A DNA stretch of 64,000 nt. Origin: Massalongia carnosa. Its lineage: Eukaryota. The notes below the pieces were generated by a model. The model was given only the letters and a program-made list of their open reading frames with translations, ran no database searches and had not been told where the DNA came from. Location: the NCBI GenBank assembly GCA_965645245.1, contig OZ287073.1, positions 2,418,001-2,482,000 on the forward strand. Reading direction: 5' to 3'. The position numbers were made by a program, and so were the translations under genes. Below, piece after piece: positions 1 through 64,000 of the stretch (the stretch's first letter is position 1; every line of letters starts with the position of its first letter).

Positions 1-386
1 CTTGGGACATACCCTATGACCCTTCCACTGGATTGGAGGAATAGGGTCCAGTTCAGATTGTCATAGTAGATGTCATGACGATTGAGTAGTGCCAGGCTGA
101 TAAGGTTCACTGGACACTGTGGAATGAGCAGTACGTTGTGTAAGATGAACACTGACGAGGGTGAGTCGTCCTGTAGTGCCAACGTTCTCTCGATAACTCC
201 CCTCCCTGGAGACATTCCTTCCGAAGTAGAGCCCGCCAGACCTGTTGGACGTACTACGTAATCAATAAAAGATAATCTGTGATTACATACGTGCATGTCT
301 GCGGCGCTGTCAAGGAGCCAGGTGTCTCGGTCTGAGTTTGTCATGGCCATGACCTTCTGTAGTACTGTGGTCGTGACCAGTGTGAG
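1..386 (-). CDS. pol: Copia-1 pol N-terminus (aspartic protease), partial; open to the window edge and in frame with gag
   Basis: Manual translation LTLVTTTVLQKVMAMTNSDRDTWLLDSAADMHVCNHRLSF...LHNVLLIPQCPVNLISL, no stop down to position 1. Confidence 0.85.
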
Positions 387-1329
387 TCAACTGTTCAGTG
401 TAGGGGGTTCTGTGGCCGAGGATTCTGAAACAGCCGTTGTTTCTGGCTTGGAGGACTTGGCACTTTTGGCCCTCCCTGAATCAGCTACGTCTCTCGCTCT
501 CTTCAGATGAGGAAACTTCTGAAAGCACTCATTTGGCCAGTGGCGAGTCCTATTCCTTGCTACACACTCTGGAACAGTACAACTTCCTATAGGTGCTCTG
601 CCTCTGTTGGATGAATTGCTAGTGCTAGTGTGAAAGGCCTTGACGTCTGTGTTATTGCCTGCATATGCAATGAGGGTCTTTGTGGTTTCTGAGAGACTTG
701 TGGTGTCATGTGTCCAGTCCCTGCGGAGTTGTGCAATGAGTGGATCATACTTGTCTGTAGTGTTACCAAGTAGCATGCCCTGTAGCACAAACTCTATGGA
801 GGCTATGTTCACCTTGGCTCCGTCGACCAACATGCCCTTGATCTGATTGAAAGCACCGTCATACTCTGCACAGTATTGACCTACGGTTTCAAAATCTCTC
901 ATCCTTTTTGCACTGACCCTCAAGATGACATCCGTGATGCTCATTGGTGCTATGTCCTGGAATCTAGTCTTCAGGGTTGCCCACATCTCGGCAGCAATTT
1001 TGTTGTTGATGAGGTTGAAATGGCATGGCGCAATCAGTCCGTGTATGATTCCAATAGCCTTGGTCATCGCAGTCTTCTGTCTGTTCATGTCATCCCGAAG
1101 TTCTTTGACAAGGATGCTGGTAGTAAGACTGGCTTGAGTGAAGCATTAGTCGATGAGGCTCTGTCGGATGGAATCAAGTGTAATATCTGGTTGGGTCTCC
1201 AATATGGCTGTATCGCAGTTGTTCTTCAGCAGAACTCCTCTGGTGTAGCTAGCCCCATGCCGAATAGTGCTCTACCTTCTCTAGAAGATAGGACTTCTCT
1301 GTGGAACTGATGCTATCTAGGAGAGACAT
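387..1329 (-). pseudogene. gag: Copia-1 gag, with at least one in-frame stop near 1147
   Basis: ORF 387-1088 has AAEMWATLKTRF (Copia gag-like) and a CTVPEC...HWPNEC knuckle; the frame continues upstream through a TAA toward a candidate ATG at 1329. Confidence 0.75.
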
Positions 1330-1734
1330 GATGAAAAGAGGTGTCTAAGTAAACTTCTGTGATTTTTTGATAATATCTAGGTTTCTGAGGTAAACACGGA
1401 AGTAGGATGTACACTGGAATGAATGGAGAAGATGGGGATACGTGGTCATTATATAGACAAACGATCCCTCTCTGCGACATCAAACTGTGTTGTTCCTTAT
1501 TTGCCACAACGCTTTTACCCTCATGAAAGACTTTCACTCAGTGGTGGAATTTTCACTTGGTGGTGTGAAGATAGGGGCGTTCTGAACCATGGCTATACCG
1601 ATCTATTTAACAGGCCGGGCCTTTTAAATGGAATAAGGTTTTTTCGAGGTCTGTAACTACCAATACCGAGACTTTTGAGGCGTTCTGCTTATTGAAAGTC
1701 TGATTACTTCTTGGAACTGAAATTTCCGAGGCCT

Positions 1735-2400
1735 GTCTCTAGGTCAAGATAGGTGATACAGCAGAAATCAGACCTTAAAAGATAGTTCAGATGGTCTGCC
1801 TCTGGGTCAAAGTTAGTTGAGTGGTGATGCAACAAAAGTCAGCCTGAGATCTGCCTCTGGGTCAATGTCAGTCAAATGACGATGCAGCAAGAATCAGAGT
1901 TTTGAAGTGATCTGTTCTTGGGTCAAGTAAGTTGAGTGGTGATGCAACAAAAGTCAGACTGAGATCTGCCTCTGGGTCAACGTCAGTCAAATGATGATGC
2001 AGCGAGAATCAGAGTTTTGATGTGATCTGTTCTTGGGTCAAAGTAAGTTGAGTGGTGATGCAACAAAAGTCAGACTGAGATCTGCCTCTGGGTCAAAGTC
2101 AGTCAAATGATGATGCAGCAAGAACCAGACTTTAGAAGTGATCTGTTCTTGGGTCAAAGTAAGGTGATTGATGATGCAGCAAAGGTCAGACTGAAATCTG
2201 CTTCTGGGTCAAAGTAAGGTGGATGGTGATGCAGCAAAAGTCAGACTGAAATCTGCTTCTGGGTCAAAGTAAGGTGGATAGTGATGCAGCAAAAGTCAGA
2301 CTGAAATCTGCTTCTGGGTCAACGTTATCATCTGGATGGTGATGCAGCGAAGGTCAGACTGAAATCTGCCTCTGGGTCAACTTCATCATCTGGATTATCT
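1735..2400. repeat. Tandem array of ~55-64-bp units with higher-order (~118-bp dimer) structure in the Copia-1 leader
   Basis: Recurring TCTGGGTCAA..GATGCAGCAAAAGTCAGACTGAAATCTG; CAGACTG at 2187, 2242, 2297 (55-bp period); alternating A/B units at ~1800-2155. Confidence 0.9.
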
Positions 2401-2491
2401 TAGAACCTTCGGGCAAGAAGCCTGTCGAGTGTTCAAGGTCTTTGAAGAGTGCCTCTGATGCATGTAATCTGGCAATAGGTCTTTTGAGTAT

Positions 2492-2619
2492 TTTGCCTAT
2501 GGGGCACGTAGGCCAGCAGGACTTTGTAGTTTGCCTATGGGGCACGTAGGCTAGCAGGACTTTGTAGTTTGCCTATGGGCACGTAGGCCAGCAGGACTTT
2601 GTAGTTTGCCTATGGGCAC
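2492..2619. repeat. ~38-bp tandem repeat, about 3.4 copies
   Basis: TTTGCCTATGGG(G)CACGTAGGCCAGCAGGACTTTGTAG repeated. Confidence 0.95.
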
Positions 2620-2784
2620 TGTGGGCAATCGTCTCTGTCTCTCGTGCACATGAAGATTTAGTATGTCTCGTTCATAGAACTTTTGACGAGAGAGATCGAT
2701 GCTTAGCTGTTTTAGCATTGAATGCAGCGGATAGGTCTGCTTCGATTCCTGTATGATCGATAGCGTCCTTCCGGACTCATAACC

Positions 2785-3042
2785 TGTTGAAATAGGTATA
2801 TGACTATGACTATATGGCTATGTAATAAATGACAATGTGTATGACCCTGATGTATAAGATGAAGAGTTGCTATGAAGCAGTCTTCTCCTTTTAAGTGGTC
2901 ACCCTCTACTAAGCGAAGTGATAATAGTTTATCCGAGCCTAGGTTGCTTAAGACACCGCTAAAGGTCTTAAGTAACCGATACGGTTAGACTGGAACTGAT
3001 CTAATCTAATCTGTTGTGCTGGTAGAAGTTGAACATTCAACA
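2785..3042 (-). repeat. Copia-1 5' LTR (258 bp)
   Basis: TGTTGAA...TTCAACA termini; adjacent Ty5-like PBS at 2773-2784; related solo LTR at 20594-20867. Confidence 0.9.
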
Positions 3043-3426
3043 GACTTCATTTAAATTAATCAAAAATAATAATTTCAAAATTATCTAATCTCGTTATTTA
3101 GTGAGTTATATTACAGTTAAACTGATAATTTGGTATCAATTTTTATATAATTAACAGAAATTATAAGATTAATGTTAAATTAAATGTATCAAAGATTGTC
3201 CGGTAATTAATTTAGGTTTGCGAACGGTATTTCAAGTGACGAAAGATTTTTGGAAATAACTGTCGAATGAATCTGTTCTTCTCATCGTATGACTTTTGCA
3301 TGAAGCTCTAATCGTCTGGTCGGCAACGGGACTCGCGGAAGAGATTCTCCTTTCTCCGCTTTGTTTCCGAGCTAACATTGTTCTTGAAGCCGACACCTCT
3401 AATTCGAATGAATATCATCTTGAATC

Positions 3427-4984
3427 ATGTCAGCTCCGGTTCAAACTCTCGGACATGTATATGTAAGAGAACCTGCGTCTTTATTTCCAAGTCCAATCCC
3501 TAGGCAATACGAATTTCTCCAGGCACCCGTTCACCATCGCAAATATCGAATCAACTTTCGTCATCCTGCTTACGCCCCCGATGATAACATCCTGTTCACG
3601 TTATATGCTTGGGATCATGACGAAGGTGGAATACACCATGGCTTAGCACACGGCGCCTGTTCTATATTCGCAGGCAATTGTACCAATGGTTACTTGAGCA
3701 GAACCTGCGACGGCGAGCATGGCGAGCGCATCTTGGCTGCCTGGGACGAAGTTTTGCCTGCTGCGATCGCAGACTATTACTTTTATATTCCTTATCCCTT
3801 AGGTACGTATTGCGCATTGAAACGTTTAATCATGAGAGGTGAGAAGCAACTGAAACACAACAACTGACATCATAAAACTCCTCGTGCCAGACTCGTCGGT
3901 GCCTTTCAACAATGAATCTCGATCGCCTTATCGATGGCCGGTCGTGCCCACCTTTCAAGACTGGACTTTTCCGAGAGATCTGCCAGAGACCTGGACGCGG
4001 TGCAGGCGTATTCAAGACGCAGGTTTGAATACTATCTCACAGTCCAATTTGACGGCAGCGATACGCCAACGCGATGTCACATGTCGTATTACGGCATTTG
4101 AGAGTGGTACGGAAGTTGCACACTTGATCCCAGAACACGAAAGACAATGGTTTCTGTCAAATTCCATGAGCGAATGGAATTCTTTCTTGACGCTGGATCC
4201 AGGCAACCTTCTAAGAGATCCCGGTAATGTGCTCTTGTTGAGATCCGATATGCATAAGTCTTTCGATCAGCGCAGATTTGTCTTCTTCCCTAAAGACTCC
4301 GACGGCTTTGTGCTACACATGCTAGAATCAAGTTCGGATATTGGACAACTATATCATAATACTCGTCTCAGCATTACCCAATGCAGTTTGGAGTTCCTGT
4401 TTACGAGGTTCGCCTGGTCTATATTTCCTTTCCTGTTAGGCTTCCTCAGTAGATCAAGGAGCCGACTAGTTTCTCGGTTGAAAGCGGACACAGGCGAACG
4501 AGTTGTTGAGGAGATCACGAACGCGGTCGTGCTTGGGAGACAAGCAGCGGCTTCCCGCAGCAACAGTCCTACCAAACGATCCAGGGTGGCCGCAGATTTG
4601 ATCAATGAAGATGCCGAGTACGTCTCGGAACGTCAACGAATTCGCGGAGAAACGAGTGCTAAATCCTCATTTGATTATACATTGCCAACTCTGGAAGACG
4701 ATGACAAAGTCGAACAATTAGAACGATATCCCTATGATCACAAAAGAAAATGCGCTCTATCTACGTGGCATCCTGAAACCGAGAAGATTAATGATATAGA
4801 CGAAGAAAGTAGCTACATTGAAGAGCTTCGGCAAGACGCACTTGCACAGCAAAGACCAGCAGGGTATAATCCACGGCCACCACCATATGACAAGCATAGA
4901 CCTGCGAGAGAAGAGCTGGAATTGATGGGCGTGGAGATACTCTCTGACCTAGACGATGATAATTTCCTCGACCACGTCATGTGA
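3427..4984 (+). CDS. Fungal HNH endonuclease-domain protein (~489 aa; exons 3427-3802 and 3891-4984)
   Basis: Intron GTACGT (3803)...CTGAC...CAG (3890) joins the two ORFs in phase; HNH_2-like motif RDVTCRIT...VAHLIP...WF...NVLLLRSDMHKSFD. Confidence 0.85.
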
Positions 4985-5225
4985 AGCTCATTTTCTCGCA
5001 ATTGAAAAAACCAAGTTGGCTTTTCTGCAGCTAGTACGACAGAGGCTGCGAAAAATTCATCAGCAATTGGGCGGCCGAGGAGGAGAGTGTACATAGTTGT
5101 CAGGGCGATTTGGTAGGCAGTCATGCGGCGTAATGACTCATATTGCTTTTGGGAAGGCACTCGTGAGTTGTCGGAGGCGAGAAAGAGAGAAGACAATAAT
5201 TCAATAAAGGCTTTATCGAAGTATC

Positions 5226-5431
5226 TGTCAGGGTCCTGGCCTGACCCGACATGCTCTGGTGGTCACGGGACAGCGTGACTCCCCTAAGCAGTAGCGCGCG
5301 TCGCTTGACTGGCTAGCGCACCACGGTAGATTATGTTTAGGAGTTCAGCGATGATTATTCTTTTCTTTCCTTCCTTGTAGTTAAATTCTAGTTAATATCT
5401 ACTGAATAATATCAGGGCAAGCTGCCTGACA
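5226..5431 (+). repeat. Gypsy-1 5' LTR (206 bp)
   Basis: TGTCA...TGACA termini; matches the split 3' LTR. Confidence 0.95.
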
Positions 5432-5626
5432 TAATTTAACTACCTTTAATGCTTATTAGAACTCTTCCAGTCTTCTAGAACTTTCAGTACATTTAGAAAG
5501 GGACAACGACCTGCTCCTTTAGCTTCCAGAACGACCACTCGTGAGAATCCGAGCTGGTCCTCACTCCAGAACCTTTGAAACTTCCAGAATCGAAAGACAG
5601 AGCTCTTTCACCTCCAGAACACAGTC

Positions 5627-7230
5627 ATGAGTTCGAAAACTCCCCTGACTGCTCGAAAGGCCGGCGCTCCTCGCGAAGACACTCAAGCAGGCCCTGCCTT
5701 TAACACTCGCGCCCGTTCCATGTCCCGTCATTCGGCTCGCTCTGATAGTATGCCAGGGACGTTCGAAGACTCCGAGCTTACACCCGGTGAGCAGATGGGA
5801 GACGAGACAGAATGCACACTAGAAAAGACCCCGAAGGCTGGGTCAGGAAATGAGAAGGAAGGGGCTCGCGAGATTGACATCTCGGAACATCCATACTATG
5901 AACGAGAAACTCGGAAACATCCCGCACGACACAAATTCGCAACCTAGAAGACTTCCGAAATGCCGTCCTAGACAAGAACGAAGGTCCTCGTTGGTATGAG
6001 TTTTTGTCCAGAGCAATTCCCTATGACAAAACACTGTACGAAAAAAGCTTCGCGCTTCATGAGAAGCTTATCAAGACCAAGAAGCATTTAGAACAATATA
6101 AGCAGATTAATGACCGTTTCGCTGACGAAAAGGATGAAGACGAACGCCAAATCCTTCTTGCTCAGGAAGAGCTTTCGCATAAAGAAATTGAGTTGGAAGA
6201 AGCCCTCCGGGCCCAACAGGACTTACAGAAAGAGAAGGAGAAACTTGAGCGACGACTAGCAGCTCCCGACCCCTCTCGTGGCCAACGGGAGGACACTGCT
6301 ACAACCCAGAGCACCATTATAAATCCCCAGAACTAGCGTCCACGTGGCATTCATCCCAGCAAGCCTCTGAAAGGCGGAGACGCTGAGGAATATAGTCCTT
6401 GGTAATACTCAGTCCGAAACAAGCTTAAGACCGATTCTCCGCTTTACGCCAACGAGGGCGAAAAGGTCAGTTATGCTCTATCGCAGATGGAAGCGCCTAT
6501 CTTTGGGGCTATGCACTTCTGGGTCGTCGACATGGGCGACTCTCTCACCATTGACGCTCTGTTCGACGAGATCGAACATTATATGGGCATACATCTCCAG
6601 AGTCGAGATGCCAAGAAAGAACTCATCACCATCACAATGAAAATTGGTGAAAGTGTAAGCGAGTACTATCATCGAATTTTTAAGCTTTGGCAAAAGGCCA
6701 AAACCCCCATCGACGAGAGGATAGAGAAGTTTCTTGTAACATTGAAGCCAAACATCTCTAATTCACTGATGGGTTCAGTTTTCACCGCATTTCGTCTCTT
6801 GCTCGACGAAGCTAGGAGAATCGAAGATCGACGCAAGGATGTCGCTCACTACTTTCCTCGGCCAGAGAAGTCTGGTCCGTCAAAGAACTCTGGTCGCGAA
6901 GGCAAGTCCTCGAGTGGACAAACCTCCATTTCCGATTCTCGTCAATCGAGTGCAAAAGAGAAGAAGTCGGGTGATCATCCAAACTCCAAGTTCAGCGCCA
7001 CGATAGTCAAACCCGCTGGTTGGATAGGGGTTTGGTACGATCCTGACCCCAACCCGAAAAATTTGGAGAAGGAAGAGCGAGATACATTGTCGCGTCAGGG
7101 ACGCTGTTGGGCATGTCGGGGGTCAGGTCATCGAGGAAACGACTCGATCTGCCCTCAATGTAAAGAAAAAAAGCTTAACACTACAAGAATTGTTGAGATA
7201 GACTCTGACTCCGAGTCGGGAAAAGCTTAG
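5627..7230 (+). pseudogene. gag: Gypsy-1 gag, broken by stops and a frameshift
   Basis: ORF pieces 5627-5947, 6004-6336 and 6487-7230; CWACRGSGHRGNDSIC knuckle; GGGAAAA at the gag end. Confidence 0.85.
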
Positions 7231-7298
7231 TCCTTGATCAAAATCGCGATCAAGGACGTCTTAAGAAAGATATCATTTGTGAAATTGGTAGCGCTGAA

Positions 7299-10200
7299 AT
7301 GAAGACAGTAAGGGTCTCTAGTTGTGCTGTTCTCGATACTGAAAAGAAGATCGAGGGCAAGCATCTAGTATTTAAAACTAGCATAGCTGGAATTAAGACT
7401 CGTCTACTTGTTGATAATGGAAGTGAGGCTGAGCTCATTGATGAATCCTTCGCGCGTGTAAATAAACTGAACACCTCTAAATTAGAAACGGGGGTTAAAC
7501 TGACCCTTGGAAACGGAGAGGTTGCCCAACTTCTCACGAGGACCGCCCTAGTCGACGTCAAAATCGGGAAGATCAAGAACAAGTCCTTTGCTATGTAGCA
7601 AAACTGGACGTGTACGCGATTATTCTAGGAGATGGGTGGCTACAAACTCACAACCCCAGCATTGACTGGAAAGAGCGAATTATGAAGTTTAACTCTGCCG
7701 ATTGCTTGGAAATGGGATGCCTTTCGCGTGGAATAACCTGCACCGAATTTGCTGTTGGAAGTAGGGCAAAGAATAGGATCGGAACAAAAGACGATATCGA
7801 AGTCCTTCCGGTCAATGCGAAACATTTCTTTCGGATGGTTAGGAAGAAAGATCACGAGGGATACTTATGGACTCCCCGAGAACATAAGACCTTCTGTGCC
7901 ACAACCACTGGGGCCGTCACCTCAAAGGATCACGACAAGTTTATGAAAGGCAAACCCGAGTACTCCCGCGAAGAATTGTTGAAGAAAATCCCCTCAGAGT
8001 ATCATAGCATGATAGAAGTCTTTATGAAGCATAAAGCAGACGAACTACCGGAACATCGTAAGGAGGATCACGAGATTAACCTCATGGACGGAAAAGAACC
8101 CCCTTATGTCAGGAACTATAAGCCTATGTCAGAACAGGAGTTGGAAGCTGTCAAGAAGTATATTGACGAACATATGGGTAAGGGATTCATTCGTCCTAGT
8201 TCGTCGGCAGCAGCTGCTCCAGTCCTTCTAGTTCGAAAACCTGGTGGTGGACTGAGATTTTGTGTGGACTATCGAGCCTTGAATGCCATCACAGTAAAGA
8301 ATCGATATCCTATTCCCCTAATTAACGAGACGCTCGGAAAACTCTCGCAGGCAAAACGCTTCACGAAACTAGACGTTATTACGGCATTCAATCGTCTTCG
8401 AGTAAAAGAAGGACATGAATGGCTTACCGCTTTTAACACAAGATATGGCCAGTTCGAATATCTGGTCATGCCTTTCGGTTTATGCAATGCTCCAGGGACT
8501 TTTCAGAGTTATATAAATAATTCTGTTCGGGAATATTTAGACGTCTTTTGTACTGCTTATCTGGATGACGTCTTGATCTACAGTGATAATGAGGAAGAAC
8601 ATTCAGATCACGTCTTGAAGGTTCTTAAACGCTTGGGGGAACGAGGACTCCAAGTTGACATTGACAAATGTGAATTCTCGGTGACTAAAGTAAAATACCT
8701 CGGACTTATAGTCACCACTGAAGGAATACATATGGATTCCGAGAAGATTGAAGCGATTTTGAAATGGGAAACTCCGGAGTCCGTGAAGGACGTGCAAGCT
8801 TTTCTAGGCTTTGCAGTTTTCTATCGACGATTCATATCAAAGTTTTCTCAGCGTACAAGGTCTCTGACGGAATCAACAAAAGGGGAACAAATAACGACCA
8901 AGTCGGGCAAGAAGAGAACCCGATATAACGTGTTCATCTGGACCGAAGATTGTAAAAAAACTTTCGAAGATTTGAAAGAGGCCTTCACTACTGCACCAGT
9001 GTTAGCGCACTACGATCCTTCTCTAGAGACATGGATAGAAACAGACTCTTCGGATTTCGTCACTGCCGGAGTCTTATCTCAGATGCATGACGGAGTGCTC
9101 AGACCTGTAGCATATTTCTCCAAGAAGATGACACCGGCCGAATGTAATTACATGCTATATGATAAGGAACTCCTCGCTATCATAAAGAGCTTCGAGGTCT
9201 GGCGGCCCGAGGCAGCAAGTGCTGCGCCTGACCAGCCAATCAAAGTTTATACTGATCATAAAAACCTGGAACACTTTATGACGACAAAGCAACTGAACCG
9301 CAGACAGGCCCGATGGGCTGAATTCCTTTTGGAGTTCAATTTCAAAATCATGTATCGACCGGGCAGACAAGGCGAAAAGCCGGACACACTTACTCGACGT
9401 TCTCAAGATCTTCCAAAAGGGTTTGACGACTCTCGACAACAACAACATCAATTCTAGACATTGCTACAGGAGCATCAACTGGACGATGTCGTAAAGAAGG
9501 CTTTATCAGTGATCTTCTGTGCAAATACAAGAACAAATGACACTGACGAAGAAGCTGAGGAACCTCAGGACATCGAGGACGATGAAGAGGCTCAGAGTCA
9601 GATTTTAAATGAAAATCCGGTGAAAGAACTAGGCGACGATTCGAAAGAAGATCCATCAGCGAAACCTCTAGAAGAACTAATTGAAGAAGCTTATGAAAAA
9701 GATGAAGTAGTTCAAGACATAATCGCTGCCAAAACACGAGAACTTCGCAAGCTTCCATCGCATCTTATAAAGAAAGGGATCAAATTAGCCATGGGAGATC
9801 TCAAAGTGAAAGATGAAAGACTATATGTCAAAGAAAGGCTGTATGTCCCAGATCATGAACCCCTTCAATTATACCTGTTGCAGAAACATCACGAACCTCC
9901 TCTGCAAGGACACCCGGGATATAAAAGCCTGTATCAGTCACTGATGGAAAACTACTTCTGGTTCGACATGAAGGATCACTGCAAAAGATACGCAGTGAAC
10001 TGCTCCATTTGTCGAAGGTCAAAATCATACAATGTCAAGAAACAGGGCTTACTGAATCCTCTACCCATACCGAACAGAAAATGGACAGATGTCTCTTTAG
10101 ATTTTGTGGAGTTTTTGCCGGAATGTCGGCGAAGGAATAAAGTGTATCAACACATATTAGTGATAGTAGACCGTCTAACCAAAAGACGATTATACGAACC

Positions 10201-11220
10201 GCTTACGTCACTCTCCACCGACGAATTAATGGACGCCATGTCTCGACGACTCTTCTCCTCGTATGGCTTTCCATTGTCAACGGTAAACGATCGAGGCAGT
10301 CAGCTGACTGCTCATCTGTGGAAAAGACTTTGTGAAAGATACGGAGTAAAGATAAAGTTCTCTTCAGCGCATCATCCAGAAACGGATGGTCAAACTGAGA
10401 ATGCAAATAAAGTAATGAAGAACTACCTTCGATCATACATCAATTATGCTCAGGACAACTGGGTCGACTATCTTTCAGATGCCGAGTTCGCCGTCAACAA
10501 TCATGTTAACGTTTCGACAGGAATGACACCATTCTTCGCAGATCACGGCTTTCTTTCATCCTCGTTCGGGAATAGAGCCTCCAGGAACATATGAAGAAAA
10601 GGGAAAGGCCGAGATACTTCATGCTGACAAAATAGTCGCTCGCCAGGAAGCAATGCGAGAATGGTTAAGAAATCAGCTAACATGGGCCCAGGAAGAACAA
10701 ACACGACATGCTAACAAAGATCGTCAACCGCACCCAGAATACAAAGTGGGCGATTTAGTGTACGTTAATGCTAAACATTTCGCATCAGAGCGTCCAAGTC
10801 GTTCCCTCGGGTTTAAAAACTTTGGTCCCTGGAAAATCGTTAGGATAATCGATAACAAGGCATATGAGCTTGACATACCACAGAATTTAAAGAATGTGGG
10901 ACTAACCCCAATATTTCATCCATGGAAGTTGCATCTCGCTCCGTCCAATCCATTCCCAGGGCAAGTACTGCCTCCCGGCCCACCTGTCTTGATTACCGAA
11001 AACGATGAGGAGGCAACACATGAAGAGTGGGAAATCTTAGAGATAGTGGACTGTCGAGAGACAAGGAAATTTGGGGTACAGTATAAGGCCACATATATTG
11101 GAAATTGGGACGAATAGAACGCCAACCCACCTTAGCAACCATGGACCGACTTCAGAAAGTCTATCGAAAAGGTTCTGCAATATCATAGAGAACATCCTCG
11201 AAAACCGAAGGCGCCAGAGG
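7299..11220 (+). pseudogene. pol: Gypsy-1 pol (PR-RT-RNase H-IN-chromodomain), with stops and frameshifts
   Basis: ORFs 7299-7598, 7610-9457, 9461-10594 and 10653-11117; [39 protein letters not shown]. Confidence 0.95.
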
Positions 11221-11695
11221 ACCTCACAGGGATGGATCAGACGATCGATAACGTCAGACCATCTACGGAAACCGTAGATGGACCCGATGAGGCTTAGCTC
11301 CGAATAAGGGATTATTCGTTTCTTTACTCAAGAACTGGATGAACGGAGCGGATTATTCACGACTCCGAGACGTCGTCCATAGAAGGGGGGTCACAGGACA
11401 GCGTGACTCGCCTAAGCAGTAGCGCGCGTCGCTTGACTGGCTAGCGCACCACGGTAGATTATGTTTAGGAGTTCAGCGATGATTATTCTTTTCTTTCCTT
11501 CCTTGTAGTTAAATTCTTATTGAGCTTGATTTATTGATCTAAGCTCTTGGTGATTGAAGAATGATTTACGTTTTAGATAGACACTTGTAATTGACGTGAT
11601 GATTGCTTGCATTGAAAGGATTTTGCACCCATTCTCTCAGTTACTAGAATGTTGGGATTCGGTTAATAGATTACCGTATCCGAGCTACATATCGC

Positions 11696-14600
11696 TTACT
11701 GCTTGACCACTAAACTGGCTGACACATCCCCTTGATGAAGATTTTCTCCTTCAGTGGAATCTTCATCATTTCCTTTCTCATACCCTAGGCCTAATAGCCT
11801 GATGAATTGCTTTTGACGTTGGGGGGGTAATGACTTTGTTAGTCCATCAGCTAGAATGTTATTTGTTGAAACCCATTCTATACCGATTTTCCCCCTAGAT
11901 ATTTCCTGGCGGAGCCAATGCTTGTGAATATCCACATGCCTAAGCTTGGTAATAAGGCGGTTAGTGGTTAGGGCTCGAATGGTTTGACGGTTATCGCATT
12001 GAATACTAGTTGGATGATCGAGGTGGAAATTTATTGATTGAAAAAAGCGAGTCCACCATATCAATTCTTTCCCTGCGGCTGATATGGCTAGCAATTCGGC
12101 CTCGGTTGAGCTAGTTGTGACTGTGCGCTGCTTAGAGGCCTTCCAATCGATCATTCCATTGAATAGTTTGAATGCATAGCCTTGAGAGCTATATCTAGTG
12201 CTTGAATCATCTGCGAAGGATGCATCGCTACTGGCCAAGAATATCTCTCGTGAATAAGTAGCCTGTGTGTTGAACACAATTGCTAGATGCTTAGTATGGG
12301 CTAGATATTTGAGGGTACGGTTGACGCAATCCATATGGTGTTTGGATGGGTTGGTAAGAAATTCCGATAATTTGGAAGCTGCTTGGGCCACATCGGGCCT
12401 AGTGATGACTGCGGCAAAATTCAATGATCCTACCCGCTGTTGACAGGAGTGAATTTCTTGAGCTGTTGCCATAGAATTATTTTTGGTTAATTCTTCTAGT
12501 GGTAGTGGTGATTGTGTTGAACGCTTGGTGAGGTCCAAGTTGATGTTGAACTTGGCTATTAGCTTGTCAATGTATGAATCTTGGCATAGCCATAGCTGAC
12601 GAATATTCCTATCCCTGATGATGTGAATTCCTAGAAACCATTCCAATTGACCTAAGTATCGCATTTCGTACTTCTGAAATAGTAGAGCTTGAAACTGATC
12701 CACTTGATTGGTGTAGCGGTGATCATATAATATGACGATATAATCCACGAAGAAGAATAGCAAGATATGAGTATCTTGACTAATGAAAAGGCAGTCCACC
12801 CCCGGGACGGGCTCAAGATTCATCTCGATTAGGACTTTTGATAGATTTTGGTACCATAGGGCCGGTGATTGCTTGAGACCGTATAGTGCTCGCAATAGGA
12901 GTAGTAGAATATTGACTTTTTCTAATCCAGGCCACCCCTCGGGCAATTTACAATAGGTAGGTTCATCAATAGGACTATTTGCAAATGCATTGACTGCGTC
13001 GTACTGGCGTGTTTCAAGGTCAAATGCGGCTAGTATAGCCATTAGCGCTCTAAAAATCCGTGCGGCCAAGGTGGCTGCAAAGGTATCTTGCTCGGTACGT
13101 TGAAGATCACCCCTAGCACATAGTCTTGATTTGTATTTGACTAAATACCCCTTTTCATCGAGTTTGTACTTGAACACCCACATGGTTGGAATAGGTGTTT
13201 TCCCTGCTATTGTTGCTGCATTGATGTTGACCTCGGTCCAGGTGTTCTTTGCAACAAGCGCCTGAATTTCCATCTGCATGGCTAATTTGAAGCCCTCTGC
13301 ATGCGAATGCTTCAGCATTTGACGATAGTTTTCAGGTTCAATAGGTAAGCTATCTCTATGAAAGCGAGTCGGGGTATAGTCCTTTTTAGGCTCTTGATTG
13401 GAAATGTAGTAGGAACTTGCCATGATATTGGCCGAGAATGCAGCGTGATATGAATTCAACTCGCCATTCTTGGCTTGTGCTAAGGCGGTCGAATAGGCTT
13501 CATAGCGTCTATTGCGATTGCGACTTCTTCCCATCCCCTCATGTAAAATATTATCCGTATCGATACTTGAATTGATATCCCTTGATGCTTTTCTAGAATT
13601 CTTACTCTTTGCGGTGATTGATTCTGATAGATTTGGACCATGAATTGATGGGTTTGGGCTTGATGAGCTGGTAATGGAGGGGCTCGGTGTTAATAGGTAA
13701 GTGTCGTCTGATGAAATTTCGGCAGCATTTCCGTATCCAGAATTTTTGTCCTGAATTATTTCCTCCATATTTTCTTCCATGCCTTGTATGTTTTCCCTTA
13801 TGCCGATTCCACTTTCCTCCTCTTCATCATCCGATCCTATTTCGGTGATAAGGGTGATGGGATCCAGATCATGGAGCTCATAGGTAATTTCAAGCATAGG
13901 TTCGTTGACAGCTTGTAGTAGGTCAACATCGTGTGCATCATAATAGGTGTTCTCATTAAACATCACATCCCTCGTACGAATTACTTTTCTTTGACTTGGT
14001 ATCCATACTCGAAAGATATTTCTGGCTTCATACCCTACTAGATGACCGATATGTGCTCGTTCTTGAAGTTTTTGCTTCTTTAGTAGCTGCTTGTTTAGTG
14101 TGTACGCTTTGCATCTATAGTGGTGGAGATAGCTGAGATCGGGCGTGTTTCCTATGACTAGCTCGTAAGGTGTTTTCCATTGGTGCTTCTTCATTGGTGT
14201 GCGATTAGCTATATATCCTGCGGTGCGCACGATCTCCGGCCATAGGAAAATTGGTAGTCCTGCGTCAATTCTCATTGCCCTTGCTTTCATGGCTAAAATT
14301 CCCCCTTTTCTCTCAGAGTGGCCGTTTTGCTCCGGTGTGTCGGGTGTTGATGATTCATAGGTGATGCCCTTTTCAACAAGCAAGTCGTTGAAATTATTGC
14401 CCAATGACCGTTCTCCATCTGACCGAATAAACACTACCTTAGCCTTGAAGCGAGTCTCAATAAGATTGATTGCCTCCTTGCATATTTTCGATGCATCCCC
14501 TTTGCGTGGGTGGGTAAATACCATATTGAAATCGGTCGCATGGCATGCAAAGTGTGAAACCCATTCATCTTTATTCATCGCGGTGTTGAGCTGCATTAAA

Positions 14601-16646
14601 TCATAAGTGATGCGATAAAAGGGCTCATTTGATGTTTCTGCATTTTCTGATGAACGAGAAACAATGCGATGTGCTTTGAATAACGCGCAAGGTTCGCACT
14701 CGTTGGTTTTGGGGACTTTTCCTTCTGATTCTTCTGATATTTTGACTCCCCTAGTAGATGACTCGAGATGTTGAATAGATTCATCCGAGGCATGGGCTAG
14801 CATCTGATGCCATTCGTATGCTGTTGCGGTTTTATTGATAGCTATCTTTGGTTTCTGTTGCACTAGGAAAGCTGATGCTTGATCTGATGATGTGTTGTCC
14901 TCTAGCAAATAATGGCCGTTATAACGCTTTACATAAGCAACCGTTTTCCCTTCCCGATGGAGGTGATTCTTCCAATCATCAAAGTAAAGGCCTTTCACAT
15001 AGAGCAAGTCCTGAGAAATTAGGTTGGTCATGAAGTTGGATACATAGGCTACATTTAGAAGTGTGATGCTTTGAGGTCCGGTAGGAGTTGATACGGTGAT
15101 TTTGACCGTACCATAGCTTTCTATTGCTAGGCGTTGGGTGCCCGCAGTTAGATACTCTCCCATTGATTTCCTTTCCTGTGTGTAGCGCGATTTCATGGTG
15201 TTGTTGCACACATGGATATTAGACCCGTTATCCAATATCCATGAGCTCTTGATTGTGTAGCTATCTGCCGAGAATGATGACGATATTTTAGTAGATGTAA
15301 AAGCGCCTAACTCCTTCTCAGTGTTGGTGTTGGTGGTTTTAATGGCTTTTGATTGTTGTATTTCCTTTGATCGCTGAAGGGGTTTTTCTACCTTAGCTTT
15401 CAACTGCTGGTCTTTCATTGCTTCATCAATCTGTGTTTGAATTTGGGGTCTGGAAGTCCAATTTGAGGGCCGCTTCTCTGGTACTAGATAGTAGCAGTCA
15501 TTGTACCAATGAACGGACCCACAAAGACATTTGGGAGGCGTTTTTTGCCCATTAAATGTCGCTCCCTGTCCTTCCTTCTTTTTCTCGGTTGCAAAAGCTG
15601 AATGCGTGTTGTTATTCTTATTTTTTTGCGTTTGATGCAGGCGAACATATTTACCAAAGCTCTCAATTAGCGGGTGGAAATATTTCTCTTCCTTGCTGTC
15701 CAAAGTAATCAGATGAGCGTTGGCAAATGAAGGTTCGGTGGGAAGAACGGCCATTATAAAATCACGAATAGGCCGTGTTCCCATCATTTCACCAACTCCA
15801 TATGCCTTGCCATCGGTGTAGACTGTTTGCCATTCTTCTAACCATGTTTCTATATCCTGCTTGCCTGATCCCTTGCATAACCTGTGATATTTGTTCTCGA
15901 TCTCTATGAAGCGTGCTGAGTCGCTCGGTGCTATGCGGGTTTTCAGTGCTCGAAGCTGGTTCCATGGGTGAGGCTCTTCTTTCTGAATGTAGGTGGCATT
16001 TTGGACTGTGATGGTATCTTGAATGAAGGTAATAAGGTCGGCAAATGCCTTTTGCTGCTTTTCGTACTTGGCCAGCTGAATTTTGTAGATGTGGGTTTTG
16101 TTTAAAATAGGAGGGATGGATGGAGAATGATGGACCCAATGCACAGAAAATAGGTGGCAGAATGCCAGAAGTCTCTGGATAGTACAGAACTTCTATGAAT
16201 GAAATAATTCAGATTATTGCGACTGATCTCTAAGCTATGCGTAGGAGTGATGTTATATACACATGATCACAGAACATTTGAGATTCTCCTCGAACGTCTA
16301 TAGACCTGAATTTCTAAGCATCGAAGATACCAGAAATTCTCAGATGTAACCATTCCCATATCAGTAAAATACGCGAGGGCATTGGCATATTACGTCAGAT
16401 ATGATCTAGCTGGCTTGGCATTCGCAACAGGTTTGTGCCTTGTATACTTCGTAGGCTCTTGGGTCAAAAGTTGCGGCGTCTGTTGATAAGATGAACACCG
16501 GTTCCGTTGGCGATTAGATGCTTATTGGCTTGGTAATGATTTCTGGATTCACTAGGTCCCAAATTCCGCTGTTTTGTGGCCCGTGATCGGACGAAGGAAA
16601 ACCAATCGGCTGGCTTGCCTAGGACTATCTTTCGCGTGGTACTCAT
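11696..16646 (-). pseudogene. pol: Copia-2 gag-pol polyprotein (gag-PR-IN-RT-RNase H); gag split by a solo LTR
   Basis: 1482-aa ORF with WILDNGSNIHVC, IRSDGE, TPEQNGHSER, ALYGLKQSP, SDASFAD, ADGLTK; RT motif reads FVDY, likely mutated; gag start MSTTRK at 16646. Confidence 0.95.
16099..16429. mobile_element. Solo LTR (331 bp) inside Copia-2 gag
   Basis: TGTT...AACA termini, TSD GGTTT; removal restores gag ...YKAQT-HIYKIQ... Confidence 0.9.
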
Positions 16647-17038
16647 GTTGATTTTTGATTTGATGACTTGATGGTTATTTGATGCAAGATGATGTAAACT
16701 TACAAGGTAAGATGCAAGTTGCAAAATGCAGGTTGGTACTTTCTTCTAAAACGATGGATGTGCTTCCGGGCTCATAACTATTGAGCTTGATTTATCGATT
16801 TAAGCTCTTGGTGATTGAAGAATGATTTACGTTTTAGATAGACACTTGTATTGACGTGATGATTGCTTGCATTGAAAGGATTTTGCACCTATTCTCTCAG
16901 TTACTCAAATGTTGGGATTCGGTTAATAGATTACCGTATCCGAGCTACATATCGCTTACTGCATGACCACTAAACTGGCTGACAATTCTAGTTCATAGCT
17001 ACTGAATAATATCAGGGCAAGCTGCCTGACATGGAGAG

Positions 17039-17209
17039 TGTGACGAAGCGAGATAGTGAATAGATTTCTATCATTGCGCCACCTGTCCTTCCCGACCAAA
17101 AGGCACAATACTTAGTCCGCAGACCAAGCTCTATTCTACTAAAACTGGGACTCCTGCTATGTTCGTTGTAGGTCCTGCCGTCCGCACCACGCTTGGTCGA
17201 ACCGTTACA
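17039..17209. mobile_element. Solo LTR family A, copy 1
   Basis: TGTGACG...GTTACA, TSD GAGAG; homologous to 20900-21069 and 51519-51689. Confidence 0.92.
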
Positions 17210-17270
17210 GAGAGATACAAGACTCTATCTTGCAGAACGGATATCTAGATATGCTAAAACCAGAAGTTGA

Positions 17271-17624
17271 GAATAATACACAAGACGTCCGATGAGGAGC
17301 TCTAAACACCTGGGAAACCACATAGACTTTATAGCCATGGCATTCAACTCTCCTATTCTCGACTTGCCCCATCTCTGTTCCTATACTAATTTCCTTAACA
17401 TGATTGCTTTGACCTATCCCGCCTTTATCTGTGCTGAAGCACTCTCAGTCATAAGCCTGGATAGTGGAGACGTTGAGATTGGGTACGGATTGTAGGAGAT
17501 TGATAGTGCGCTGAGGGCGGCAGAAGAACGCCTGAGCACGATGGGTGAGGTTTCATAGCAATGGGCCCTGTTAAATACTAACCCGATCAGGACAAGCGGG
17601 AGGGTGCGAAGCGATTCCGTGACA
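17271..17624. mobile_element. Diverged partial copy of LTR family B
   Basis: Colinear similarity to 17820-18245, ending in GTGACA. Confidence 0.8.
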
Positions 17625-17756
17625 TAAAATTAATAACTTTAAACCGACTACCGATTGATAAAAATCGAAATTCTAATATATTATTCTTTAATAAATCATA
17701 AACAAATTCTTTTATAATTACAAATAAATCTATATCATTTCTAAGAGCTATTTTCT

Positions 17757-18245
17757 TGTCACGGACAAAGTCCAGATAGGGAGATATGCAAGAGTTACTA
17801 TTAGAAAGCTAGGTCTGGGGATAGTATACAAGACGTCCGACGAAGAGCTCCAAACACATGAGAAACCACATAGGTTTTATAGCCATGGCTTCCAACTCCC
17901 CTATTCTTGACTTGCCCTTATCTCTATTCCTGTTCTAATTTCCTAACCATGATCGCTTTGACCTGTTCCGCCTTTCTCCATGCCGAAGCAATCTCTCTCT
18001 GCTGGGCAATCCCAGTCGTAGGCTTGGATAGTGGAGACGTTGAGATTGGATTCGGGATATAGGAGTTTGGGAGTGCATTGAAGGCAGCGGAAGAACGTCT
18101 GAACACATGGGGTGAGGTTTCAGGATAGTTCGGAATAACGGGCCACGGTTCCATTCAACATGCAGGGTAGGTTTCACGGCAAGAGAGCCTGTTAAATACT
18201 AACGCGATCAGGAAACGTGGGAGGGTGCGAGGTAATTCCATGACA
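17757..18245. mobile_element. Solo LTR family B (489 bp)
   Basis: TGTCA...TGACA, TSD TTTCT; near-identical copy at 60386-60874. Confidence 0.93.
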
Positions 18246-18284
18246 TTTCTGTTGATCTATAACTGCTGTTTCTTATTTTACAAC

Positions 18285-19870
18285 TCACCCGCCAAAACCT
18301 GCACTAGATTCAGATCCCGACCCTCGCGAAAAGCCAGGTGGTAGGTTCTCCTTTCGTCCCAAGGGCAGGGATTCAGTCTTCTCATCAGCTTTTAGAGTTA
18401 ATAATTTATTGCCCGATCTGACGTGTGTTACAAACCGAAAGCAGTCATTGTCTGGTAAGCTGAGCCAAACCGCAATCGGCACTGTCAATAGATATTCAGT
18501 GAAATTTGCGTCGAAAACTCCTTCCACGGTGATAGATCCGACATCTGATGGAATGTTTTCCGACAGCCATTTCACCAAATCTTTATAATCCGGCAGTTTT
18601 GCTACGCCGACCAGCGTCACGGATATCAGGACTTTGCCACTTATTGTAATTGAAGCTCTGCTGGCATAGTAAAAAGCTCACTTTTGAAACGATTGATCTT
18701 TCTATCTACCTATCTAAGGACCTTGTTTATATAGATAGAAAAACATGCCGAAAACCGTTCTCCCTATGACTCACCTTCCTGCTTCCTAGAAATCTAAGAT
18801 TGGTGATTGACTCATATCCAATTTATGACTCGATGGGAATGTTCATAGAAGTTTTGCGGTGCTTCTCGAGGTCGTTATGTGTTGCCTAATGTTCTTACCA
18901 ACGCACTAATCCCAATGCGGTACCATGTGACTCTGAACAATTTACTAGGCATCAGCCGGGTGACTTTGCACATTACAACACCACTGCTTGCTGCTTGTGT
19001 TTGATAAGTCTGAGAGGCTCGTGTAGAGTGAAAAGCTCTGAGTGTAACTGGAGGTTGAGTAGTAGCTGCGCCGTGCCAAGGCGTGGCTTCGAGTTTGGTC
19101 CATAATGGTTTGTCGACCATCTGGGCGCACATAGAGCTTACGTTAACAGCAGTTCCATTTGCTTCTTTCAATATATCGATCATATGTTTTGCAAATCTTT
19201 TTGGAATCTCAGATGATGCGATGGTTTCAAACCCAGACGCCGCTAGAACTTCCAATCTTCCACTGATACCAATACTGGCCGACGCAGCGTTGCAACAATC
19301 TAGCAGAAGTAGCTTGTATCCAGGCGCATCCATAAGATTTGCCTGATGAGCCCACCAGTTGATATAAATTTCGCCTCGATCTCCACTATTTCATTTCAGC
19401 TAAGAACAAATGAATAAAAAACACTACTTACGTCCATTCAAAGCAATCGAACTGAGTTCCTCAATAGCGCTTGGTAGCCTCTCCATGTCCGCTGTAATAA
19501 ACGATAAGAAGATTATCATCTCCCTCGCTTTTGGCGATTCAAGCTTGAAAGATTCGAGTAAATCGAGATCTCACCTCACTAGGAGAGTAGAGTGTGCCAT
19601 TTGGTGTCGTTGTAGCGATCTCGTATACATCGGTGGAAAAACTGTAAATGTCGCGAAAGACGTCATTGAGGAGCTCGGAGGTGAGAGGCTTGACACCTAT
19701 ATTGTCATTGGAGCAATGTATGCCCAGAACGCAAACCTTTGCATATCTATCAATTTCATCGGGGCGACATGCTTGCACAGCCTGTTGAATCTTATTATGG
19801 ATTTCTGAAACCGCTCTGGGATATGAGTCCCGTACCCAAGAGCGAGTAGGATAGATTAATTCGCCATTGT
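18285..19870 (-). pseudogene. Caspase-like (peptidase C14-type fold) fungal protein gene, disrupted
   Basis: RYAKVCVLGIH...LLIVYYSGHG...KLLLLDCCNAAS...LEVLAASG; in-frame TGA at 19539; intron GTAAGT..TAG at ~19432-19387; solo LTR in the 3' exon. Confidence 0.75.
18642..18980 (-). mobile_element. Solo LTR (339 bp, TG...TA termini) inside the caspase-like gene
   Basis: Minus strand TGTTGTAAT...ATTACAATA; TSD CCACT; removal restores ...QAASSG-KVLISV... Confidence 0.9.
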
Positions 19871-20593
19871 GACAACAGCTAAAGAAATCAAGCAAGAGTA
19901 GTAGCTATTTCAATGGATGATCTAAGCTGAAATGAATCAAAGTAGATTCAGAAAATAGTGGAGCAAGAAATATCAATTAGAAAGATATAAGCTAACAAGG
20001 TTTTATAGTCAGAAAGGAGTAGTTTATGTACTACTATTTATCTGACAGTGAAGAAAAAGTTCCTTTTCCAATCCGTCAGTGATACCAATCTGCATGTGCA
20101 ACAGTGAAATTTTATTCACATGTTATCACCATAGAGGCTACAAGAACAGCAAAAGAGTACTATATTAAAAAATAAATGAAGTATCACATGAACAGCAGAT
20201 AGGCAGCGAATAGATCGTTTTAATAGAAATAAAGTAACAAATAAAGTAGTAGCAGTCCTGTTCAACAAACACTGTAAGAACTTTGAATTCATTAGACGAC
20301 ATAGTAGGCTTAGAGCGATTGGTTCGAAAGAGAAGTTTTGCATATGCAAAAACCTATTGACTATATCCCATAGTAGAATTATTGACCGAGCTTTGAACCT
20401 CGACAATGCGAGATACATTCAATCAAGCGATTGAGTTATAACTTGATGAATATGATGATTCACGTGTAGATAATAGCATGATTGTCATTGATGATACATA
20501 ATTATCTATGTGGGCTATCTACCAGTAGTCAGACAGCAGTGATACTGTAGGCCGCCAATAATCACCTGTTAGGCACCCGTGGGACTCACGATG

Positions 20594-20867
20594 TGTTGAA
20601 TATCCAATTCCTACCAGCACAATGAACACCTATCAGTACGATGAACATAGCACCTACGGCTGCCCTAGATGGACAGATCATCTACGGAAACCGTAGATGC
20701 CGCATTAGGCTTAGTCACAAGATAAGATAAGATCACCTCGCTTAGAAGGGGGTGACCAGTACTAGGAAAAGATTGCTGCCTAGCAACTCTTTATCCTTAA
20801 CATCACGGTCATACATACCTTTATTATTACATAGCCATATAGCCATAGTCATATACCTATTTCAACA
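20594..20867 (+). mobile_element. Solo LTR related to the Copia-1 LTR
   Basis: TGTTGAA...TTCAACA, TSD CGATG; both ends match the reverse complement of 2785-3042. Confidence 0.9.
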
Positions 20868-20899
20868 CGATGGAAGCCTATACTGGTGATAGTCTGACC

Positions 20900-21069
20900 T
20901 GTAACGGTTCGACCAAGCGTGGTGCTAACGGCAGGACCTACAGCGAACATAGCAGGAGTCCCAGTTATAGTAGAATAGAGCTTGGTCTGTGGACTAAGTA
21001 TTATGCCTTTTTGTCTGGAGGACAGGTGGTGCAATGGTAGAAATCTATTCACTATCTCGCTTCGTCACA
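20900..21069. mobile_element. Solo LTR family A, copy 2 (inverted)
   Basis: Reverse complement of 17039-17209; TSD TGACC/TGACT. Confidence 0.9.
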
Positions 21070-21596
21070 TGACTATCTTAACCGATGATAGCTTCATCAT
21101 TTAACATAACTCGATGCAAATCTAATAGAAGTAGCAAATGAAGTTTTGAATGAATAAATTCGCAAATGAAATAACTACCTATTTTTCGAACGTCATCAAA
21201 CAAATAAAACATGCAAAGATCGTTAACTACTCTATTAGACTACTTTATCTATTTTAATATCTTGTCTGGTACTGTTATTATTATATAAAATTCCGAAAGA
21301 TGATCCAATTCAGCTGTTTTACAGAGAGTAGTAAGAGCGAGATATCGACTTCGCTCAGTTAATGCTTATTCTACGTAGATTGTTATACACGATTTATTGA
21401 GAGGAAACATATCCACGCAGCTTTTAAGAAGAAACATTATAGCGTTATCCAGTGAGTCTGTCCTATTCATCGCCTGTAATTTCTCCCTGCCGTCATGATC
21501 TTTCAAGCAGCAGTCCGCGCATGATAACAATCATCCTGAACCAGAACCCTAAGCTCTCCTATCAAGTCCTTGTGACTAAATCTATCGCATCAATTA

Positions 21597-21714
21597 ATCG
21601 TCGGCCTCGCTTAGCTGTCTCCATACGTGGTGTACCACCTCTAGTCGGGGAAAGCGGTCTGCGTAGGCAAGCGGTCTGCGTAGTTTCAATTTCAGGATTT
21701 TTCTGGATTCACCC
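21597..21714 (+). repeat. Left arm of a ~118-bp inverted repeat (TIR-like)
   Basis: Reverse complement of 35351-35468, about 5 mismatches over the first 104 bp; preceded by TA; internal tandem AAGCGGTCTGCGTAG x2. Confidence 0.9.
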
Positions 21715-22161
21715 TGTAGGGGGGTGGAGCGGTGATACTCTAAATTCAAATTGCTAGCGGTTCTGGATTTGGTTCTTTTCGGCTGATACTCGGTAAAGGT
21801 AGCGGGGAAGTCAGGTGACAGTCTTTCCTTTAGTTTAGTTATAGATAGTTCTTTTCCTTTTAGAGCAAGCATGCTCGTAGCAATAGCTACACAACACATA
21901 GCATCAACACATACAGTTCACAGGCAGGAGGCATCAGGCACGAGGCGCGAGACTTACAGTAATCAGTCTAGCTATTGTTCTTATTCTATTGTTCTGTTCT
22001 TCTCTTGTTTGTTTGTTCTCTTGCACTCCTAGCAGTAGTGGATCACGCATACCACCCAGTTCATCCTTCCACATTTGGCGACCACGGTGCGATCTCTATT
22101 TGACCGGGAGAAGGAATCAAACGACGAGTCTAGATAGACATGTGAGACAGACAGTAGACTT

Positions 22162-22192
<31 letters not shown>

Positions 22193-22471
22193 ACAGCGAC
22201 AGGAAATAGCGACAGGAAACAGCGATCTAGAAGCAGCGACAGCGTACAGAGATCTAGAGATAGTGGGAAAACGACATACAGCGACCGGAGGAAGACAGAA
22301 AGAACGGGGGCATCCATTTGACCCTGACAGAGGGTGGCGATGCGAACAGACCTCACCTGAACGGGCGGAATTGATTATAGGGGAAGAGACGGACTCGAAT
22401 AGTCTGCGACACGGTGGAGACGGTCGAGCTTCTAACATAGTGACATCACGATTCCGATAGGCGGGAGATAG

Positions 22472-24501
22472 GTGGCCGATTTGACCCGAACCAATCAGCG
22501 AGCTCGAATTCCGTCTCGGTGCCGAAAGTTCGGGGCCATATCCAAAGTCCTAATTGGTCAGGAAAAGCTAGATATTTATACACGCAATCAGTGGTTCCTA
22601 CAGGGCCTTCCCAAGGACGTACGCGAGGAGTTGTTCTTCCGCCGAGGTGTTGATTTTGACGATAATGTGATGAAGGACTTTGATGGATTGGTGAAGAAGA
22701 CATTGGGACTAGTGGAGGCGAGGCTCAAATATAAAGAGGTGATGCGGACTGAGAAGAGTGTTACTGACAAATATAGTGCCCTAGCCGATCAATTTGATAG
22801 GAAGATAGTGCTTGATGGTCATGAAAATATCATGAATTCACTTACCCCACCAGTTGCAGACAGTTCGACCGTTAGTTTGTCGAAGTCCACGGAGAAGGCT
22901 ATTGCCGGTTTAACCGAAAGGTTTGATGCGCTGGTCCTGATGGCGGGAACTCAGACCCGTCCAGCCAATCAGAACAGTCAGCAGACTCGGAACCGTTCAC
23001 AGTCACCTGGTAGACAGGCACCTTATGATGGCCAGAAACCGAATGACCGTCAGTATGGAGGGGAGGATTCCTGCACATACTGTGGAGAGAAGGAGACCCA
23101 TGATAGGCGGAGGAACTGCCCGGAGTTTGATGCCAACCAGCGGAATGGTGTTATTCATCTGAATGAGCGAGGGTTGTTATGTCTAGGACCGATGGGCACA
23201 TATTCCAATCCCATTCGGCATGTGCCCGGGGTGACACAGAAGGAGTCCATTAGGCGCGCAAAAATGCTGGCCAATCAATTCAGTCATGCGGACCAAAGTG
23301 CTGATGTCCACTCAGTTCGAATTGGCGAGGATAGCGCAGACGAATATTCATCTGATGAAGAATGGGACCCTGAGGTGACCATCATCGACACCACCTCTGT
23401 CAATTCAGCTAGAACGGAACAACAGAAGCCTGTCGAGGAGAGCTGGAGGGAGCCAGCTAAGCGAATTCTGAAACGCAGGGCTGAACACGAGGACAAGTTC
23501 GCAGTACCGAAAGCACCCAGATATGGCAGTTGGAACCCGGTTCCTGCCTCGGTAGAACGTCGGAGTGACAACTCTGACCAATCAAGGCCACCTAGCTCAA
23601 TTGTAACTGATAAATCTCATGCGACTAAACCTCGTGTTACATTCGCCGACCCTTTGGAAGAAGATGTGACCATGACGGAGGCGGGCCCAGCTAGCTGCCT
23701 CCGCAGCAGCAGCGGCGGCGGCAAAGGAAAGAAACATGGGGTCGGGGTTCCGACAGGCCCCATCCGAAAGGAGGTTCGGTCTGTCGATAGAACAGATGGG
23801 CACCGAAGAGTTTCTACGGATCGCGAAACATGAGTTCAACATGGACCTAATACAGAGTCGTTGTTTGCAAATACCTTTGCCTGGTGCTGGAGGACTGACC
23901 TATGGAAATCTGATGGCCATGACGCCTATGTTTAAACCGGTGGTCAATAAGATGACACGGAATGCCGAACCGGAAAAGGCAGAGGGTCCAACGGTAAAAA
24001 TTGGTTCAATTGGCATTCGGGACCCGCGACTTCGCAGGGCCTACACGAGGTCGACACCAAAGGCCAAAGTGCAGATCGGCGATGGCAACAGGTACAAGTC
24101 TCTCCTAGACTCCGGCGCTGAAGTGAATATGATGACGTACAACGTGGCCAAGCGTGAAGGCCTAGCTATGCGACCCTATCCCAATATCAATCTTATTTCT
24201 CATACTGGAGACCGGAAAGAATTCCTAGGTGTATGAGGACGTTGAGGTTAATATCGGCGGAATAGTGTCGCTCAATCACATATTTGTCATCGACGCTGCG
24301 GATCATCAATTATTGTTGGGCCAACCCTACCTTCATCAGATGCGTGTCGATATGGATTATTAGAATAACGAGGTGGAATGTACTATACATGCGGAGGAGG
24401 GAAACCGAGCTGCCAAATTCACCGCAACTTCTGACTCAACTAGTAAAAATCGTACTGCAGAGGACATGTTTCCGGAGGGCCGAGAGGAGAATTTAAACTG
24501 A
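22472..24501 (+). pseudogene. gag: Gypsy-2 gag-protease, frameshifted
   Basis: CTYCGEKETHDRRRNC knuckle; LLDSGAEVN in ORF 23736-24236; ends ...EENLN* over TTTAAAC. Confidence 0.8.
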
Positions 24502-27500
24502 CCAACCACCATGTGCAGAACAGGTCCATGGTTGGTAGTAGTGGTAAAACCTGGAGAGAGCGAAAGTATCGAGTGTTAGGATGGGACTTCCGGAAAGTGG
24601 TTCTTCCGTTCCATTTAACAGGCCCGGCCTGTTAAATCAAATAGCCCTAACTCCCTCAGCGACTAGTGCGGAAGTGGCAGCGATGGATCACTATATTCGC
24701 GCCTTTACACCGTCGCGTTCAATTGGCTCGGTCGGAATTTCCTCTCTAAGGTTCTCTCGAAAATTCGACATATATACAATCAATCAAAAAACAGAGTGTT
24801 CGGCAAGCGGAGTACGGTGAGAGTTGACACGGCGTATAAGCGGAAAGCGGTAAAAGTTCGACCAGTGAATTCTGACCAGTCGGATGGCACCATACCTGGT
24901 GGAATGGCAGATTGAAAAGCGAAGGCGCTAGAGAAAGAGAGAGGTCTACCAAAGTCAGAAAAGTTTCCTGATTGGCTGATTCCAAAGTTCTCGACAATAT
25001 TCAAAGGTTCACGATTGACACCGGAACGGCTGCAGCGAATGACAGTGGGCGACAGTATGACGTCTGCTGAGAAAGAAGTGTTGACCCAGATGTTATACAA
25101 CCGAGAAGCAGCGCTGTCATGGGAGTTTTCCGAGATGGGCAGAGTCAAACCTGAGGTGTCTCCACCATGTAAAATCAACACCATTCTACACGAGGCATGG
25201 CAGACCCCATCATTCCCATTGCCAAAGGCCCTGGTACCGATGGTGATAGAGATGCTGAAGGACCGACTGCAGCGAGGAACGTTGGAACCTTGTCATGGTC
25301 CCTATCGAAATCCATGGTTCATAGTGAAGAAGAAAGAGAAAAATAAGTACCGATTAATTAATGCGGCCCTAGACATGAACAAAGTGACCATCCGAGACGC
25401 AAATCTGCCACCTTCGGTAGACGAATTCTCAGAGGACTTTGCTGGCTGCCACATCGCTTCCTTGATCGACTTGTTTTCAGGATATGACCAAATGGAACTC
25501 GATGTTCATAGTCGAGACATGACCGCCTTCATGACACCAACAGGACTATTGCGAATGACATCTATACCAATGGGAGCTACCAATTCGGTTGCACAGTTCG
25601 TACGGGTAGTGACAAAGATACTGCAGGACCACATTCCGAATCGTGCTAAACCTTTCCTTGATGACATCGGAGTGAAGGGGCCGAAGACTGACTATGGTGG
25701 TGAAGAAGTGGCACCGGGCATCAGAAAGTACGTGCTTGAACATCTCACGTGGCTAGATGGGGTACTCGCGGACATAGAAAGGGCTGGATGCACTATCTCC
25801 GGAGAAAAGTCGCAATTTTGCATGGCCGGTCTGAAGATAGTAGGATTTGTGACCGATTCCGATGGTAGACATCCGGACACCGCTAAGGTCATCAAAATTC
25901 TAGAGTGGCCGATATGCACCGACGCTTCTTCCGCTCGTGCTTTTATAGGTGTGTGTGTGTACTATCGCATATGGATATTGGACTTTGCCATTGTTGCTGA
26001 ACCAATATATCGTCTGCTGAAGAAAGATGCTGCTTTTGTATGGGGCATGGAACAAACCGAGGCAATGGACTTGCTGAAGATAGCTCTGACATCTCCGCCA
26101 GCACTAAAGACCATTGACTATAGCGAGCTAGCTGGACTTATCGTATTGGCTGTGGATGCGAGTTTGAAAGGATGGGGCGCTGTACTGATGCAAATCTTTG
26201 ATGGCAAGCGTCACCCCATTCGGTACGAAAGCGGAGTATGGAGCGAGGTGGAACAGCGATATGATGCAACCAAGCGAGAGTGTCGAGGCGTTCTAAAGGC
26301 ATTGAAAAAGACAAGGCACTGGCTATATGGAGTTCACTTTGTGTTGGAGACAGACGCCAACGTCCTAGTGGCGCAATTGAATGGAGCTTGTACCGATTTG
26401 CCTGGTGCTCTGATAGTCCGATGGATAGCATGGATACGACTGTTTGACTTCGAGGTCAAACATGTTGCTGGCCGAAAACATACGGCAGCAGATGGACTGT
26501 CTAGACGACCTCATACTGAGGAAGAAATTCGGGCCGAACAGCAGGAGCAAGACATAGACGACTTCATAGATGCCGAACTGAATTCACTAAGGGCCTGTCC
26601 AATTTCCGTTAACTCCGCAGACGAGGTGCCAGACGAAAAAGTGCTAAAGGCCGGATATAGTGATAAGTCCGAGAGAATCGCTGCATTTCTAACATCACTA
26701 CAAAAGCCGGTTGGACTAAACCGCAAAGAGTTTAGGGCGTTTAAGAGCGAGGCCTTGCGCTATCGAGTACAAGATGGCCATCTTTACAGACGAAACAGCA
26801 AGAACGTACCTTCCAGGCGAGTGATAGACTCTGATGAGCGGAAGTTGGAAATATTGAAACAGCTACATGACGAAAGTGGACATAGAGGCAGAGAGGGCAC
26901 ATACAGACGCATAGCAGACAGGTACTGGGGGAACAATTGCACGATGATGTAAAAGGCTATGTTCGGTCCTGCGAGGAATGTCAGAAACGTGACCCCACTA
27001 GGCTCGAGGAAGCACTTCATCCGACATGGGTTACCTTCATGTGGCAGAAGGTTGGCTTAGACGTGGTACACATGCCAGCTTGTCGAGGCAAGCACTATAT
27101 TGTTATGGCCAGAGATGACTTTTCCGGATGGGTCGAGGGTAGAGCACTAGGAAAAGCTACCGTTCAGAATGTCGCGAGATTCTTGTGGGAAGATGTTATA
27201 TGCAGACATGGGTGCTTCGGAAAACTGATTGTTGATGGGGGACCAGAAAACAAAGATGCTGTTATCGAATTAGCAAATCGATATGGTATCAAAAGAGTAG
27301 TTGTTTCTGCCTATCATCCGCAAGCCAATGGCATGATAGAACGGGGACATCGGCCAGTTGTTCAAGCATTATCCAAAATGACAAATGGAGGCATGGGCAA
27401 ATGGGTTGATAATCTTCCTGCAGTACTATGGGCCGACCGGACAACAGTTCGTGCTAGCACCGGCAACACACCTTTCTATCTGAATAGTGGCAATGAGGCT

Positions 27501-28286
27501 GTTCTACCAATTGAACTGGAAATTCCAACATGGAGAATATTACCATGGAATGAAGTTCATACAACAGACGAATTGCTAGCTATGCGTGCGAGACAAATAC
27601 AGCGAAGGGATGAAGACATGGAAGAGCCAGCTTTATTCCTGCAAAGACAAAGAATGGAAGGCAAAGAGACCTTTGACACTCTGAACAATCTGAGATCAAT
27701 TGAACTCACCGAGGGTCAATTAATTCTTTTGCACGACACTAAATTAGACAATCAGCACACAGGTAAACTAACTTTCAGGTGGTTAGGACCATATAAAATT
27801 CAACAAACAATTGTTGATAAGGGAACTTACAAACTATGTGAACTAGACGGCACCCTATTAGCTGGAACCTTTGCAGGAAATCGACTGAAACCATTTCATG
27901 CTCGGCAAAATATTAACTTACCTCCGATAGAAGAACCTGAGCAACATAATAGTCAGGGGCCGACTATAAACCATGGGGGGGACGAGGACGACCGACAGTC
28001 CATGATTCCACCTGGCTGGCCAATGGCAGTAGTGATTCCTAGCAGACGTGCTGATGCGATGGAGACGGTGGAAAATGGACAATCCGACTACCTATATCGA
28101 ACGAATTTCCTTAGTAAAATGCATATTGTCAGCGGAGGAAGCACACGAACCTTCGGAATACTCTCATTTCACACTTACCAAAATTCACCGAAAACTTCAC
28201 CAACCTTAGTCGAAATTGCCATCTTCCGAATCCTCACCTCCATGTTTTACCTTTTCCATACTACCAGAACTCAGCAAATTATCTAG
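24502..28286 (+). pseudogene. pol: Gypsy-2 pol (RT-RNase H-IN), frameshifted
   Basis: ORFs 25015-26952 and 26937-28286; DLFSGYDQ, PMGATNS, FLDDIGVKG, VDAS, ADGLSR, GPY. Confidence 0.93.
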
Positions 28287-28435
28287 CTTTTACTACCTAC
28301 CTGATCAGCACATATACTATCTTCCTATCAGCAAACATCTCTGCTAAGCTCAACTTCTTATCTAAGCGAAAGTCAGCAAGCTACTCGATAACTTGGAACA
28401 ATTTATCTTACCTTACTTGCCTTACATCTTTTGGC

Positions 28436-28951
28436 ATGTCTTTCCAATTGGTCATTGTCCTAGGAAATGACCGCTTCCACCACATGACAGACGCACTAGC
28501 TTTTCTTGAGACATTGACCCCAGCAGACCGATACGAGGGACAGAGGACCATAGAATCGCAGCTAATAAAGTTCCAGCATATGCTAGGGGATAGCATAGTG
28601 GACTATTATGACTATGTCATACAGAATGATGCCTGGGCCTCGGTGATGAAAGAAGAAGAGTTCAAAGCTCAACGAGAAGATGTTATTGAGGAGGTGGATA
28701 TGGCCCAACTGTCACGGGCAGTTGGAGAATGGAGGAATCGGACACTAAAGGAGGCCATTATTATGTTTCAGCATGTGAAGAAAGCAGAGGAAGAGGACTT
28801 TGGGACTAGGTCATCTTTTCGGTTAAAGCGAGAGTCACATGGCAGGCCTATTCCTCACATCTCTGATGACATTGATACGACTCCGGGACCCGAGCTGGAT
28901 GAGGAGGAGTTAGTGTTTGCTGAGGCCGGAATGAAGCGAACGCTGGAGTAG
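28436..28951 (+). CDS. Accessory 171-aa ORF of unknown function between integrase and the 3' LTR of Gypsy-2
   Basis: ATG-initiated, uninterrupted, acidic; ends ~30 bp before the PPT. Confidence 0.55.
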   Translation: MSFQLVIVLGNDRFHHMTDALAFLETLTPADRYEGQRTIESQLIKFQHMLGDSIVDYYDYVIQNDAWASVMKEEEFKAQREDVIEEVDMAQLSRAVGEWRNRTLKEAIIMFQHVKKAEEEDFGTRSSFRLKRESHGRPIPHISDDIDTTPGPELDEEELVFAEAGMKRTLE

Positions 28952-29357
28952 GAACAGTGATAGGTGTCAGGGGTCGACACCTAAAGAGAGAGGGGAACTA
29001 TGTAGGGGGGTGGAGCGGTGATACACTAAATTCAAATTGCTAGCGGTTCGGGAGTTGGTTCTTTTCGGCTGATATTCGGTAAAGGTAACGGGGAAGTCAG
29101 GTGACAGTCTTTGTTTTAGTTTAGTTATAGATAGTTCTTTTCCTTTTAGAGCAAGCATGCTCGTAGCAATAGCTACAACACATAGCATCAACATATACAG
29201 TTCACAGGCACGAGGCATGAGGCAAGAGGCGCGAGGCTTACAGTGATCAGTCTAGCTATTGTTCTTATTCTATTGTTCTGTTCTTCTCTTGTTTGTTTGT
29301 TCTCTTGCACTCCTAGCAGTAGTGGACCACGCAAACCACCCAGTTCATCCTTCCACA

Positions 29358-31675
29358 GTGTAAGCACCCCATTTCAATTTTGAATAGATTTGAAGTCCTA
29401 TAATTCTGATTTCTGTTTTTAGTTTTATGATGTTATTTCCTATTTGAATAACAGTGAACATGATAAATTTCTTCGGATTTCTTGACAGATGTATCAGTTC
29501 GTATTTCTTCGGAGCGAAGACTGAACCATGTCGACTTGCCCATTTTCACATTTTTTGTGAATTACCTCTAGCGTCTTGCAATTTTCTTCGGTGCTTTTTC
29601 CGTATACTAGCACATTGATGTCATCTACGAAGCCTAGAGCACACGTGTTGCGGCCTGGTCTTCACATATGTCTGTATTGTAGAACAGATAAAGAATAGGA
29701 GAAATGGGGGAGCCTTGTGGGATTCCGGTTTATACATCGAATATGCCCGTGACTCGGCTGTGAATCGCCAGGGTAGTGCTTCTTTCATTCAGAAAACTGT
29801 TCACCCAGTCAGTGATCCATTTTGGGATTTTCCTTTTGCGAAGATTATGAATCAGTCTTCGATGTGTCACTGTGTCATAGGCTCCTGCTACATCCATGCT
29901 CAATAATGTGGCTACTTTGTTTATGCCTTGGCCCCACACTGTATGAATTTGTTCAGTCAACAATTCTAGTGCAGATTCGGTTGATCTTCCTCGTCTGGCG
30001 CCCATCTTGGTGTCGGGCAGGAGTCGGTGGGTTTCCGCTAGATGGGTTAATTTTTGTGACATGATAGATTCCATTACTTTTCCAAGCGTGTTTAGGAGTG
30101 CTATGGGTCGATAGTCGTTCGGGGCCGAATAGTCATCCTTGCCTGTTTTCTTGAGTGTGATTGTGTTAGCGGTTTTGAATGCACGAGGATGATATGCTTG
30201 TTCTACACATGCTTGAAACAGTAGGGTGAGTAATTCGACTAGCTTTTCCGAGCATGCCTTCACAATTCTATTGGCTATTCCGTCCGGACCCGGGGCCGTA
30301 TCGGGCTTGAGTCGGCGTATGGCTTCTATCACCTCTAGTTTGGTTATGATCATTGGATATTGTGGAGGGTGGGGTAAAATGAACCCTCTATGTCGCTGAG
30401 GTCGGCCGGAGGGGCGGTTGGAAAGAATTTCTGTTTTAGCATGTCCGATTTCTCCTCGAACGTCTCTGCTACTTGGTCGTCTCGAACGAGATTGGGCATT
30501 TTGGGAATTTCTCTTGTCTGGTCACTTTTGTCTTTCGCCCATTTGGCTAGTCCCCAGAGACAAGTAGGCGATTCGGTGGCTTTTTCTATTTCCTTGCGGA
30601 ACGACTGTCTTTTAGCCTTTTGAACGATTTTTTGTTTTCTGGGATTGGATTTTGTGTATGTTATCCAATCAGAAATGTCTCTGGAATTGGACCAGACACG
30701 TCTGAGCCTACGAGTTTCTTTCGTGATCACACTGCATTCATAATTCCAAAAGGGTTTGGCGTACTTACTGGGTCTAGCCCAAGGTACAGAGGTTTCTATC
30801 ACTTCTTGAAGAAAGTTTTGAATTGACACGGTGTAGGCATCGATTTCGGCGGGGGATCGGGGGGTCTTCGAGGGGGGCGCCCTCTTTTCCGCTTCTCTCA
30901 GTTTTCTCATGTTGGTCAGTTTCCAGGCCCTGCGATCTCTGATTGTTTGAACCTCACTGTTCAGCGCAATTCGGGTGGAGATCGGAATGTGATCGGACGA
31001 CTGATTGAGTTCCTGTCTTGACATGCAATGTTCTAGTCTATTCGTTAATTCTTCTGACATGAATACAAGATCGATTGTGCTAGAGGATTGTCTAGCCTCC
31101 TATGTAATGGTGCCTTTTGGAAGTGTTAGTGATAGATTTGCCTCTTCAATTATGTTCAATAATTGTTCCAACTCCGCATGTTGAGTAGGCCTCGACGAAT
31201 GATTCCACAATAGATGATGTAGGTTAAAGTCGCCCAGTAAAATGTGGTTTGTCTCTGCAATTAATTGGCGTTTCACTTTTGCTAGCGTGGACGGACTATC
31301 TATAGAAGAATATGAAATGGGAGAGGGATTATACACATTGTGGATGTGGATCACGTCTGATGTGGTTCCAATTTTCATTCGAATTTTTAGGGTGCACATG
31401 TCGGCCGACGGATACTCTACTTCCCAGCTATCAGGGTCAATAGTATCATTTATGTAGAAACATACTCTGGTGTCTCCATTTGGGCGATATAATAAATGAA
31501 ACCCACTTTGATGAGAGCTTAACGTGGTAGGAATAGATGGATTGCGCCAGGGTTCCTGAATTGCGATAATGTCATAGTCTTGAGTTTTCGGATCGGCTAA
31601 GAGTGGTAACATTGTACTCACTCTGTCATTTCTGACATTGTACTGCAATATGGAGAGAGATTTCGTGTCCCTCAT
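29358..31675 (-). pseudogene. LINE ORF2 (APE endonuclease + reverse transcriptase), broken and truncated
   Basis: ORF pieces 31100-31675, 30350-31060 and 29730-30353; RT motifs continue to ...LKWGAY at the LTR junction. Confidence 0.92.
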
Positions 31676-31736
31676 AGGACGTCCATTGATTCGGCCTGGG
31701 AGGTCGAGGGGTCGTTAGTGGTATTGTTTGCTCTGA

Positions 31737-34700
31737 TTATCGCCGGGCAGTAGATACAGCTCGGGGTCTGAGTGGCGGTCTACCTACAACTGGTTTTGCA
31801 AGGGCCTTTGTCATTTTTTGTGGATTCATGATGCCCGTGTCAGCCCAGGATGTTCCCGTTCGTGGGGGTTTCGGGGGGGTATCGGAGGGGGGTGCGGTTT
31901 TCTTCTTTTTGCTGTTTGTGCTGCCAAGGACCGGGTTGATGTTTTCGCTCTGGAATCTAAACGGGGCCGGTACGGGGGCGACTACTGGGTAGAATGGGAC
32001 CCGTTTTTGCATGGCCCTCTCTGCTACGCGTTTTTCGACTTTCCTGATTTCGCAGGATATTGACCAGGCTTCGTGTCCCTTTTCACTGCATGCAGCACAT
32101 CTTCGATATCTACCTGTTGTTTCCATGTTGCATTCGGTGCTAGGGTGAGCCCTAGCACAGTGACCGCAGGCAGTGGGGTTGGGACATGATCTTTATCAGC
32201 AGGTCCGGGTGCAGGCGTTCGTTAGCGGTCTGCAGGTACCCTATGGCCTGCGATTGGTTGGCGGTTTTGATGTGTTCCATCTTGACACTATTTACTCTGA
32301 CCGAGTTTGTCCGTGTCTTAATCGCCGCTGAGTCGGCTATTTTTCGGGTCCATTCCGACTTTTCTTGTAGAGTCTTTTTGACTTCTACGGGATTTCCCGG
32401 TGAAACGCCGAACCCGGTGAGAACGCCGAAATTTCTAAATTTCGGCACTTAGCTATTTTTTGCTACCATGCGACAACCACCACGATTGATACACTGAAGC
32501 TTTGGTAAAATGTACATAGAAGGTGTCCAATTTGATGTATAGAAAAAAAGTTCTATTCGCCAAAATGATTTGGCTTTTGCACCTCTCTCCCCCTAGATGT
32601 ACGAGAAATTATCATTTCCACTCCACCAACCACCTCGACATCATCACTTTGCTCCTGGGACTGCTTTCGACACTTTGGCACCTGCTTTGGCCCTGTAGAT
32701 GTCGATTTCAACCTCATCGATAATTTAGAAGGCTTAGTACTTGCGTTTTTCAATTCGTTTTGGGCCTGCTTTTCGACCGCTTTAGCCTGCCTACCCTCCT
32801 CGATCAATCGTTTTTTTTCTATAGCAACTAGGGCCCGTTCTTGCTTTTCTTTTTCCTTCAGCGACTTGTTAAAAACTAATTGTGCCCGTTTTTCAGCGAG
32901 ATCCTGTTGCCGTCGTGTCTTTTCGTCATCTTTTGAAGCCTGATAGACTCTGGCCGCTGCCACCCTACCCGGACTGAAAAATTGAGGCCCAGAATCTTCT
33001 TCACCTAACAAATTCAGGCGTTTACCACGGGTTCGTCGTTTCTTTTCCTCTTTAAGTGCCTCGCATAGGCCCCTAATTACGTGTTGATCAATAGAACGAT
33101 TAGCTGTGAGACGCTCATTTGCAGCAAATATCTTGGACAACAAAACTCTATTTGGCTCTTTTACGTAGGCTTTTTGTATGCGACGAACCGCCCGTCCGTC
33201 ATAAGTGTCTTGGGTGCTTGTGTGATGTTAGGTTCCTCCTCTGGTGAAGGCGATTTGGTGATTTTGTCTAGTAGGATGTTTGGATTGTACGGCCATATGC
33301 CTGTCTTCTCAAACCCAGAGATTATGTTCCTTTCATTGAAGGCCTTCTGCCAGGCAGGCCAAAAAACACCCCAGAAGACTCTTTTTGATATGTTCACTGT
33401 GCCCAATGAGTTAAACATCATATCATTGAGACCATTCGTATAATACCGGGCCAGGGGGGCAAACAATGAAACATCTAGGGGTTGCAACCAGTGCGTAGTA
33501 TGCGATGGTAGAATCATCAATAGAATTCGTAGTTCATCGCATTTATTGATGAATTTCATATTGACGTGGCTAGAATGACCATCCGCCACCAGCAACCGCC
33601 TTCTATGCCCCATATGCTTCGTACATCGTTCAAAAACACGCTCAAGCCAGTTCAGACCAAGCAGGTCATAACTCCATCCATTGGAGGAGACCGCGAAGAA
33701 AGCTTGCTGATCTACACTCCAATCTTCTAACCATGTATCCTGAAGTTTCTTTGAATCGCCTCTATAGATCAGCGCGGGTGGTAAAGCGGTACCGTTTGCG
33801 CATATGCAAGCCAGTAGACTAATGAATTCACAACTTCCATCTTGACTCGCATAGGTTATGCGCCCCGATTCTAGAGCTTCAAGAGTCATTTTTCGCTTTA
33901 CGGCAGAGGCCATGCCAATTAAAAAGCCCTTTTCGTCCCAATTATAGACGTTATCTGCTGTGATGTTATATTTTTCGATGCCCGCGATCAACTAGAAGAA
34001 ATGTTGACTATTAGACACAAATGCGACGCAATTAGGGGCAGTTATATTGTCAAAACTAAGGACCTGATCATAGAATTGCTTGAATGTAGGTGCATACTCA
34101 GACTTTATGCGTAGACTGTCCATGTTGCGTAAAATATAGACTTTTAAGTCTATCTTGATTTCGCTTAGTGAATTCTCCCGCCCAGTTCCTACCTACTGAC
34201 GACTTGATCATTTCTTCTGCCAAATTGCGCACAATTGTAGGGGTAGGAGGTATTCCTCTGTCGGTTAATCGATTGATTTGTGAGATTAGAGCCTCTTCTT
34301 GGACCGTTGTGAGGCGTTGCTTATGTGTGGATGAAGCCTCCCGTCGGGAGACCGATTGGCCTTTCCATCGCCGCCGAAGAGTACTTTCGACTAGGCCAAA
34401 TTTCTTAGCAGTTGCAAGTATATATGGTCGCTCTTGCGATTCTAAATTGGCAATTGCTTGGTCAATTGGCGTGGTGGTGGTAGTGTTATTCATGGTTGAA
34501 GAGGGTAAGGTGGTGCGGAGTAATTTTCTAAAATTCGGCGTTGTCACCGGGTTCGGCGTTTCACCGGGAAATCCCGTAGTGATTCAGTGTGAAGTTTGAG
34601 ATCTCCGCTGATGAGTCGCGATACTCCCCGAATCCCCTCCGTTTCTGCTTGTAGTGTCTCCACGAGATATTTTGTGGGCATGTTCTTTATTTTTTCCTTG

Positions 34701-35116
34701 TCGCTTGCGCTGGAAATGACTACGGTCATTGCCTGACGAACTTCTTGTGGTAAGGGTTCGGTTTGTTTTGAAGAAGTGATTGGCTTGGTGCGGCGGGGAA
34801 TCGGGGGGGCCTCGGAGGCTTGACCTCTGGTGGCGGCTGCGGAATAGCTGTTTGTGGTTGTTATGGCTGTCTTAGCACTTTCGATATGGGCTAGACTTCT
34901 TTGTATTTCAGTCAGGGTGTCGTGAATGGGCTTCGGTATGTTTTCGTTGTCGTTGTCGATGCTTCTCTGATTATCGAGAAATTTTTTCACCTCCTCTAGA
35001 ATCCCTGTTCCCTCCGGTTCCCCTCGGCCCATCAGATATTCATCTATCTTGTACAGCAATTGATCTCTCTGCTCCGCGTGCGCGATCACGAACGTGTTTT
35101 CGAGTTGAATATTCAT
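31737..35116 (-). pseudogene. LINE ORF1 (gag-like), split by a pogo/Fot1 transposon
   Basis: 34544-35116 joins the 32152-32387 frame after removing the insert (HTESL-EVKK); C-terminal CAACSEKGHEAWSISC. Confidence 0.85.
32388..34576 (-). mobile_element. pogo/Fot1-like DNA transposon (~2.2 kb) with frameshifted transposase
   Basis: TIRs CGGGATTTCCCGGTGAAACGCCGAACCCGGTGA; TA TSD at both ends; HTH 34098-34493; DDE_1 motifs (NWDEKGF, DGHSSH, LQPLDV) 33161-33991. Confidence 0.95.
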
Positions 35117-35350
35117 CGCGTCCTCCGTATCTCCGGCTTCTGTTCAAATCATGATGAGACGGCGTCGCAAATGAGTTGTAAATAGGTGATAAAACTGGTG
35201 AAATTGGAAAAAATATAATGTATTCCCGGTTGATAAATGAGCAGTTAGGATATGCAGTTGATATCTATCTATGGTATGAATAATGACAGCTAACGGTCGT
35301 AGGTTGCGGTCGAGAAGTGTTGCAAAAAGCTGCAAAATAGGTGGTAAAAT

Positions 35351-35468
35351 GAGTGAATTTAGACAAATCCTGGAATTGAAACTACGCAGACCGCTTGCCT
35401 ACGCAGACCGCTTTCCCCGACTAGAGGTGGTACACCTTGTATGGAGGCGGCTAAGCGAGGCCGACGAT
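35351..35468 (-). repeat. Right arm of the ~118-bp inverted repeat, directly upstream of LINE ORF1
   Basis: Reverse complement of 21597-21714; followed by TA (35469-35470). Confidence 0.9.
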
Positions 35469-37028
35469 TAGGATTCGGAGACCTTAAGTAGTCGAGGAAA
35501 ACCAAGATAAATTGTCAGATGGCTCGATTATGTTATCGCCGAGTAAAGCCGTAATCGATATCATAGAAGTGCTGATGATATTTATATTAAACATTGATAA
35601 TGGAATAAATGAGAAACACGTGTACCTATCAAAATCAAGTCCCATCCCCTCAGCGTCAAAGCAGTAGCTTTGCCAAGTTTGACGTAAACTTTCTCAGGTC
35701 AATCTAATCTGTCCCTGAGAATGTTAATATAGCGCTGTTAAGGACCGGAATTACTATACAAAAATTTTATTCACAAGGATGATTAACTTCTTGATTTTGC
35801 CAACCTTGGTGGCAACAAATATATCTGACAAGTTCGTCGATACAGCTTCGGCATCAATGATGCACATCGTATAGTCAACTGAATCAGTAATTGACGGTAA
35901 GGCGGGAGTATTAGATGCATTGATGAAAGAAAAGCTGAATCGCCTTGTCTGGAAAGACATTTCCATATTATTGTCGACAAGATGATTTATGTGAACTTAT
36001 GAATCCCATTTCTTTCTACCTGATCTACTAAGATCAAATGTATTACATCGCACTACCATTATTAGCCACGGGAACCTGATGTAGTTTGTGTGCATAGCCT
36101 ATACATGAGCTGGCCCATGAGGGTTGCCTTTCCAACGTCAGTTCTTCCTATCACTTTAATTGTCTTGATTGGCTTTGCAGGGCGCTGGCTTGTGCTCGAC
36201 ACAATTGATAGATATAAGACAAACCTTCAACTGCGAATAGAGATGAAAATCGGACGGAAATCAAGTCGAGGTGCAGATAGTGTAATAAGGAAGGAGAAGA
36301 TCACTGAAGATTGAAGCAACACTGCCCCCAGAGCAACGTATTCACATGACTTTCAAATCACAATGACCTATCTTTGAAGAGAAAAATCAAGGAGTGACCT
36401 TTATCTTAGTTGTAGTGCTAGAAGAGTGTGATTCCCATCGGCAAACTTAAGAGAGGGAGAGCAATTGTGTATTTGATTCGTCTGTGAAAGTATCAGGTCT
36501 CTTGAGATTTCCACCGGAGAAATTGAGGGCGATTCAGTGTCAATTCGTGCTCGAAGAGACCCTAGAACTCGAGAGTATGAAGTGATAAATAAAACAGATA
36601 CCCTGTCCTTGATTGAATGAGTCTTTCATAACCTGAGGTAAATATTCACACACACATCCTTTGCTTCATTGCAGAACTAACTCTTGCTACTCCGTACTCT
36701 ATAGAAGCCTTTTCGCTGTATTCGCGTCAAGTACTTTCCACGCCTTTGAGTATCTAGCGCTTCATTTGCGACTTGTACATGAACAGTTGACGGCATAATG
36801 TTGAAATTACTACGGAGGTGACTGCTTGCAGGGCTGAGCTAGAACTCATAGGGCTATGCGATTATTCCAACATAAACTCTTTGCGATTTGGTTCATGATC
36901 TCCATCCGAGGTGGTGTGTGTTTGAGTATCGAGTACAGAGTAAAGAAAACGGAGAAGTAGCAATATTCTTGAGATGGCGTACATGCGGAATTACTATTAA
37001 GGTCTCAGTTAGTCATCGGGATCATAAC

Positions 37029-37514
37029 TATTGAGAGCGGCTTTGAGCAGGCTTTGTTCAATCAGAGTCTTGACTAGGAATATATACGAGAGCTCCTTCA
37101 TATTGGAGAGAGAATTGATAACCTTGGTGCATGATACGAATATTTGGAAGGGAGTGGCCAAGCAGTAAGCGATATGTAGCTCGGATACGGTGATCTATTA
37201 ACCGAACCACAACATTCTAAGAAACTTAGCAATTGAGAGAATTGGGGAAAATCCTTTCAATGCAAGCAATCATCACCTCAATTCCAAGTGTCAATTCCAA
37301 GTGTCTATCTAAAACGTAAATCATTCTCTAATCACCAAGAGCTTAGATCAATAAATCAAGTTCAATAATAGTTTATTTGTTTACTATCTGCAGAGATTTT
37401 ACCTGAACTCCTAAAATGTAAGCTAGCCTAATTGGGTAATCGCTGTCACCAACCTGACCACAGGCTAACACAGGCTAACATTAACACTTTAATGTACAGG
37501 ACATCCATTCAACA
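37029..37514. mobile_element. Nested Copia LTR remnants
   Basis: Copia-3-type solo LTR 37101-37486 (TSD CTTCA/CTTTA) containing a truncated inverted Copia-2-type LTR ~37153-37367; outer TATTGAG...TTCAACA piece with a PBS-like motif at ~37017-37028. Confidence 0.75.
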
Positions 37515-40253
37515 TCATTCGGAGGGCCTCTTCTACCGACGCTAATAATCTGTAGTGTCGTCGCAATCCACATTATTGGCACTTATCCCGACGACATTGG
37601 ATGTAGGAAGTCGGATGCAGGCGACCCTGAGGAAAACTATGTGAATTGGCTCCGGGACTTACACAAGTTGCTGGCTCTGATGTCGGATGCATGGATTATG
37701 CGATGGCAATATGAAATCAAGTGAAGGATAATCAACTCAAGGAAGTGTGGAAAGAGAGGTGTGAAGGCAGAAGTAGGAGGAGAGAAGGAAGGAGCAGAGG
37801 AGAAGTAAACAATGACAGGCGAGATGAGATTGAAGATGTTATTTTCACAATTTGATATCAAAGAAGAATCGCGAAGTATTATTCATTTCGCGTATACGCT
37901 GACATCTCTCTCTCATTTTGCATGCGGAAAGGGTTTGTTCCTGATGAACGATGCCGGCGTTTCGGCGAGAGGGATAGAAGACAACCTATACCGACTGTTG
38001 AACAAAAACCAACCAGGCATACGGCAGCGGGATACAGGAGAAGAGGGTCTAGGGCTATCAAGGATAGGCAAAGAGAAGTGTTTGGCAAACGTGATGCAGG
38101 TACTCCGTATTTCCAGTGAAGATACTCCAAATTTAGCTATCTGCTGAACTGAATTCTGAACGACTGAATAGCTAAATTACATGAGGAATCACGGCCTCTT
38201 TATACTGCTTGAAGGCCTTCATCTCGGCCTAACGTAATTCACCGCTATTCGGAACACCCGCTTCTTCGGAACTAACAAATTTGATACCAACCTTCGTAAT
38301 TTATTATCACCGCCGCATCCACAAAACTTCCAGCACATATACTCGGGAATTGATGAACAGGTTCTAGAGAATATATGTAGGCATAAGCCTGTAGAGCTAC
38401 AATTTACGAGTGTTACGAATGACACGACCGCGCGAGCTAACCCGAACCTCTAAAACTTCCTCCTTCTCCCCATTTCCTACTATTTCCACATCACCCTGTA
38501 CCAACTCAGTGGTATATTTCTTTCTTGATATACATTTTCCTTTATTCAGAGCAGTTTTTTTAAACCCTAGGTCACCCTCAACTGTCTCCTCAAAAATATG
38601 AGGTATTATGTGAAGAAGGTCGTGAAAAGCGTTTTGAAAGATAGAATCGTCTCGTTGCTTATTTTTAGGTAAAGATCGAGACGTTACGAGATAAGGCCCG
38701 TATATCAGGTCGGGTCCAAGTCGCATTAGGTCTTTAGATACCTGAGAAAATAGTCGATCGTTCTGTTTTTCTTTCCTTACCTGTGATCTAGCCTCTTTCT
38801 CCTTTTTCTTATTTTCAGCTAGTTGTCTTCTTTTCTCTACATCTTCTAAACTCAATAAGCGAGCCCCTTGACCATCGTATTGAGTGCCCGTACGTTGAGC
38901 TCGTTGTTTTTTTCGTGTATTGGCTGCCAAAAGCTCCGTATTAGTACGATTCAAGACAATACGATCAGCCATAGCAAGTCTAGCTGCTTTAAGGGTTTTT
39001 GTAGAATAGTAAGCTTAGGGGAATCGAGAGTCTGATGGCGAAATAGTAGTATATGCTCCTCAACCTCTGAGACTTGTTCTATGTTTCCTGGTGTTGGTGG
39101 TATTTGGCCTGAAAGATAACGCGTTTGAATAGGAGTACTAGCATCAGGTAGAGTGTCATCGTTCGTATGAGGCTTAGCTGATATTTTGTCTAAGAGAGCG
39201 GAAGGATTGTATGGAATAAGTCCAGTAGCTCGCCATGCTGATTGTATATTTCGAGCAGTAATACCTTGTTGCCTAGCTTTTTGTATTAAAGAAATGAAAT
39301 CAGCCTTGTCGATATTGTAGGTTGTAAACCATGTTTTCTCAGCTAGCAACGTTTTATAGTTTTGTTTTAAAGGGTCAAATACCCCAACATCAAGAGGCTG
39401 TAATAAGTGTGTTGAGTGTGCTGATAGACATAGACAAACTATTTTATGTTCCCGGGTAAATCGGATAAATTCAGTCGACACATGAGATGCATGCCCGTCA
39501 ACAATTAACATTCGATATTTACCACGGAGGTAAGCTCTTGTTGTTGGCTCAAAACAGTCACGCATCCACTCCATACAGAGCTTGTTATTAGTCCAGCCGT
39601 TTTCACTTATGGAAATACGAGTACCCGGTTCCATATTACTAGGATACCAATCATCTTTCCATCTCTTACCCTTTAAAATAACAAATAACGGTAATCGACG
39701 ACCAGTGGTACCAATAGCTTCAATGAGGGACGCCCATTCCCGATTACCAGCTTGATTTATAAATGCCTGTTTCTATTATTTTGAAAATATCACCTTTGAA
39801 CTCCCCGCAATACCCATCATATAACCGTTTTCATCCATGTTGTATGTATCCTCGTCCAATATACCATGTTGGGCCTTAATAGACAGATACAGATCGAACC
39901 ACTGCTGTAATGAATCCCGATTTTGAGCTAAATACCGTTCTTGATCAAGCGTACGGCTATATTTCGACTGTATTATAGGATGACGGTTGAGGAATTTTTC
40001 TGACCAGTTTTTGCCCAGTTCTTTCAAATCCTGTTTGGCTCGTAATAATTCTTCTGCCATTTCGCGTAACTGCGCTATTCTAGGCGGAAATCCCTAAGAC
40101 TGAAGTTGTAGCACCCAACTCTGAAGAGATCCTCCTCCTCGGGCATTAACCTCTGCTTTGAGGTAACGTACGATACCTGGTCCTGGCGACCGTTTATCCT
40201 GCGATACAATGTTGTTTTCGGTACCGCATGGAGCCAAGCAGCTTGCGTAATAG

Positions 40254-40944
40254 CTAGTTCGTGTCAATCTCGTTATATTGCTACTAAGTATGTTTGGGCT
40301 ATTGCTCACAGCCCCCGGCCTCGAGAGGGGGACTCGATAAGGGCCTTGCTGTCTACTAATGTAAGACCCTCTCGCAGGCCTTGGGCTGTGAACAGACTCC
40401 CTCTATCTAAGCGACAGAAGAACTGGAGTGGGTGGGTGGGAAAGAAAACGTTGCAAACAGTGCTATCAAAATGCTATGCTTTTTGATTGTCTTGAGATGT
40501 GAGATGATGAGGGATACCGTCTGGGACCTCCTCTTTATATATCTTCTTCCTATTCTCCTTGTCCTACTCTACCATCCCAGTATGCCCCATCAACGCGGCC
40601 CATAGCAAGGCATACACAAATCCGAAACCTAACTGTCGTCCGAAGGATCGATGCGGTGCTAAGATCTCTATGCCGTGCTGAGACATCCTTATGGTGCTGA
40701 GACATCTATGCCGTCCGAGAGATCCATGCGGTGCCGAAATCAAAGCGGGAGCTGTCTCGATTAACGACGCACTAGCTCTCAGCATAGCCGAACTAGCTAG
40801 TTCGTGTCAATCTCGTTATATTGCTACTAAGTATGTTTGGGCTATTGCTCACAGCCCCCGGCCTCGAGAGGGGGACTCGATAAGGGCCTTGCTGTCTACT
40901 AATGTAAGACCCTCTCGCAGGCCTTGGGCTGTGAACAGACTCCC
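40254..40944 (-). repeat. Ngaro 3' repeat block B1-A2-B2
   Basis: Copies identical by eye; the B1/A2 junction is the palindrome CGAACTAGCTAGTTCG (40789-40804). Confidence 0.95.
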
Positions 40945-40980
40945 AATCCCCAACATGGAACGACCCGCTTGCGGTGTTGT

Positions 40981-42023
40981 TCAGGACCTAGTGACTGGAT
41001 TGTGAGGTTCCGTGGGTAATGTTTGAAGGCGTTTTGAGGCGTTAAGAAGGTAAGTGGGGTGGGTTTGTATGTAAAGCTTGTATGCGTCTGACTTCCATCT
41101 TCCTAGCATCTGAATCTCGTCTTCGGTGAGTCCTGCCCGTCGCGCTGTTGTTGCCGCACCTCTTCTGAACGAGTGGCCAGAGAAATTTCCTATATAGCCC
41201 AAGTTCCTTAAGGTGGATTTCATCGCTGTTGTAATGTAGTCTCGAGTGAAGGACTGACCGTTTTTAAAGAGTGGTGCGGCCGGAGAACTTGGGAATCGCC
41301 TATATAAATTTGTAAGAGAAGCTAGTGCACAAGCAACATCGTTGGTAGCCGCAATTGTCAGTGTTATGCCTCGGCGAAAGGGATCGGTTTTGGAGACTGG
41401 TAGAGAGAGCTGTAGGTGATCTGCTTCGAACCTAATAGATTTTCTGGTGAGGTGCCATTGATCAAAGCTTGGGTCTAGTACATCTTGCGTTGTGTAAGTA
41501 AATTCTCCGGCTCGTAAGAAGCCTGCAAACGCTAAGCAGTACGCCGCATGTAAATTTGCGCCTTTCTCTTTCGTTTGATCAAGACGACTTAGCAATTTGA
41601 TTAAGATCTCTCTAGTAATTGGTAACCTTTCACGTTTCTCGGCTTCACCGTTCTTTCGCTTTATGCCAGTAAGGATGCGATCTAACACCGGGTGATGAAA
41701 TACGTCGAGATTACCGAGGCCCATATCTATCTGGCATGATCTTATGCCCGTCAAGTAGCTCTTAATAGTTTTTGGTTGCAGGCGTCGTTCACCCAACGCT
41801 GCGATCCACGAAGACAGCGTCCGGATGTTGGCTGGAAATGGTGGCGCGTTGAGGTTTACCCTACAGTAAAGAACGTATCCCTTTCTTGCCGTTGTGTATA
41901 AAGATCTTGTCTTAGTGGCCAGGCCCCACCAGAGGTATCGTGCTGCGATTTCGTCTAGAGGTACCTCACTGTACCAAGATGGGGGTGGATCGCGTCCTAT
42001 ATTGCTGAGGGTAGAGCCTGAAA
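40981..42023 (-). CDS. Ngaro tyrosine recombinase (frame open from ~42036; no N-terminal ATG)
   Basis: AARYLWWGLATKTRSLY...FAGFLRAGEF...SKTD...SGHSFRRGAAT...GRWKSDAYKLY catalytic motifs. Confidence 0.92.
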
Positions 42024-43613
42024 CTGAGGGATTTTGTCAGCCAGTTTCTTCAAAAGTCCTCTAGACAAGAGATCAGCAATATAATTTTCTTTGGATGATA
42101 TCCATCGCGCTTCTATCTGGATATCATGTAATGCAGCTAGCATTGTAATTGCCCGCAGGGCATGCATTGCTTGGCCTCGTATAGAGGTTTTATTCACTCC
42201 TTTCGTGACAGCGTAGCTATCACAATAGAGGATTAAATGACTACCCTTGCATATAGGTAGCCACTTTTTCATAGCTTGAAGAATTGCTGTCATTTCTTTG
42301 ACGTTGATATGCTTTGCCCTAAGGCGCGTAGTAAAGCGTGTGCTAAAAGCCTGCCGGGCTGCTTGTATATTATGCAAATTTTGATCCTCGCTGAGGATAA
42401 AGCCGCCCATACCATATGAGCCGGACGCATCTGTCCATATTCTCATAGTATGTCTAGTACGGTTGAGCAGATGTATGCCATTCCATTTAGGTAGGAAATG
42501 ATGCCACCATAGAAGATCAGCCCTCATGTCCTTGTTAAGATGGATTAGTTTAGAGGTTACGCTTGCCGTAGCATTGAAAAGACGGCGTAGAAAGGCTCTT
42601 CCTGGTTTTACCACTCTGGCTGCAAAGCATAAGAATCCTAGAAGAGAGTCGAGTTCCTTCCTGGGTATGGCTTTTTTATTCAAAGCTGCCGATACTAGGG
42701 TCTTTGCTTTTAGTAACTTTTCGGAAGGCAAGCGTGCTTCCATGAGCGCGGTATCGATTTCAATGCCGAGGAAATCGCAAGTCGTTCCAGTTCTGTTCTT
42801 TTCGAGCTTGATTTTCATGCCAAGATCTTTACAAATGTTGTGGAAAACTTGATCAAACTTTTCAGCATCTGGTCCGGTGCTGACTATTATTAAAAAATCA
42901 TCCAAGTAATGAATAGCGTCTTTCCAACCACAGTTGTACAATATCCAGTTGATACCCTTCGCGAACAGATCAAAAAGGAACGGCGACGTTCTCAGCCCAA
43001 AGGGTAAGTATTTATCCATCCAAAAGGAATCCTGCCACTTGAAACCTAGTAACCACCAATCGCTTTTTGCTACTGGTATGTGGCGAAAAGCGTCCGCAAA
43101 GTCTCTTTTAATAAGAATACACCCTGGCCCGCGTTGCTCAATCAACCTAATGGCTTCGTCGAAGCTGGTATATTCCAGGGAGCCCCAGTCTTCCGGTATG
43201 TGGTCGTTGACTGAGCTACTCTCCGGATACGATAGATGATGGATTCGCCGCCAACCACCGTTAGCCTTTGGTACAAGGCCTAATGGGGAACATATAAAGC
43301 AAGAAGGAATGTTGTTGACTTTCTCCAACCGATTACTAGCTATTTGTTCTTCGAGGTCATTGGTAAGAACTTCCCGTGCCTCATTTGCAGAGGCAAGATT
43401 ATCGCTAATAATGAGTTGATGTGGTCCTGTATAACCAACTTTGGCACCGTAGGTGATGATATCGATAATTGTTTGTGTGTAAGTGCGATCCGGGTGATTG
43501 GCCAAATGTTTCTCCCAGCCTTCTTTCTTCAATGGGCCCGGTGGGATCTTTGTTAGATTGTCCGTCAAGGTGTATGGAAAGGACTCCGCGATGGATAAGA
43601 ATGGGGCGGTTAG
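41997..43613 (-). CDS. pol: Ngaro reverse transcriptase-RNase H, in frame behind the gag stop
   Basis: SPLGLVPK, WRRIHHLS, DFADAF, LPFGLRTSP, HYLDDF, WTDASG, HINVKE, NYIADLLSR. Confidence 0.95.
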   Translation of the reverse strand, partial: LTAPFLSIAESFPYTLTDNLTKIPPGPLKKEGWEKHLANHPDRTYTQTIIDIITYGAKVGYTGPHQLIISDNLASANEAREVLTNDLEEQIASNRLEKVNNIPSCFICSPLGLVPKANGGWRRIHHLSYPESSSVNDHIPEDWGSLEYTSFDEAIRLIEQRGPGCILIKRDFADAFRHIPVAKSDWWLLGFKWQDSFWMDKYLPFGLRTSPFLFDLFAKGINWILYNCGWKDAIHYLDDFLIIVSTGPDAEKFDQVFHNICKDLGMKIKLEKNRTGTTCDFLGIEIDTALMEARLPSEKLLKAKTLVSAALNKKAIPRKELDSLLGFLCFAARVVKPGRAFLRRLFNATASVTSKLIHLNKDMRADLLWWHHFLPKWNGIHLLNRTRHTMRIWTDASGSYGMGGFILSEDQNLHNIQAARQAFSTRFTTRLRAKHINVKEMTAILQAMKKWLPICKGSHLILYCDSYAVTKGVNKTSIRGQAMHALRAITMLAALHDIQIEARWISSKENYIADLLSRGLLKKLADKIPQFQALPSAI

Positions 43614-44768
43614 TCATTGCCTTGATGGGAGAGGCATCGAATTTGGGTTAGAGGGTTGATTTTTTCCATTTGTACAGTCCATCGCCCGATGTTGCTTTCC
43701 ACATTTCTCACACACATGTTGGAATCTACAATATACGGGACAGTCTTTGCCATAGTTGTATTTCTTACAGATAATCTTTTCGCCTGAGGTTTTGAAAGCC
43801 GTAGAATTATCGTCCGGTTTTGCAAAGTAAGCGGACGGTTTCCGCACAAGATGCCTTTCCAAGGAATGGTCCATTTCTTTCCATCCATCCGGGTTGTCAA
43901 TCCCGCGAAAGGCTCGAGATTTGTGGAAATTCAAATGAAAGATGCGAACCGAGTCCCAGGTGTAGAAGGCGTATAATGATAGAAGATGGTCCTGATAAGC
44001 CATGAAGGCTCTCATCAGGTTTATCTGGAGACCGGGGTGTGCAAAGTGTAGTAGTATCATCCAATATACCCCGAGACATCGTATCAAATGAACTATCCCT
44101 TTGATATCTTTTAAGGAGCCATCTTCTTCTCTCGTGGCGATTTCCAGACCTTCTCCGAGTTTGACGTATCTAGAGTTGGTTTGAACTCCGTCGATGTCGG
44201 TACATAGCTTGGTAATGTTGATTGGGTCAAACGTATTCTCGGAGATTTGCTTTATCCATATGGGCTTGATAGTGGGATATTCGTTCATAAGAGAAACAAA
44301 ACGAGGATCCATACCTTCTGTATACAATGAGTTTGGTCGATGCGGTGGAAATGATGTCGGAAATAATAGGGAAGGCTGTTGAGCTGAGGCTACTGGCCCA
44401 GGGACCACGTCTCGGGCACGTGCTTGTTGGGTTTCGATATCCCGCCTAAGACTTACTCTTTCTCTTTCCTCGGCTTCCCTGCGGGACATTTCGCGTTGTG
44501 CTCTAAGTTCAATAATGTCATCAGGGGTGCGAGAACGGGTTTCCGGTATAACAGGCCCTTGTGAGGAGGAATTAAACGCTGAAGATGGAAGAGGAGAAGG
44601 TTGAGGATGGCTTTGAAGGGTTGCCGTGCTGTCTTGTGAGTCGGGTACTTCGACGTCTGGGTTGGAGTTGGCTAGATTTGCCCTAGCTCTAGTTCTAGTA
44701 CGGGCTAGAGTGCTGCCTTGTGTGCGGGAGGTAGGCTTGGTGATTCTGTTGGAGATGCGGGTGGCCAT
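43614..44768 (-). CDS. gag: Ngaro gag-like protein
   Basis: ATG at 44768 (MATRISNR); C-terminal ICKKYNYGKDC...CRFQHVCEKCGKQHRAMDC zinc finger. Confidence 0.88.
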   Translation of the reverse strand: MATRISNRITKPTSRTQGSTLARTRTRARANLANSNPDVEVPDSQDSTATLQSHPQPSPLPSSAFNSSSQGPVIPETRSRTPDDIIELRAQREMSRREAEERERVSLRRDIETQQARARDVVPGPVASAQQPSLLFPTSFPPHRPNSLYTEGMDPRFVSLMNEYPTIKPIWIKQISENTFDPINITKLCTDIDGVQTNSRYVKLGEGLEIATREEDGSLKDIKGIVHLIRCLGVYWMILLHFAHPGLQINLMRAFMAYQDHLLSLYAFYTWDSVRIFHLNFHKSRAFRGIDNPDGWKEMDHSLERHLVRKPSAYFAKPDDNSTAFKTSGEKIICKKYNYGKDCPVYCRFQHVCEKCGKQHRAMDCTNGKNQPSNPNSMPLPSRQ

Positions 44769-44836
44769 TTTTGGAGGAGAGGGATTTGAATAGAGTAAAT
44801 TTAAGTGTAGTGGTTGTATAAATTTGAATTGGGTGA

Positions 44837-45192
44837 AAAGAAAACGTTGCAAACAGTGCTATCAAAATGCTATGCTTTTTGATTGTCTTGAGATGTGAGA
44901 TGATGAGGGATACCGTCTGGGACCTCCTCTTTATATATCTTCTTCCTATTCTCCTTGTCCTACTCTACCATCCCAGTATGCCCCATCAACGCGGCCCATA
45001 GCAAGGCATACACAAATCCGAAACCTAACTGTCGTCCGAAGGATCGATGCGGTGCTAAGATCTCTATGCCGTGCTGAGACATCCTTATGGTGCTGAGACA
45101 TCTATGCCGTCCGAGAGATCCATGCGGTGCCGAAATCAAAGCGGGAGCTGTCTCGATTAACGACGCACTAGCTCTCAGCATAGCCGAACTAG
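44837..45192 (-). repeat. Ngaro 5' repeat A1 (putative promoter)
   Basis: Identical to 40441-40796; TATATAAAG on the minus strand near 44930-44938. Confidence 0.9.
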
Positions 45193-45266
45193 ATAACGAC
45201 CCTTCTGCCTCCTCATAGACCTTAAAAGCCTGTTTTAAACGTTCTCTAATCTCGTCTTTCAAGGTA

Positions 45267-48243
45267 CAGTCAGATCGGGTTATAAGAAACTGCTGCTTAA
45301 GAAACCTCGGCTAGTAAGAAACTCGGACGAAAAGACCGGTTTTTTTTTGGTGAGGGATAAGAAACCTCGCTCTATTAGAAAGTTTATTAACTTTCTCTAA
45401 AAATTTTGCGGTGGTTTCTTATAGTAAATATGACTTCTCCTTCGACTTCTTTGAGATATAATAGTCAAAATTCGGAGATTCCATCTCCTTCATCTCGAAA
45501 TCCTCGAAAACGTCCTACATCCCCGCTTTCTCCCAGAGAGAGAAGCAGAAAAAAGCGTGACGCCTTTACCGACGATCAACGACGAGCATTACGACAGCGT
45601 TACCAAGATCCTGCTGTATCTGGAGATGACAAGAAATACGAAAATCTGGCCGTTTGGTTTGACAATCTTTACCGTCATAAAATTGACAAAGGACAAGTTT
45701 CCAAAATCCTCTCACATAAATGGGCTCATCTGGATACATCTCACGCATTGCTACGCCCGAATCTGAAGAAAACTCGAACTGCACATTGGCCTGAATTAGA
45801 AACGGCCTTATTTGAGTGGCAACAGCGCATGCAACGCAAAAGAGCGCCTTTGTCGGGCGATTTGTTAAGAGAAATGGCCTTGAAATTTTGGAAACGATTG
45901 CCTCTGTACCGTAATCAACCACCTCCCAGGTTCTCTATTGGATGGCTGGATTCTTTCAAAAGAAGATACAAGATTACAAAACATAGACAACACGGCGAGC
46001 TCGGTTCCGTCAAGCGTGTGGAGGTTGAAGAAGAGTGTAATGGGCTACGAGACCAGTAAGCTTATCACGAGCGACACTGATCTCGAAAGGGGAAATGCTC
46101 AGCGTGAGAGGTGGAAGATAGCTACTACGTGCTGGTCTCCGAAAGTATACGTGATCCAAAGAACTAATGGATGTGGAAGTGCTTAGACCAAGAGATCTCG
46201 TCCGAGACCCAAACGTAGGTTGTTCATAGAATAAAGACTAATTGCTAACGAATACTACAGGATTCGTTCTGGTATTTATCCTACTCACCCCAAGCCTATA
46301 GCCTTGGGAGCTTTGGAACCTTTAGGAGCCTTGCAACCCACTTCTGACCTTATCGCCTTACATCCTGTTGAAACACCAGGCTATTGATCATGAAACGGAA
46401 GTAGGGCAAATAAGAAGCATACATGTCATTGAGGGTTATTATCTATGTGGGCTATCTACCTGCTTTTATAGCAGTCACACTGCAGTAATGCTGTAGGCTT
46501 CCCATAGCTGCCTGTTAGGCACCTCCATAGGTGCCTGGTAGACACCCGTGTGACTCACGATGGATGCCTATATTGATGGTAGCCTGACCATCTAACCAAT
46601 GGTAGCCTCACCATCTAACAATATATTCCGTTTTGCCTCCCTTAGCTGGCAGATGGATGACATCTCGAATGATTAGTGATGTGTTGCCACGGCCGAAATA
46701 ACCCTTAGTGCTTGATCCGCATTCGGTTAGTGCTCTTATTAATAAGCAGACATCTCGGCTCAATTCTCAACACATCCAACCATCCCTCAGGATCCATCTA
46801 CGAACTCGGCGTTCGCTGGATCATCTAGTCAGCCTCGAGCAGCCTTCTAGACCTTCCCTTGCAAGGTAGAACACTTCTACCTCCGGCTAGTGTTGGTTAG
46901 ATTGGGTTCTGGAATGATCAACCAGCTTTCTCTAAGACTCTCCACGCAGTAAATAAGGTGAGAGACAGACTGGAAATAGGCTTGAAGTGATAAACTATGT
47001 AATGACTGACTAGCTAATTTACAGAGAGAAGATACAGCTATTATATAGAAGTTGAGACTACCTCAATTCCTCCTATTTGCAATGACTCCTCCGAGCTCAT
47101 CGTATTACCCGTGATTGGTAATGTCCAGCTTACTCTCTGACTCATATTGCCACATAGAAGTATCTCGATGATACTTGCTTAAGCTTTCATAGCTAAGCGC
47201 TTGATATTGAATGTGGCGTTGATACTAATCAACTGTGACAATCAAGGGGCAACGGCACAGCTCAGGATAAGATTACCCAATTAGGCATAGACTTAATGCC
47301 GTGGCGGATGAGGCGGATGAGGCGAAAAGCACGTTGCATGAGGTCATGTCAACAACCTCGTCAATTAGCAACAGCTAGATCCCTCACTACATTGCTAGCC
47401 TGCCTCTAAACATAAAATCTAGACGCCGAGGCTATGTAGCTTCATTTCGCCGTCACCACTACCAACGTAGCGATGGAAGGTTACCTCCGACTGAATCTCT
47501 ATCTACACTGCGGACCTGCCTCTAGACACAAGGTCTAGACCACAAGGTAGGGAGCCGTTAAAAACCATCAACGTACTGCTGGCAATACGTTGGTGCATAG
47601 CTGCCTGTAATTACGGTGTTACTTAGTTAACTATCTCTAATTGTTGGCTGAAATCACGTGTAATCGGGGCAAAATATGGGCCAATGACTCGAGAAGAGGC
47701 GAAGAAATATGGCTATCTCAATGAGACTCGGGCGCAAGAGCAAGAAACGGAGCAACGATTACAGATAAAAGCTACAATACGGCGTTTGGAAGACCGTAGT
47801 CATATACAAAGCGCCATGCATATTGGCGAATTTCTGAACCCTGTTGAAGAGGTGGTAGAGGATACCGAAGAGGATTTGGAGGATCACATCGTTGCTATAT
47901 ATGGTGGCCATGAAAGGGAATACGAGACGGAGGAGGAGGAGGTCATTGTATCACGTGTCCAAAACAAGGACGCTCTACGAGCTCGTGAAACGTTACGGTT
48001 ATATGAGGAGCAACGAGAGGTCGGTGACGATGATTTGATACGTCGTCTGAATCGTAAAGAGTGGGATATCAGGACCTCAATGGCGGTTAGCTCTAGTCAA
48101 GCTGTAATGACGGATTTCTTTGCCATTAGGTAGTCGATAGGTATAGTCTTGAAAATATGCCAAGAATTTTGATATTAGAAACCTCGCTTAATAAGAAACC
48201 TAGGTGCTACGATTTTGGAGTTTCTTATAACCCGATCTGACTG
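45267..48243 (+). mobile_element. pogo/Tigger-like (CENP-B-type) DNA transposon, internally disrupted
   Basis: 25-bp TIR CAGTCAGATCGGGTTATAAGAAACT; TA TSD; HTH ORF 45430-46059 (WPELETALFEW, FSIGWLDSFKRR); C-terminal piece 47684-48133; DDE core not seen. Confidence 0.9.
46063..47550. mobile_element. Cluster of LTR-like remnants inside the Tigger-like element
   Basis: Family D-like copy ~46382-46620 ending CCATCTAACA; TGTTGGTTAG...CTAATCAAC ~46891-47233; no long ORF. Confidence 0.55.
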
Positions 48244-49046
48244 TATTACGCAATCCCGATTTTGTAACTCGAAACTGCCGGGAAGAAGCCATTTCAGCGA
48301 TGTAATTTATCGATAATCAGCTATTATAATAATTATAATACCCTTTGCCTTATTATATCAATTTTAGGGTTTTCTTCAATCAGTTATAGAAAAGACAATG
48401 GTTGAAAGTAAGTTTCGTGGTTTTGTTGGTTCCGAATAAGCGGGTGTTCCGAATACAGGTGAATTACGTTATATGAAATGCATGAACATGCTTCCTTTGA
48501 ACTTTTTCAGCTGGGCAAAATACACCTTATTGCTGACCGGAGACACCGAGACACTCAGTGATCATGAACAGCTGAATTGCCTCCGAAATGTAGCATTTTT
48601 GCTGCATACCTTTGCCTCCTCGTAGTTGTTGAAGTCGTGCTGATATGAAATTAGTAAGCAGGAGGCAAAAGAACCTCAGTCGCAGATATTCAGGTATCTC
48701 GGCAAATTCCAATACCGACAATACATCAATCCATAGTTCTAGCTCGAAACGTTGCCATTCATGGGAGACTTGATTCCTGATGGATCCTGGTGTTCTTCTA
48801 GATCGCAACGTGGTCGCCAGAGAACACGCGCACTAGAAGCACGACAACAAATAATCTTCTCTACATGCTGATGACTAAACTAGAATAACTCGACTTTATA
48901 GATGATTACACATGATAGGCCGACATCTCGAACAGCACCATCAAAGTCTCCAGCCGCTGTGTTCCTCCCCATCGAATTTTTCCAATCTCCTGTTTTCAGG
49001 ATAAATGAACAATATCATCCTTGGACACCTCCATCGTTGTCTTCGC

Positions 49047-49510
49047 CTAGGTCGTGGGGATATCCTTGCTAGTTGGATACCAACTGTCCCAAACCCTCAT
49101 ACCCATTCGAAAGTGCCGCTCAATGTGATCATGTCTCTCATTCCAAGCATCCACACCTCGAGATTCTAATTCGATAAGCTTTCTGCAAAACCCACACCAA
49201 AAGCGGTCTTGCCCATTCCGACCCACACGACATGTCAAAGCTTTCTCGTCAATAATCTTCTCATCTTCGACTTGATGCTTCAGTTGCAGATGACTGACAA
49301 AATCCTCGCGACGGTGAAAGATCGCCCTGCATGATTCCATCCTACTCGATAGGCTGTGTTCTTGACAGTGCCACGTTTCGACTCGATAATGCTTCCGATT
49401 CTCGTGGATTTCCCAGTCCTGCCATCTTTGGAAGGTTTCAGAGCAATCAGCGAAAGTGCAGTCGTACTGACAGGTGCGGATGATATCCTGTGGTCTAGAA
49501 TGTCTCAGCT
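49047..49510 (-). pseudogene. C2H2 zinc-finger protein C-terminal module (fragment or diverged duplicate)
   Basis: YDCTFADCSETFQRWQDWEIHENRKH...WHC...CRAIFHRREDFVSHL...RFWCGFC...AWNERHDHIERHF. Confidence 0.65.
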
Positions 49511-49885
49511 TCGTTGAGTCAAGGATTGCGTGGAATCAATACTCATTAACTTCAAGAGTTTCCGAAGGTTCTTTCCGTGTATTTTCAGTGCCCTTCACGA
49601 ACGTTAAATATGACTATCGAGAATGAAGTCTAATATCTACCTCTATCCCCTCCTTAAGTGGAACCATATCGGAGAACCTCATTTTGAAAATGTACCAGAT
49701 GTAATAAAAAGGGAAAGGAAAGATCTGCTTTAGGAAGACGCAGAGAAAATTGAATCGGTGGCTGCGAGAGGCAGATGTTTGGATATCTAATTTACATGGT
49801 TGAGAGACTCCCTTTATACATAAGTTTAGTAGACTAGCATGAGCCGCGCCTTACTTTACTGTACTGGTCGTGTGGCCTGGCCACA

Positions 49886-49990
49886 TTCACCTGGGGCCAA
49901 GATTGCCAGCTGAGCGCCGCTTTGTGAATGGGCCGCGTTCACCTGGGACCAATATTGCCACCTGAACGCCGCTTTGTGAATTGGCCGCGT
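49886..49990. repeat. 52-bp tandem duplication
   Basis: TTCACCTGGG.CCAA.ATTGCCA.CTGA.CGCCGCTTTGTGAAT.GGCCGCG x2. Confidence 0.9.
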
Positions 49991-50513
49991 GGGCTAACCG
50001 TGCGACCTGACCGTGCAAGTTGGGCTTCGCAGTGACCGCCACTCACGCTACGGCTATCCTACGCAATCACATCCTTTCAAAGGGTCCAGATTCCTCCAGA
50101 TTCCAAAGCTTGTGTCATTCATCACAGTGATTATAAAGACTCCCAGTATCCAAGAGCTTGCTGATTGAACTGTGAATGACAAATGATGTGGCGGTGAGCG
50201 ATGATTGAAGAATGGTACGTTGAGAAGGTGAGAGGATGACGAATCAGGGTGACGCATTTGTTACGAGTTATTGGAGCCTACAGCCCCCTCAAAGAATATG
50301 CAGTGCGCCTCGTTTGAGGGACTTGAAAAGAACATCCCTTTTTCCAGGGCCGTGAAGTCTACAAGCTCATTAGGGCCTATCATGGGTCTTTGGAGTCTAC
50401 GCCTTCGTCTTGACTTGCAACTCACGTTCTGACTTGGGCTTTGCAAGGCGCATCGTTCGAACCTTCAATTAGCTTATGTCGAAGGCTCTCATATCTTCTT
50501 TCAATTTCTAATA

Positions 50514-50789
50514 TATGAAAATTGTAGATTCACTTTGTAGGTATAATAGCATGATTGTCATTGAAGGTATGGATTATATGTGAGCTATCTACTCGTTATA
50601 TAGCGGTCACATTGAAGACTTTTCGGCGACCCCCTTTCATAGGGAGTCAGCTAGTCCACTAATTTTCGGTCCCCGAAGGTCATTTCGGCCCCCGTGGTAG
50701 GGTCGCCGAAGATAGGCACTAGATGGATGCCCATGATGGTAGTCCTTACCATCTAACACTTACCATCTAGCAGTCCTTACCATCTAACA
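50514..50789 (-). mobile_element. Solo LTR family D (TG...TA termini)
   Basis: Matches 60965-61172; TSD TAATA/CAATA; terminal CTTACCATCTA triplicated. Confidence 0.8.
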
Positions 50790-51518
50790 CAATAGGCTAG
50801 GGATCTTCCATGCATTCATACTTAATTGCTCAACTGAACGCCTTGCGGTGTGGATGAGTTATTATGTGAGCGTGGGACATTCTCCATCTAACGAGCTTTT
50901 TGCCAGGGGATCACCTCTCTGACGTCCCACCGCAGAGACGCTGGCAATGATTGTCAGTCCTGACGATAGGTCGGATGAAGCGGCATTTTGGATGATGACT
51001 GATTAAAGTCGATTACTACTTGCCTAATTTCTTTGAGTCGAGGGCATCGGTAGTGTGCATGTATATAGGAGAGGATTTCCAAGCATGAATGAAGGGCAAC
51101 AAAGATGACAGTTAAAACGCATGACAGCCCGCTTTGCTGTCATCTTATGACTGAGTTGATTGAAATTATAATTTTGATGCTGATATTCCTAGGCCTCATT
51201 CAGGGCTTTGGCCTCGTCGTTATGACTTCGAAAATTGTTGTTGCGATAGAGAATAAACATCGAATTGATGATCGTGCGCTTCTCTCAAGTCATCAAAGCT
51301 TTCGTATACTGAAAAAACTTTGCATCACTGAATGAAGCTGATTCACACTCGAACGATGCTTAAATGTTATTTTCAGTTATCAAGTTGAAGAGAACCTTCA
51401 CATTATCAAAGCGGAACCTGACGCCCTGCTTTCGAGCTCATGTCACTTATTCAACCTGGCTTCTCCTTAATTCTGGGTCTAAGGATGTAATTTAGAAACA
51501 TGTGCTTATCATTCATGA

Positions 51519-51689
51519 TGTGACGAAGCGAGATAGTGAATAGATTTATACCATTGCGCCACCTGTCCTTCCCGACCAAAGGAACAATACTTAGTCCGCA
51601 CACCAAGCTCTATTCTACTATAACTGGGGACTCCTGCTATGTTCGCTGTAGGTCCTGCCGTCCGCACCACGCTTGGTCGAACCGTTACA
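51519..51689. mobile_element. Solo LTR family A, copy 3
   Basis: TSD CATGA; homologous to 17039-17209. Confidence 0.93.
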
Positions 51690-52726
51690 CATGATGAGCA
51701 GGTTAGGTAAGTGGCCACGATCGTGTGCAGTTAAGTGTGTTGCAAGTAATATTCTGAGAATGAAAAAGAACATGACAAAAGAGATTTCTCGAAACGGCTG
51801 AGATTTCATGCTTGTAATAAAGTTGATTATCTGTAGTCGATCGTCTTATCCAAAATAAGATCATATACCCTCTTGACAGCTGTTCGGAATTTATCTATCT
51901 ATCGTTCTCGCAAGATATCAATATCATGATGTGTTGCTGCGCCTATCGCCTCTGTTAGATCTATGATCTATCAGAGAGGATTGTAATCGCACGTCGGAGA
52001 GAGTGACTTTATTTAATTGATCCACGGACTCCCTGCTTTAAATTGGCGTCAATTCAATGACATATTCTCGAAGTCCCCGAGTTGGCGCAAGGATTCGTGA
52101 CTTAGATAACGATAGCATTACTATTGTATTATGCTTCTTTTTTTTGTATTTGATATCTAACTGCTGCAATGAGGATGTTTTTATCAGACTTAACTTTCTT
52201 CATTTATGTCATGAAATAAAGTTTGAGTTAAAACCTAATTGATTACCCCGAACCGCCAAGCGGCGATCGAGGTAAAAGCCACCTGAAAGCCTATTCAGAT
52301 TCATCCTCGGTATGAGTCTGAATAAACCCCTTACTCCACTCCCCCAATCTCCTCACTCCACTATGCCCTCTTATCGCTAGAACGATCACATCCACTGGCC
52401 CACTTATCGCTCCACCTTATCGCCGCCACCATCACCCAAATCTCTCATCTAGGGTGAAGGTAAAACATGAGAAAGAAGGGGCTGGCTCAGGTATTAAAAG
52501 AGGACATATCCAGTAGATAGCTGACTCCTCGTCCGACGTCTTGTATAGCAAACCACCTCCTAGCTATAGCCTCATTAATAAAGACATCTTGATCATCCAA
52601 TCCAATTCCTAGGAACATTAGTTCAATTCCCAACCCAGTCCTTGACATTACGTCGGACCTGATCATTATAAGTGCCCTCCAAAGCATTTTTTCTTCGATC
52701 TATCTCCTCTCCTATAAGCCATCGTC

Positions 52727-54007
52727 ATGACTGATCAAATGGATACCGAATCAACTCAAACCGCCGCAGAATATCTTCAAGGACATATCAGCGACAACCC
52801 TCAAGGACTCTTTGATAGCATCGCTCGCATGCAAGCCGAGAATGCGGAACTTCATCGACGAATCGATGCTTTGTCGACTCAGGCTCCTGTCCCCACTCCC
52901 GTCCCCGCTCCCGCTATCAATCCCACCTTGGACTCTCAGCTGGCTAAGGTGATGAAGATCCTCTTAGCCAAGAAACCCGTCGATATCCGTTCCAAGAAGC
53001 TCCCTGACATCTCCGAATACGATGGTGAGGAAGCCAAATTGGACTCCTGGGAACAAAGCCTGATCCAACGAATGCATGTTAATCATGATCGTTATCCAAC
53101 CGACGTCGCCAAGATCGCCTATGCGGAGAACCGACTCACCATTGGGAAAAGAGCTCACAACCTCATGAACGCCTATCGATTAGACGGCATCTGCACGCTG
53201 AAGACCTTCTTCGAATGGCGTACCGCTCTTCGTAAGGCTTGCGGTAACCCCTTCGAGCAGGAAGATGCTCGCAAGTATCTTCGCGAAATCCTTAAACAGG
53301 GTACTCTGAGTTTCGAAGAATACTATAACCTATTCGCCCAGAAAAAGGATCGCTCCAAAATGGAGGATGCTTCTCTAATTGATGCCATGAAGTCCAAAAT
53401 CAACTATGTCATTCAAGCCGCCGCCGTCCACTATCGAGTCCCCGGAACCAACCTGGAGCCAGTCACCTTCGATCAACATGTCGCAATGTGGTTGAATACC
53501 GATCGGAAAATTCGCCAGATCAAACACCTGGCTCCCAACAACAGGACTATCCCGACATCCACAACCATCTCGTCTCAGCGAAAGGATAACGCGACTATCA
53601 CTCTCGCCGCACCCCTTGCTCGCACACCGGATATCCCTTCCGCACCAGTCCCAACTTCTTCTATCGGAGATCCCATGGACCTGAGCCAGGCTATGGCAGC
53701 CGTCAAAGGTAAATCTCTGAAAACGGAAGGGGTGAGGGATATCTGTGATAAATGGAATCTCTGCCATTATTGCAAGCAAAAACACCCGGGGAGACAGCCA
53801 TCGACTGTCCCAATAAGAAAACCAGTCTTCGCTCATCAGATACGACCTCCATTTCCGAGCACGAAGACTCGAAAAAAGCCTAGGTCCTGCGCATCGTCGC
53901 GTGCAGGAACCATTTCTCATTTCTTCTTGTCTGCTAGCCAATTATTTTTCTCCCCCCCTCCGATCAAACACTCGCTTTTCTGCAGCAACCGCTTTGGAGC
54001 AATTTGA
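52727..54007 (+). CDS. gag: Gypsy-3 gag (3' end probably frameshifted)
   Basis: 426-aa ORF; LKQG, DPMDLS, LCHYCKQKHPG. Confidence 0.85.
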   Translation: MTDQMDTESTQTAAEYLQGHISDNPQGLFDSIARMQAENAELHRRIDALSTQAPVPTPVPAPAINPTLDSQLAKVMKILLAKKPVDIRSKKLPDISEYDGEEAKLDSWEQSLIQRMHVNHDRYPTDVAKIAYAENRLTIGKRAHNLMNAYRLDGICTLKTFFEWRTALRKACGNPFEQEDARKYLREILKQGTLSFEEYYNLFAQKKDRSKMEDASLIDAMKSKINYVIQAAAVHYRVPGTNLEPVTFDQHVAMWLNTDRKIRQIKHLAPNNRTIPTSTTISSQRKDNATITLAAPLARTPDIPSAPVPTSSIGDPMDLSQAMAAVKGKSLKTEGVRDICDKWNLCHYCKQKHPGRQPSTVPIRKPVFAHQIRPPFPSTKTRKKPRSCASSRAGTISHFFLSASQLFFSPPPIKHSLFCSNRFGAI

Positions 54008-57000
54008 GTCTGAAGAGGCGTTTAGAGATAGCCACTTAGTGGTTTCATGTACTTTACGTCTCGGTAGATCTCGAATTCAAACTCTTAGTTTGATTGACTG
54101 TGGTGCATCCGGCTATGCATTCATTGACAAGAAATTCGCGCAAACTAATCAAATCCCTCTTCATCCTCTGAAATACGCTCGACGCCTCGAAGGTTTTGAC
54201 GGTCAACCGGCCCTGACTGGAAACATCACTCATGCGGCTGAAGTAATCATGGATCTAAACGGACACACGGAAAAAATGTTTCTCTTCGTAACTGGATTGA
54301 AAACATACCCCATTGTTCTCGGACACCCGTGGCTGCGTCGGCATCAAGCCCATATCAATTTCAACACCAACTCTCTATCATTGACGTCTCCTTTCTGCCT
54401 CGCTCACTGCTGTCCTCGTCCGGTCAAAGTACAAGCTCGTACTGAGGAAGAATTTCTTTCGCCTGCTGAAAGTCAGGAGGTGTGGAAATCCGAGGACATA
54501 AATCCAGCCTCAATTGAAACCTCAATTGAAACCTCAACAATAACAATCACGCCCGAAAACGTCGGCCAGGAGACCTCCGTGAAGGAGGAGATGAAAGACG
54601 TCAGTCGCATTGAAAAAGCGATTGAACAAGGCAACCCACCAAAAATTCGATACCGAAGCCCCTCCTCCAAATGAACTTCGGTCGAAAGACGCGCCGTTCA
54701 GCAAAAAATCAAACCCTCAGTCATGGACATCTGCGAGATAAGCGCCATGAACTTCAATTGTCTCGGACGCAAAGAAAACCACGAGATGTTTAGCCTCTCC
54801 TTGAAAGAAATCGATCGCTTCCTCGGAGTGACCCCAACCGAACCCAAAACCGAAATCCAATCCGCAACCGAATTCAGTCGCCATAGCAGTCTGAATAAAC
54901 CGAAACCAACCTATCAACCCAACCCGCGTCACAGTCCTAGTGAAAAGGAACTTCATCTAGCCCTGTTTCGCATGAACCAAGCCCTGACACTGCAGACATG
55001 AGTGACCACCCAAGAATTAGACGAATATCGCAAGCAGAAAAACGTCGATCCAGCCCTCCTCCTTCCCAAGCAATACCACGACCTATTGCACGCATTTTCC
55101 AAAAAAGACTCTGACGTCTTAGCCGATCATCGACCCTATGACCATGCCATCAAACTAAAAGAAGGCTTTCAGGCACCCAATCAAGCTCTTTACGGCATGA
55201 GCCGTGATGAGATTCAAGAACTTCGTCGCTATCTGGATGAGAACCTGGCTAAAGGTTTCATTCGAGCGAGCAAATCGCCCGCCGCGTCCCCGGTTATGTT
55301 CGAAAAAAATCCGGGAGGAGGACTTCGCTTTTGCGTGGACTATCGAGGTCTCAATGCAGTCACCGTAAAAAATCGATATCCACTTCCCCTGGTTCCTGAA
55401 ACCCTGCATCGATTAGCCAGGGCCAAGATATTCACCAAGTTAGATATCATTGCAGCCTTTAATCGCCTTCGAATCAAAGAGGGGGATGAGGAACTCACCG
55501 CCTTTCGAACTCGTTTCGGCCTATTCGAATCCCTGGTCTTGCCTTTCGGTCTGTGCAACGGACCCGCCTCTTTTCAACATTTCATCAACGATATTCTTCG
55601 AGAATTTCTTGACGATTTCTGTACAGCCTATCTCGATGATATCCTTATCTATAGTGAAATCGAAGGCGAACACGAGATCCATGTCAGAAGAGTTCTCAAC
55701 AAATTGATAGAAAACGGGCTACAATGCGACATCACCAAATCCAAATTCCATGTTAAAGAGGTTGCATATCTAGGATCAGTGTAGCGGGTGGTCATCCTGG
55801 CCGCTCCAAGTGTTATGAGTTGATGAGTCGATCGTACTGGTGGCCCAATATGCATCAAACCGTAAAAAGATTCATTTGCAACTGTCACACCTGTAAGCGA
55901 TCCAAACCGTCCCGTTAACGATATCAAGGCTAGCTGCGCCCTCTATCCCCGCCTGAACGTCGATGGCGTGATGTCTCTATGGACTATGTAGGACCACTGC
56001 CTCCTAGTACCTTCATGGGTGTCACCTATCGATATGTTCTGGTCTTCATCGACCGTCTCTCCAAGATGCGACACTTTGTCCCTACCACCTCCATGGAGGC
56101 AGAAGAAGCTGCCAACTCCTTCTATCAGAACGTGTGGAAATTACACGGACTCACCGACGCCTTGACTTCCGATCGAGGCACTCAGTTCACCTCCGACTTC
56201 TGGGAACTCATGTGTAAACGTCTTAAGATTGATGCTAGGTTATCAACCAGCTTTCACCCTGAAACCGACGGCCAAACCGAAAGGGCTAATGCGACCATGG
56301 AGCACTATCTTCGAGCCTATGTCAATTATATGCAAGACGACTGGGCTCAGTACTTACCAGGTGCTGAATTCGCTAGCAACAACACCGACTCCTCCAGTAT
56401 CCTCGCTTCTCCCTTCCTAGCCAATCACGGACAACATCCTCGAGTAGGATTCGAGCCCGAAGAACCTCTACCCCATGATCTGACCGCTCAAGGAAGAGCC
56501 AACCTAGTTGCCGCTAATCAGTTCGTGGATAAGATGAAGGATGTAGATACTCATCTTCATGACCAAATGTTAATCGCACAAGCCTCCTACGAAGCCACCG
56601 CTAACGAGAATCGTCGCCCATGCCCCCGCTATCTCGTGGATGATATGGTATGGTTAAATACTCGAAACATTCAGACAGCCCGACCGGCAGCCAAACTGAA
56701 TGATCGACACGCCGGCCCCTATAGGGTCACGAAAGTATTTTCCAATCCTCTTATCGTTCAGCCTGAACTTCCCGACACGCTACAAGTTCATCCCGTTTTT
56801 CATGTCAACCTTCTGCAGCACGATGCAGACGATCCTCTTCCTGGCCAACTTCACGAACCTCGAAACCCTATAGTCGGTACAGACGGTCAACGCGAGTGGT
56901 ATGTCAACAGTATTCTCAACTCAAAGACGGATCGACGTTATCAACCACCGCTCCTCAAATATCTTGTGAATTGGGAAGGACATCCTATGACATGGGAACC

Positions 57001-57118
57001 TTTTAACCTGCTAACCAATTGTCAGCAAGCAATCGATGAATTTCATGAAGCTTACCCTCATGCCATAGGGCCTCACATAATCCCTTGTCTCATTCCTCGA
57101 TGTCAGTGTCATGACTGA
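53901..57118 (+). pseudogene. pol: Gypsy-3 pol (PR, RT, IN, chromodomain), disrupted
   Basis: [27 protein letters not shown]; jumps at ~55775 to integrase GGHPG; HPETDGQTER; EWYVNSIL...YLVNWEG. Confidence 0.93.
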
Positions 57119-60100
57119 ACCAGCATCGCAGGAGCTCAGCCTTCGAAGGGGGAGCTACTGTCATGAAATAAAGTTTGAGTTAAAACCTAATTGATTACCC
57201 CGAACCGCCAAGCGGCGATCGAGGTAAAAGCCACCTGAAAGCCTATTCAGATTCATCCGCGGCATGAGTCTGAATAAACCCCTTACTCCACTCCACCAAT
57301 CTCCTCACTCCACTATACCCTCTTATCGCTAGAACGATCACATCCACTGGCCCACTTATCGCTCCACCTTATCGCCGCCACCATCACCAAAATCTCTCAT
57401 CTAGGGTGAAGGTAAAACATGAGAAAGAAGGGCTGGCTCAGGTATAAAAAGAGGACATATCCAGTAGATAGCTGACTCCTCGTCCGACATCTTGTATAGC
57501 AAACCACCTCCTAGCTATAGCCTCATTGATAAAGACATCTTGATCATCCAATCCAATTCCTAGGAACATTAGTTCAATTCCCAACCCAGTCCTTGACAAT
57601 TTAACTCGAATCCCCACCAATTTCACAACTGCAATAAGCGATCAGCATTGAAATTTTGAGTCTCAATCTTCTTTCTTTATGATACCTTAACATCATGATT
57701 CTAAGATCTAACTCAGACTCCTGATCGAGTTTTTATTATGTCTACCAGCCCGTCCGACAATAGTTATTCTGAAAAAATGCTTGGCGGGTTTAGACAAGTC
57801 TCTTCGGGCCGGGAAAGAAAGGGGGTTCATTAATCGGACTTGTTCTCTGTCGAAAGAATAATAAAAGAGATATTAATTTATCATTTCTTTTGAATTGATC
57901 TTTAAGGACTTTTTTAACCTTTTCTATTTTATTTATCTTTCTTTTATCTTTCTTTCTGTAATCTTTGTTTCTGTTTATCTTTTTACTCCTTTCTGCCTCT
58001 ATCACTCACTATCTTTTTTTTATTACGTGTGTGCAACCTATGGGTATGACTTGTTATTTAGAGGCTCTAGGGTGTATGTTAAAAGATGAATTGGTCTGTT
58101 CAAGAACTCCGTTTTCAATATAGGGGGATCCATTCCCCGAGTAGTAATATGGGTGGTTTCTAGGCTGTAGGCAAGATAGTCCGCTATCGTTTTCGATGTG
58201 ATGGAGAGTTGACGCCGCCCCGATTGTAATAAAAGTGGAGGCTATGCTAAAGTCGTGGCAATAGGCCTTTGTTTAAATCTTTAAAGTTAGTACTTCGGTG
58301 ATTGAAGTGATGATTTAGAAAAAAGAATAGATGAACATTCCGCGGTTGAACATGGGCAGGTTTTTATTCTGCATCGGTGGCCCTGTTTTGTTTATGTTCA
58401 ACTCTTTCCCGTCATGTTTTCTCATATCATTCTTTGGTGTCCTCTTTTTTCCCCTCAAGTGTAGACCTATTTTTAGCTCGGCGGGCAGATAATATAAATG
58501 ATTTATGAGTGTCGTATAACCCTTGTCAGAGATTTTCGAGATTTAATTTATGTGTTTCAGGAAACATATATATTATCACATATTCGATATTTGACTCCGA
58601 AGCCTAAACGACGTCAGTCGGCTCAGAGATGATCTGCTGAGGAAGGGGGTAATTGATCCCCACCAAGCATAAATCATGAAGTCTACCGCCATCTCCAAAA
58701 TCGTCCTCCTGTTGATCCTTCGTTTATCTATTAACAGAAATGCTCCCCTAGCTGTAGATCTGTGATGAGCAGATATTGGCCTCCACCTCCTTGAAGAGAG
58801 CGGAGTTAATAGCCAGCATCACGTAGAGATTTCTGCTCGTCGCTGGCTGATATTATCATTCACAACCTCCTGAATTGCAGCATTATTCACGTACAGGTAT
58901 TATAATAATATGATTGTCTGTCATCAAAGGTAATTATTTCTGTGGCTTATCCAGCTGCTTAAGTAGCATTCACTCTGTTGTGAAAAAGTAAGGAATAAGG
59001 ACGAATTCAAAAAGATATTCTAATCGCATCAAAGAACTTAGGGTAAGAATATTAGCCACCCGATCACTTCCGAACAATACTTTTAATAAGATGCATTGCC
59101 CATTGAAGCCTAAATAAGTGGTTTCCGCTACACAAGTGTCAATTCGTATAAATTTAAGCAGTGTTTCTCCAGGTAATTGCAGCTTGAGCTGAGTCATGAT
59201 TGAACTATCGATCAGGCAGCACTTTTCATAAAAGAAGCTACTACAGGCAGAATTCGGCGCTCAATGTCGAGAAGATAGGATATAATGTCGATATAAAGGG
59301 GTAACTTGCATCTAGTTTGAAGAAGCCATCCTTGCCGATTGAAGGTAGACTCGTGTGGTTATAGCCTGGCTGGATTGGTTTAGTGCAAACATATTTTGCT
59401 GAAGGAAGAGAGATATGATCGAATAATGTTGACCTGAGCTCCTTCAAGGTTCTCTAGACTTTAACTTATAAAGGGTAGTGTATACAGCCCGATGGGGGGG
59501 GAAATATGGAAGCTCATAGGCGATAGATTTGTCGAATTCAACGCGATCATGTTCTAACGATCATCTACTTTGAACTAATCAGCATTTCTTTGCTCAGTCC
59601 TTAGGCGCCGCTATCTTGAGCGCTCAAGTCCCGATCAGATTGAGCTCACCTATCTTAAATCTTGAAAGAATTGACGAATTTTGGTGAGGTAGCTTTGATG
59701 AATATGTAAGGCTCAGATGATAGCCGTGGCGAAGATCTCAATAAAGCATGACTCAATTTTAAAGGCTTGCAGCTCGCTGGGACCTAACCTGACGGGCTGT
59801 CACCATATCAGGACGGAATGCATACTAGGGCTGAAACTGATTTCGAGAAAGAGCCTGGTCCTCGTTAACACTTATTGTACCTCTGCCAAACCCTAGAGTT
59901 TAGGATGAATAGCAATGAATCGGTGGAGGTTATTTAAGGCTTGAGAGGAATAAATTTGAATCTAGTTGACGCTGTCTTTACCAACGCGAGGCGGATTTGC
60001 GCAAGGTTTTCGGGTTTTGATCGAATCGATTGATAGATGATAAGACATAACGAGTTCGGCATCAATGTGTTAGACAATATCTAGCACCTCCCAGTTTAGA

Positions 60101-60385
60101 TCAAGCAGCGCGGGTTGAACTCTAACTGCAGATGAGAAACTAGTCGAAGTATGTCAACTGGTGCTGTCTCAATCACGCCGACATTCGTATCTAATTGTAA
60201 TGATGAATGCAAAGTAAGTAAAAGGTCGAGAGATACATTGAGACAAAACCTAATATAAACATCCTCGGCAGAGTTTAGTTGTACAGAGACTAACATTAGT
60301 CCTTCGGCCGGTCGCTTTGCTGAGCCATCCGCTAGTCTACGCTTGATACACACTTTAAATCATTTACAGTTCAGATATCGGAACA

Positions 60386-60874
60386 TGTCACGGACAAGGT
60401 CCAGATAGGGAGATATGCAAGAGTTACTATTAGAAAGCTAGGTCTAGGGATAGTATACAAGACGTCCGACGAAGAGCTCCAAACACATGAGAAACCACAT
60501 AGGTTTTATAGCCATGGCTTCCAAATCCCCTATTCTTGACTTGCCCTCATCTCTATTCCTGTTCTAATTTCCTAACCATGATCGCTTTGACCTGTTCCGC
60601 CTTTCTCCATGCCGAAGCAATCTCTCTCTGCTGGGCAATCCCAGTCGTAGGCTTGGATAGTGGAGACGTTGAGATTGGATTCGGGATATAGGAGTTTGGG
60701 AGTGCACTGAAGGCAGCGGAAGAACGTCTGAACACATGGGGTGAGGTTTCAGGATAGTTCGGAATAACGGGCCACAGTTCCATTCAACATGTAGGGCAGG
60801 TTTCACGGCAAGAGAGCCTGTTAAATACTAACCCGATCAGGAAACGTGGGAGGGTGCGAGGTAATTCCATGACA
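60386..60874. mobile_element. Solo LTR family B, copy 2
   Basis: Near-identical to 17757-18245; no matching TSD. Confidence 0.92.
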
Positions 60875-60964
60875 CAGATAAGTGCTCGGTGGAAAAGGGG
60901 TCAGGAAAACAGCGTCAGTGGGTGTTCAGATTGCCGAAAGAAAAATGGAATAAAGAGATGATAC

Positions 60965-61172
60965 TATGAAATTATAGATTCACTTTGTAGGTATAATAGC
61001 ATGATTGTCATTGAAGGTGTGGATTATATGTGAGCTATCTGCTCATTATATAGCAATCACATTGAAGACTTTCCGGCGACCCCCTTTCATAGGGAGTCAG
61101 CTGGTCCACTGATTTTCGGTCCCCGGAGGTCACTTCGGCCCCTGTGGTAGGGTCACCGAAGATAGGCACTAG
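60965..61172 (-). mobile_element. Family D LTR, interrupted by Copia-3
   Basis: Matches 50514-50723 up to GGCACTAG, then the Copia-3 LTR starts. Confidence 0.85.
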
Positions 61173-64000
61173 TATTGAAGGGAGAATTGATCACCTTGGT
61201 GCATGATGAGAATATTTGGAAGGAATGGTTCATTTGTTTACTATCTGCAGAGATTTTACCTTAACTCCTAAAACGCAAGCTAGCCTAATTGGGTAATCGC
61301 CGTCACCAACTGCCTGACCACAATCTAGTTAGGCTAACACAGGCTAACATCAACACTCCCACTCAGGCATGGTGTCTGGCTGACGGTTGATACTATTCAT
61401 CTTCGTCATTTCCAATTTGGGGTCTTCATCTTTCAATCTAATTGCCTCATGCCCATCATGGTCCTAAAGACCTTGAACTTCTGTGGAGGCAAGGGTTTCG
61501 TCATTCCATCAGCTATCATCTCATTGGTTGAGATGTATGAGATGACTATCTTCCTGCTCAACACCACCTCTCTTATCCAGTGATGCCGTACGTCGATGTG
61601 CTTTGTCTGCTTATGAAACTCTGGGTTAGCGGTAAGGTCAATTGCCCCCTTGTTGTCTGCTCGGAGGTCTGCTGGTTGGTCAGGTCGTCTGTGCCCGAGG
61701 GCCTCGAGGAAGCGAGAGCACCATAAGGCCTCCTTCCCTGCTTCAGTGCTCGCCATATACTCAGCTTCGCATGAAGAAAGAGCGACAGTCAATTATTGTT
61801 TTGATTGGTGAGAAATTGGACAGCCAAAAAGCATCCAAACGTACCCACCGGTCGATTTTCTTTCATCTCCTGTCCCCGCCCAATCAGAGTCAGTGTATCC
61901 GATTAGTTCATCCGGAGAGTCAGCCGAGAATGTCAGTCCTATGGTCAGTGTCTCTGCTATATAGCGGAAGATTTGTTTGATCATTTGAATGTGGATGGGT
62001 CCGGGGTTGCTGCAATAGCGGCTGAGGACTCCCACAGAATAAGAGATGTCTGGTCGAGTATGGACTGCTGGCCACATCAGTGACCCGATTGCTGATACCA
62101 GGAAATGATGGCTTTGTCGGCCACCTGTTCTGACGGTAAAAGGGAGCTTGCTACTCCCGGGTCCATTGGAATGGAGGATGGTTTACAGTCGGTCATTCCA
62201 AAACGTTCCAGGACCTTCAAATAGGTCGTTTGTCGAATAGTTATGGATTTTCCAACGTCCACGTCCACTTCCATTCCGAGGTAGTGGGAAACGTCGCCCA
62301 GGTCAGTCATTTTAAATCGGTCAGAAAGCTGCTTTTGTATAAACTCGAGACGGGGTATGTCAGCCCCAAAGAGTAGCAGGTCGTCCACATATATTGCTAT
62401 GTATTGCTTTTTGTCATTTGAAACAAACACTCCATGATCAAGTTCTAGTCGATGAAATCCTAGCTTCTTTAGGAAATCAACAAGCGTCTAGTACCACACC
62501 TAGGGGGATTTTTTCAGTCCATAAAGTGCTTTGATAAGCTCACAAACCAGGTGCGGGTTGGTAATGAATAGATGAGGTTGTTCAACATAATCAACTCGTC
62601 GAGGTAGCTATAAAGAAAGGCAGTCACAACATCCATGCGACGTATAATAAACCCTCGTTTGACCCCAACACCCATCATTGCTTTGTATGACATCGGTTTG
62701 ATTTGACAACTGCAGCAAAGGTGTCGACGTAGTCCAAGCCTTCTTCTTGCTTATAGCCATGGACCACCCACCTTGCCTTATATTTCAGTATATTTCCGTG
62801 TCGGTCTTTCTTCAATTTAAACACCCACCTGCCAGTGATTACCCGACGGTCCTTTGGTGCTTCGGTCAGTTCCCACGTACCATTTTCGGTGTGAGATGCA
62901 ATTTCAGTCTGCATTGCTATCAGCCATTTGAGCCAATCAGGTCTGGCCATAGCTTCTTTGAGCGAAAGGGGTTCGTCTGGCCCTTCCGTGTCAATGTTGT
63001 TGGCTAGCATTGTGAATGCTTTCATCATATGTATGTGGGATTTAGCACGATTGTATCAGTAAAATAGGACCTTCCCCCTTAATGATTTGAGTCAAAAGCG
63101 TTGCCTTTATTATCAACAATTTTGTTTTCTTCAGTCCGTTTCGGTAGTTTACCAAAACCATAGATAATTTCATTAGGATAATTTGTACGTTTGACGGGTG
63201 CTCGTTTGGATCTTCTCAATGGAACATGGTCAGATGAAATGGTGGAAGAATTATGATCTTCCTGAGCGTCATGGTCGGTGTCAAGGGTCACTTCGTTGTG
63301 ACTATCATAATTGTCTTCGGCATTTCCTCCCCCTTCTGGCCGTGTTTGTTGGGAAGCTCCCACAGGATTTTGGTCTAAATGTCCCGTGTTTTAAGGACTA
63401 TTTGGGGGTGTAGGAAGTTGAGATTTGTTGAATCGAGATAGGGTGTATGGATCGTCCTTCTCGTCGTCGTCATAGTCGTCTGGATTTCCAAATAGATCAT
63501 CGTCCGTCTGGGTTCACTCGTCGTCAACAAGCTCATTCGGGTTGAAAGCCTTTCGGGCAAAGAGGTTCTTTTCGTCAATAATTACGTCTCTTTTAACATG
63601 AACCTTTCCAGTGCAGGGGTCATATATCCTGTACTGATTTGTGCCTTCATAGCCAACATGAATGCCCTGCCAGGACCGTTCATCCAGCTTCTTTCTCTTC
63701 TCTTTGGGAATATGAACCGAAGCACGTGCACCCAACACCCTCAGATGACTGAGGTTGGGCTTCCTGTCTTTCAATTTCTCGTATGAAGTCACCCCGTCTG
63801 TGTTAGGACTTCTGTTCTTCAGATAACACACTGTTTTGATAATTTCAAGCCATAGGCCCTTCGGTAATTTCATAGCAGACAATATGGACCGTACTGAACT
63901 AATCAGAGTATAATTCAGACGTTCCGCCTTTCCATTTGCTCAGGTGTGTATGGGGCACTAGGTCTCCATTTGATGTGATTTTTCTTCAGATAATCCTGGA
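61173..64000 (-). mobile_element. Ty1/Copia element (Copia-3), 3' part, decayed; runs off the right edge
   Basis: 3' LTR 61173-61355; PPT TGAGTGGGAG; IN, RT (YKARWV, IYVDDLLL) and RNase H (YTDSDW, ADGMTK) fragments. Confidence 0.93.
61433..64000 (-). pseudogene. pol: Copia-3 pol (IN-RT-RNase H), multiple stops and frameshifts
   Basis: ORF fragments 63514-63882, 62675-63028, 62077-62430, 61793-62077 and 61433-61792. Confidence 0.92.

Follow-up and report, generated by a model that had tools for sequence, protein, structure and literature searches.

A putative leaky UGA-CUA stop between the gag-like and reverse transcriptase frames of a fungal Ngaro retrotransposon

Expression of gag and pol by read-through of a stop codon is a classical strategy. 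Gammaretroviruses of the MLV type read through an in-frame stop separating gag from pol, MLV itself using a UAG codon followed by a spacer and a pseudoknot. In Candida albicans, the Ty1/copia element Tca2 carries an in-frame UGA between gag and pol, and a pseudoknot has been proposed there as well. To our knowledge, polymerase expression in tyrosine-recombinase retrotransposons is essentially unstudied. Ngaro elements, which belong to this group, are said to have been described by Goodwin and Poulter in 2004 and by Poulter and Butler in 2015. In the available text of two later accounts, their ORFs are given as separate and remarks on reading frame concern only the RT/RH-YR pair (Muszewska et al. 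2013, PMC3783388; Hackl et al. 2021, PMC8547959). A gag-RT stop or its read-through is not mentioned in the accessible parts of these two papers or of PMC9210276, PMC6681497, PMC3266345 and PMC4157794, and no description of read-through in Ngaro or DIRS elements was found in the searchable literature, a scope outside which the founding Ngaro papers lie. For cellular genes, the accessible text of PMC4207609 reports that UGA-CU(A) read-through in fungi and animals generates peroxisomal isoforms of Tpi1, LDHB and MDH1, and that this minimal context alone is enough for efficient read-through in Ustilago maydis and HeLa cells; a sequence-only reading of the locus described here had invoked UGA-CUA as an established read-through motif, and these data bear it out.

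The window (the whole 64,000-nt stretch of Massalongia carnosa DNA analysed) contains, on its minus strand, a full Ngaro element with A1-[ORFs]-B1A2B2 repeats and RT, RNase H and tyrosine recombinase sequences. The 5' split direct repeat A1 (44837..45136, minus strand) is 100% identical over 300 nt to A2 (40441..40740, minus strand), a pairing that blastn lengthened to 367 nt at 99.2% identity. B1 (40789..40944) and B2 (40246..40401), both on the minus strand, match at 99-100% (99% between the intervals given). The element, with its near-identical repeat pairs, is thus intact and young, in agreement with its earlier description as otherwise intact. Pfam matches at E<=0.01 were limited to RT/RNase H families and Phage_integrase; no rve domain, methyltransferase domain or protease was found among them. 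Absence of a methyltransferase domain is the criterion that parts Ngaro from DIRS1-like elements in the available text of PMC3266345. Split repeats, RT with RNase H, and a tyrosine recombinase replacing a DDE integrase identify the element as a fungal Ngaro retrotransposon, of the DIRS order, that looks active. The 64-kb window holds no further copies of the element, and a search for a suppressor tRNA found no tRNA genes in it.

The first ORF (ORF1; 43617..44768, minus strand) starts with an ATG at 44768 and encodes 384 amino acids, within a stop-to-stop frame extending over 43614..44858 on the same strand. The C-terminal part of the protein contains a Cys/His knuckle, CEKCGKQHRAMDC, and ends with the tail NPNSMPLPSRQ. 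No Pfam family matched ORF1. It has 968 homologues at E<=1e-3, the closest named ones being from lichen-forming Peltigerales. An AF2 model (pLDDT 75.9, pTM 0.52) gave no significant fold match in PDB or BFVD (top E=2.9 and E=0.27, respectively); the designation "Gag" therefore derives from the position of the ORF and from the Cys/His knuckle alone.

The gag frame (43614..44858) directly abuts the frame of ORF2 (41997..43613, minus strand; 538 sense codons and a TAG). The two are one frame interrupted by a single stop. The minus strand reads ...TCA AGG CAA TGA CTA ACC GCC..., with TGA at 43616-43614 and CTA at 43613-43611, and continuous translation gives ...MPLPSRQ*LTAPFLSIAESFPYTL...; the putative recoding site, CAA TGA CTA ACC, spans 43608..43619 (minus strand) and presents the UGA CU(A) context of PMC4207609, as far as that source is available. 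ORF2 matches RVT_1 at residues 153-286 (E=2.9e-14) and an RNase H domain at residues 388-476 (RT_RNaseH, E=1.4e-7). Its earliest ATG, at 43019, is codon 199, within WMDKYLPFG. This lies downstream of D171 (motif A), which is invariant in a 21-sequence alignment, as are Y236-L237-D238-D239. A protein started at codon 199 would therefore lack a catalytic aspartate. Conserved residues begin much earlier, at L37, and an SE.FPY.L motif nine codons past the stop recurs in RT ORFs that are about 50% identical overall. As judged from the position of the ATG after D171 and from conservation that begins near the stop, ORF2 needs translation coming from upstream. A related element, L001, presents the same situation: the first methionine of its ORF2 is residue 322, though the RT profile begins at residue 130. 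The sequence and the ORF listing thus confirm the initial reading of this junction, in which gag ended ...SRQ-TGA, CTA and 538 sense codons of RT-RNase H followed, and RT could not be made from its own AUG. What is found, a single in-frame stop and a pol frame with no usable start codon, is the combination expected of read-through.

The same layout was found in distant relatives. DNA was available for seven related loci, six with upstream sequence. In five of these six (L001, L005, L007, L002 and L006), the RT ORF directly follows the gag stop in the same frame; the frame of L004 could not be judged because a masked run of Ns is located where the frame changes. Stop and frame are thus kept among relatives, the ORF P0161 (see below) being one exception. 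The codon adjacent to the stop is CTA in four of seven elements (the window's, L001, L002 and L004), when CTA accounts for 1.4% of the codons in these ORFs (P=1.4e-6 by a binomial test), and sequences surrounding the junctions show no more than 40% ungapped nucleotide identity in every pair. The remaining three elements have TGA ATC, TAG CAA TTC and TAA ATA. The check put forward earlier, a search of relatives for a conserved in-frame TGACTA, thus gave an in-frame stop in 5/6 loci and stop plus CTA in 4/7 elements, the other 3/7 having other contexts. Relatives also differ in the location of methionines: L005, L007 and L006 have a Met 13-20 codons past the stop, and the RT ORFs P0012, P0014, P0020 and P0021 begin with "MP", the initial M of P0012, P0020 and P0021 aligning with the first codon past the window's stop. 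Gene callers do, however, write M for TTG starts, as in P0056 compared with the window.

Programmed read-through yielding a Gag-RT/RH protein is probably the best explanation for this arrangement. Given an intact element with a single UGA-CUA and a layout common to relatives, RT is probably made by occasional read-through. Ribosomes would start ORF1 at its ATG (44768), and most would stop at the UGA (43616-43614), releasing the 384-aa Gag-like protein. A minority would decode the UGA via a near-cognate tRNA, owing to the weak-termination context formed by UGA-CUA with adenines at -1 and -2, and carry on in the same frame through ORF2, giving a protein of about 923 aa in which Gag is fused to RT/RNase H. 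The junction peptide would be ...PLPSRQ-(W/C/R)-LTAPFLSIAESFPYTLTDNLTK, and the Gag:Pol ratio would depend, as it does in gammaretroviruses, on how leaky the stop is. The actual occurrence of read-through, its efficiency and the identity of the inserted residue are points that we infer.

The strongest competitor, to which we give a minor though appreciable share of likelihood, is separate translation of ORF2, whether ribosomes initiate at a non-AUG codon just past the stop (post-termination or by internal entry) or a subgenomic transcript serves as template; the shared frame would then be incidental. Near-cognate codons are available at positions 8 (ATC), 16 (TTG) and 17 (ACG) past the stop, and the methionines and "MP" calls near or at the junction of some relatives suggest that some families may start ORF2 independently. 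RNA structure points in the same direction. Sequences of 120-127 nt past the window's stop folded no better than their shuffled versions (z=+1.29 and +0.86), and an Rfam scan of the 43300-43800 interval returned nothing at threshold, the sole match being a chance-level mir-278 (E=0.92). Among the seven elements, only L001 (z=-3.5) and L007 (z=-2.75) scored below -2.5. Since the window shows no downstream stimulatory structure of the MLV type, read-through at the high level seen in MLV would miss its usual stimulator. On the other hand, independent translation does not account for the sharing of one frame by the window and all five judgeable loci, which would occur by chance with a probability of (1/3)^5, or about 0.4%, for the relatives alone, and it leaves the enrichment of CTA right after the stop unexplained. 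Moreover, AUG is missing for 198 codons in the window and for 321 codons in L001, and several AUGs lie in the gag stretch of about 1.15 kb that scanning ribosomes would have to cross.

Removal of the TGA within a small intron, so that gag and RT would be fused in frame in a fraction of the mRNAs, is improbable. The idea is suggested by the location of the stop within TGACTAAC, which is similar to the fungal branch-point CTRAY and is followed by a pyrimidine-rich stretch and AG (CTAAC at 43613-43609, with ...CCGCCCCATTCTTATCCATCGCGGAG downstream). However, all 60 in-frame GT..AG intervals (40-400 nt, spanning the stop) were enumerated and no GTRNGT donor was found in any of them; none of these candidates is credible. 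The top donors, GTAAGA (43768) and GTGAGA (43711), would remove the conserved Cys/His knuckle and/or the FPY motif, against a protein conservation that reaches the stop on the gag side and resumes nine codons beyond it. Furthermore, the other three elements with CTA after the stop lack CTAAC.

Still less probable is a dead copy in which the TGA arose by nonsense mutation, its functional relatives encoding a continuous Gag-Pol. The gag cluster at >=90% identity comprises near-identical copies, counted here among the 15 members listed. Thirteen of the 15 end with ...PLPSRQ: nine distinct full-length 384-aa variants (the window's own and eight others) and four that are short at the N-terminus. 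The other two are truncated and end earlier. Hence every listed member reaching the position has the stop, none of the 15 is extended past it, and one variant was found on 20 contigs. Gag homologues that are 41% and 38% identical terminate at exactly the aligned column. In a survey of C-termini among the best 150 of the 968 homologues, 70 reached the end of the profile; of these, 42 end no more than 5 residues to either side of the expected position, 11 end 12-18 residues before it and 17 beyond it (max +95). The longest protein among the best 150 has 529 aa. A search for fused Gag-RT proteins of 673-2000 aa returned no matches, which is weak evidence; one covering 507-1616 aa returned 33 matches, all RT ORFs and none spanning the junction, and the gag profile matched 0/33 of them. 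Among the best 150 of the 968 gag homologues, no protein crosses the junction save P0004, a Peltigera gene model that jumps from gag into RT, and P0161. The latter, an ORF of 310 aa whose family is distant (23% identity), is continuous in frame across the junction via a sense codon and so speaks for a mutated copy here. It is, however, AT-biased in composition (FYINK 0.41 vs 0.22-0.25) and terminates inside RT, and is thus probably itself a decayed copy. With the stop kept in the cluster, in homologues and in five distant loci, and with terminal repeats 99-100% identical, the dead-copy reading was rejected. The sequence-only reading, which had judged decay unlikely and had named a sense codon in sister copies as the finding that would overturn it, holds on both counts, such a codon having been seen, among the best 150 homologues, in the distant and broken P0161.

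Least probable of all is coupled termination-reinitiation at an overlapping AUGA (caATGAct), the mechanism used at the victorivirus CP/RdRp junction, as the ATG that overlaps the stop (43617-43615) is out of frame with RT (-1 against 0) and leads into an ORF of just 80 codons (43405..43647), and AUGA is found in 0/6 related junctions.

Beyond ORF2, a third ORF (ORF3; 40981..42036, minus strand) encodes the tyrosine recombinase. Its frame is -1 with respect to that of ORF2, with which it overlaps by 40 nt, and its first ATG is at codon 105. Its Phage_integrase match (E=4.6e-4) scores 20.4 bits, under the 27.1-bit cut-off; the translation contains HSFRRG and a downstream Tyr, and the corresponding match in L001 has E=6.9e-5. 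The recombinase ORF is always in the -1 frame, with neither its own AUG nor a canonical slippery site, which is why a second recoding step is proposed. Tentatively, and with the odds rather against it, one may envisage that a leaky in-frame stop, preferentially stop-CUA, is an ancestral, conserved Gag/Pol switch in a large clade of fungal Ngaro elements (hundreds of gag families), and that a second conserved recoding event leads into the recombinase ORF. If so, a single mRNA would give Gag, Gag-RT/RH and Gag-RT/RH-YR in falling amounts, and no DIRS-order retrotransposon would have had recoding signals defined before these. Were recoding to occur both at the in-frame stop and at the entry to the recombinase frame (-1), Ngaro would offer a compact natural system for serial recoding in fungi.

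Together, the locus, its multi-copy family and the distant relatives provide a concrete and cheaply testable six-nucleotide signal. Read-through at this site would add a mobile element to the host metabolic enzymes in which the fungal UGA-CUA context operates. It would also account for gene callers splitting or mis-joining these elements, as in the Peltigera model P0004.

The element resembles MLV in having one in-frame stop between gag and a pol that lacks its own start, a stop whose leakiness would set the Gag:Gag-Pol ratio. It differs from MLV in its UGA-CUA context, in the absence of a detectable downstream structure in the window, and in being a tyrosine-recombinase retrotransposon without protease or DDE integrase. 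With Tca2 it shares a fungal host and gag and pol in one frame with a UGA between them; Tca2, in contrast, is of the LTR type, has a protease and an integrase, and has been proposed to form a pseudoknot. The A1-[ORFs]-B1A2B2 structure, the order gag-like, RT/RH, YR and the lack of a methyltransferase domain are those of Ngaro elements as the literature, including PMC3783388 and PMC8547959, describes them, and there too the YR ORF may occupy another frame. Finally, the locus shares both a fungal host and the six nucleotides UGA CUA with the read-through genes Tpi1, LDHB and MDH1, and in the reporters covered by the accessible text of PMC4207609 this short context sufficed; whereas read-through of those genes adds short C-terminal targeting extensions, here the extension would be a mobile-element polymerase of 538 residues.

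On the minus strand of the window, two stop-to-stop ORFs (43614..44858 and 41997..43613, the latter with 538 sense codons) abut in one shared frame, the first containing the gag-like ORF1 and the second the RT/RNase H (RT/RH) ORF2. The junction reads ...CCA TCA AGG CAA TGA CTA ACC GCC CCA TTC..., with the TGA at 43616-43614 in the context UGA CUA A and CAA preceding it, and the joint translation reads ...NPNSMPLPSRQ*LTAPFLSIAESFPYTLTDNLTK.... From its ATG, ORF1 spans 44768..43617 (384 aa). The sequence-only reading had described this same junction, and all that it described is present at the coordinates it gave. The earliest ATG in the downstream frame, at 43019, leaves only 340 aa. In an alignment of 21 ORF2 homologues, conserved positions start at L37; among them are the motif A residue D171, in KRDFADAFR, and Y236-L237-D238-D239, with M199 between these two. 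A product initiated at M199 would thus be devoid of the catalytic aspartate and of the entire conserved N-terminal third. Judged from these positions, ORF2 cannot use an AUG of its own; the earlier claim that RT is not makeable from its own ATG holds, since M199 falls after D171. The same problem recurs in the distantly related contig L001, where the earliest ORF2 Met is residue 322 and the RT profile begins at residue 130.

All four membership tests applied place the element in Ngaro. The minus-strand order A1 (44837-45136), ORFs, B1 (40789-40944), A2 (40441-40740) and B2 (40246-40401) is the Ngaro layout of split direct repeats, A1 and A2 being 100% identical over 300 nt and B1 and B2 99-100% identical. 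Pfam searches identified RVT_1 at ORF2 residues 153-286 (E=2.9e-14), RNase H in ORF2 (E=1.4e-7) and, in the tyrosine recombinase (YR) ORF3 (42036..40981, minus strand), a weak Phage_integrase match below Pfam's cut-off (E=4.6e-4) with HSFRRG...Y visible; no methyltransferase, protease or DDE integrase was detected in the element. ORF1 matched no Pfam family, and its structure model (pLDDT 75.9; long helix 82-120, helical domain 155-307, followed by a Cys/His knuckle) resembled nothing in PDB or BFVD at a significant level; the label "Gag" is positional. The closest named relatives of ORF1 come from two lichen fungi, Peltigera leucophlebia and Pseudocyphellaria aurata, and are hypothetical proteins. 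The window holds no further copy of the Ngaro, which is located in a transposon-rich stretch: pogo/Tc5-like transposase pieces read away from it on both sides, with DDE_1 (E=1.5e-30) and a partial HTH_Tnp_Tc5 at 38400-40093 (minus) and HTH_ABP1_N and HTH_Tnp_Tc5 (E=5.5e-19) at 45430-46056 (plus).

Seven Ngaro-like contigs in MAG bins (L001-L007; RT identity 36-43%) emerged when the ORF2 alignment was used to scan contigs of prokaryotic genomes; one of them, L001, has a YR ORF as well as RT and RNase H. Sequence upstream of ORF2 was present at six loci. There, as in the window, an ORF with a knuckle stops shortly past it, and the RT ORF follows in frame directly after the gag stop in L001 (AAA TAA CTA), L002 (CAC TGA CTA), L005 (AAG TGA ATC), L007 (AAA TAG CAA) and L006 (TTC TAA ATA), a decayed copy with later frameshifts. 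In L004 (AAT TGA CTA) a masked run of 16 N where the RT frame opens precludes judging the frame. The comparison of relatives that the sequence-only reading had proposed therefore bears out the frame (5 of 6 loci) and, in 4 of 7 elements including the window, the CTA; the stop itself varies. CTA accounts for 1.4% of ORF codons in the background (binomial P=1.4e-6). No two junctions exceed 40% ungapped identity and they are therefore not copies of one another. A gag profile, built from the window's ORF1 and its two nearest families, recognises ORF1 of L002, L004, L006 and L007 (E 5e-15 to 1e-7) and not that of L001 or L005, which have only the knuckle in common. In distant relatives the linker from gag stop to RT domain comprises 84-130 codons and is Ser/Pro/Thr-rich, partly in tandem repeats (L004, 790-1611; L002, 1153-1500); the window's family has almost none, conserved ORF2 sequence beginning nine codons past the stop. 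The contigs are eukaryotic, yet their bins are bacterial (Acidobacteria, Bacteroidetes, Kribbellaceae), and a homologous protein carries the label Chloroflexi; both probably reflect contamination of the bins by fungal DNA.

The gag end is also conserved among proteins. Two distinct families stand nearest to the window's ORF1, at 41% and 38% identity, and both terminate at the exact aligned column, with ...NPNYIPTGRRE* and ...NPNLQPVSRRE*. Searching 1.84 billion representatives with the gag profile (E<=1e-3) returned 968 homologues; local re-scoring of the best 150, the longest of 529 aa, showed 70 that extend into the last 20 positions of the profile. Forty-two of these terminate no more than 5 residues from the expected stop; 11 fall 12-18 residues short of it, just past the knuckle, and 17 overrun it, by 95 at most. 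Only two of the best 150 include any ORF2 sequence: P0004, an NCBI gene model jumping from mid-gag to the ORF2 N-terminus, and P0161, an AT-biased 310-aa ORF (23% identical) that has an in-frame sense codon at the junction and ends within RT. The gag profile matched nothing in 33 ORF2 homologues 507-675 aa long, and a search for fusion-sized ORF1 relatives (673-2000 aa) found none, which is weak evidence. In many gag homologues the stop is preceded, at a distance of a few residues, by a tail with the loosely conserved pattern N-x-(N/T/S)-x-x-P-(L/V/I)-G-x-R (NSTPLGNR, NTTPLGKR; NPNSMPLPSR at 43617-43650, minus strand, in the window). Among the 42 homologues ending at the conserved position, 15 have a tail that fits a strict regular expression for it. 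The tail may be a feature of Gag or influence termination.

Stiebler et al. (PMC4207609) showed in Ustilago maydis and HeLa cells that UGA followed by CU, boosted by A at +3, suffices to make read-through efficient, in keeping with the earlier description of UGA-CUA as a known read-through motif. Downstream of the window's stop, neither stretch folded (127 and 120 nt) is more stable than shuffled sequence (z=+1.29 and +0.86), and an Rfam scan around it returned nothing; of the relatives, L001 (z=-3.5, with a hairpin that begins at the CUA) and L007 (z=-2.75) alone stand out. The UGA-CUA context, with no stimulatory structure found, makes context-driven read-through the best-supported mechanism; that the stop is read through, how often, and with which residue inserted are all inferences. 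By this mechanism most ribosomes would yield Gag and a minority Gag-RT/RH. Independent initiation of ORF2, from a near-cognate codon or another transcript, is a less likely alternative; it draws some support from a Met 13-20 codons past the stop in some relatives and from ORF2 calls beginning "MP" close to or at the junction, and it leaves the conserved frame and the CTA enrichment unexplained. An intron spanning the stop is unlikely: good donors are absent from the 60 in-frame GT..AG intervals across it, and each credible interval would take out conserved residues. Reinitiation at the ATG overlapping the gag stop (caATGAct) was rejected, as it opens a -1 frame ORF of just 80 codons (43405-43647, minus strand); related junctions being without such an overlap, it is probably fortuitous.

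Clustering at >=90% identity gave 18 members headed by the exact ORF1 protein and 24 for ORF2. Fifteen of the ORF1 members were listed. Nine of them are different variants with the full length of 384 aa (the window's and eight others, 1-3 residues off it) and four are calls short at the N-terminus; these 13 share the ending ...PLPSRQ, the other two stop early, and no listed member runs longer. A nonsense mutation in a dead copy is excluded by this shared end and by the presence of one single variant on 20 contigs, and the earlier view that decay was unlikely stands. The stop, seen across family copies, was therefore already present in the lineage that amplified. In the family's ORF2 calls the start, written as M, is a TTG at codon 16 or 37 past the stop and never lies upstream of it.

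The YR ORF lies in the -1 frame and overlaps RT/RH in all four elements with both ORFs (window, 41997-42036, minus strand; L001, 3438-4521; L003, 1660-1756; L004, 2891-3077), with its earliest Met at codons 105, 95, 125 and 302, respectively. No canonical slippery heptamer (X XXY YYZ) occurs in the RT frame of these overlaps. To make the recombinase, a further step of recoding or splicing, of a non-canonical kind, may be required.

The window's stop shares the read-through context described for fungal and animal cells (PMC4207609). Full-text searches and look-ups of terms in relevant papers turned up no description of an in-frame gag-RT stop or read-through in Ngaro or DIRS elements; the authors of the founding Ngaro papers, which lay outside these searches, may well have noted the in-frame arrangement. 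Gammaretroviruses make gag-pol by stop-codon read-through, and the arrangement in the window would be functionally alike.
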